From: the human T2T-CHM13v2.0 reference genome, Homo sapiens
Assembly (NCBI RefSeq): GCF_009914755.1
Contig: NC_060927.1
Length of the DNA: 64,000 nt
Strand: one strand, 5' to 3'
Made by a program: the position numbers and the translations under genes. This document shows positions 1-64,000 of the stretch, piece after piece (the first letter of the stretch is position 1; each line of letters starts with the position of its first letter). The notes beneath the pieces are model-generated. The model made no database searches. It saw only the letters and a program-made list of their open reading frames with translations, and was not told where the DNA came from.

Positions 1-1011
1 AAACTTTGTGGCAGCAACAGATTTAATAGCACCTTGAATCTGGAAGTCATGTTTTAGGCTATGGGAACAAATGTAAGCTTTATCATCAGTTGTGAGAGTA
101 TTCCCTCCAATGTTAGAAGTCAGAGAATGTAAGGAGACTGCAGGGGAGCGAACTAATAAAAAGAAATCAAGGGTTGCATGCAGTGTCAAGAAATTTAGGG
201 CACCAGAAATTATTAAAATAATCCTTCAGGTTTATACCTGGGGATCCACCCTTACAAAAACAAAACAAACAAACAAAAATCCACAGTGGTAAAGAAAATA
301 TTTTGAGTAATTTTCTTTATATTGCTCACAGCACAAGTGAAGCATATCACCACTTTTTAAAAAAAAGGTAATTCTATAAAGTCTGCAGTTTATTCTTCCA
401 TTACGAACTGCTGTGTAATTTGGTGTATTTAAAAAGAATAGCCCAGGGACTGAAATATTTTAATTTGCCTCTCTAATGAGAGGTTCTTTGCAGTTCTTCT
501 AAGAACGCTTGTTTTCCCAAGCTTCCTTCTCCCACATTCTCTCCCACATACACATGCTACAAAACTGTGTATTACATTTCTGCTTGGTTAAAATATTACG
601 TGTCAGAGATGAAGTCAGCTTTACATACCAACACACACATACACAGGCACGTATATCCAGGACAAAGCCCCTAACCCTAAATTTGCTTTATTTTGTAAAA
701 GAAAATCACTGTCATACCGGGAAATAAGAAAATTGGCTATGGACACTTGTCATATATGCTTGATAATTTCACAGCCTTTTGTTCTACATTGCTTGTTTAG
801 ACATGGCTTTCTGTCAACCAGGAAGTTCCGTCAGTTTCTAGAAAGTCAGAGAACTCAGTTTATTTTATGGGTGGGAGGGGCACCTTTTCCTTATTAGCTT
901 GGAGGGGAACTAGCTTCCCTTGGGTGAATACCCAAAGTCAGATATGTTATTAGGCACTTAATGTCCTTATTTTAGGGGTTCCCAAAGTGTAATCATAAAC
1001 GGGATCCCAAA

Positions 1012-1185
1012 GGCTCTCAAAGTGTGGTATGCAAACCAGCAGCTACAATGCAGCACCTGGGAGCTTGTCAGAAAGGCAAATGATCAGGCCTTACATCAGA
1101 CCTACTAACTCTGAAACTCCGGGCGTGGAGGTACAGCAAGCCCCCCAGGTAATTCCAATGCATGCTCAAGTTTGAAAACCACCGT
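1012..1185. mobile_element. MER5A-like hAT-Charlie relic
   Basis: ctctcaaagtgtggt...cacctgggagcttgtcagaaaggcaaat...ccaggtaattccaatgcatgctcaagtttgaaaaccac. Confidence 0.7.
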
Positions 1186-1224
1186 CTTCTATCAGGTAAA
1201 CCTCAGAATACCTTATGGAGTAGG

Positions 1225-1370
1225 CACTGTTATCTCCATCTCCAATCCCTTGTTGGTGAGGAAAGTGAGGCTCAAAAGGTAAGGCCATTTGTCACATAGA
1301 TGGTAAATAATGGGGCTGAGATTTAAACTCCAATTGTTCCGGCTTCTAGCCTTAAGCCCTTTTCCATGCA
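1225..1370. mobile_element. MIR fragment
   Basis: gaggaaagtgaggctcaaaaggtaagg MIR core. Confidence 0.5.
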
Positions 1371-2004
1371 ACCTTTCATATCATCACTGCTGGCCATAGA
1401 AAATAACTTTAAACTTTGAAAACAGCTCTTCATAGCCTTGTCCGAAAGCAAAGCAGCTTCCTATGCATGGAGGTACAATAGTCCTTCCTCTGACTACACC
1501 TCCAAGTCAAGCTTTCTCTCCTACCCTCAGCCATCATTCATTCTGAGACACGGAATCACACACTTGAGCTGGGAGATTTTCGCAGCACTTAAGGCATCAG
1601 GGGAGAAGCGAGGGTGACAATAAGATCTTCAAATTCCTTGACCTCAAAGAATGTAGACTTTGCCAGTCTTTCTATGCACAGGCCATGGACTTATAAATAA
1701 CTGAAAAATGGGCTGCTGTGCCTGATCCTAAATCCTAATGTGACCTTGGGACATAGCTTTTGCCTTATCCCAAGAATTCTGAGGCAGGTGGTAGAAGATG
1801 CAGTGGAGGCAGATGACAGTCAGTTTCTTGTGGAACTATTGAGAATTTCTGAGACATAAGGACTTTTGCTTTGGTCATCTATTCAGTTGATCAGACTTAT
1901 CAAAAAGAGAAAGGAGATCCTCCTAGAAGTTAGGAGAGGGGTTTGTTTCAGTAGAGATCAGGAGATTATGTTTTCCTGAAAATTGGTGTCATGCTACACA
2001 TAAA

Positions 2005-2190
2005 ACTGGCACACTCTGAATCAGGTTGATGGACTGTATCAATGTCCATTTCCTGGTTGTGATATTGTATGATAGCTATGCAACATGTTATTGTTGGGGA
2101 AAAATGGGGAAAGGGGATATAGGATCTCTGTCTTATGTCTTACAACTGTATGTAAATGTACATTTATTTCAAAATAAAAGGTTTTTTAGA
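2005..2190 (+). mobile_element. Old L1M (L1MC-like) 3'UTR fragment
   Basis: gactgtatcaatgtccatttcctggttgtgatattgtat...tcaaaataaaaggttttt. Confidence 0.55.
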
Positions 2191-3039
2191 AGTTGGTGTG
2201 ATGGTAAGAAGGGCAGAAAGTGGTCTGGGAAAAGTAACTTGTAACCTTGCTATTTCATATCTTTAAATATCATCCTTGATGGGTCTTCAAGTCTCCATAG
2301 CTCCTGAGCAACTGAAAGGAAACTCATGACACAGGGGGCTTTCACATCATTCTTAACCTTTCATGGAAGTCACTGGAACATAACGCTCTTACAGTTTAAG
2401 TGACACTCTGAGGGAGGGTCTCCTTGCTCTGGTAATTAGTGGGCAGGTCTAGCACCCATCCTTAGGTTTGGTTGCTAGGTAACATGGTCACTCTGCTATT
2501 TAGGTGCAGCATCTCTAACCTATTCCTTCCTTGAAAGGGGTGGACAGGTTGTGGGGAAAAGATCTTTGTTGGAAGAAAATCTGCTGGTTGCTGCCTTTTT
2601 AGCTTTTTTTCCCCTTCTGAGCTGCCAGACGGAATATTTAAAAATACACCTAAGCTGCTGCTGGGAGCCAAGAATTTCACATCAACTGTTAACTGCCTGT
2701 TAATGGTTTTGATGGAAGGCTTGATATGAAACACCACATCCCAGTAGATAATTTGATTGCAGACAAGATCAGACAATGTACTGCAGAGGGTGTGGGGGTG
2801 CTATTTCTTGATTCCCCCCACCCAGGTGTGTAAAGAAATCTATCCCATAGCTGGAAATACAATATAATCCCTAACTAGATCTTTCCAAGAAGTCTGAAAA
2901 TGGGATGTTTCCATTGGTAGTGAAGTGTGAAAAACAAGTCAGGATGGCCACTTTTCAAGCAAAAGTTGTAAAGATGGTTGGATACTGGGGGACACCTAAT
3001 ACCTTATGGGGGATGAACAAGATGAAAGTGTATTTTCAT

Positions 3040-3250
3040 TGAGAACACTCACTATGCCAAAGACTATCATTTAACCCTTATAACCCCCATGAGGCACATA
3101 CTTTAATACCCATTTCATAGATAACTGAGGATTTGAAAAGTTAATTAATTTGCCCAGGGTCCCAAAGCCAGTAAGGAAGGGGTGAAGTCAGGTTTCAAAT
3201 GAGATGCCTTTGGTCTCTAAATTCATACTCCTAGCAGTTATGCTGTGTAT
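3040..3250. mobile_element. MIR
   Basis: cccatttcatagataactgaggatttgaaaagttaattaatttgcccagggtc. Confidence 0.6.
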
Positions 3251-3669
3251 GTTCTGCAGATTTTCCAAGCCTAGATTTCTAAGACTCTATGAATAATCAG
3301 GAAACTGATCTTTCAAATAGCTTTGATATACAATCACATACACTGAGGGGTTTCCAGAGTTGGGAGAACCAGAAGCCCTTAATGAATCAAAACAACCATC
3401 TTGTTACAGATGGTCCAGATTAAGCCATATTTTTTTTAAAAGAGGGAGATTACAGATCTGTACAGTTCACAATTTGTTGTAAAGAGCTTTGTCTCTCTTT
3501 GCCACTTAGTGTAATCATTGTAATACCTCCCATGCATACAGTGTTTTAGGGCTTACAAAGCACTTTCACATATATCATTTGATCTTCATCATGATCCTAT
3601 AAACTCAGTAGAACATTTTACAAATAAGGAAAATGTGGTTCACAGAAGGCAAATAAATTGCCTACAGCA

Positions 3670-3815
3670 CTGTGTCTCAGAAAGAGAACTTCTGTATTTT
3701 GGCCAGGACACTGCTTCATTGTGTGGGACTGTCCTATGCCTTGTGGGGTCGGTAGCAATGGTGGGTTCCCAACCATTAAATGCCAAGAGCTCTGCCCAGT
3801 CATGGTCATTCAACA
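3670..3815. mobile_element. MER20-like hAT relic
   Basis: attttggccaggacactgcttcattgtgtgggactgtcctatgccttgtgggg...ccattaaatgcca. Confidence 0.5.
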
Positions 3816-4841
3816 TTTTTAATAATTGTGCCCTCTGGGAGTTAAACCCTCCATTCCCCATGGAGATCTACTGACACATGGTGCAGGTAAGAGGGTTTGG
3901 GTGTCACGCTTCTTCTAAGTCGTGGAGCCAGGGCTCCAGATGGCAATTCCAGCACTCTTCCCACCATGGCACTATTTTAAGCTATCAAATGTGCAGTAGC
4001 CTAACCAGGGTTGGGGTGGTCTTCACAAAACTGTTCCCATTGTTTCAATCATCAGAGAAATTCTTTTAAAGTAATTGGGCAAAAACGTGGAACTACTGAC
4101 AAGGAACTGGGCAAAAGGCCAATTAGTAACTGAGATAATAGCTTTTGCCATAACGGCTTGAAAAAGAAAAAAACATGTTACCAGAATCTGCACCAAAGGG
4201 CAAACAAACACAGAAGAGCCTTGTATAACACAAGGGTTATGCCTAGGTTTATCTTGCACATCAGAACATTTTAATATTCTATTTAATTATATATTCACAG
4301 TTGAGGGCCAAATTTGATGTTATCAAAAGCATACTTATTTAAAAAAAGCATACTTATTTAAATATGCTTTTAATAACATGTAAATATATACCAGCAGATT
4401 TAAAAAAATTATCTTCGACTTATTCTGCTTAGGACTTATTTTAAATTTCAATTTTGCTTATGAAGTTGCAAATTGACTGCTTATGGACCCAATTCTACCA
4501 ATAAATGGGATGCTTACTTTGGTCTACCTGTGTTTTCTCTTTAATAATTTGATTTTGGTTTTCTTTAGTGGACATAAGCACACTCCATTTCATACCACTT
4601 CCAACTGTGTTACATTCAGTGTACCTTACTCTTACCTTACATGGGTAGTCCCTGTACTGAATTTGATGGCCTGTGGACATGCTTAGTCTAGGGCTAATTA
4701 TCCAAGAAAAGAAGTTTCAGGATTAATAAAAATGGTGGCATATCAACATCTTAGGGACCTGATGACTAATGGTTTAAAAGCATGCCAGCTTTTCACCTTC
4801 TGACACCTTGGTTTCCCAGCATAAAAAATGAGGCTCATGGA

Positions 4842-5156
4842 GTTGGGCCTTTGTATTGGTGGAATCTGCATTTGCAGATTCAACCAACCATGGATCAAAA
4901 ATATTTTTAAAAATAAAACATAACAATCAAAAATACAAAATTTAAAAATAGAGTGTAACAACTATTTATATAGCATTGACACTGTATTAGGTATTATAAG
5001 TAATCTAGAAATAATTTAAATTATATGAGAGGCTATGTGTAGGATACATGCAAATACTATGCCATTTTATATAAGAGACTTGAGCATTTATAGATTTTAG
5101 TATCTGTGGAGGGTCCTGGAAGCTATATCCTCCATGGATACCAAGAGATGACTATA
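4842..5156 (-). mobile_element. MER2 (TcMar-Tigger) non-autonomous DNA transposon
   Basis: gcagattcaaccaaccatggatcaaaaatattt...tataagagacttgagcat...gggtcctggaagc...ggataccaagagatgacta. Confidence 0.75.
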
Positions 5157-6829
5157 ATTTCATCTATGTCACAGGTTATAGTGAATATTGTATGAATAAA
5201 GGTAAAAACATCCTGATAAAGCTCAACGCACAGCATTTGTCTACCTATTCATGGTTCCTACCATTTACTAGACACTCTTCCAGGTGTAGTATCAAAGTGC
5301 AGCATTCACCCTACCCACCAATGATCTACCATTTACTAGACACTCTCTGGGTTCTGGGCCAAAAATAATAAACAGGTCAAGCTTTTGTTGGGCTATTATT
5401 GGCTCTCTGGCTTTATATTCAATGTTAATGAATACTCATTTCTGACAGCCATCACTTTGATACAGAGCCAAAAAATAGTTCCTACTGAGAAGGAACTACT
5501 GAGAAGAATGCAAAATGGAGACAAGAGAAGTCAGAGGATATGCTGCATTTCCACCTCCTACTTGACTGTAACATTCAGGACCTATCCCTGACCAACAGCC
5601 AACTTGTTGTCAATAAACAGGGGCATCTCTTCTGCTGAGATTTCTTCCCTGTCTTCTGTCTACCACCACCATGTGGGTAAGTGGGTGGGTAGTTAGGTGG
5701 GTGGCTGAGTGGGTGATTGGTTTCCACCCCCACTGCCCATGCCATCCTGTGCTTAGCTCTATGAAGACTCCTATCACCTCATTTTGAAATTGTTCCATTA
5801 CAGGAGAACACAAGCATCTTCAGGTAATATATGTCTTAGATGGAGGTCTGGCGCCTAGTGGATCTTCACCTTTGAAATCTGTTGAAAGATCCAACTAGTG
5901 CTCATCTTTGAAAATAATTCTCCCCCTCCCCTAGCCCACAGCAAAGCAAGTAATCAAAGTTGCTTTTCCGGGTTTTGACATTTTTACAAATCAGGATCTT
6001 CTTCAACATTAAAGAGAAAATTTACCCCCATCTGAGTTAAAAGCTTTCTCCTAGTCCACTTTAATAGCAATCAGCTGCTGACAATCTTTTTCCCTCTGGG
6101 ATATACTTATCAGCCAAATTGGTACACCAGGTGAGAAAAATGCTGAAAATACTTGTGCTGTGTCTTTGTTCTCCTTGTTTTTCTCTAGAAGAATAAATAC
6201 AAGAAAAGCAAGTTGAGGGGATAATGGCTACAGGTGCTAGAAGCTAAAGTAATTAGAAACCCCACAATGCCACTCAGTCATAAACAAAGTCTCCCTACAG
6301 AAAATTGGAGCTTTATAGCTAGCTGTACAGACCTGACTTAAGAAATCTTTCAATACACGGCCTTTTCAATGATGTTAAAACTGTCACACTGACTGATGGG
6401 GTGTGCTGGGCCCAGACATTTCTAAGACCTGATACGTTTTGTGGAGACTTGATTAGATTATTCTTACCTTCTCATCAAATTCTGGGCTACAGACACTATA
6501 GGATATTTCTATTATCCAGTCAGTCTTTTTACAAGTGGATATGTAACATCCTCACATATCCTCATGCAAATTGTGGACTTTGCCAACTGTCAGCCATGGA
6601 ACAATTCCAATCTGCTGGGGAGGATTTATTCCATCATACTCACAAATGTCAAAATTATTCCATTTCCTAGACATAGAGTTATAGACAAATATGTACATTT
6701 CAAAGATTATAACCCAGGAAATTTGCTTGATAATAAATCACCACCACTTTAAGGGGAGGAGTGCATGGACCTCTTTAAAGTCCTGGGAAGTCTTAAAACA
6801 GACTACTCACTTCTAACCATAGATAAGTA

Positions 6830-7065
6830 TTATAATAGCTAACATCTCTTGTGTGCTGTATGCCAGTTGCTGTGCAACACTTTACATATACTTAATCTCA
6901 TGAAAACTCTTCGAAGTAAACATTATCTTCATTTTCCAGATGAGGAAACTAATAGAGAGAGGTGAAATAACTTTTCCAAAGTCATACAGCTAATAACTGG
7001 CAGAGACACTATCATATCTAGGCAGACCAACTTCAGAAACCGTGCTTTTATCCCCTGCATGAGGC
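6830..7065. mobile_element. MIR
   Basis: cattttccagatgaggaaact...aaataacttttccaaagtcatacagctaataactggcaga. Confidence 0.7.
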
Positions 7066-8826
7066 TGCTTCTGTAACAACAGTTCCATTGTCACAGTCAC
7101 TGATTAGGGAATCAGGATGATGGGTTTGTCCTCTGGAATGAGCACTAAAACCTGGACTGCTGGCATGGTTCCATTACCAAATTACTGCGAGGTCTTGGCT
7201 AAATCACTCAATCTCTTTTTAACCTTCAGGATCTCATTTGATTCAGTATAAGGAAACACAGGTATTTGTAAAAATTAAATAGAGTCACAGATGTAGCATT
7301 TTAGAATGTAAATTCCATCAGTATATTCTCTACAGTATCCTACATACCTAAAACTATAGTAGGAAGTGCTAAAAAATATTTGCTGAATAAATGAGTGATC
7401 CAACAAAGGAAAAATCACTACATAAAAAGCAGTAAATTCAGCAAAACTTGCACAGCTGATCTGAATTGACCACTTACACAGTGCTATAAGCCTAACTAAA
7501 TCTTTGTATTAAACCGTAGTACCACACCACGCAATGTATTTGAATTCTTGCTCATTTGGAACAGGTGAGAAAACAGGGATACAGACTAGTTAAGAGTCTT
7601 GACCAAGATCTCTTGGCTAACAAGTATCAAAGCTAATTTTTGAACCCAGCTTCCCTCTGGTCAAGATGCTAAGCAGACAAAGATAAATTATGTATCTGTC
7701 TCTTTCCTTAAGAAGCTTACATTTCATTGTTGATAGGTAAGCATGCATGGAAATAACAAACTGAGACCTATTGGGTTAAGAGTTATACAAGAAAAACAGA
7801 ACCAACACAGGAGGGTGAGAGTAATTCTGAATGGGTTTGTCAGGGCTGGTGTTTCTAAATCTTGGCTGCATTTTAGAATCACTGGGGCTTGGTACTACTA
7901 GTTTTAAAAATACTCCAGGTGATCCTATTGTACAGTTAAGGTTGAGAGCCACCAATCCATGCAAATCTCTTTGAGAAGTGTTTATGTTAAGCTTTAAGGG
8001 ATAAAGTGGCATTATGATCTCAGAGGAATAGAGAGCTTAAAGGGCTTGCCCCAAGGCCACACAGAATAATAATGTCAAAGTTAAAGTAGAATCCAGAAAT
8101 CTTATGCCTAGATCTTAGGGAACATTTGTGAGATAAAGACACTACCACTGCATTAGACAGCATAAAACGTGACCAGGAAGGTAGTTTCATTCCACCAGAG
8201 GAAATTGTAGAGAATACATTTGACCTGTGGAGCAGAGTTTTCACCTAGCACCATAAATTTCAGCTTGATGCACACTTGTTACCAGTAGGACTAAGAAACG
8301 GAGAGCAGAGAAGAATCTATTTAACGCTGCCTCTCCTCACATTGCTCATCATCAGCTTCTGATGTGAAAACACAAAGCTTTGCTTAGTCCATATCTATAG
8401 ATCCTAAATGTAAGAACACAAGCTGCTGCCGCTGAGGCGTTGCCTCACGTGATGGATGAAGCCAACTATTGCAACTGCTGAAAAATCTCCCAATCTCGCA
8501 GTCATAAAACTAAAAGGCAGAGAAGAAGGGGGCCATCTGCTTCATGCTGGCTACAGATTTAGCTCCGCTTGGATGGAATGAAGAACCCCTCCACTCCTTT
8601 AGAAAACAACAACAACCAACAACTTCTTGTTCATTTTTGGAGGAATTGCCTCCTCTAGGTATGGAATGTTTTAAACACAGTTGTATGTCTGAAATTAGGA
8701 AAGGGTAAGAAAGCCACACGGTGCCTTCTTTTTGGCCCCAGTTCTCTTTTAATGACTGGCTTTAGAGAAAGTCCAGTCCACTTTTCTAGACTGGGAGACT
8801 ATATGGCACATACTTTTCTACTATTC

Positions 8827-9157
8827 TTTGATTGATTGATTTGAGACAAGATTTTGCTCTATTGCCCGGGCTGGATTACAGTGGCATGATCATGGCTTAC
8901 TGCAGCCTCAACCTCCCCAGGATCCTCCAACCTTAGCCTCTTGAATAGTTGGGACAACAGCACACAGCACCATGCCTGGCTAACTTATTTTTTAAAAAAA
9001 TTGTAATAGAGATGAGGTCTGACTATGTTGCCCAGGCTGGTCTTGAATTCCTGGCCTCAAGCAATCCTCCTGCCTCAGCCTCCCAAAGTGCTAGGATTAC
9101 AGGTGGAAGCCACTTTGGGAGGCTGAGGAGGGAGGAGGATGAAGCTGAGGCACGGCC
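8827..9157 (-). mobile_element. AluJ with an inverted insertion at its 5' end
   Basis: Antisense Alu with J-type motifs (gatcatggcttactgcagcctcaacc; caagcaatcctcctgcctcagcc). The end is abnormal at 9111-9150. Confidence 0.85.
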
Positions 9158-10124
9158 AGCTTATTCTTAGATTTTTAACAAATGATAGTTTCAACTCTTA
9201 TGGCTACTGGTACCTTTTAATACTATTTTTATCCTGGAGGAGACATTCATTATCAATGTTCTGGGGTTTACACTGGTATAATATAGAATGGGATCTTAAC
9301 TGATATTAAAGAACAAGAGTTTTCAAACTGGGTTTCTGCAAAATACTGCAGTGCTTTCAAATCCTCCATTAGGGGGCATGAGGGAGACAGAGAAGCTGGT
9401 GCTGAACCTGGGCTCACTGCTCTCCCTCCACACCCCTTGCCCCAAAACAGAGTGTCTCCATCTTTATCTGTTTATCTGCTGGGGTTCTGTACAAGATTGT
9501 TTTTGAGAAAACTACTCTGGTTACTAAAAAATACTAATTGGGAAAAATCAAATTATAAACCATGTGTATAGTACAATCTCATTTTTCAAAATAGGTACAC
9601 ATACATGTGCATTTATAACACACAGAAAAAGGGGCACTAGAAACATGTGCACCAAATGATCTCTTCCTGATGTGATTATAATGATTCATATTTTTGCTGT
9701 TTTGCACATTTGTATTTTGTAAGTTCTCTGTCATGGGTCTTTGTAAGAAAAAGAAAATCATGCGTATCAGTAAAAGTCATGTTTTCAACAAATGTGGACC
9801 TTTGAGAACTCCTCAGTGAAGTAAAGGTGGGGTGCTGTTCAGACCCCATACAACATGAAGAGGTGCTCTTCTAGACATGCCAGTTGAGGATAATACCCTA
9901 CTTCAGGCCTGGAAGCACCTGCTTTGGGGCACCTCCAAGCTTACATTTCCATAAGTGGGACAAGCTGGTGGCTTTCAACTGGCCCCATCTACCATCCCTA
10001 GAATGACTGACCTTCATTTCCAACTAGATGGGGAACTCCTCACTGCTTATAGAAAATTAGAACTAGACCCTTGGTCCTCTGAGTTCCTGTAAATCAAGTG
10101 GGTACTAGCACTTCATCAGTGATA

Positions 10125-10385
10125 AACTGAGGCAAGAACGTAGTGGTAAGGACATCAACTTTGGATTTAGACGTTTGTTAGACAGAGCCTTACCCTAACC
10201 AGCTGAACCATGGGTAAGTCACTTACTCTCTCCACACCTTATCCTTCCTCATCAGAAACATCAAGGTCATACTATTACTGTAGAGAGTTCCTGTGAGGCT
10301 TAGATACAATATTCCTACATATGTCTGCTAACATATGATGGACCTAGTCCAGGCTCACCAAGTATTCAGTAGTATAAGTATTATT
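10125..10385. mobile_element. MIR
   Basis: tagtggtaagg...catgggtaagtcacttactctctc...cttcctcatcagaaa. Confidence 0.55.
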
Positions 10386-12774
10386 ATCATTATCAAATTT
10401 TATTTGCTCCTCCTTTCTGTCTGCTTTCCCTGGAGGCATCAAAATTGTATTTAATTCTAGGTCCAGCCAAGTGAAGAGGATGATCTAATGCTACAGTAAA
10501 GGACTTACTTGGCTTTTGGGAAAACTAAGGCAAGAAACTGTAATGTTCTCCCAATTACAATTCTTACACAAATATGCACTGGTAACATTGAGTAGTATCA
10601 TAATCTGGCCTGTTATCAGAGTTCAAATATGGAATTTTACTTCCATTTTCCATGGGTTTGGAAGATGGGATAATATTTAAAGGAGCAGATTCATTGTTTG
10701 GAATATGAAGTATAAGAAAACAGACTTTAATATAATTTAAATGGAAAATTTTCTAAATCTTTGCAAAATATAAATTCACTTTATGAAGAAACTGTCCCAG
10801 TAATAGCTTTTGAATTGGAAAAATGTAAATTAGATCACTTTTTTTAGTTTCATGCAAATAAATGAAGATGTATAAGATAAAATTACCTTTTCCCATTAAG
10901 TACTATCTCAAAATAAAAAATAAAGAACTGATATTGCAGGCTACCTTGCAGCAAATTAAAACAATCAGGGAACAACAGGGAGATTGGTGGGTTAAATCTA
11001 GAAAATTCTTGTAAAGTGCCACACTTCAGTCAAATTATCAAAAAACCTATTTTCATCCAGGTATTCATATAATCTTCAAATTCAATTCTCTTTCACGATG
11101 TGTCTGCAAAATGATACTCAAACACATTCTTGTTATTTTTCATAATTGAGCCTGTGATTGGGTGTGCTTAGCTCTTTTATGAGAAAACATGGGGCCTTGT
11201 AAATTAAACATCAGTTCCCTTTATCATCATGTGTATACACCTTGTAATCATGAATTATGCAGGCCAGTACTGGCTGTCTTATTATGAGAGAGAGAGCAGC
11301 TACATGAACCTCAAAGAGGGGACGTGGCAAATCACAGAAGGGGCAAAAATTGAGCTGCGTAGTATTGCCAGGAAAAAGTGTCAGACATTCTCCTGTATAC
11401 TGTGATGTTTCTTAAGATATACTCACAACATTTCAGGGAAACACAGCTTCCCTATTCTGAGCCCAGACTTGACAATGCCCAGCAGAATTGAAAGAGAAAA
11501 CAGAAACTGAAACTGTTTACATTAAATTATTTTTGAAAAATATTTTTGTTACTGGGGGAGTCAAACACATTAGATGACTTCATCTAAAGCTAATGCAGCT
11601 CCCTTCTCTTTTTCTCTTCATGCTTCTCCTTCCCTTATTTATCTACAACTGCATGTGTTTAGGCATATTGCCCAAGTGAGATGTATTGATCAAATGACTG
11701 AATCACTAGTTTTGTTGAGCACCCTCTGGTTAATCCAGTGTTTCCTAACCTTGGATGTGCATGTTGAAATCACTTGGGAAAAATGTTAACCCTTACTGAT
11801 GCCTGGGCTTTTAGAGCCCCTGAGTGAATCCGACATGCAGCTAAGGTTGAGACTCACTGGTCTAATATGAACTTTGAAGAGAAATAAGGCATCTCTCTTG
11901 TTCTCAGGGAACTTTTTAAATTATCAAACTAATCCAGACCCAAATAAACAAAAACCTAAGCTAAAATATTCCTGGAACCATTTCTGCCTTCCTTCTATTC
12001 TAAGCCAGAAAAAGAGGCAACCAAGACAGTGTCCCTGTCCTCCAATAGCACTTGGTCTGGTGAGGACCAGGCAATAAAAATAAGACAGGGAGAAAAATAC
12101 GCACTAGATGCAAAAGGACCACAAAAGGAAGGCTCCTTGGCCAGCCAGGATGCAAGTTAAGGGAAAAGTGCCCCTAAGGAGGTAATGTGAGATGGAAATT
12201 TTCAAGGTTGAGTTGAAGTTAACCCGTGTGTGTGTGTCTCTACAAAAGCATAAAGGTGAGAAAGCATGTGCATCTCTTGAGCCACAGGTTAATCAATGGG
12301 GCTGTAGTAAAAGGTGTCTTTGGAAGCTAAGCTGGAGAAGGTAGATACAGGTTATTTTTAAAGTACACTGTACCATGCCTGGGAGGTGAAGCTTCATCCT
12401 GAAGGCTGTGGAGAAGCTTCTGAAGAATTTTAAACCAATAAGATTGGGCTTTGAGACCAATCCTGGAACTTTCCTTTCGCCCACCCCCCGTTGTCATCAG
12501 AAAAGTGACTGGAATCTTCTTTTGATAAAAGAAAGAATCAGGAACACATTCCTCTCTGCCAGGATGTCTATAGTAATTAAGTTTTCTGGAATATAGCTCC
12601 CTCAGCCCATCTTTCTACCAATATAGATGCCTTGCTTGCTCAGCCTGAATTTATTCAATATTTTTGTAGGTAACTCTTCCCAATGAAGGGAGAGGCTTTA
12701 CACCTTTTCTTAGTAACTGAAAGACATTAAAGCTCCTCTTGCAGGTAATAATAGTAATAATACGTTAATAAATA

Positions 12775-13005
12775 TGTTAATATTGATAACTTCTATCACA
12801 TTCTATGTGCCAAGGAATTAACATACACTTAATCCTTACACTAACTTTTGTTAAGGTGATGTTTGTATTCCCATCTTACATAAGGAAACTGAAGCTCAGT
12901 GAAGTCAAGTAACTTCCCCAAAATCGCACAGCTTGTATGTGACTGAGCTGTGATGAAAGCTCCTATCTGACTGCAAAGTTAGGGCTCTTTCATCTTACAC
13001 TGCTC
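12775..13005. mobile_element. MIR
   Basis: cccatcttacataaggaaactgaagctcagtgaagtcaagtaacttccccaaaatcgcacagct. Confidence 0.7.
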
Positions 13006-14569
13006 AGTTCCCCAACCCGCATGGAGAACACCCTTTGCTCCCACTGACCTCACAGGACGGGTTAAGTTGAGAGAACTACAGCATCAGCAATGTGCCAGGG
13101 CACTTAATAGCCCTACGAAAGTCAGTCCAAAAAAGAAAGATGGAGAAAGCATAGCCGTGGACTGGGCACCTCTTCCAGAAGCAATGGTGAATGGCCCCTG
13201 ATTCATGGCTGGGGCACTCAGTGTTCCTCCCTCCCCTCTTTCTACAGCTGTTTCGTTTTGATACAGTGCTGCCCTATGTCATGTTTCACAATGAATTATC
13301 TGGTGACCCTGTGCCAGTATATGAAGATATTGCCAAGCAATAGATATCAACATTAGAAGGTCACAGCACATCCTATCATAGAGCAAAGAGTATGAACTGT
13401 AAGTCAATACAGATTTAAATCTCTGTTGCATCACTTACTAGCTGAGTTGACTTGGGGTAAAAGATTTACCCATTCTGATTGTTTCTTCTTCTGTAAAAAT
13501 GAAGGAAAATTGTAACTATAAGACATAATGCATGCAAGTCCAAGTACTGCCACACAATGAGCCCTCAACAAATATAGAATTTCCTTCTCTAATGTGATTA
13601 AAGATGGATTAATTAAGCATTAGTGAAACAGCCCTCAAAATGCACATGCTGACAGAGGGAACTGGCTTTACATGAATGGGTTAGCTTTTAGGAAAACAAA
13701 TGTCATTCTCTGATACAGGCAAGAAATCCATCCATACGCTCTTCAAGTATGCCATCAGGAGTGAATTCTGAGATCTCTACATGTGTCCACACTGGAAAAG
13801 ATGTGGCTACTTGTGGGGCACCCCCAAGATCAGCCCAGGGGCTGATTTCATTCGGCGCATATATTACTGACCTCACTAATGAATGGGTAATGACATGATG
13901 AGGCTTGGAGATAGGTCAGAAATGCATGTCTCCTGATTTGACAGGTGGGCTACACAATTGAAAGTGTTATGGAGAGACAACACTTGATTTATAGAAGGTA
14001 ACTTTAGCAGTCAAAGTCAGGAGGCAGGAGGGAATGAGTATAAGCCATATGATATTCTCAAGGTCAAAGAACTCTAAGACAGAGGTAGGAAAATCTAGCG
14101 TTGAGGTCATTTAGCTGGAGTTCTCAAAGGATTCTTACACAGTTTTTAGGGAATCTGTGAAATCCCTAAAACTGTGTGAAACAGTATGTGGGTATGTGTG
14201 GTTTTGGGGCAGAAACTCTACTTCTCTAGATTTTCAAAAGGGTTAAGAACACAGATTCCAAATTCAAATCCTGACTTTGCTAATTTCTAACTGTGTAATT
14301 GTTAGTTTGTAACCTCTCTGGAAAAAATAGTAAAACGTATTCCATACGACTGTAATGATAAATGAGTTAATATTTCTAAGGCACTTAGAAAAGTACCTGA
14401 GATATAGTCAGTGTTTATTAATAATCATTATAATCTTGAATATAGAAGGAATTGCTTAGGTCCCAGATTACTGGATGCTGGACAAATCTTGCCCTAAAAT
14501 TAATGAGCAAATCATTTGAGGAATCTGAGCATCAGATGTCCAATATATAAAATGAAATGCCTCCCAGCT

Positions 14570-15740
<1,171 letters not shown>

Positions 15741-17102
15741 TAAATTTGATCATGTTCATGGACTGCTTCATAAACTACAAAAAAGCTAATTATCTTCATT
15801 ATTATTGCCATTAGCTTACAGTATGGGCCTCGCAAGTTCTTATTTAACCTCTCTCACCCTTAAATTTTCCATCTACTTCAATGGGGATAATAATCACTTT
15901 CCAATTCTAATTCATAAGTATGCATGGATATAAAATGAAATTTTCTATGAAACATCACATTCTTTCTGGGAAAGATATACAAATCCGACATCATACTATT
16001 AAACGGCATTAAATTCAAAGAGATGAGACAGTTTACAACAATGATTTACACAATGTTTAATAATGAGAAGACAGTTATAGCTCTGAAATACATGGTTTAA
16101 CACAAGAACCAGATCACCATGATACTTTCAATCATATAAATGAAAACTTAGTTTTTTGAACTGACATATGTCTATTTTTGAGGACTCTTTTCCAGAAGAC
16201 AAAATGTTGTGTATATTTTTGTATGTGTATACTTTTTTATATATGTATATATAAAAAAGTGTGTGTGTTTGGGCTTAAAATTGTGCAAACTTTCATATGT
16301 ACAGATGGGAAATAAACAATTTAGTCAAAAGCCTGAGTCCCTGGAGTTGGTTGCTATAATAAAGCTGAGGCAGTAATACTTTTTATAAAATGTTTTCAGA
16401 CTTTAATATAAACCATTGATATCCTGGAGCAGCAGAACTGTGTCATAGGAAATAATCAAAAATCATAATTAAGCACTGACAATTATTCAAAGTATTTGGA
16501 GAAATCCATTTGGGTCCCAAATGATACAGATTCTTGTTTGCATATCTAATTTTTTGAATTACTGCTAATCTCTTGTGATATACCGATTAGGAAATCACAA
16601 TAGAAACAGTTAGTTGGAATCCTGTCTTGTCGTACTAATAATCTTGGTGCCTCCAAAAATCAGACAGTTCTTGTATTCATTCATCTAAAAGTCCATTTTT
16701 GTTAGAGCAAATGGGACCTCATTTACTCCATTCCCCATTTCCAGGCAGAGATTCCTAAATTTCTCCCTGTAACACGTTTTATTCTTTAACAGTCCTCATC
16801 ATTGGCAAATATGTCCTCTGAGTCTCATCTAAATCCATTGTTAGACACCAACCAGAGCTAGAAATGTTGAGAGAAAAATTACTGACTAGTAAGTAAGAGA
16901 AGAAAACTCTTTAGTCTAAAACAAACAACAGAAGTCCACTAGGTCAGATTCTCACTGTATATTCCTCACAGTGATATGTGCAGAGGACATGTGCACATTC
17001 ACACAGTGCATGGGTATTTTCCCCTTAGAGAGGGAAAAATTCTTTACTATCAGGTACTTATTTTGGCACTTGAGTCTGCAAAATACAAAGTATTTCATAT
17101 TA

Positions 17103-17375
<273 letters not shown>

Positions 17376-17859
17376 TATGTATTTCATATCAAGAGGGAAT
17401 AAGATGGAAAATCCTATGGCCACATGACATCCCCTTGTAATACTGGTACCTCCCTAAGAAGGCACCTTGGAACTATGTCTGCCAACTACAATTCTGTTTG
17501 CCAAGTTTGTCAATATATTATTTCCCTCTGGCTTATGGTTCTCTCTCGCTAAAAAATGAGGGTTAAAAAGAAGATTTTCTTCAAGTGAAAGCTATTGTTC
17601 ACATACTGAAAATGTTTCCATGACAGTTCTATTTGTGGATCTTAGACACGAATGTAGATTTAGCCACATACATCCTCAAACTAAAACTAAACATTAAAAA
17701 TTATTGAAACCACATCTAAGCAGCAAATAATTCTATTTGAAATAAACCAAGATATTTGGGAAGTTTTATACAGAAGACAAATCTACATGGACCTCATTCA
17801 TTATGGGTCAAGAGGGTAGAGTGCTCATGTATCCATTTGGCAAGAACAAGAACACTAAC

Positions 17860-18075
17860 AACAGTTACCAGTGCCAACGCTTTACGTATATTATCTCATC
17901 TAATTTTCAGAAGAACCCAGTGAGGTAGGCGCTATCATCCCTGTTTTTCAGATGAGGAAACTGAGGTAAAGGGAAGTTAAGTAACTCATCCAAAGTCACA
18001 TAGATGATAAATGGTAGGGATAGGATTGGAATTCAGGTTGTCAAGTTCCAGAATCTGTACCCCTAACCATTATGG
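17860..18075. mobile_element. MIR
   Basis: tttttcagatgaggaaactgaggtaaagggaagttaagtaactcatccaaagtcacatag. Confidence 0.72.
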
Positions 18076-19163
18076 AGTGAGGATTTTCTTCAGTAATCTG
18101 TCCAATATGCAGCCAATCAAGATAATCTTGTTTTCAATTTCACAGCAAGACTATGTGTTTAATTTTCTTCATGATTGCCTCAATTATCCATTTAATCACC
18201 ATATTAACAATAACGATAATCAAAGTGTTTTTATTGCATGTCAGTGATGTGCCTTGCACTATAATAGGCACATTGCCTTGATCATCTCATTTAGCTGAAT
18301 CCCTTAAAAATTCCATGAAGGCAGAAATTTGCAGAGAGAAGAATTGAGGCAGAGAGGAAGTTTTATTGTCTTTCCTAAAGTCAAATACAAGGTGATAGAG
18401 AGCCAGAATCCGGGCTTTATGACCCATGCCCTCTGATTAGAATGCACTGCCCCTATCTCACTCTCTAGACATGCTGAATGATGCTTCAAATTATGATAAA
18501 AGTTTTATAATCATTTTCATGATATATATGATTAATGGTACTTATGCAAACATATCTGTACTGCGTAACCAAGGTTTTCCCTGAAGGTTCACAGACCTAA
18601 CCCTGAACATAATTGAGAGTTCATTTTCTTTCTAGTCTCTGGAAAGCATGGTATTTTGTAAAGCACATAACAAATGTGTTTAAAATAAAAATGATGATTC
18701 ATTATCAAATTTAGTGGCACTATCAAGCTCTGGTATAATTTTTTTTTCATGTATGTTTCACTGGATAATTAACTTCCAATTTTTTTCCTGACCTGTGAAA
18801 ACATTAACAGGTGATTTTATGAAGAATGATCTTCCCTATGACAGAAATGATGCAGTTTAAAGTCAAAATGAAATAATCTTCCAAATACTGTAGGCAAATA
18901 TTCAAACATTTCAGTGAAGGTTAATAATATTAAACAGAAACAAGATTTAATGATATTTTCTTATTCTTTGTTTATAACTAAAGCCACAAGTATTTCTGCA
19001 TTATTAGTGAAGTTACTAAATATTGAAGATTCGAGGCTATGAAACAGAAATATCTGAGATTTCTATGTTAAAGACAATTATCTTGTGTGTTTTTGTAATA
19101 GAAATATAACTGAATTACAAAATACCCCCAAATAATAGTGATATATACAAGATGGCAGTTGGG

Positions 19164-19189
19164 GTGTGTGTGTGTGTGTGTGTGTGTGT
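19164..19189. repeat. (GT)n microsatellite
   Basis: Run of gt dinucleotides. Confidence 0.9.
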
Positions 19190-21543
19190 CTATGTGTGTA
19201 CACATGAAAACTAAAGCTGGAGGAAAGCAGCATAACGTTGGACTCAACCTCATCTGGGTGCCAAGTTACTTCCATTATGTTGCTCCATTTTCAAAACAAA
19301 ACTCCTGCCTTATAGTACAAGACAGCCACTGAAGCTCCAGCCAGTCAGTCCTGCTTTCTAGCCAGCTAGAAGGAGGAAGGAGGCAGAGGCCACTTCCTTA
19401 AATGACATTTCCTGGAAGTCACTCAGATACTTCTGCTTTATCCCATTGACCAGAACCTAGTCCCAATGCAATATCCAACTACAAGAGTAGGACTGAAGTT
19501 TTGCCAGCTTAAAAAAAAAAATCAGTAAAAAGAAGAGGAAAATGAATCATTAGAAAGCAATTAAAAGACTACCAGGGCTTAAAAATGTAAAAAGATCAAT
19601 ACTTTAAAGTGAGACATTACCCTAAGGCTCTGTAGGTATCCTTACCCCAAAATCTAGTCCCTTGGCAAGTATATAAAATTTGAAACCTTAATCCAAATTG
19701 CATAATCCAGAACTAAAGATAGGCTTTTCTCTAGAGGAGTGATTATTATTGTTATGCTGTTTAAAAATGGTCTTTTGTTGAGCCTCTACCACCAATGTCT
19801 AGGAAAGGATGGGGGAAAAAGCAGAGACAAATCACAGTTGTAAGGTAAGAGCTCTTCTGGTGAAGTTTACCGGCATCAACATCTCCCATCAGCACAAACT
19901 AGTTCATTTAGTTTACAACATCGAGCTGACAAACAGCAGAAATCTTAGACTTGACTAAACTCTAAGGGAAGGGGAAATGGGAAACAGTAAAACCATCTGG
20001 TTGAGAACAAGAATTCAGGCTGGAATAAACAACCAAAGGAAAATCTGAGGTTGACACACCTACTTTTTGACATAATTGCCTGTTCCCATGGCTTAGTTCA
20101 CATTTTTTCACGATCAACTCACATGTACATTCTGCTGTTCTTTCTTCCTTTCCTTTTACACTTTACTGAGGAGCAAACCACCACTCCCCAACCCTCATGA
20201 ATGCCTGTGAAAGCCAAGGACACACAACATCCAAGCTTGGTGAGGAAAAACAAATAATCTAAGCTTGAATGCAAATTTAAGCGTAGGTATCGGGGTCTAT
20301 AGTTATCATGACCTGTGAACTATTTGAAGACCAAAACTAGAGACTTAAAGATCTCAGTGCAGTAGGTTATTCAACACACTAATGCGATTGGGAAAATCGA
20401 TTCTTAGTATAATGTGTAAACTAGAGAAAGCAGTCACTACTTTTTTAATGGTGAGACAAAGTGACAGGCCCATTTTCAGAGAAAGTTGTGGTCAAACTCT
20501 GGCTAAGCTAATTAGGGTTCTTGGTTCCAAACAAGAGAAACTAATTCTGGTTAATTAAACAGGAAAAGGAGCTTGTTGAAAAAATATTGGCTAGACCACA
20601 GGGTCTTCAAGAAGGCAGAAAGGTTTGGAAAGCAGCCAGGAACCAAAGCTAGGCTGCTAAGAGCCATATTATAACTAGAAACTGTCACGGAAACTCGTCA
20701 TCACAGGGTGGTACTTTTAGCTCTACCTTTAGCTCCACTGGACACAGGATGCTATCACTGTGGGTAGAGTAAGTTCTAAGTGGTTCCTGCTCCTTTGTTT
20801 CAACTATTCCACACTTTTCATCTCAGAAGGACATATCTGTCAGGTTGGCCAATTTTAGGTCAGATTTTCAGGCTCTGTCAGAGTCTGAGAGAACAAGAAC
20901 TTGGCTTCTTGAGCTTCTGTATTGGAAGACCGAGCTGCATATCCCAAGGCTCACATCATCACGATTTTCCCCAGATAGAAGTGTTAAGGTGTTGAACAGC
21001 CAAAAATGGAGCCCTTCACATAGAATCTACCACTTACCAGATGTGTGATTTGAACAAGTTACTTTAACTCTGTGTCTCAGTTCCACTACCTCTAAAAAGG
21101 GGATAATACATCTCTCATTAGGTCATTTTGAAGATGAAATAAGATTATATAAATAAAGTTATGAGGCCCACAGCAAGTATTCAATATATTGGCCTAAAGT
21201 GCAGTTGTGAAGAAAGAGCCTTTATCATAATTATAGAGGGGATTTGGAGGATTTGGATTAAATTCCAAATTCCATTTATTCTCTGTTGCCCTGAAGGTTT
21301 TGGCATGTGATTTGTTGATATGTCCCTTAAATTTCTTTTAATCTATCAATTTATCTTTCTGTTCCCCTCCCACCTCCCACTATCATCTATCTCTTCCTGT
21401 GATATTGTTATTGTTGAAGAAACCTGGTATTTTATTTTGAACAATTTCCGATAGCCAAGATTTTATTGATTTCTTCCCCATTTGACATGTGGCATGCTTC
21501 TCTCCCTGTATTTCCTGTGCTTTGATAGTTATATCTAGATGAG

Positions 21544-21936
21544 TGATATGGTTTCACTCTGTGTCCCCACCTAAATCTGATGTTGAATTGTAATCCCTAA
21601 TGTTGAAGGAGGGACCTAGTGGGAGGTGATTGGTTTAGGGGGGTAGATTTCCCCCTTCCTGTTCTCATGATAGTGAGTTCTCACAAGATCTGGCCGTTTG
21701 AAAGTGTATATCATTTCCCCCTTTGCTCTCTCTCTCTCTCTCTCTCTCTCCTGCCACCATGTGAAGACATTTTTGCTTCCCATTCTCCCTTCTACCATGA
21801 TTGTAAGTTTCCTGCAGCCTCCCCAGCCTTGCCTCCTGTACAACCCGTGGAACTGTGAGTCACTTCAGCCTCTTTTAAAAATAAATTACCCAGTCTCAGG
21901 TAGTTATTTATAGCAGTGTGAGAACGGACTAATACA
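21544..21936 (+). mobile_element. MST/THE1-family (ERVL-MaLR) solo LTR containing a (CT)n tract
   Basis: Starts TGATATGGTTTC...tgtgtccccacctaaatc and ends ttatagcagtgtgagaacggactaataca; nested in an old L1M fragment. Confidence 0.85.
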
Positions 21937-22304
21937 GTAAGTGATCAGATTCAGGTTCAATTTTCTGGGAAGACTACTCCATAAGCAACGTGTTGTGCTT
22001 CCATGTGTAATGTATAAATGTATAATGTTTAGTTATTTCTCTTTTTATGATGTCACTGATTATAATCGTTGCCTAGACCTATTCGTTCTTTAGGGCTTGC
22101 AAATGGTAATATTCCAATTCTATCATTCCTTCTTCATGTGTTACTTGAAGTGCTCTTACAAGAAGAAACTTCTCCTTATCTGGTTGGTCTGAAGTACAGT
22201 CATGAGGAAATACATGATAAATGCTTGATTCTTTCCCGTGATTAATCAATTTGCAAAATATGTTGGTTTTCTGTCATTCTCCAAAAGTGACCAAAGATTG
22301 GGTC

Positions 22305-22667
<363 letters not shown>

Positions 22668-23156
22668 TGAATTTGAATATATTTGATGTGTTTTAAACCA
22701 CTTTAGTCATTATCCTGACTAATGCTCAAACTGTCTGTGCCTTCTTTGGGCAGTGAGAGCCTTTTCTAGTAGCCTCCTAAGTCCTTTTGACAGGACGTTA
22801 GTAGTTTTGATGACTTTGTTAATTTTTTGACTTTTTTCTTATCAACCTGAGAGAATAAACTTTGCTTTTTGACATGCCAAAATGTTCCTACCCGCCACCT
22901 CCAGTTACCAAATCCCAGCAGCATTTTCTTTTTTTTTTTTAACTTTGTTTTTTTTATACTTTAAGTTTTAGGGTACATGTGCACATTGTGCAGGTTAGTT
23001 ACATATGTATACATGTGCCATGCTGGTGCGCTGCACCCACTAACTCGTCATCTAGCATTAGGTATATCTCCCAATGCTATCCCTCCCCCCCCCCCCACCC
23101 CACCACAGTCCCCAGAGTGTGATATTCCCCTTCCTGTGTCCATGTGATCTCATTGT

Positions 23157-26976
<3,820 letters not shown>

Positions 26977-27039
26977 TATGATGTTAGCTGGTGATTTTGC
27001 TCGTTAGTTGATGCAGTTTCTTCCTAGTCTCGATGGTCG

Positions 27040-27990
27040 TTACATTTTGGCATGATTTTGCAGCGGCTGGTACCGGTTGTTCCTTTCCATGTTTAGCGCT
27101 TCCTTCAGGAGCTCTTTTAGGGCAGGCCTTGTGGTGACAAAATCTCTCAGCCTTTGCTTGTCTGTAAAGTATTGTATTTCTCCTTCACTTATGAAGCTTA
27201 GTTTGGCTGGATATGAAATTCTGGGTTGAAAATTCTTTTCTTTAAGAATGTTGAATATTGGCCCCCACTCTCTTCTGGCTTGTAGGGTTTCTGCCGAGAG
27301 ATCCGCTGTTAGTCTGATGGGCTTCCCTTTGAGGGTAACCCGACCTTTCTCTCTGGCTGCCCTTAACATTTTTTCCTTCATTTCAACTTTGGTGAATCTG
27401 ACAATTATGTGTCTTGGAGTTGTTCTTCTCGAGGAGTATCTTTGTGGCATTCTCTGTATTTCCTGAATCTGAACGTTGGCCTGCCTTGCTAGATTGGGGA
27501 AGTTCTCCTGGATAACATCCTGCAGAGTGTTTTCCAACTTGGTTCCATTCTCCGCATCACTTTCAGGTACACAAATCAGACGTAGATTTGGTCTTTTCAC
27601 ATAGTTCCATATTTCTTGGAGGCTTTGCTCATTTCTTTTTATTCTTTTTTCTCTAAACTTCCCTTCTCGCTTCATTTCATTCATTTCATCTTCCATTGCT
27701 GATACCCTTTCTTCCAGTTGATCGCATCGGCTCCTGAGGCTTCTGCATTCTTCACGTAGTTCTCGAGCCTTGGTTTTCAGCTCCATCAGCTCCTTTAAGC
27801 ACTTCTCTGTATTGGTTATTCTAGTTATACATTCTTCTAAATTTTTTTCAAAGTTTTCAACTTCTTTGCCTTTGATTTGAATGTCCTCCCGTAGCTCAGA
27901 GTAATTTGATCGTCTGAAGCCTTCTTCTCTCAGCTCGTCAAAATCATTCTCCATCCAGCTTTGTTCCGTTGCTGGTGAGGAACTGCGTTC
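27040..27990 (-). pseudogene. L1 ORF1p lacking its first 22 codons (no native AUG); otherwise stop-free
   Basis: ERSSSPATEQSWMENDFDELREEG...REKG...ARREW...YPAKLS...QNHAKM*. The first in-frame ATG is at 27954 (canonical M35, giving 304 aa). Confidence 0.93.
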
Positions 27991-29002
27991 CTCAGATGGA
28001 AATGCAGAAATCACCCGTCTTCTGTGTCGCTCACACTGGGAGCTGTAGACCGGAGCTGTTCCTATTCGGCCATCTTGGCTCCTCCCCCATCAGCATTTTC
28101 TTTGAGATTACTTTTGCATCCGTCTCTTCTTTCATTTTCCTTTGCCCGGTGTCAAGTTCAATTCATAATGGCCCCATCATGAGACTGTTAACAGTTCCTC
28201 CTTTACTTGGTCCCCTTTTAAAATCTTTTCTCCTTACCCACACCAGAGAGACTTATCAAAAAAAGAAAAAAAAAAAAGCTGGCCCAGGTGGTCCCCAGTT
28301 TACTCTGAATTTCCTGACACCTGTCTCTACCTTCATGACTTTGTTGAAGATGATCCATAATTTCCACTTCTGAAAATTCCAGGAACATTATCAGGCCTCA
28401 GTTCAAAAGCCACCTCCCTCCAGGAGTTTTACAGGCCATGAACCATCCTTGTTTGCTTTTTTCTTCTGACATTTTTCCCTCAACACTTCATATCTGAGTT
28501 ATCTATTTACATGTCTATGTAGCATTGAATGAATAACTAGAAACATAAAATAACTCAGATCAGAGATATGTTACTGTTATTTCCAATATTCAATTACTCC
28601 TTTATTTTAAAAAATGTTTAAAAGATACTTGACTAATAACATTTTCTGGCACTGTTTCCCAATTCTCCAGTGAGATGTAAATGAGCTACAGCCCCTAGAA
28701 AGCCCATCTAAGCAGTGGCTCAAATGCTTTATCTTGCACTTGACATATTAATATTGCACAAAGAAAATGAGCTGAATTCCTAAGTGAACAGTAGGACAAA
28801 CAGGAAATGTCACTGTGATCAATACCACTTTTATCATGTCTTTCTGGAAGCAGAAGAAAAGAAAAAGAAAGAACTTCCAGAAAATAAAATATAATTCTAC
28901 CAGGTCAAGTCAGAATGAGTTCTATCATATTTAATCACATTGTTTTCAGTCTTTATGGCCTATGGTCAAGAATATAGTGATATTCTTGTGAGAAACCATC
29001 TA

Positions 29003-29692
<690 letters not shown>

Positions 29693-30466
29693 TCATTTCA
29701 TGCTGAACCTACTGCCGCTCCATTCCCTACATCTGAGCATTTTCAAGGCCATTAAAAAATATATATTTGGAATGAACTAAAATGCAGAAATGTCACCTCA
29801 GAAGGTTTTTAAAGTTATTTGCTTGCCATCAACTCCAACTCACAAGCTTAACACTTGCTAAGTTATATAAATTAAGAGAGAATTTGTGTGGTTGGAATTG
29901 ATAGACTAAAATTATGAACCTCCCCGTTAAAAAAGTAACTTTCTCTCTATGCATTCCTTTCGTAGTTTTGCTTTGTGAAGGTCATGGCAAGCAATCAATG
30001 TATCTGGTGGCAGGAACATTCATCTTTTTTGGTGCAGTCAATTTTGCTCTATCGTTTCAAATATAAAGAGTGTAATTTTAAGCTTCAAATCACTTCTCTG
30101 AAGAAAGACACTCCTATTAAAGACAAAACAATGTTGGGAAATGACTATAGGATTGGGTATTCTCTGCTGTCAAGGAATATCTCCATATTACAATGAGGAA
30201 AGTACTAATGCCTATCTTAAGGGCTTTATAGTTGCTTTCCTATGTGATGTGGGTGAGAACTATCACTGGGTGGAGAAAAATCTAGGTTGCAAAAGATTGC
30301 ATGTTATCTTCTGGTTGGCTGGGATTGTGTAGTCGTAAGTAACAAGAAGTTCTATTTTTCTGATCTTCTTCCCAATGTAAAACATCTACATTGAGCCTGA
30401 AAAATATTTCCTGTTTGTACTTGATAAATTCTTTATTTAAAAAGGCAAAGAGTAAAATTAAAATAG

Positions 30467-30937
<471 letters not shown>

Positions 30938-31899
30938 TGAGCTCTATTCAAAACAAAATATATATCTCAGCATGGAAGTTGGATTCCTCTCTCTTAAGAC
31001 ATCCTTGATTTTCACTAAATGTAAGTTCTGATTATTTTTTAAAACACCCCATAATAAAATTATCCTGATTTTAAATTTTTTAAAGTTTACGTACTATGTT
31101 ATCATGCCATGATTAGTAGTAATAGACAAGTAAATATTAGCCAAAGGAATTAGAAGAAAAGGTAAAAACATATTAGAAACCAAGCAAAGTTATTAATTTC
31201 ATTTACCATAAATGATTATCAGGAAGCACCAAGAGTAGCTTAAAACTATTTAGAATGCCAAGCAATAAATATTTTTTAAAATTATGGTTAACTTAAAAAT
31301 ATTTAGCTGAAGTAGCAAGTCACAAAACGTAAGTTGTCAAATGTCTAGTTTTGCTTATAATTTATAATTATTTGCCGATTTTGGGGGTATAGGATTTCAA
31401 CTTTGCCTTTATGCATGGGTTCGCTGATTGAAGTTTCATATCCTCCTTAACACACAGCATATCTGGCTATGATTTCCAGTTTTTGTTTCTTAAAAGAAGA
31501 GAAAAAAATTAAGGTGCTTAAGGGGCAATATGATAAAAAACTCCTTTAGATTTTTATACTTTTTCCCTAAAAATTTTATTGTAGTTTTGCCCAACTGCAA
31601 TTTAATATATTTTTAGACAGAATTGAATCTTCCCAAAGTAATCAACTTATTTAATATAAACAAAGACTATTCTTTGTTTTCACAATAATATGTCATTAAG
31701 TTATATAATATTTAATTATGGAATTTCAGTAACAACAGAAACAGAAACTAGCTGGAACACACTTGGAAAGTATAATTATTCTTGGTGAGCATATACCTCA
31801 GCTGATAGGGACAGAAGTGCTCAGGTGTATTAGAGAGTAGTCCATTAGCCCTGAGCTCCCATGTTTTGCAGAGGGAATAGAGAGCTTTGGTTAATGCAA

Positions 31900-33480
31900 G
31901 AAGTCAGTGAAGGAAGATCAACTAGTAAATGTTACAATTTACTTAGGAATAAATTTAACAATAAATGTATAGGCCATGTATGTTGAAAACTACAAAAATA
32001 AATTGAGGCACATCAAAACCTTTTGAATCAATGCAGAGATATTCCTAGTTCCTGGATGGGGTTTCAATGTCATAAAGATATCAGCTTTCTTTATGTTAAT
32101 CTACAGAGACCATGGAATTTAGGTGAAAATCCAAGCAATCTTTTATTTTAAAACTGATAAAATCATTAAAAATTATTTTTCCAAAGAATAAAAAAATGCA
32201 AGAAGAGTCATGGATATTCTGAAAAGTATAATAAAAGGAACTTTATCAATGTAGCCAAACTGTCATAAACCTACAATGATTGAATCACCATAGTTATGGT
32301 ACAGGAAGAGAAAATTAGATCAATGGCTTTCTACCAGGAGCTCAAAAATAAATTCAAATATTAATAATATTAATACAATAAAAATTTAGTGCATTTGACA
32401 TTTGCATTATGCATTTAACACAACTAGAGAGCAAATAGATTTAATCTATGATATTGAACTGGCTAGTCAACTGAAAGGTCATTCATACGTCATTCATTAC
32501 ACCAATACAAATTTCAAATGAGTAAAAAATATAAAGGTAAAAAAAAAAAACACTATAAGTAGTAGAAGAAGATAGGTATGAGCAGTTTTATAATCTTTGG
32601 ATAGAGAAGGTCTTTCATTGCATGAAACCCAGGAATTATAAAGAGGAAAAGTAGATAGATTTTACTGCATTCAAAAATTCTGTTCAGCTAGACATAAATA
32701 TGTCGAACAACATAACAAACATAAAAACGGTCCATCACAAATGACAAAACTTAAATTTCACAAATATGACAATGTTAATACCACTAAAATAGAAATAGCT
32801 CTTAAAAACAAATAAGCATAACAATGGATGGAAGGTAACAGAATTTGTGAAACAAAGAATATAAAGAGACAATAAATATGTAAAAAAGAAATGCAAATAC
32901 AGAATTTTAAAAATAACGCATCGAGTTGGCAAAGCAGAAAATAATGTCTAGTTTTAACATGGGAAATGAGACTCACTCATGCTCCACTAGTGGGAGTGTA
33001 AATTTCTACAGATGCTTTGGAAATTGGTAACAGCATTTTAAATTTATATATTCTTAATATTAAAGACACATATATTTGAAGAAGTGTAGAAAGGTAAGTA
33101 CACAAAGATGCTTACTGCAGAATGTATAGAGTAGTAAAAAAAGAAAGAGAAATCAATACAACCAGTTAAATAATGTTACATCCATAAAATGGATTGCTAC
33201 AAAGTCATTTAGAAGAATGACATGGTTTTTCATATTTACTGACATGGAAACATTTCCTATATATAATGTTGTGCAAAAAAGTAGGTTGCAAAGCAATATA
33301 TGTAGAAATATTACTTTTATATAAAAGCATATATAATATTAACCTCTATATATCCATGCAGATGTATAAATATATATTATGTGCATAATGGATGTCTTTG
33401 GGTGGTAAAATTAGGTGACTTTTTAAAATTTTTATTTTATGTATTTCCATATACTTTTCTATAAAAATGTTTATTTTTGT
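31900..33480 (+). mobile_element. Ancient L1M (L1ME-like) ORF2 3' end and 3'UTR
   Basis: Degenerate L1 ORF2 motifs (acttaggaataaatttaac...tgaaaactacaaaa; attagatcaatgg; ctccactagtgggagtgtaaatt); A-rich with no intact ORF. Confidence 0.65.
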
Positions 33481-33759
33481 TTATAGAAACTGTAAAATTT
33501 AATATTTTAATGAATTCATTTTGCTTATCTCTTCAGTTATAATAAAAGTTACTTTATGCTAAAACATGATTTACATCTACAATGAAGTTTTTGCTTTTTG
33601 GTTTTAACTAAATTATATCTAGGGAGTTAGGAAGAAATAAGAAGCTGCTTCCTACAAATATGATTTCCACTTTTGTCTAAACATATTCAAAATAAAGAGT
33701 TAAGATTAATAAATCCCAGAATTCCTGTTCTAAAGAGAAATACAGCAGGAGGTCAACAA

Positions 33760-34295
33760 ATTTTTACTGTAAATAAGAAAAACTACAGCTCAAACTGACT
33801 TACACAACAAGAAAATTTACTATTTTATTGGAAGTCCAGATGAAAGGTGGGCTCCAGATCTGGCTTAATGGTGTATGTGGCCCATTATTGTCATCAGGAA
33901 CTCAAATTATTTCCATAGTTCAGCAACTTCACTATATTCAGCCTTGGCTTCAGCCTAAATTGAGTCTCCTCATGGTTCTAAGATGGCTGCCAGTACCAAT
34001 TATGATACATGCTTCCTTCCATAGTCCATCAGGAGAGGAGCCCCAAAACTTCTCCCCTAAGCATGGAATACAAGTCCTCCACTTTGGTCTGATTGGATCA
34101 ACTTGGATCACCTGGGCACCTGTGAGCCAGCTGTATTCCAGTATAGTGCTGTGTGTTGATGGGTCTGAACTCAGCTGTATCTACTTCTAAAGCTGGGAAT
34201 GGGGTATAATTTTTCATACCTGAAAAAATTACAAGTCTGTTTGGAATTGGGGAATGAATAACAATTAGGTAACCAATTGTGTCTACTAAAAATGG
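33760..34295. mobile_element. Old MLT1-type (MaLR) LTR
   Basis: ctcctcatggttctaagatggctgccag...ctgattggatcaacttggatcacctgggcac. Confidence 0.45.
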
Positions 34296-36061
34296 GATAT
34301 GTAGATATTATATTTAAAATGTACAATCAAAAGCTTCATTTGAACTTCAATTGGCTGTTCATGCTGATTAAACACACTGCGTAAATTTGTAGTTTATCCA
34401 CATTACTTTAATGATATGTGTTGCTTGAGTTCAAGGTTATGAAACAAGTGTAAATTCTCATCCAACGTAAATGTCTCATATCACTATTTTCCTTAAAAAT
34501 CTGCTTTATGATAGGCAGGTTAATTTGCAAATAAAAAAATTACTGTATTCTAGATACCTTTGTTGCTATCATATTTATAGAAAATGTTTCGATTTTTAAA
34601 AAAACTTAGGAGTGAATTTTTATTGTTCTGAAACCATAGCTCAATGACAAAGATAGTATTGAGTAGTAGATTGTGCTGGAAACAAAAGACTATGCCAAAG
34701 GATAGTAATTAGAGAAAGCTTTATATAAAAGCATTTGGATGAGTACACAAGACAGAAATGCACAGAGTTCTTGCTGCGATTAGGGAAAGGGTAAATGTTC
34801 TGCATCACAAATCTCCCTAAATTTGGGCATATACAATATATATAATGTTGAATTTGGTTTGTCCTTTCCAGTGATTCTTACACTATAATTTATTTATTGC
34901 CAGGTCATAAGGAAGTAAACACATATTATTAATTTGGTCTAATATTTAACTTATGCTGCAGCAGACTTGTATTTCTTTAGTGATAAGTAATGGATTGTTT
35001 TCCACACACAAGCAAATGGAGGCGGGAACAAGTGACACATTACGCCCCTCTTTAAGAGCTCAGCATGGCCTTCCGACTCAAATACTAATTGAATATTGAC
35101 TGAAAGATAGCTTTGGGCTCTCCACATAGAAAGAAAACTGAAAAGCTCTTTGGACTAAATGGCAAATCTACAATTGTCTAGAACTGCTGCTTCGGGGGGA
35201 GACGTGCTTCTGATTAATTGAAACAAGTGCACATCTTAACCAGTGTCTGTTTACTTTGAAGGTCTATACTGCTGAATCATAATAACAGCAGTACATAGGC
35301 TGCCTGTGGAAAGAAGACAGTAGAAAGAAATCCTTTTCTTTTCTCCACTGCCAGGCAAACAGGAAGGCTGACAAATTATGTGGGGCTTTTGTCAAAACTC
35401 ATAGGGAGTTGTTTCTAATCTGGCCATGGAAAAATGCTGGAGCAAATCATGTCCTTTGCAAATGAGATATTGGTTTGTGTTGACAATATTCTTCAGAAAA
35501 TAAAGCCTCAAAGTGCCTTATAGGAAAACACATCACTTCAAGACAAGGTCAAGGCCAATCACTCTCTATTTGCCAATCACCCAGAAGTCTACATTATCTT
35601 TGATGGGCCCTCTGCCTTGGTTTAGTGTTATTTCCACTGGAGCTACTCAGAGGTACAGATCATTTTCAAAGGCTCCCCACTGCCTACCAAATAAAGGACA
35701 ACTGACAGTCTAGTAACATTCAGTGTTTACCGCTACCTGATCCTAAGCTACCTTTCCGATCATGTGGCTTTTATATGCTTTTTACTGTAGTTTTGCTTGG
35801 CTTCTGTCTTTGCTCATGCTGTCCCTAGCATATCTGTTTTCCTTCCTACCCAGGTTCAAATCCTATTTGTTCCTCAGCTGCAAATGCAGCCTCCTCCAGG
35901 AAGCAGGCTGTAAGCCTTTGGTAAACAGTGTAGTGTTCTGAAGCCTTTCAGATGATGTAATGACCTGGTGACCCAGGAATATCTGAATCTTACCGTAAAC
36001 CAAAATCTCCTATTCTCTTAAGAGAGCTATAATGACAGATGATGATGACAAATGGAAAATA

Positions 36062-36285
36062 CCATCATCCCTCAGTATCTGCAGGAGATTGGTTCTAGGA
36101 CCATCCCATTCTGGCATACACTAAAATCTCCAAATCTGCATATGCTCAAGTCTCACCGTTGGCCCTGTGGAACCTGCATAGGAAGTCAGCCCTCCCTATG
36201 TGTGGGTTTCACATCCTGCTAATATTATATTTTCAATCCTTGGACTTGCACAGTTCAAACCCACGTTGGTCAAGGGCCAGCTGTA
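36062..36285 (+). mobile_element. MER2/MER2B-like Tigger relic
   Basis: ccctcagtatctgcaggagattggttctaggacc...cacagttcaaacccacgttggtcaagggccagctgta. Confidence 0.7.
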
Positions 36286-37891
36286 AAATCACTATATTAA
36301 AACTTTCAAAGACTGGGCTGGAGTCTTTCTCTACTCCTATGCCCAGATCCAAATCTTACCACCTCTATTAACACATAAAAGATAGAAAAGATGGTACCAA
36401 AGAATGTGCAAGAAGAGACAGAGGATCAGGAATCTTATGCTTCCTATTTATGCAAATAACTCTAACCACTACATGTGGTCCATACAATAACTTTTCTGTA
36501 ATCTTACCACTAAGATAAGACTCTTTCCACTTGGGGAGGAGTGAGAAAGGGCAGGGAGCTTGAACGTTCCTTATTCTCTGGGTGCCTATGCAAATTTAGG
36601 TTGGTTTGGGGGATGAAATCATGTTGGAGAAAGGACAAATCCAAGATTCTATTTTAGTGTGCTTGGGAACACTGAAAGTTTTCTCCCCAGATTCCAAACC
36701 AACACCAGAAGTCATGCCTCCTCCTCTCTCCTTCTATGGGCTTGACATAAACCTGGGTTTATTGTGGGGTTTATGCTTTCTTGGGGCTAAATTAAACTCC
36801 ATCTGCATCCTTTAGGTCAGCTGGAAGCCAGATGGAATCACATGTACATTTTCTGAAATTATGCTAGGTTCAACCATATGAGCTTTGTCCAAGTGTCATT
36901 ATGTGGTTCACAATGTTATGCAGAAGAGTTTTTGCACCTGCAGGGGCATATCAGAATATCGGTCACTGAAATTAAATATAACTTAAAGGGCAGGCACCTT
37001 GCTTTACATTTTTAGAATTTGTAAAAAAAAATGAACATTCATAGCCCACACATTGTGACAAGTACATAAAGTTACTCTAATAAAATGAAGACAAAGATCA
37101 ACAATTGCTGTAGGGAAATGCCTTTGAACTATTGATTCAAGATACTTCTACATATAGGCATTGATTTTCTAAGATTTTTGTACAAATCTCCCCACAAAAT
37201 TATAAAACTGATCTGTGCTGGATAAAACATTCAAGCCTAATTCATGACCTTTTCTCACAGTGTGAAGACATTTATATTCTTCTTTTCTCTCCTTTCCCCA
37301 TAGCTTCCACACATTTCACTTAATCTTCTTAAAATGCTACAATGGTCATGTCGTTGTCCTGCTCAGAATTCTTCAGCAGTTCTCCATTGCCTACAGTGTG
37401 AAGTCTCCCACTCCTTAATCCCCTTACCTTGGTGAAGGGCATCTACCATCATGAACCAACCTTTGTTCTTATTTTCTATCCAATACTGGAATCTTATACA
37501 ATTATATTTGTCTGTTCATATGTCCTCAAACTTGCTTTGCATTATCTCATCTCTAAAGAGAGTTGAAAGTATCCTTCCCTCCTCTCAAAATGTATCACAC
37601 TGCTATCACTTGATCTCAGTCAGCTTGAGGCTTAGTTCAAATACCACTTCTTCCACCCAGCCTGGCCAAAGGCTATTTCATTCATTAGGCAGGAGAGACA
37701 TAGGGACTGGAGCCTTGGAACTCTCCAAGGCGCTAAAAAAAAAAATCCAAGATCCTAAATATAGTCTTCAAAATGTAGGAATAAACATGAAAAATCTAAA
37801 TATTCAATTAAGTGACTTCCAAACACATATTGACTCCATTAATTGTTAAATTTAGTCCTCATAAAAATATTGATAGCATTGAAAACAGTGG

Positions 37892-38182
<291 letters not shown>

Positions 38183-38884
38183 AAGGTTTAAGTTTTCAGG
38201 GATTCCTCTGAATGCACCATGATTCCTGAGAAATCATAGTCATTTATTATATAGACAAATAGCTTCAAAAGCAAGATTGAAAAACATACATTCCAGTTTT
38301 TTCAATAACCAAGTAGATGTGAAATGTGACATACATTTAAATGTTTTATGAGGTGGGGTGGACCCTCTAAAAGCGTGAATCACTATGACTTTCACAATTC
38401 TGCAATAAAATAAAGATTACATAAAATGAAGCAATTTTTTAAAAAGTCTAAAATGGCCCAGGCCATTCTTACTGTAAATTCAAGTCTGACAGTGCAATGG
38501 GAGGAAGCCCTAGTTGCAGTTAAGTGGCCCAGGTTGGTGCTCTGTAGCCCATTCCAACCAGTGGGACTTCTCTGGACCTAACTTTTACTTGTTACAAAAC
38601 AGGAATTTATAACTCGTCTCACATATACTCAAAGGGCTGTTTTAATGAAGCAATGAGATAATCTCAGTGGATAGGCTACAAATTGTAGAGAATATATATT
38701 ACTATTCTGAATAGTTATGAACCAACAATCATGAACTCATGTATCACCTATTTATTGAACACCTATTATATATACATACAATCTGTCAGACACCTGGGGA
38801 GACTAAATGATCTCTGCAGTCAGGAGAAAGAAAAAGAACAGTTATACATTGAAGTAAGGTGTGATGAATGCCTCAATGTAGTTA

Positions 38885-39125
38885 ACATAGCACATGGTTA
38901 AGTGTGAAGGCTGGAGTCAGACTGCCTTGGCCCCAACCCATGTGCTATATCTGTGACCTAAGACAAATTTCTTATCTGCTTTTCCTCTTGGTTTCCTCTT
39001 CTGTAGGATTGGGATGATTAGCACCTATCTTATAAGGTTGTTATAAAGATTAAATGAGATAAGGCTTGTAAATATATAGAACAGTGACTACACAGGGTAA
39101 AGGGCCAATGAATGCTAACTATTTA
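38885..39125. mobile_element. MIR (within L2 pieces)
   Basis: ggctggagtcagactgccttgg...tgtgacctaagacaaatttctta...gattaaatgagataa. Confidence 0.65.
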
Positions 39126-40052
39126 TTCCTATACTTTATAACTGAGTGTTACCTTCTACCTAGGAAAGTAATGAAAGGCAAGGGAGGGCTTTTCAAGCAG
39201 GAGTGCAATGATACTGAGGCTCACAAAGAGCAATGGACAGCACAGGGATGTTAAGTGGCTTAATGGGCTGAAGTGAAGGGTGTGTGCAGGAAAACTGAAG
39301 TAGTTAAGCATGGATGGGGAGCAAAGATCTACTTACGCCATGGAAGTAAGTTTCGATTTTATCCTGTGCAGGCAACAGAAAGCTACAGAAGAATTCTCAG
39401 CCATTGTTTGAAACAATGGTATCAAACAACTTGCAAACACATGCATTCTTTGGTGGTGAGGATGAACAATAAAAGATTTTAAGATGAGTTGCACATTTGT
39501 GCCTTGGCCAGCTCAGTTATATGGTAGCGCCACTGGGTGGCCATTCACAGAGTTAGAAAATAAGGGGAAAGAATCTGGATGAGAAGAAAAATTGTATCAT
39601 TGAATGGTGTGAGGACATTGAAAGGAGATGCCATGGAGGTCAATGCTCCTCCAAGTGTGCTCTGTAGACCTGTGTCATCTGTGAACTACTTCTTATTGGC
39701 CCTCACTGAGATAAAGTGCTTATACCAGAAATTACATCAATTTAGTCACTATGCATACTACTCAATACAGCTGACAACTTTTATAGGAAGACTTTCCTAG
39801 CAGAAGAAGGTAATGAGTTGATTTACATTCTAGTCCAAGCTCTTTACAAAGCATTCACTGACCTGCACCTGTCTGTGGCCACACCTTTAGCAGCACTGAT
39901 GCAAATGGCTAAATGTATGGGTCTGGCAGTCTGGCAAGAGGCCTATGCTGGAGACAAAAGATTTGCAAATTTTAAGTGTAGAGATGTTAGTAGCTAAAGT
40001 CATGATTAGGGATGAAGTTGCTGAGACAGATGGTATGGACAGAAGAAGAGGG

Positions 40053-40460
40053 CTGTCTTTGTTAGGACTGCAATAACCAAGAATCACCAACTGGGTAGCT
40101 TGAGCAACAGATATTGTCAGAGGCTAGGTGATGATCAAGGTGTCATCAGAGTAGGCTCCTTCTGAGGCGTAAGAATCTGTTCCATGCCTCTCCCCTAGTT
40201 TCTGGTAATTTGCTGACAATCTTTGGTGTTCCTTGCTTGTAGAAGCATCACCCCAATCTGTCTTCCTTTTCACGTGGCCTTCTCCGTGTGTGCATATCTC
40301 TGGGTCCAGATTTCCCCATTTTATAAGGACATCAGTCATAATGGATTATAGCCCACCCTAATGACCTCATCTTAATCTTCCAAATAAAGTCATATTCTGA
40401 GGCAGTGGGGGTTAGGAATTTGACATATAAATTTGGGGGGAACATAATAAACCCATAACA
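40053..40460 (-). mobile_element. MLT1B/C (ERVL-MaLR) solo LTR
   Basis: Minus strand begins TGTTATGGG...gttccccc; internal ccttgcttgtagaagcatcaccccaatc and ataaggacatcagtcataatggatta. Confidence 0.8.
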
Positions 40461-41059
40461 AGAGCCAAGAATGGAAATCTAGAAAACACCAATATTTACA
40501 ATTCAGACACTCACACTATCCTGACTTAGTCTACGTCAGTGTATCTCAACTTCTCAACCAGATTGCTAGGTTCCTAGAGATCAGGAAGGCCATCTAAAAT
40601 GACTTTACATACTTTTTCTACAGGATCTAGTGAGTTTCTCATACATAGAAGTGGCTCAAACAACATTGTCTGATGATGTATAACAAACAAAACTTGAATA
40701 TGGAAGAACCCCCAAGAAATGTTTTGAACACAGTATGTTATGACACACTGCCTTATAGACAACAGTTGCTATACTTGTCAGAAAAATCGCCAATGTAGAT
40801 GTTCAGGATATACTTCAACTCATTTGCTTAAACAACTCTATGCCTACCATCCTCACCAAAAAGCTGTTTTTCTACATGGGCAACAGAAGGCATAATTATT
40901 TGCAGGAATTTTCAGTATTTTCCCTTTGCTTTCTTAAGAGGCATAGTAGATTCTCTGGACCACTTGGCATGTTTGCCAAAATCCCATTGTCTTTTTAAAA
41001 GCATCACCACTTCCTTAGGGTTTGTAACTTAGCATGTGCTCCTGGAACACTTAAGGATT

Positions 41060-41083
41060 AAAAAAAAAAAAAAAAAAAAAAAA
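41060..41083. repeat. Poly(A) tract (~24 nt)
   Basis: Uninterrupted A run not attached to an obvious Alu. Confidence 0.85.
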
Positions 41084-42064
41084 GTTAACTTCTAATTATC
41101 CCAGAACTTTTTTACTGCACAGAAGTAATTCTGAGAAGCACGTGATGAATTAATATTTTCCTCCCATGGGCTGTTGAAAAGACATCAATATATTATCAAT
41201 TTATTTCATATCTCTCAATTTTAGAATGGCAGACAGCAGATGGGAACACTTGAGGGCTTGATAATTCAATTTATTTTCAAACCTTTTTCCCACTTGTTAA
41301 AATAAAAGGAATAACACAGCAAAAATAATTTTCTTTGACTAGTGAAATGTATCAGAAAAGTCCATATCTAAGAAGCAGTTTTACTTTTTATTGATGTTTT
41401 CTACATAGCATATTCTTATTACCATATCCAATATGCAGTAGCTCTGTAGTTATTATTTATTTATACCTTAACTACACCCAGAAAGGACTTTAGGCAGCTT
41501 ACAATAAAATAACAGAAAATAATGCCAAAATCCTGTAAGAGAATAAAAGTAGAGAAAATGAGCACATTTATTTATGCCTAAAATATGTAGAACTTACAGG
41601 TTCTGTGATACAACTTTGGCAACATTGTGGCTGATGGTAAATTAAACAGCCTAATTTTCACTAACCCAAATGAAATGCACTAAAAAATGCACACCCAATA
41701 TGAAAACTTATTTCTTTGGCTTCTGCTGATTTTAATGTTTGATCACTTAAACACACACTATGGTGATTCAAGTTCAACTAGGATTCACCCATTGCAAGGG
41801 ATTCATAAAGAAGGCTTTTCTCTACAATGGATCTAGAAATTTGTCACTTTTTGGTATTAACAAACAAAGTCAAAGGTAATAGATAGCATGTTTCTGTAAC
41901 ATAACTTATTTTGAAGCCATTTGGTAATTGGTTCACTCTGAGAAGCTTTTATAAAAGTAAAAATTATAGAGACAACGTCTCTGTAATAAAGGTGACTGTA
42001 TTTTAGACTATTTCCTCTCTTTAGAAGCTCTCTAGGAAATAAAGCATCAGTGTGAAGTCTCAAC

Positions 42065-42420
42065 AGTAGAACACTTACTGAACACCTACTACATGTCAGG
42101 TACTGTTTTGGGAGATGGGAATCTTACAGTCTAGTGAGTGATAGGCATGTGTAAAAAGGGTAATTTAAATATAAACTACAGGAGGTAAAAGAAAAGATTG
42201 ACTAAGGACTTATGGCAATACTTAGCCCACTACAAAGCTTTGAGTAAGGTTTCCTAAAGGAGATAACACTTGAGTTATAATAATTAAAGGATGAACAAGA
42301 GTGAATCGCATGAAGAAAGGTGAGGACGACATTTTGCAATAAGAAACAGTATGAGCAAAGATATTGTAGTCTGAAATACTGTGGAGGAGTTTGGTGAACT
42401 AAAATGCAAGAATACTATTT
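42065..42420 (-). mobile_element. L2 3' fragment
   Basis: cacttactgaacacctactacatgtcaggtactgttttggg...cttacagtctagtgag. Confidence 0.55.
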
Positions 42421-43419
42421 TTACTGTTACTGATAATATTTGTCCATGTACCCCATATTAAAGATTTTAAGCAACTAACATGTTTTTTCTCTTACAATGC
42501 TTAATAATTTTTCCCCATTTTACAGATCAGGAAACTAAGAAGTAAAGACATGGATAATGTCCCCAGGGTCACAAAGTCAACATGTCACAGAGCTGACCAG
42601 GAATTTGAACCAGGGACTGATAGTCCACAGAGTTAGAGGTCTTAGTCTCTGTACGCTATTGCATATTACCTACTTATGCGAGTCTTACTCTATCTAGATA
42701 TATAAAGTTTTGAACATATATATATATGCTTAGAATTTACTCTCTACACAAACATAAAAGCATTTTATGAGTTCATTTTTAATGGTAACAATCAATATGG
42801 TAATAGTCAATATCATAGTCAGTATCATTAGTGTAAACCAACATTTTTAAAAGAGCTATTTGGATTGAGGACAAAAATATTAGGACTTGAAAAAGGCAGG
42901 TGACCTATTCAATGATAACGAGCATAGTGCCTTTCCTCATAGTGGCTATGAAGAAAATAAGGAACTCTGAGGATCCCATCATTTACCAATTGAGTGACCC
43001 AAGACCCCTTTATCTGAGTCTTCTGATAAGCTTGTGGCAAATCTTCCCATGTACATGTGCTTGGCATTAGCCATTTAAAATATCTCCTATGAATTCTATC
43101 CATGTTACTTTTGTTCAAAGTGAGCTTTTGAAGCCAGACAAATGGGTCCCTGTTTTTTGTTCAAAGAAATACAAGTGAAATGTCTCAACAAAAGTGAAAG
43201 AACAGAGATGTATTGTAGCCTGGACCCCCATCTGGTTTATAGGTAACACTCTAATGATAACTACCTGCCTTCTGGTATTCTTGCATTTTAGTTCACCAAA
43301 CTCCTCCATACTGTTTCATGATGATAATAGCAATAATGAATATAAGGCTTGTGATGGCTAGTACTTCATATATATTAACTTGCCCAGTCCTTTCAGATAA
43401 AAACACTGCACATATCAAC

Positions 43420-43680
43420 TTAGCAATAACAAGAGCTGACACTTGTATTGCACTTACACATTCCAGATATTATTTTAACAGCTTTACTATATTATCTCAA
43501 TTAATTTTCACAAAAACCCAATGATCAAGGTACCACTACAATTCCCATTTCATTCATGAGTAAACTGAGCCTCAGAGAGGTTAATTGTCTAAGATCACAG
43601 AGCGAGATAAGGGTACAGCAAGAAAGCAAACCCAGGCATTCTAATTTCACAGTGTATACCCTTAACCACTGTCCTTCACT
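43420..43680. mobile_element. MIR
   Basis: cccatttcattcatgagtaaactgagcctcagagaggttaattgtctaagatcacagag. Confidence 0.7.
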
Positions 43681-44666
43681 GTCCATCAATATATCAATAG
43701 CAAGGGCTAGACTCAATGCATTGGCTGAATTCATCCCCCTTTCCTCATCTGTTAAAAACAGAAATCATATCACATGCCTAGACTGACAAATGAAAAAGTA
43801 ATAATTTTGATCATCGGCCCTCCAATTTGGCAAAAACTATAAAACAAGAAAAGTACTGCAGTTGCCAAAGACAGGGAACACACAGTTCTAAATTTCAGGT
43901 CCTTCTCTTGGATGCTTTACAGGGGCCAGGGTCAGATCAGTGATACTTGTTAAGCAATTGTAAAAGGAGATGGTGTTGGCAAGAACCAGACAGCTTATAT
44001 CCTACCATCCAGATTTATATGGTGGATGGGTATCTTGGACCAATTTAGTTAAAAGTGATTAACATTCTATTATTTAAATGATGGTTGGGTAGTCTTATTT
44101 CCATCCCTTTTTGCAAATCCATAAAAACTCAGGCCCAGTGTTGTCATATCTTCCACTTGTAAGAGAAGCCAGAAATCCAGATTTTTTATGTGAAATATTT
44201 TGATAGTTTTAAATGTTGAGAACTAATTCACAATTTGAAAAGCGCTTTGTGGACAAAATGCATTCGTAGATCAGTTTCAGCCCACAGGCCACAGTTTGCA
44301 ATCTCTCATGTAGTCTGCTGTCTTATAACCTTTTGAAATTTCACCTTATGTGAAGATTTAGAGAGCTGGACTAATGAAATCTAACTTCATCTCTAACCAT
44401 CTTGGATTCTTTAAGACACTGTCTTATTTTGTAATGTAAAAACATACCAAATACAACTTTGAATGAATTTGTAAGTCTTGGTAAAAAGTAATCTCATTGT
44501 CCAGAAAGAACTATCAACTCCTATATCTGGAGAGGACATTAGAAATTATCCAAAGCTTGTCCATCCCCATCTCCACATGAGAGATTTAGAAATTATCCCA
44601 GAGTCTTGCCTACAATCAGTTGTTCATTAGTGGCAGGGTTTGAGCTAAAACACAGGTTTCAAAATA

Positions 44667-44888
44667 TAGGTTGAGTATTCCTTATCCTCAGTGCTTGAGA
44701 GCAGAAGTGTTTTGAATTTTTAAAGGATTTTAGAATATTTATGTCATACTGGTTGAGCATCCCTAATCCAAAAATCTGAAATCCAAAGTGCTTCAATGAG
44801 CATTTCTATTGAGCATCATGTCATGATCAAAAAGATTTTAGAGCATTTCAGATATTATGTTTTTGGATTATGGAAGCTAAATCTGTAT
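44667..44888. mobile_element. Tigger4a/MER46-like DNA transposon relic
   Basis: taggttgagtattccttatcc...ggttgagcatccctaatccaaaaatctgaaatccaaagtgcttcaatgagcatttc. Confidence 0.72.
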
Positions 44889-47384
44889 ATCCTTTCCCTT
44901 CATCATCTAGCTTTTTTCATTCTGATATGGAAGTCATTTAGCCTCCTAGATCCAGCCATTCCTGCAGTCACTTCTGTACCAGTCTCTTCACTTACATGAA
45001 CCAGTAAGTCACTCAACCTCTTTTTTGATTTAGCCACTTGTGCTGGGTTTCTGTCACTTAGAACCAACAGAATCTGACTGACATTGCCTAACAGTGACTC
45101 TTTTCCACATTTCTGCTACCTAGTGTTCTTCTCCAGACTGCAATACCTGTTTTTCCTATGCTTACTCAAATGAAATTAACTTTTAAAGACCTAACCCTAG
45201 TCTACTTTCTCTATGAAGATTTTTTTCTACTACTGTATCCAATCCTGTGTGTGCATGCACTCTTCTTTCTTCCTTCCCCACTTTAGTACTTCTAATCAGC
45301 GTCTTACAACTAAAACTTTCTTATTCAGCTTATTTGACATATATGTTATCTTCCAAACTAGAAGCTCCCCCAGTTCAGGAACCACATCTCACAAGTACCA
45401 ATTTCTTCTGCCATCAAGCCTGGGTGAGCGCTTGGTGCAATGAGTAACTGGTCAGTTATTTAGAACTTATTTCTAGGTTAGAACTCTCATCATTCCAGCT
45501 TAAGTTTTATAGACACCTGTCCCCAAATCACAGATGCTGGTTATATTTCAACATGATAGCTTACGATTGTTTATTAAATTTGCTTTTGCAGTGGGAAGAT
45601 CCCTAAGTCATTTGACTTTTATCATTTTACTCAGTGCAATTCTTCAGGAATGAAACATTTAATTTCCTTTGTTCTTCGGTCCAGTTTTAGGGAATCATAA
45701 GCCTATGCTAGGGGTGTAATGAGGCAAGAACCTTTCATGGTATTCCGCATCTTCAGAAAGTCTCTGCTATCAGTGCATAACAGCGGCTTCCCAATGTACC
45801 AAGGAAAATGGGGAGGGGAGAATGCCAACAAGCCCATTTAAATAATTCAGTTCTTCCCCTGATGAAGAGAAACAATTCTGTTTAAAGAAAAATTGGTTTA
45901 ATCGTCACTTTGTTCTCTCAAAAGGTAGAATTTTTTTTTAGACTGCAAGTCATATATTGCACTAACAAAGCAAACCTTAAGAATTTTGAGTAGACCAAAG
46001 TGCCTCAAAATATATCTGAGTAGACAACTTTATTATTGATTCAAAACACACACATACTTGCGCTCTCTCTCACACACATATATAGTTAGCTAGCACTAGG
46101 TCTTTTTATGTAAGGTATGGCTTTTTAGTCTTGCCCAAATAAGCCCAAGTAAATGAATAAGGAAAGAATTTCTATGGCTATGACTCAACATTAGCCATCA
46201 TTTCATGGGCAGATACAAGCTGAATCATACAGAAATGAGTAGCTTGAACTTACAAGACATTTGTCCTCTTGAATGAAATAGGAATTGCTGTGTAATAGAC
46301 AGTTTTAAGGATTACCCTTTTCCCCCATCATGCACAGACACACATGTACACTATACCTATGTATGTAGACACAATGCTCATTTTAAACTATTAGAATAAT
46401 TCCTACATCATTTAAAAAATGGTCATGTCAATCTAAATATTACATGAATTGCTAACAGTGCCTGCTTTTACATTCCCTCACTATAAGTAGCTAGTTCACA
46501 CAAGGTAGCCACCCATCACCGTTACTACATAGTTTAGAAACATATGGTATAGCTTTGCCATGCCAACTTCTAGGTATTCACTTTACCATTCTGACAAAAG
46601 AAGAAGAAAAAGCAAAGAACTGCTTTCCAAACTGTCATTTCTGAGCTACTGAAACATACATTGTTACATTCTGGTGGGGAGATTTTTGTTTTGGTCATAA
46701 ATTATTTCGCCATGTTATATTTCAATTCACAGTAATGTAACATAATATATCGGTAAATAATAAAATGTTTTTTCAGATAGTCTGTTTAAAGTCCCCTCTT
46801 TAATTAGGAAGATTGTTGGAATGCTCTTTTTCTCAGTAAAAGTGAAACCAAAGTAATTACCAAAATTATCCAAATGATGGTACTGTCTCCTTCTGTTCCT
46901 TCGCAAGTGTTCTTCCGAGCTAAAATCTTTTTCCTTTCAGTTTAAACGACATAGTAAAGTTGATACAGTCTAGTGTTAAATTTACCCACTAAAAGCCCAT
47001 CCCTCTCCTTCATATTCTTTAAGAAGTTATACTTAAGCATCCACTTTGCCCATAGTGACTATATTTGATGGGTGTACAGGGGAAGAAAGGAGGACCTCTC
47101 TCAATTCAGAGAGAAATAACTCTGGGTAAAGAAGTACACCTGACATGTTGTTAGGATTCTAGGGCTCTTTTTATCCTAGACTATTTCTAGCCAGTATCTC
47201 ATATTAAAAAGATAGGATTTGGAATCAGAATGTTTCACACTTCAATTGCCATCTTTTACCCATCTACGTGGTGCTTTAGGCAAATAACAAAATTTCCAAG
47301 TCTCAGTTTTTTAAAAACGAGGATGGCAATTTGTACATTGTTAGAGTTAGGAGATTTAAAAAATGATTTAAGAACAGAAAAAAA

Positions 47385-47600
47385 TAACTTTGGCTAAAAA
47401 CTAAGGAAATCTGAATAAACTACAGACTTTAGTTAATAATAATGTATCAATATTAGTTCATTGTAACCCATGTCCCATACTACTGTAAGATATTAAGAAG
47501 GGAAATTAGATATGGAGTATATAGGAACTCTCTGTACCGTATATCAATTTTTCAGTGAATTGAAAGCTGTTCAGAAAGATAAAATCTATTCTTCAAAAAA
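47385..47600 (+). mobile_element. L1MC-like 3'UTR fragment
   Basis: aaactacagactttagttaataataatgtatcaatattagttcattgtaac...ggagtatataggaactctctgtac. Confidence 0.65.
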
Positions 47601-50256
47601 TGATCTATGTGCCGTGCACATAGTAGATACTTGAAAAAGTGGTGTGAGTATTGTGATATAGATTATTTGGTTTCATATGGTGCATTATACTCTGTACAAT
47701 ATGGTCTTTTCTCCACAATTCAGCAATTCCTTTTCATAGATCTCGTTCTCTCTCTCTCTGACCTCCATATCATCCTATCCCTTTCTCTACATTTTTCCTC
47801 TTTTTCTAGTTCATCCTTTTCTATTCTACTGCAAACTCATGTTTAGTTTACAACTAGTTTATCTTTCTCCAAGACTAACTTTAGCTCATCAACTATTTGT
47901 TGGCTTTAAACTTTACCACAGTGATTATGCAAACCTTTTAATTACTCTCAATCATTGCTTATTTTTAAAAAATCAGAGTTCTAAGCTTTCTACTTGAAGG
48001 AGCAAAACACACCTCTAGAAAGGCATTAAAAACTTACAGATATAGCAGTGAAAAAGCTTCTTTTTGTAATAAGGAGATATATATATATATTTTGTTGTTG
48101 TTTAAATTTAGCTTCCCAGTATAGCCAAAAGCTCTGGGATAGCTTCACTGGGATATGTATTTAGCAACAGTTTGCTGTGATAACTAAGAATAGTTTGACC
48201 AAATGTCAGTGTTATCAATCTGTCCTGGAGTCTCTCTGAGGTTAAGCTCCCGTGTAAAAATGCAAACAGCATGCCCCTCAAAACCACAGCTTTGAGTGGA
48301 TTCAGGTAAAGCATACAATCAGATCAGAAAAATCTGGCCTTATAATAATCTCTAAAGTAACTGAAGTTTCTGTTTAGAAGAACTGTGTCTCTGTGGGATT
48401 TCTTTCTCCATGCTAGCTCTGGACTTAAGCAACTATTTAAAGGACAGACCTCTAGAGACTTTGATAAATGTCTCTAGACATCTCCCCCACCCCTTTCGAC
48501 CTAACACTTAAAGTCACAGTTTTCATTGTCAAAGGAATGGAATATTTTTGGCTGGTGCTGTTATTACTGGGATAGATTTTGGAGGTTGAAGTTCCTATGC
48601 TGTAAAGGCACAATTACAATAGGAATTCCAAACTGAAATGTGAACTATTAGGCCCCGTGGACTCAACATCCAGCCTTAAAATAATATCCCAAAAACTTTT
48701 ACTTCTCTGAGGATACTTTTGCTCTACTGCAGTCAAAAATACGAATTGAAAAAACAAGGGGCCACAGATAAAGATGGAGAGTCTTGTGTGTAACCCACCT
48801 CCTGTCTCTCACCCTGGAAATCAGTTTTATCTTTTAATGAAACTGATATCCAAGCTCGTGATGGCTGAAATAAATCATCAGTGCTGGGTGGTGTGTGTAC
48901 ACATGTAAGCAAAACAAACAGAGAAATCTGTGCTAACTCAAGGTAAGGGTGGATAAATACGGAAAACCTAATGCTACTACAGCAACATGTAATTTGTTCT
49001 TAAATGGCAGCAACTGAAAGATTCACTATTTTCAGACACTAGTCTCACAGTCTTGATGGGGTTAGGACTGGCCTCACACTGCCTCTGTGTGGGGCTTGAC
49101 TGGCTTTTTTGATAGCTCAAGTGCTGCAAATTTATTTAAAAGAGAACAGAACGCTGACTTTCTTCACTAACTCACTCCAGCTGGGTTCCTGCCTGCTTTT
49201 CTTCTGTCCCCACCCCCCGCCACTGCCCCTCATCTTGCAGTACCCCTCATCCCTTTCTCCAGCTAAAGAACAGCTGATAGAAATAGGCGCCTTTTTTTTT
49301 TTTTTTTTAACATCAAAGGCAGCCCAGAGCTATGTCAGCCTTGCCCCAGCCTCAGACAGAAAAAGCTTTTGATGCCTCAGATTGCGAAGCTTTTTGCAGC
49401 TGTACTTTATCAAGGCAGCAGTGGCAGGGCTTGGAGGACCCAGGCGAGCCAGAAGGTGGCGGCGAAGTCACCTTGGGAAGAGGAGAATAGGGTCAAAGAC
49501 AGGACGGCGGAGGGGCTGACCCGGACGGAAGGACCAGAGGGCGTGCCCCTGCTCTGGGGTCAGTGAGGAAGGGTCAGGGGGACTGGTGAGAACTCCAGCC
49601 ATAAGGAAGCAGTGCCCGAGGACACTTTGGCGACGCTAGTCGGTGATCAGCTGACCCGGGCAGGGAGAGGAGGGTGCCCTTCGCAGAGTCACGGGAAGCT
49701 TCGCCTTCTGGGCTTGCTTTCTCCCGCCTGCCCCTGCGGTTGCTCTCTGCCCCAGCGAGCGGAGCGCTGCTCCAAGACGCTCTTCTCCCTCCACCTCGGC
49801 GCCCCCACCTGCCGTTGCCCCCGCCCGCCGAACGCACGCCCAGGAGGGCGGGCCCGGAGTTGAGCGCAGCCGCCCGCCGCTGGAGAGCGCTGGGAGCCCT
49901 GCAAGCGAGCAAGGCCTCTCTGGGCGCCGCGGGCAGCAAATCACTCCCCGAGCCTCTCGGTCCACAAAGCGGGACCTGCCTGCCTCGCTCACCAACGCTC
50001 CCGGGCTGGGGGGGCTCGAGCAAGCGGCGCTGCGCTCCGCGGCCCTCGCCGGTCCCAGTCAGCTCCAGGAGCGCTCCAGGCTGGGTTGGGCTGGGCCTGG
50101 GCGAGCCCGGCCGCTGGGAGGGGGCCTCGTAGCCCTTTCCCCAGGGCGCGGTCTCCACCTCTCCTGCTCCTCCTCGCCAGCTGCGCCGCCAGCTCCCATT
50201 GTTCACCCCGCCCGCCTGGCGACGTCCGGGTGCTGCTCCCTGGGCCTCCCAGGCGC

Positions 50257-50262
50257 ACCTAC
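50257..50262 (-). other. CADPS: 5' splice donor of CADPS intron 1 (GTAGGT)
   Basis: Plus strand reads acctac|cttctgctg, which is minus CAGCAGAAG|GTAGGT. Confidence 0.93.
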
Positions 50263-50703
50263 CTTCTGCTGCCGGCGAGCCATGTCGGTGGGCTGCTTGG
50301 CATTAAAGGGGTAGGCGATGCAGCGCATCACGAACACATACAGCTGCAGCCTCTTCTTCCTCTCCTCCTCCTCTTTCTGCAGCCGCTCCAACTCTTCCTT
50401 CTCCTTCTCGCTCACCACCGACGGGCTGGGGCTGGAGGGCCGGCCGCCGCCAGCGCGGCTGCTGGGTTGCAGCCCCCCGGCCCCGCCGCCGCTGCTCGCG
50501 CCGCTGCCCCCGCCGCCGCCTGCACCCACCCCGGCTCCGGCGCCGGCGCCGCCGCCCCCCAGCCCGGCGCTGCCGGCCGAGCCCTCGCTGGTACGGCTGG
50601 GAGACAGGCGCGCGCCGGACGGGGCCGAGCCGAGCACCTCCTTGCCGCTCTCCTCCTCCACGATCTCATCCGATTCTTCTTCGCTGGACGAAGGGTCCAG
50701 CAT
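50263..50703 (-). CDS. CADPS: Calcium-dependent secretion activator 1 (CAPS1), coding part of exon 1 (aa 1-147)
   Basis: The [33 protein letters not shown]...Gly-rich...[49 protein letters not shown] is recognised as the CADPS N-terminus. It is 441 nt, ends at a canonical phase-0 donor AAG|GTAGGT and lies in a CpG island. The last 19 aa of the listed ORF (VGAPGR...) are intron read-through. Confidence 0.97.
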
Positions 50704-51087
50704 AGTGGCGCCTGGGGAGCGGGGTCTCTGGAGCCCCCGGCTTGGAGTGCAAAAGGTGGGGGGCGCTGGAGGCAGCCGGGGATCAGCTCTCCCGGGTGGG
50801 CGCTTCTCCCCAGGTCAGGGAGCGAGAGCGCTGCTGCTCAGCCTCGGCCGCCGCGACTGATCCTCTGCCCGGCGGTCGCGAGCTGGGCTCAGACCCAGAA
50901 GCGCGAAGGGAGGAGGGGAAGGGAGAGGTGCGTCCGTGGACTCGAGGTGGGCAAGGGGGAGAATCAATTGCGAGCCCCGAGCCCGCAGCCGGATGCCATC
51001 TGCGGCTGCTGAAGGAGGCGCCTCCAGAAAAGATGCCGAGTGTTGCAAGCTGTCGATGCAGCCAAGAGCCGAAGAGGCATCTTGCCG

Positions 51088-51121
51088 ATTGGGGAGGGAG
51101 CGGCGCTTACGTGTTTATTGG
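51088..51121 (-). promoter_or_regulatory. Tandem CCAAT boxes (NF-Y candidates) flanking a CACGTAAG motif
   Basis: ATTGG at 51088-51092 and 51117-51121 (CCAAT on the transcribed strand), 29 bp apart and ~390-420 bp upstream of the ATG; cttacgtg lies between them. Confidence 0.55.
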
Positions 51122-51542
51122 CTTAACTCTCCCGTGTCCGCGGCGTAAAGGGCTGCTGCAGAGGGCTGGAGGGGGGAGAGCGCGGAGCGTCCTCAGAGCC
51201 TCAGTACTTCTGACCCCAATACCTTGCCACCCTCCTCCCCTGCCGGCTTCGTGGATAATTTTTTTGTTGATATCTGGCTCTCATTGCCTCAACCCCTTTT
51301 CCCCTCCCGCGGACAAAAAGTTCTTGGGGGAGGGAGAAATCCAGAAACCAGCCGAGCGGGCTGTTTGGAGACGCTAAATCGAGAGGTCTTACTTAGGAGG
51401 AGGAAGTCCGTGAGATCTTATACGGGAAAGAAAGGGTCCATCTCCTTTCCCCAGGCTTCTTTACACCTGGGGCGTGGGGGGCGTGGGGGCTGGGCAGCGT
51501 GTTTGTCCCACCTGTGTAAACTCTGATTCCAGCAACTTATTC

Positions 51543-51551
51543 CGCATGCGC
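51543..51551. promoter_or_regulatory. NRF1-like motif (CGCATGCGC)
   Basis: Close match to GCGCATGCGC at the upstream edge of the CpG island; motif match only. Confidence 0.35.
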
Positions 51552-54500
51552 CCAGTCTAATTAAAATAAAAGTGAATCAAATTTTGAATGGATTGGTGTT
51601 TCGACCAGGCAACTCAACCATTTATGTAGCGCCCCCGACCTTGCCTACCCCCACCCCCAAAATCTATGATGAATCTTCTTCAGTTCCCAAGACCTGGGAA
51701 TGCTTTCTGCTGAGGTGAGCCTACCAGAAAAATAGAAGGGTTTCTGGTTGCTTAACCCTCCCTCCATTCTGGCTCGGTGGAGGCTTGGGGACCCCGCGAT
51801 CAGACAAAGACACCCTAAGAACTCAGCGGCGTCAACATCTAATGCGTCGACTGTCGCACTCTGTTCACCCCTGCCTCTCGGGTAAACTATTAATACAAAG
51901 CAGCAGATGGTGCCTGCCTTCCCCGTGCTCCTTTCACTTAGGCCAGTAAACCTGGTAAACGAGGGAGCTGGCCAACGTGCTGAATGTAACCTGCGACCCG
52001 CACGCAGATGGATGAAAACAAACCACCAGCCAGCCACCTTCAGAACTTAGGCTATCTAGAGACCTCTCCACTTCATCGCCTATATTTATGTATTTTCTAG
52101 TTCTCTAATTATCTGTAGATACTCGTGGGAGTGATTTTAATAGTGTAGCATGAGTTTAAAGTTTAAATCACTTTTGTCTTTACGTATTTTATAATTTACC
52201 ATGAGTTTTACTAGCTTTGATAGTAAAGTGACCTGTTTGAGACCTGCAGATGAACTCAGAACAACTGGTTTCACATTAACCTCAACAATTCTGTTTGATC
52301 TTTTGAGTTAAGTACTTGGATGGCTTATATTTGACTTCACCACCATACCTCAAGGACACAACTTTTGTGGCCATCACACATTTGGTAACAACACAAAATT
52401 TAAAAAAAATTGAGCAGTGCGGGGATTGTGACAGTTTTGCAGCCTCACTTTTTAATTCTTCTCAAGAAGTAAAGGATGTTCAAATCATGTGGTATTGGTT
52501 TTCCTGGAACAGAAAATATAGTAAGCCAATCAATTGATCAACAACCTTTATCCAGCACCTTTTAATGAAGTAACACATTGTTCTAGGTGCTTGGGATAGA
52601 TAGAATTTTTAGAAGGCATTCTCTTAAAGAGTCTATAATCTCCTTTGGGAGCTACAACATAAACATGTGAAAAAGATTGACAGCACTTATTCTGAGGCAA
52701 CATATCAACAAATCCAGGTCAGTAAACTGCAAAAAGCTTGCGTGAATGAAGCAACTTGAAGTGAAGGGAATCATATATTTCTCAAAGAAGAGAATAAAAT
52801 CTTAAGGGAACATACCATATACATGGGTGGTGAAAAGAGAAGGTATTGCAAGTGGAATAAGTGGTTTGCAATGCCAGAGTAATAGGGCAAGGGATCAAGT
52901 AAGGTTAAAGAGTGTTATGGAAACAGGGTATGGGTAGGTGACAGGAGGAGGAAAGAGCTGAAATTATAATCCATTTGGCGAAATAAAGGGACCATGTTTA
53001 GGACACAAATTAAGGAGTATGTGATGATTTGGGGAGGAGATGCTGTTGAAGGCCAGAAACAGGTCATTCACAGATTAAATATTTCTTCTAAGGTCTCTTT
53101 AGGCATTTAAATACTGTCACATCAGACATTGGTGGCAAAGTGGCCATGAATTCCATCTACAAAAACACTTGGAATTTCACAATTGCTGTAATAAAGTTTT
53201 GTTTCATATTTTTACAAACTCCTTTGGGATTATGTGGGTTTTTTCCAGGTATAGTCATTAATATAGAAACTTAATATCCACCTTTTGTAAATTACATAAA
53301 CCTATGATTTGGGTGTTAAACATAACATTGCTTACATAAATCTAACAATCTTCTCAATCCCCCCCAAGAGTATTCAATCAAAGAGGCTTACATAGATTTT
53401 ACCAAAAATATTTCCATATTTTTTTCAAATGGTGAACATTGCTGTCTTTCAAAATATACACCCTTTCGAAGACATCTCTTACCTTAGCCGAAAGTCAACT
53501 TGGAGATATTCTAAATATTTGTTAGTATTGAAGATAAGATATGCCAACCAGAACTTATGAGGCATCTGAAGTAGGGATTGTGACTTCCCTAAATGTACAT
53601 TTTGATAAACAGGGGAAAAGATGACCACAGAACACATGCAAAGTCTCTTAACTTTTGTCTACCTCTTGTAAATATTTGTGTTCTTATTTTTAAAAGTAGA
53701 ATTCCACCATAGATTCTTATACACCTAAGAATTTATGTCCTTAAGCTATTTTATGTGCTTGCATGTTTGCCCCACATCCAGTTCTGCTCTGTAGAAAACT
53801 TGGATAACCTCAAGATGATGGAATACATTTTAATCAACTATCTGGAGACCATATCATGAAAGTAGAAGCTATACCGTTGAATTTTGTAATCCTACCCCCA
53901 AAAGCAAAGTCTGCAGAAAATGGAAATGACTGAGACACTAAGCCAGGATTTCCTAATCTAAACCTAGATGATCTCCATCCTTCTATGAAGTGTTTGCCTC
54001 GATGTGTCAAAGGCCACAAGTATGAGGAAATATCTGACTCGCTGGCAATTGATAGTTTAGTAAAAACAAACCTCTTCTTTATGTCACACATAAAACACAT
54101 TTCCATCAAATATAACTAAGTTTAATGCCCACTTTGATGCTTTTGTGGGTTTGTTACTAAAAAATAATTTAGCTAAGTTAAATATTTAAAAAATCTCAAT
54201 AAACTTCATATTATCTAGATGTGATCATCTCATCTAATCAATATTTAATTTTGTTTAAATTATAAGACTAGCTTGCAAGCTCCAAAAATGGGTTAATTTG
54301 ATCTTACAGTGTGCCTTAGGTCAAGTTAAATGCTTGGCCTCTCAACCCAGACAGTTCTGCCTCTACCACTTAATAGTAGAGCTATCCTGAACGAACTAAT
54401 GATTCACATTCAGTATCCTCATCTGTAAAATGGGGGATAATAGTACTCACTTCCCCTGGAATGACAACAAAAATAGATGATATATAAAAAGCAATTTTCA

Positions 54501-56589
54501 ACCAATTTTAGCTTTACATTTTTTTTCCAGTGATCTGAGAGGGATGTGCCATAAATGAGATGACAAGAAATTGGACACAAATAATTAGAAGGAAACGAAC
54601 ATAAAAGAAATCAAATAATTCAGAACTAGATCCTGAAAAATAGAAGAGTTGCTTATTTGTTTACTTGATGCCTGTCTGGTTTTAGATAGTATTGTCAGGG
54701 ATTAGAAATGGTCTATTTTGTTTGAGAAACCTACTTTTCATCATTACTCTTTATATCATATGATGATTCTTACTAAAGTAAAATGAAGCAGGTTAGGATG
54801 AAATTAAAGGATCATCATAAGGCTAAAAATAATAAAAATCGAGCCACACCAAAGTATCTTTCACTCTAGGCAACAAAACATGTTTTGGAATGATAAATAA
54901 TATTACTTGCAAGAATTGGTCTTGGAAAATCACTCATTACTTAAGAAGATGAAAAAGAAAAGTGGGACAACACATTTTACAATAAATATTTAAGTCAAAT
55001 TCTGAAAGCCAACTATTCACAAGAGTAATCATGTTTCTTGTGTACACAATTTCTTTTAATAGAAGTGAGAACTAGATGTGGTATGGATTGAAATGCAGTT
55101 TATACTGGTATTTACATGGACAAGATGGAGGGTTTTGTCATTTTGCATTGACTCTGAAATACAGTGACATACCATCAAATAAAAGGGAAAAAAAGTACCC
55201 AAGTGGCTGTTTCCACATCATAAAATATTACGTAGATAATCTGCCTAAGTAGCCTAACTCACCAATTAGGTTTGCCTTGATAAATGCTAACATTACATCT
55301 TCACCTTCTGAAAAGAATTTTCTGAGCTGATTGTCTGGGTTATAGTTATTTTCACAGACTACAATGGCTTTAGTCTGGAGGCTTTCTTCAGATTGTAAAT
55401 AGGAATAACTGAAATTAGGGTATTTTCATAATAATCAGTTTGTTTTCAGTTTTAAATATCTGAAATGGAGAGTTCCTTTTTTTAGGCTGCCCTAAAACAC
55501 AGGGGTCTTACCCAATTTTTTGGAGAAAGAAAATAAATAAGAAAAGGAGATTGAGAGAGGCTTCATGAGTAAAGGGAAAGTAAGAAAAATGTAAGGATGA
55601 GTCCTGATCAAAGAGTAGATACTGTCATCTGGGTTAGGGGACATTAAGGGCAAATATACTGGGGGAAATTCTCTAAACCAGCCCTGGTCACCTAGGTGCC
55701 AAACTAAACTAACAAAAGGGAACTTCATTGATTAAGGCCTGAGCCCTGCTCATAGGAGTGTACTTCTTCTTCTCCTTCTTCTTTTTAGAGTGACACTGAC
55801 CTTCCATTTTAGAGTCCACTATTCCAGCCCATTTTCATAAGAACTCCATCAGTCTTCTCTTGTTTCTTTCATCTGTAAGAGCTTTCTGTCCCAGTCTTTT
55901 CCAAAATAACATTTGTGGAGATGCTGACATGCTGTTATTTTTCACTCAGAAGTTGTACCTAATGATTTACCATGAGAATCAAGGGACTTCTAAAAGAACT
56001 TGGAGTCGCATTATGATAAAGTTTCATATATTCCAACCAGGCACTTATGAGTGTACCAATCCTATTCTTTTATTGTCTGTTATCCCATGTGGGTCTTGAG
56101 AGAGATATACAAAGAACAATTGCATATAAAAATCATAATGGAATTATGATAACTGGGATGGGGCTCAAAACTCCCCCAACACAGAACTCTGATAATTTGA
56201 AAGTGAGTCATGTATTTTTGGCTTTATATCTAAGCAGAATCTCTACCTTCATTGGCCAGAATTCATATCTTCATGTTTTATTATCCTCTGTTCAGTGACA
56301 AGGTACAGGAAGTGGAAATAACAGTTCAGTAAGGCAATGCCTGCAAAAAGAGAGAAATTGAAGGGTCTGCCCCAAGATTGCAGGTCTTGAATCCACTCAC
56401 CCCAGTCACATGGGGTGACAAACATGGATGACATACCTCCTTAATGAACAGAGTCCTACCCACTAGCAGACATGCCTCAACTGGCACATGTCACCTAATA
56501 AATCTAATTTATATTCCCTCTTCTTGAGGAGGAGATAGAAGAGGATAGAAAAACAGGCTGACAGAGAATCAAGAGTTTGCTTTTGAACG

Positions 56590-57455
<866 letters not shown>

Positions 57456-57461
57456 ATTTTG

Positions 57462-57599
57462 GGAAATGGTGGTATGCGCCTGTAGTCCTAGCTACTTGGG
57501 AGGCTAAGGTAGGAGGATCACTTGAGCCCAGGAGGTGGAGGCTGCAGTGAACCTCCAGCCTGGGTGACAGAGTGAGACTCAATCTCAAAAAAAAAAAAA
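57462..57599 (+). mobile_element. Alu right-arm fragment (AluJ/FRAM)
   Basis: gcctgtagtcctagctacttgggaggctaagg...cagcctgggtgacagagtgagactc + A tail. Confidence 0.8.
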
Positions 57600-60500
57600 T
57601 CATAACCAAAGCTGCTACTTTTCACTAAGTGGGTTAGTCTCTTGGACTTCTGATTATTCTGCAAACAAGAAAGAATGGGTTTCTCATTAGCTGTATTTAT
57701 TTGGAATTTTGGCCCTATGCTTGACAATATCTTTGAAGGAGATAATAAGCTAATGCATGCATTTGCTTAGAACAATGTATAGCACATAGTAAATTTCTGA
57801 TAAATGCCAGTGGAGATGGTGATACTGTTGAATACTATCTTTTATTTCAGATAACAAGGCTGACTCTTATTTTTTGGAAAGGAGAGGGGCTGAATTTACT
57901 AAGGTCAGTGAGAAACCTTTTGCCCCGTAAAAGGGAGGCCACCTAGGACTTACAACATGCAGTAGGCTATGAGGGTCAACACCAGGGCTGCAACACAGAT
58001 CTTAGAGGGAGTGGGTGATGTGTTCTTTCAGGACAGATTTAATATCTTCTTCTTTATCCATTCTGATATCCTAGACTACTTTTACATTTTTAGAAGGGAC
58101 CAGCATAAGGAAGAGATTTAAGTGAATGAAAGTGACAACTAGTTAGGCTGGAAGACTTGAACAGGACTCTAAGGGGAAGCCATTGGAGTGTGTCTGAGGA
58201 GGTACATCAACTGCCATGGAGATACTTTTCTGCCTTTTGCTTGCAGGGCATTATTTCATGCCATGTAAAGACCAGTATGCAGACTTTCCTTGGACTGGTG
58301 AAAATCAATCTCCATTTAAATCAACTTATCATAGGAAAGGCAATAAATGTTTAAAGAATATCCTGTACCCAAAGTCAACTCAGCGAAGAGGCTGCAGAAA
58401 GTTAGTTCTAAACCATATGGCCTTATCTTTCCTTGCCTTATTATTTATACTGCCCAACAAAATGAGAGCCCTCTGAGTCACCAGGTCACTTGTATTGCCA
58501 AGTATTTAAGCAGCACATTTACCACGCAGTATCCTTAATCCATTTGATTACTTCAGAAAATGTGTGGAAAGGGAAAACTTTATGTGTGTGTTGATGCCTT
58601 CAGACAGTAGATTGAGTAATCACATAAAATGAAGTAATCACTTTCTTTCCCACCCATGCATATGCATAACCTCTGGTGACTTCATAGGCAGTGGAAATGA
58701 CCTCATCATGGAGTAACTTCATCCTACGGTTCAATTACGTATTCAGGGCTATTGCAGGTAACTGTCTTCAGTTCCTTGCTGACATTTTACTGGTTGGGTG
58801 ATAAAAACTGATGAATGTTCAAACTGTACCCAAATTCATGACACAAAGTATGTGACTTTAAAAGTAATTTCCCTTAGGGGTAACTAGATCAAAAATACAC
58901 AGGTATTGTAACCTGATAAGGGTTTTTCCCCCTAAATTTTTCCAGGTTGGGTGTCATCTAGATAATAAAGACAAACTTTTGACATCCCCATGATCACCTT
59001 TATATTCCATAATGATCACTACAGTCCCAACATCGACTATCTGGTCTCTTTGTCCCCATAATTACCCTTGTTATTACCATGCTTTGTTTCTTGATTTTTA
59101 ATTCTTGTAGACAAAGCTCCCTGGATAAAACCTGTCCAGGTACCTCCTGTTTTATTCACTTAATTGTCTCTAGAAAGGAAAAGGTCACTTGACCCAAGAC
59201 TCTAAAACACTCAATATTGCAAAATAGTACAAATTGTGCCACTGTAATCAGGCCGGCCTGAGTTCAAATCCTGACTTTATTAGCTGTGTGACCTTGGAAA
59301 AGAGAGCTGATTCTTTGATTCTCAGTTCTTCAATCTTGAAATTGGCAATAAAATATCAACGATGCATAGGGGTTTTGTGAAGATGAATCAAGTTAATGCA
59401 TCTAAAATGCTTGGCACATTGAAGCTCTTTGCACACTAGAACAGAGAAAAAAAAACAAATAAAATGCTAAACACAATGTCTGGTGCATATTCAGGAAATA
59501 GAGGCCATTATCAATATTATGCTTGAACTTGTGTCCCACTGACTAGGATAACTACAAGAAGAGATATGTCCAGCATTTGCCTTCTGCAGAGAAGTCAAGT
59601 CCTGTTGGAAAGGCCTCTGCAAAAATTCTACTTTGTTATCAAGAACTTAACCTTCTATCCCTGAACAAAGAGCTGCATTTGATAGCTTATAAAAATACAT
59701 GAAGTTATCATTATGTATTTTATCAAAATTCATCTCAGGAAGAACTTATTTGCCACATGGCCATGAAATAAGATGTTACAAACAGACTTGTAATGAGGTT
59801 GACATTCCTGAAAGAAAAAAGAAAGAAAAGGCCATTCAAACATTGCTTTTTGAGGGCTCAGCTAAATAGCTTTCAGAAAGAGCTTCCACTAGCTTGTATT
59901 TGCATAACAAAAAGATTCCTCCACCTTCCTATAGTCTTATTTGCAGATCCCCAGTAGAATATTTACTAAAGTCTAGATGCAATTAAACCTTTTGTGAAAT
60001 TTGTGTTTGATCATGAATAGGGGTGAGTCAGAAAGTTTGAACGAGACTGAAAGATAAAGGGAAGTATACAAGAAAGCACTCTCATCTTATATTTAGCAAT
60101 GACATTCAAATGACAAAAAAAGAGAGACAATTTTGGAGTAAGATGAAGTTTTCCAATGAGTGTGTTCATTGCTAATCTTGGTTTCTTTGTTTATTGCTCT
60201 CATTAATTCAACTAACATATGCTGGATGTTGGAAGATTTGTTTATAAAGTGGTGATGGGAAAGGTAGTCTTGGTCTAAACTAATCTGTCTGGATTTCGAA
60301 AGTGCTTTATTATAAAAGGAAAATATAGTGAGTCCTCAAATAGTAGTGTGTGTTTCATTAACATAACAAAAAATGGGCTTCAGATTGCCTCAGAAATATG
60401 CCATAAAACCTAAGCTTTTTAAATTTCACTCCAGAAACTTGAAAGAAAGTCTGCTCTCACCTCTATTATTGTTCTGAATTAGAAATTCTTTTTGAACGGT

Positions 60501-62095
60501 TGATATTTTACTATGAATATTTCAAAGACATGGTTACTAAAGAGTTTTCCTAACCTGGAGAGGTATTTGGAGGGTCAAACAGGGTGATTATTTTTAACAG
60601 AAAGGAAGGCCTGAATTAGTCAAATAATTTTTTTTATAATTTCAAGAAGACCAGAGGAGAGCTGTGCATTTGAGTGGTTTGCTTCAGTAAAAGAGAACAG
60701 ATTTTCTTTTGCTATGATTTTGTAGGTTTAAATTTCTCAGTGTAATTTTCCTGCCACCTGACCTTATTTTCTTTTGCAAAGGCAAAACAAATAAACTTGA
60801 AAGGAAGAGGGAAGGAAAACAATAATCTATGTTTTCATGTTCTGGGATTATTTGATTTTCTGGTAGGCTTGTCTTGCTTACTTATAATCATACCAAAATA
60901 TTCATAATTTTAAAATTGGCAGGAAATGAAGCTGCAATCCTTCTGTCCCTGTTGGAACATATAGGGGAATCAGGATTTTCTCCTACCCCAGAGATTCCTT
61001 TCAGCATGCGCCAATTTTCATGCCTGAGGATGCTAAGTGACAAGAATTCTATGTGAAATCATACAGTGAGCCAAGAGTTCTGGTGTATATACCCTGAAAG
61101 TGCATTCCAGGACCTCAGAGGCATTTCGATTCTACTAATTGAAAATGTAGATATGTTTTTAGCAACTGGAAATAGCATCACTGTCATTTAAGTTAGATTT
61201 TGTGAGCAGAGGCTCTGATAATCCTTATTTATGGCAGGTATATGGGGACTTGTTAAATGACTCTTGCCTTTAGAGTTCAATTATTTTTCCATTGACTTAA
61301 TACACATTGAGCCCCTATTCTATACCAGCTTCTGTGCTAGATCCCAGGAATACAAAGTGAAACAGGCCAAGTTTTCTGCTTCCAAGGAGCTCACAGTGTA
61401 GTTGCGAATACAGACAATAAAAGGAAAAATGATAATGTTTTCTGGAATGTCCAAGGATAAAGCTATGTCTTGGGGGTTACCTGATCACTGAGGAAGAGTA
61501 CTTGGAGTTGGTATGTGAAACATCATGAGGAAATAGAGAAGAGGTGTTGACAATGGCCAATATCTGTGAAATATGTATGAACGATGGAAATTGTATCAAA
61601 GAACGTGATCTGGGGAGAATCTCTGTCCAGTTGAAACATGTCTCTATGATAGTGCCAGGAACATTTTAAAGTGATATATTTCCTGAAGAAGGACGGGGGT
61701 AGGGGGGAGTTTTCTAGGCAGGGAGAACCCTGGGAACAGAGGCTCAGGGGCAAAGAACAGTATGTACATAAAAGGGTAGGCTCAGATACTGAAACCAGAT
61801 AGGTTTGGGTTCAAATCCTGACTGTCACTCTTTAGCTACCATCGAATCATGTAGAAATTTTCTACAGCAGGTGAATCTACTTAACAATCTGCTTTGCTAT
61901 CGTGCTACTTTTAATTTAGATTTTTATTACTAGCTTTAGCAAACTCTGAGATTAAGTAACCTTTAAGATTTGCCATTATTTGGAGAATAATTATAGTCAT
62001 AATAATGAAAAATACTGATGATAATAAAAAAGAGAACAATATACACAATGTTCATGTATAAAGTATTTGCTTAGTCTATGCAGACACTAAGAGCT

Positions 62096-62560
62096 TGTGA
62101 TGGTTAATTTTATGTATCATCTTGACTAGGCCATGGGGTGCCCAGACATTTGGTTAAACATTATTCTGGGTGTATCTGTGAGGCTGCTTTTGGATGAGAT
62201 TAGTATTAGAATTGATAGAATGTGCAAAGCAGATTGTCCTCCCTAATGTGGGTGGCCCTCATCCTATCTATTGAAGACCTAAGTAAAATAAAAGGGCTGG
62301 CTGGAGGGAACGGCACCTGCCTGACGGCTTAAGCTGAGACATTGGTCTTTTCCCACCCTCCAACTAGAACTTATACCTTTGGCTCTTCTGGGACTGCAGG
62401 TTGTCAATTGCAGATCTTGGGACTTCTCAGCCTTCGTAATCACCTGAGCTAACTCCTGATAATAAATGTCTTTCTTTTGTATGGATATAAACATAGATAT
62501 ATATAGTTAAATATATAATCTCCTATTGGTTCTTTTCCTCTGGAGAACCCTGACTAATAC
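62096..62560 (+). mobile_element. MLT2 (ERVL) solo LTR
   Basis: tgtgatggttaattttatgtatcatcttgactaggcc...ctctggagaaccctgactaatac. Confidence 0.85.
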
Positions 62561-62614
62561 CGTGCTTTAAATATTTTCTCTCATTTTTCTCTAACAAATT
62601 TCCCATAGTCTTGA

Positions 62615-62740
62615 TTTTTTTTTTAAAGATGGAGTCTTGCTATGTTGCCCAGGCTGACCTCAAACTCCTGGTCAAGGGACCCTCCCACCTCAGCCTTCCA
62701 AGTAGCTGGGACTACTGATACTCACCACTGCACTTGGCTC
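62615..62740 (-). mobile_element. FLAM / Alu monomer
   Basis: T tail then gatggagtcttgctatgttgcccaggctg...cctcccacctcagcc. Confidence 0.75.
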
Positions 62741-64000
62741 AATTCATGGTCTTGATTTGAACCTGTGCTCTTGGCCACCTCAGCATACTGTAGGACAAAT
62801 GAGATTTTAAGAGTACTTCTAGCTTGAAATTTGAATTCCTTTCATTATAAAGGTCATCATTAAAGGCATTATTCCATGGGCATTATTTAGTTTCAGAGCT
62901 CAAAAGGCATAGCTTCAAAGTAACCATTGTTCCCATCACCTAAGATGCAGATGATGGTCAATAGGAAAATAATTTTCACAACACACTACCATCCCTGGTG
63001 GCCTGAGGGACAGCCGAAACTCCCAAGCCCATAAAACAACATAAACAAAAGATTCCATGAAACTGATGGAGTTGAGTTTAGAAAGGAGCTTGGAGTCTCT
63101 AAGATTTTCAAGGTAAGTCTCTCTCCATGAACTAGGGGAACCAGGACCTATTGCTTGGACAAAGAAGTGGGAGAGAAAATATAGGATTCCAGCTACTTCT
63201 GTCCTTTCTTATTTCCCGCCTCAATCAAGTTTGAACAGCACAGCTGTTTATGTGGAGCCTTCCCTTGGAGATCACAGGGCATATGTTGGCTGGAGGTTTT
63301 ACTTTGCCATCTGCCCATGGCAACTCAAGACATTATCTGCTGTAACTACTGGACTATGGTTTTCAAATTTTAGTGTGCATAAAGGATGCCTGAGAACTGT
63401 CTTAAACATGGAAATTTCTGGTCTCTATTCCCTAAGATTTTGATGCAGTAGGTCTGAGATAGGTTTCTGGAATATGCATTTTTACCTTAGGGGAAATTTG
63501 TTCCTATGGCTATGTCCCCAGTTTAAGAAATGTTCCTTAGGGAATTTTCATTCCCATGAGACATGATGGAGGAGAAGGGACATAGACTTCAAATTATTCC
63601 TGGTGCAGCAAGTGCTGAACAGAACCTGGAAGAAAGATATTTTCCTCTACATAAGTAGGAAAAGAAAATCCATGGGAAAAAAAAATGGAATCTTAATGAC
63701 AGTGGCATTCTGAGGAACTTAAAATGAGGAAATATCCAAGCCCAAGAAAATGACATTGTCCACACAGGTCAAATCACATCCAATCCTGAAGGGTTTCCCT
63801 TTTTCTGAAGAATTGGTTTCCTCCCTCTCTTTTCTCTGCTCAGCTATGGAATAACCTAAGTACTACTCCTCCCAGAGGAATTCCTGCTCTGCTCCAAGTT
63901 CTCACTATCAGCACTCCTGATCCTGCTTCTTACTCTAAGGTTCTGGGTTTCAGTTTGATGGAAACGGAACGTGAACACCAGAAGAGAAGTGATGTCTGGG

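What the first reader, a model, noticed from the sequence alone, without database searches (positions are those of the whole stretch)
27960..28088. Intronic L1 is a genomic fossil of a spliced L1 mRNA (5'UTR donor ~97 joined to ORF1 acceptor ~976)
Seen: on the minus strand the element starts at the authentic L1 5' end (28088) and runs 98 nt to ...TTTCCATCTGAG. It then continues without a gap into GAACGCAGTTCCTCACCAGC (junction 27991|27990), and a single TSD pair brackets the whole element. Known: in young L1 consensus, CTGAG is followed by GTACCG (a splice donor) and GAACGCAG is preceded by CCTCTCCTCCTCCAAAG (a polypyrimidine/AG acceptor inside ORF1). The missing ~880 nt is therefore exactly a GT...AG intron. 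Inference: this is a spliced integrated retrotransposed element (SpIRE, 97/976 class), not an ordinary deletion. It has lost most of the sense promoter, the antisense promoter/ORF0 and the ORF1 AUG, but keeps the YY1 site (CAAGATGGC). The class is published and rare; I cannot tell whether this copy is catalogued.
Basis: partly seen in the sequence, partly recalled or inferred. Interest (0 to 1): 0.8.

Follow-up and report, generated by a model that had tools for sequence, protein, structure and literature searches.

The report
Known spliced L1 copy in CADPS
This L1 retrotransposon in the first intron of CADPS is a DNA copy of a spliced L1 messenger RNA, but it is already listed in a 2018 catalogue of such elements, so it is a correct reading of an ordinary, known thing.

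Summary
On the minus strand an L1 starts at 28088, runs 98 nt to CTGAG (27991), and continues directly into ORF1 sequence at 27990. It ends in an A-rich tail and is bracketed by one 13-nt target-site duplication.

In 17 of 17 unspliced full-length L1 copies from the same genome, the missing 851-875 nt begins with GT. It ends with a pyrimidine run plus AG.

The same junction occurs at 24 other loci in this genome, each with a different 5' flank.

The copy is already catalogued. Larson et al. 2018 (PMC5860796), S1 Table, lists it as SpIRE(97/976)-2: L1PA2, chr3, CADPS, same orientation, TSD 13. The first 188 letters of their printed filled-site sequence match the window exactly.

The element is dead. 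The ORF1 start codon is lost, and ORF2 reads as four separate ATG-to-stop ORFs.

Verdict: interpretation supported, already known, low interest.

One side result: 15 of the 25 junction-bearing loci are not among the 11 published copies.

The parts
28091..28103 (-). 5' copy of the 13-nt target-site duplication (AAAGAAAATGCTG)
   Evidence: Larson 2018 S1 Table gives TSD length 13.
28089..28090 (-). two extra bases (AT) between the TSD and the L1 start
   Evidence: Larson 2018 S1 Table: '5' 2 untemplate[d]'.
27991..28088 (-). first 98 nt of the L1 5'UTR, the part upstream of the splice donor. It includes CAAGATGGC at 28077-28069.
   Evidence: It aligns at 94-98% to the 5' ends of 16 of the 17 full-length copies (85% to L046).
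27990..27991 (-). splice junction: CTGAG joined to GAACGCAG
   Evidence: The missing piece is GT...AG in 17 of 17 unspliced copies.
27040..27990 (-). ORF1 remnant. It lacks its first 66 nt and the start codon. The frame is open for 304 aa from the ATG at 27954 to the stop.
   Evidence: ORF 27040..27954; equals residues 35-338 of the 338-aa ORF1 of the closest full-length copy, 293 of 304 identical.
23157..26976 (-). ORF2, not one open frame: read as four separate ATG-to-stop ORFs of 210, 123, 324 and 522 aa
22932..23156 (-). 3'UTR and A-rich tail
22919..22931 (-). 3' copy of the 13-nt target-site duplication

Best explanation
A full-length L1 of the L1PA2 group was transcribed. Its RNA was spliced from the weak donor just after 5'UTR nt 97/98 to the acceptor inside ORF1, 66 nt past the start codon. 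The spliced RNA was then copied into CADPS intron 1 by ordinary target-primed reverse transcription. That left a 13-nt target-site duplication, an A-rich tail, and a nick site read as CTTT/G.

Because the spliced RNA cannot encode full-length ORF1p, intact ORF1p must have come from another L1 in trans. This step is inferred for this copy; it was shown experimentally for an engineered 97/976 construct.

The inserted copy was dead on arrival. It lacks most of the 5'UTR and the ORF1 start codon, and its ORF2 is no longer one open frame.

Shown here: the anatomy, the GT...AG ends, the recurrence of the junction, and the catalogue entry. Inferred: the RNA splicing event itself and the trans-complementation.
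For: 1. Anatomy and TSD.

2. The missing segment begins with GT and ends with a pyrimidine run plus AG in 17 of 17 unspliced copies from the same genome.

3. The same junction is present at 25 loci in this genome, including this one: 18 and 7 more. All have different 5' flanks. Of the 12 uncatalogued copies that align colinearly to the 3' end, 6 have a TSD word longer than in any of 200 shuffles.

4. The only other catalogued L1PA2 copy of this class (chr14, L037) is not this copy's sister. A tree of 14 copies over 5036 columns places the two on opposite sides of a split with 100/99 support, each among unspliced full-length copies. The window copy is 98.5% identical to a full-length chr12 copy and 97.8% identical to the chr14 SpIRE. 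So the junction arose at least twice within this subfamily.

5. Larson et al. 2018 (PMC5860796; I read sections 7, 8, 13, 15, 17, 21, 22 and searched supplements S1 Table and S1 Data) list this locus as SpIRE(97/976)-2. They show that a 97/976 construct makes N-terminally truncated ORF1p, does not retrotranspose in cis, and moves at low level when ORF1p is supplied in trans.

6. The ORF1 start codon lies 66 nt upstream of the acceptor in the closest full-length copy, as that paper states.
Against: - No RNA evidence was examined here.
- Both ends of the missing piece share the three bases AGG, so the breakpoint can be placed in four ways and only one gives GT...AG. The join by itself is therefore also compatible with a 3-nt microhomology event.
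- Larson et al. state that only 97/790 products were detected in their own RT-PCR. Detection of the 97/976 spliced RNA rests on Belancio et al. 2006 and 2008, which the library does not hold and which I did not read.
- No empty site, orthologous locus or second human haplotype could be inspected.
- The tree used only 12 comparison copies, chosen because they scored highest among the 34 candidates scored out of 12,824.
Confidence: 0.93

Rival explanations
1. A full-length L1 inserted here and later lost about 874 nt through a genomic deletion between the short shared bases (AGG) at the two sites.
For: The three bases AGG are shared at both ends. The sequences just downstream of donor and acceptor also look somewhat alike: three unspliced 5'UTRs matched the 29-nt junction pattern within 2 mismatches (L034-L036).
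Against: The same join occurs at 24 other loci with different flanks. It falls exactly at GT...AG with a pyrimidine run in 17 of 17 unspliced copies. Independent DNA deletions would not be expected to choose this pair of sites again and again.
Confidence: 0.02
2. The L1 reverse transcriptase jumped from ORF1 to the 5'UTR on an unspliced template during insertion, skipping the segment at a point of microhomology.
For: The 3-nt microhomology at the join. No RNA data were examined here.
Against: A template jump has no reason to respect GT...AG plus a pyrimidine tract, nor to recur at 25 loci. The same donor is also used with other acceptors: by chance L014 carries the donor joined to a different downstream site 350 nt before the ORF1 acceptor, and Larson 2018 lists 97/622, 97/790 and 97/853 classes.
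Confidence: 0.02
3. The splicing happened earlier. This copy is a daughter of an older spliced element that was itself transcribed and mobilised in trans.
For: A 2025 preprint (10.1101/2025.02.02.635956; passages only) reports a 97/622-type spliced element that regained activity by using a host gene promoter.
Against: Among the rows of the tree, this copy lies closest to an unspliced full-length element (path 0.015 to L038), though no well-supported clade of up to half the rows holds it. The only other catalogued L1PA2 copy of the class sits across a 100/99-supported split. A 97/976 element lacks most of its promoter and functional ORF1p. A lost or polymorphic parent cannot be excluded.
Confidence: 0.03

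Closest known systems
SpIRE97/976 (5'UTR/ORF1 spliced integrated retrotransposed elements; Belancio et al. 2006/2008, Larson et al. 2018)
   Same: The junction, donor and acceptor are identical. It has the TSD, the A-rich tail and a truncated ORF1. This very locus is entry SpIRE(97/976)-2.
   Different: Nothing of substance. The first exon is 98 nt here against 97 in L1.3 numbering. I could not compare with L1.3 itself. For 16 of the 17 full-length copies from this genome the aligned length equals the stretch of the window segment covered, so those alignments are gap-free.
SpIRE97/622 and SpIRE97/790 (intra-5'UTR spliced L1 copies)
   Same: They use the same donor after 5'UTR nt 97 and the same route of spliced RNA followed by retrotransposition.
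   Different: Their acceptors lie inside the 5'UTR, so ORF1 stays whole and the spliced RNA can move in cis once. The 97/976 class loses the ORF1 start and needs ORF1p in trans.
Processed pseudogenes of cellular genes
   Same: An intron is removed at the RNA level and the intronless copy is inserted by the L1 machinery with a TSD and an A tail. This is established knowledge, not tested here.
   Different: Here the spliced RNA is L1's own, and the 'intron' is most of its promoter plus the start of its first gene.

Membership tests
SpIRE97/976 | L1 5'UTR up to the donor (nt 97 in L1.3 numbering) joined directly to ORF1 at the acceptor (nt 976) | tested here: met
   Junction CTGAG|GAACGCAG at 27991|27990.
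SpIRE97/976 | The missing segment is bounded by GU and AG in unspliced L1 | tested here: met
   17 of 17 unspliced copies from the same genome.
SpIRE97/976 | Loss of the first 66 nt of ORF1, including the start codon; downstream in-frame AUG left | tested here: met
   the ATG lies 66 nt upstream of the acceptor in L038. The window ORF starts at the equivalent of residue 35 and runs 304 aa.
SpIRE97/976 | Hallmarks of L1 insertion: target-site duplication, 3' A tract, endonuclease-type nick site | tested here: met
   13-nt TSD and A-rich tail. The nick site CTTT/G is read from the flank and agrees with S1 Table.
SpIRE97/976 | Listed in the published catalogue | tested here: met
   S1 Table row SpIRE(97/976)-2 and the matching S1 Data entry. 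188-nt exact match to the window.
SpIRE97/976 | Origin from a spliced RNA rather than a DNA deletion | not testable with these tools
   Only indirect support: recurrence at 25 loci and a non-sister position relative to the other L1PA2 copy.
SpIRE97/976 | Subfamily L1PA2 | not tested
   Taken from S1 Table; no labelled subfamily reference was at hand. The copy's own branch length is 0.009 changes per site.

The most novel reading that the evidence does not exclude
The published catalogue of this class (11 copies) may be less than half complete. This genome holds at least 25 loci with the same junction, and 15 of them are not among the 11. By position, none of the 15 lies near a listed site. For 4 of the 15 the 5' flank was also searched for in S1 Data and not found, while a positive control was found. 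Most are as diverged as the published L1PA4 copies or more so. If real and unreported, ORF1-defective spliced L1 RNAs were rescued in trans more than twice as often as recorded, and probably over a longer period.
Probability: 0.55. Interest if true: 0.25.

Novelty: already known. Interest (0 to 1): 0.1.

Why it matters
For this locus it matters little. It is a correct re-discovery of a catalogued, inactive element, and there is no sign that it affects CADPS: no annotated exon lies in it.

The class matters modestly. It shows that L1 RNA is spliced and that defective RNAs can be mobilised with ORF1p from another element.

The side result, more copies than the published list, would slightly raise the estimated frequency of that rescue.

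Tried and rejected
- Belancio et al. 2006 (PMC1415225) and 2008 (PMC2278003) are not held. What they report about spliced RNA and their ten genomic copies is known to me only through Larson 2018.
I read the sections instead.
- I tested whether the chr14 L1PA2 SpIRE could be parent or sister of this copy. This was rejected by identity (97.8%, against 97.9-98.5% for 10 of the 12 full-length copies; two were lower, at 97.8% and 97.7%) and by the tree.
- Of the 33 pattern matches, three were shown to be unspliced 5'UTRs with no ORF1 part adjacent (L034-L036). Six more were set aside unexamined because they keep GGTAC or GGCAC at the donor.
- Published copy 11 (chr15, UNC13C) was not recovered by my searches. 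It keeps only 9 nt before the junction, too few for the 29-nt pattern.
- Subfamilies of the extra loci were not assigned, because no labelled L1 library is at hand.
- For 6 of the 12 complete extra copies no convincing TSD was found (L050, L052, L053, L056, L060, L062). In L050, though, a 10-nt word sits exactly at the tail end and one base before the L1 start.

Full report
**What is in the sequence**

Read on the minus strand, the flank ends with AAAGAAAATGCTG (28103-28091) and then AT (28090-28089). An L1 then begins with GGGGGAGGAGCC at 28088.

After 98 nt the sequence reads ...TTTCCATCTGAG (27991). It continues without a gap into GAACGCAGTTCCTCACCAGC (27990 downward), which is ORF1 sequence.

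At the other end, the L1 3'UTR runs into an A-rich tail (22959-22932). The same 13-nt word, AAAGAAAATGCTG, follows at 22931-22919.

In one search this shared word (13 nt, ending 2 nt before the L1 start) was longer than the longest shared word in any of 200 shuffles of the 3' flank (maximum 11).

**Coding state**

One search lists a 304-aa ORF from the ATG at 27954 (ORF 27040..27954). This is the ORF1 remnant.

ORF2 is read as four separate ATG-to-stop ORFs of 210, 123, 324 and 522 aa between 26976 and 23157.

In the closest full-length copy (L038), ORF1 is 338 aa and its ATG lies 66 nt upstream of the acceptor. The window ORF equals residues 35-338, with 293 of 304 identical.

**Gap ends**

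I did not use a recalled consensus. The window's own genome can be searched, so I fetched unspliced full-length copies from it:
- five that matched the ORF1 side of the junction at 100% (L011-L013, L015, L016);
- the twelve highest-scoring full-length matches to the 5-kb body (L038-L049).

In 17 of 17, CTGAG is followed by GT (GTACCG in 15, GTTCCG in 1, GTACCA in 1). In all 17, the ORF1 side is preceded by a pyrimidine run plus AAAG (16 copies) or AGAG (1 copy).

The stretch in between is 851-875 nt, and 874 nt in 10 of 17. The missing piece is thus a GT...AG unit with a pyrimidine tract.

One caveat: both ends share AGG. The breakpoint can therefore be drawn in four ways, and only one is GT...AG. 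That shared AG|G is what splice-site consensus predicts, but it is also a 3-nt microhomology.

**Recurrence**

A 100-nt probe across the junction scored 40 of 1762 candidates. A 29-nt pattern allowing up to 2 mismatches gave 33 matches, against 0 for the reversed pattern.

Alignment of the two halves of the junction to fetched loci showed them abutting at 25 loci, including this one: 18, and 7 more. Every one has a different 5' flank.

Three pattern matches (L034-L036) were unspliced 5'UTRs. Six more were set aside unexamined because they keep GGTAC or GGCAC after CTGA.

These counts are lower bounds, because the tool scores only the best candidates.

**Is the junction inherited or recurrent?**

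The only other catalogued L1PA2 copy of this class is on chr14 (L037). Over the 5031-nt body:
- the window copy is 98.5% identical to a full-length chr12 copy (L038);
- it is 97.9-98.3% identical to nine further full-length copies, and 97.8% and 97.7% to the other two (L048, L049);
- it is 97.8% identical to the chr14 spliced copy.

A maximum-likelihood tree of these 14 rows (5036 columns) puts the two spliced copies on opposite sides of a split with 100/99 support. Each sits among unspliced copies, so they cannot be sisters under any rooting. The junction therefore arose at least twice in this group.

This fits repeated splicing, not one deletion that was then copied. The comparison set is small (12 copies) and was chosen by similarity to the window copy.

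The window copy's own branch is 0.009 changes per site. With a recalled neutral rate of about 1-2 per 1000 sites per million years, that is a few million years. This is my inference, and it is consistent with the published L1PA2 label.

**Comparison with print**

Larson et al. 2018 (PLoS Biol, PMC5860796) define spliced integrated retrotransposed elements (SpIREs). I read the abstract, sections 7, 8, 13, 15, 17, 21, 22 and passages, and I searched supplements S1 Table and S1 Data.

They count 116 copies of 97/622, 4 of 97/790 and 11 of 97/976 in hg38.

S1 Table, sheet SpIRE(97-976), row 3 reads: SpIRE(97/976)-2, PA2, chromosome 3, start 62847188, length 5146, CADPS, Same, CTTT/G, TSD 13, 5' 2 untemplated.

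S1 Data prints its filled site as chr3:62847188-62852492. The first 188 letters match window 28153-27966 on the minus strand with no mismatch. So this copy is catalogued, and every structural detail I read agrees with the entry.

The printed empty site differs from the window at one base of the 3' flank. That is an ordinary difference between the two assemblies.

**Mechanism**

The same paper shows the following for an engineered 97/976 L1:
- it makes N-terminally truncated ORF1p of about 33 and 27 kDa from downstream AUGs;
- it does not retrotranspose in cis even with a strong promoter;
- it moves at low level when ORF1p is supplied in trans.

Their abstract states that both kinds of SpIRE lack transcription-factor sites and have reduced promoter activity. 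The donor lies in a RUNX3 site, which they propose explains why it is retained.

Applied to this copy: splicing of a full-length L1PA2 RNA, rescue by ORF1p from another element, and insertion into CADPS intron 1 in the gene's orientation. The result was an element dead on arrival. The splicing and the rescue are inferred for this copy.

Larson et al. detected only 97/790 products in their own RT-PCR. The RNA evidence for 97/976 comes from Belancio et al., which I could not read.

The positions of the antisense promoter and ORF0 inside the lost segment, and of the YY1 site at the start, are recalled by me. The paper's text says only that the 5'UTR holds them.

**Side result**

Ten of the 11 published copies correspond, by chromosome, approximate position and in two cases flank letters or comments, to L001-L005, L007-L009, L019 and L022.

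The eleventh (chr15, UNC13C) keeps only 9 nt before the junction, and my searches missed it.

The other 15 junction loci are L006, L010, L017, L018, L020, L021, L023, L024 and L027-L033. They lie on chromosomes or at positions far from any listed entry.

For four of them (L006, L010, L020, L021) the 30-nt 5' flank was absent from S1 Data, while a positive control flank was found.

I refetched them whole as L050-L064:
- 12 of 15 align colinearly with the window element from the 5' end across the junction to the 3' end, at 91.7-94.0% identity; 11 do so in one piece and L062 in two;
- one is split by a younger L1, and two end early within the fetched stretch;
- among the 12, six have a flank word after the A-rich tail that is longer than in any of 200 shuffles (L055, L057, L058, L059, L061, L064: 10-24 nt);
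- six do not.

They look like older members of the same class. I did not assign subfamilies, and I cannot say that no later paper lists them. My literature checks were the two searches and the passages.

**Verdict**

Interest is low.

Noticed in passing
L050-L064 (own genome; first seen as L006, L010, L017, L018, L020, L021, L023, L024, L027-L033): Fifteen further loci carry the same 5'UTR/ORF1 junction but are not among the 11 published SpIRE97/976 copies. Twelve align colinearly to the 3' end, and six of those have a clear TSD after the A tail. They are 91.7-94.0% identical to the window element, so probably from older subfamilies.
   Followed up: partly
L014 (G000:C1:205596900-205598250): This copy was picked only as an ORF1 match. 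It has the same donor joined to a different site 350 nt upstream of the ORF1 acceptor (CTGAG|CTTTGAAGAG). That fits the published 97/622 class. I did not check whether it is in the published list.
   Followed up: no
L034, L035, L036 (own genome): Unspliced 5'UTRs of older L1 copies match the 29-nt junction pattern within 2 mismatches. The bases after the donor resemble those after the ORF1 acceptor. Short junction probes can therefore give false spliced-copy calls.
   Followed up: partly
window 22885-22895 (3' flank, minus strand): The hg38 empty-site sequence printed in Larson 2018 S1 Data differs from this assembly at one base of the 3' flank (GGGTAAGAAC there, GGGTAGGAAC here). This is an ordinary single-base difference between assemblies.
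   Followed up: no
L051 (G000:C3:138142800-138148800): One of the extra spliced copies is interrupted. About 1 kb of unaligned sequence is followed by the 3' end of another L1 that is 98.5% identical to the window element.
   Followed up: no
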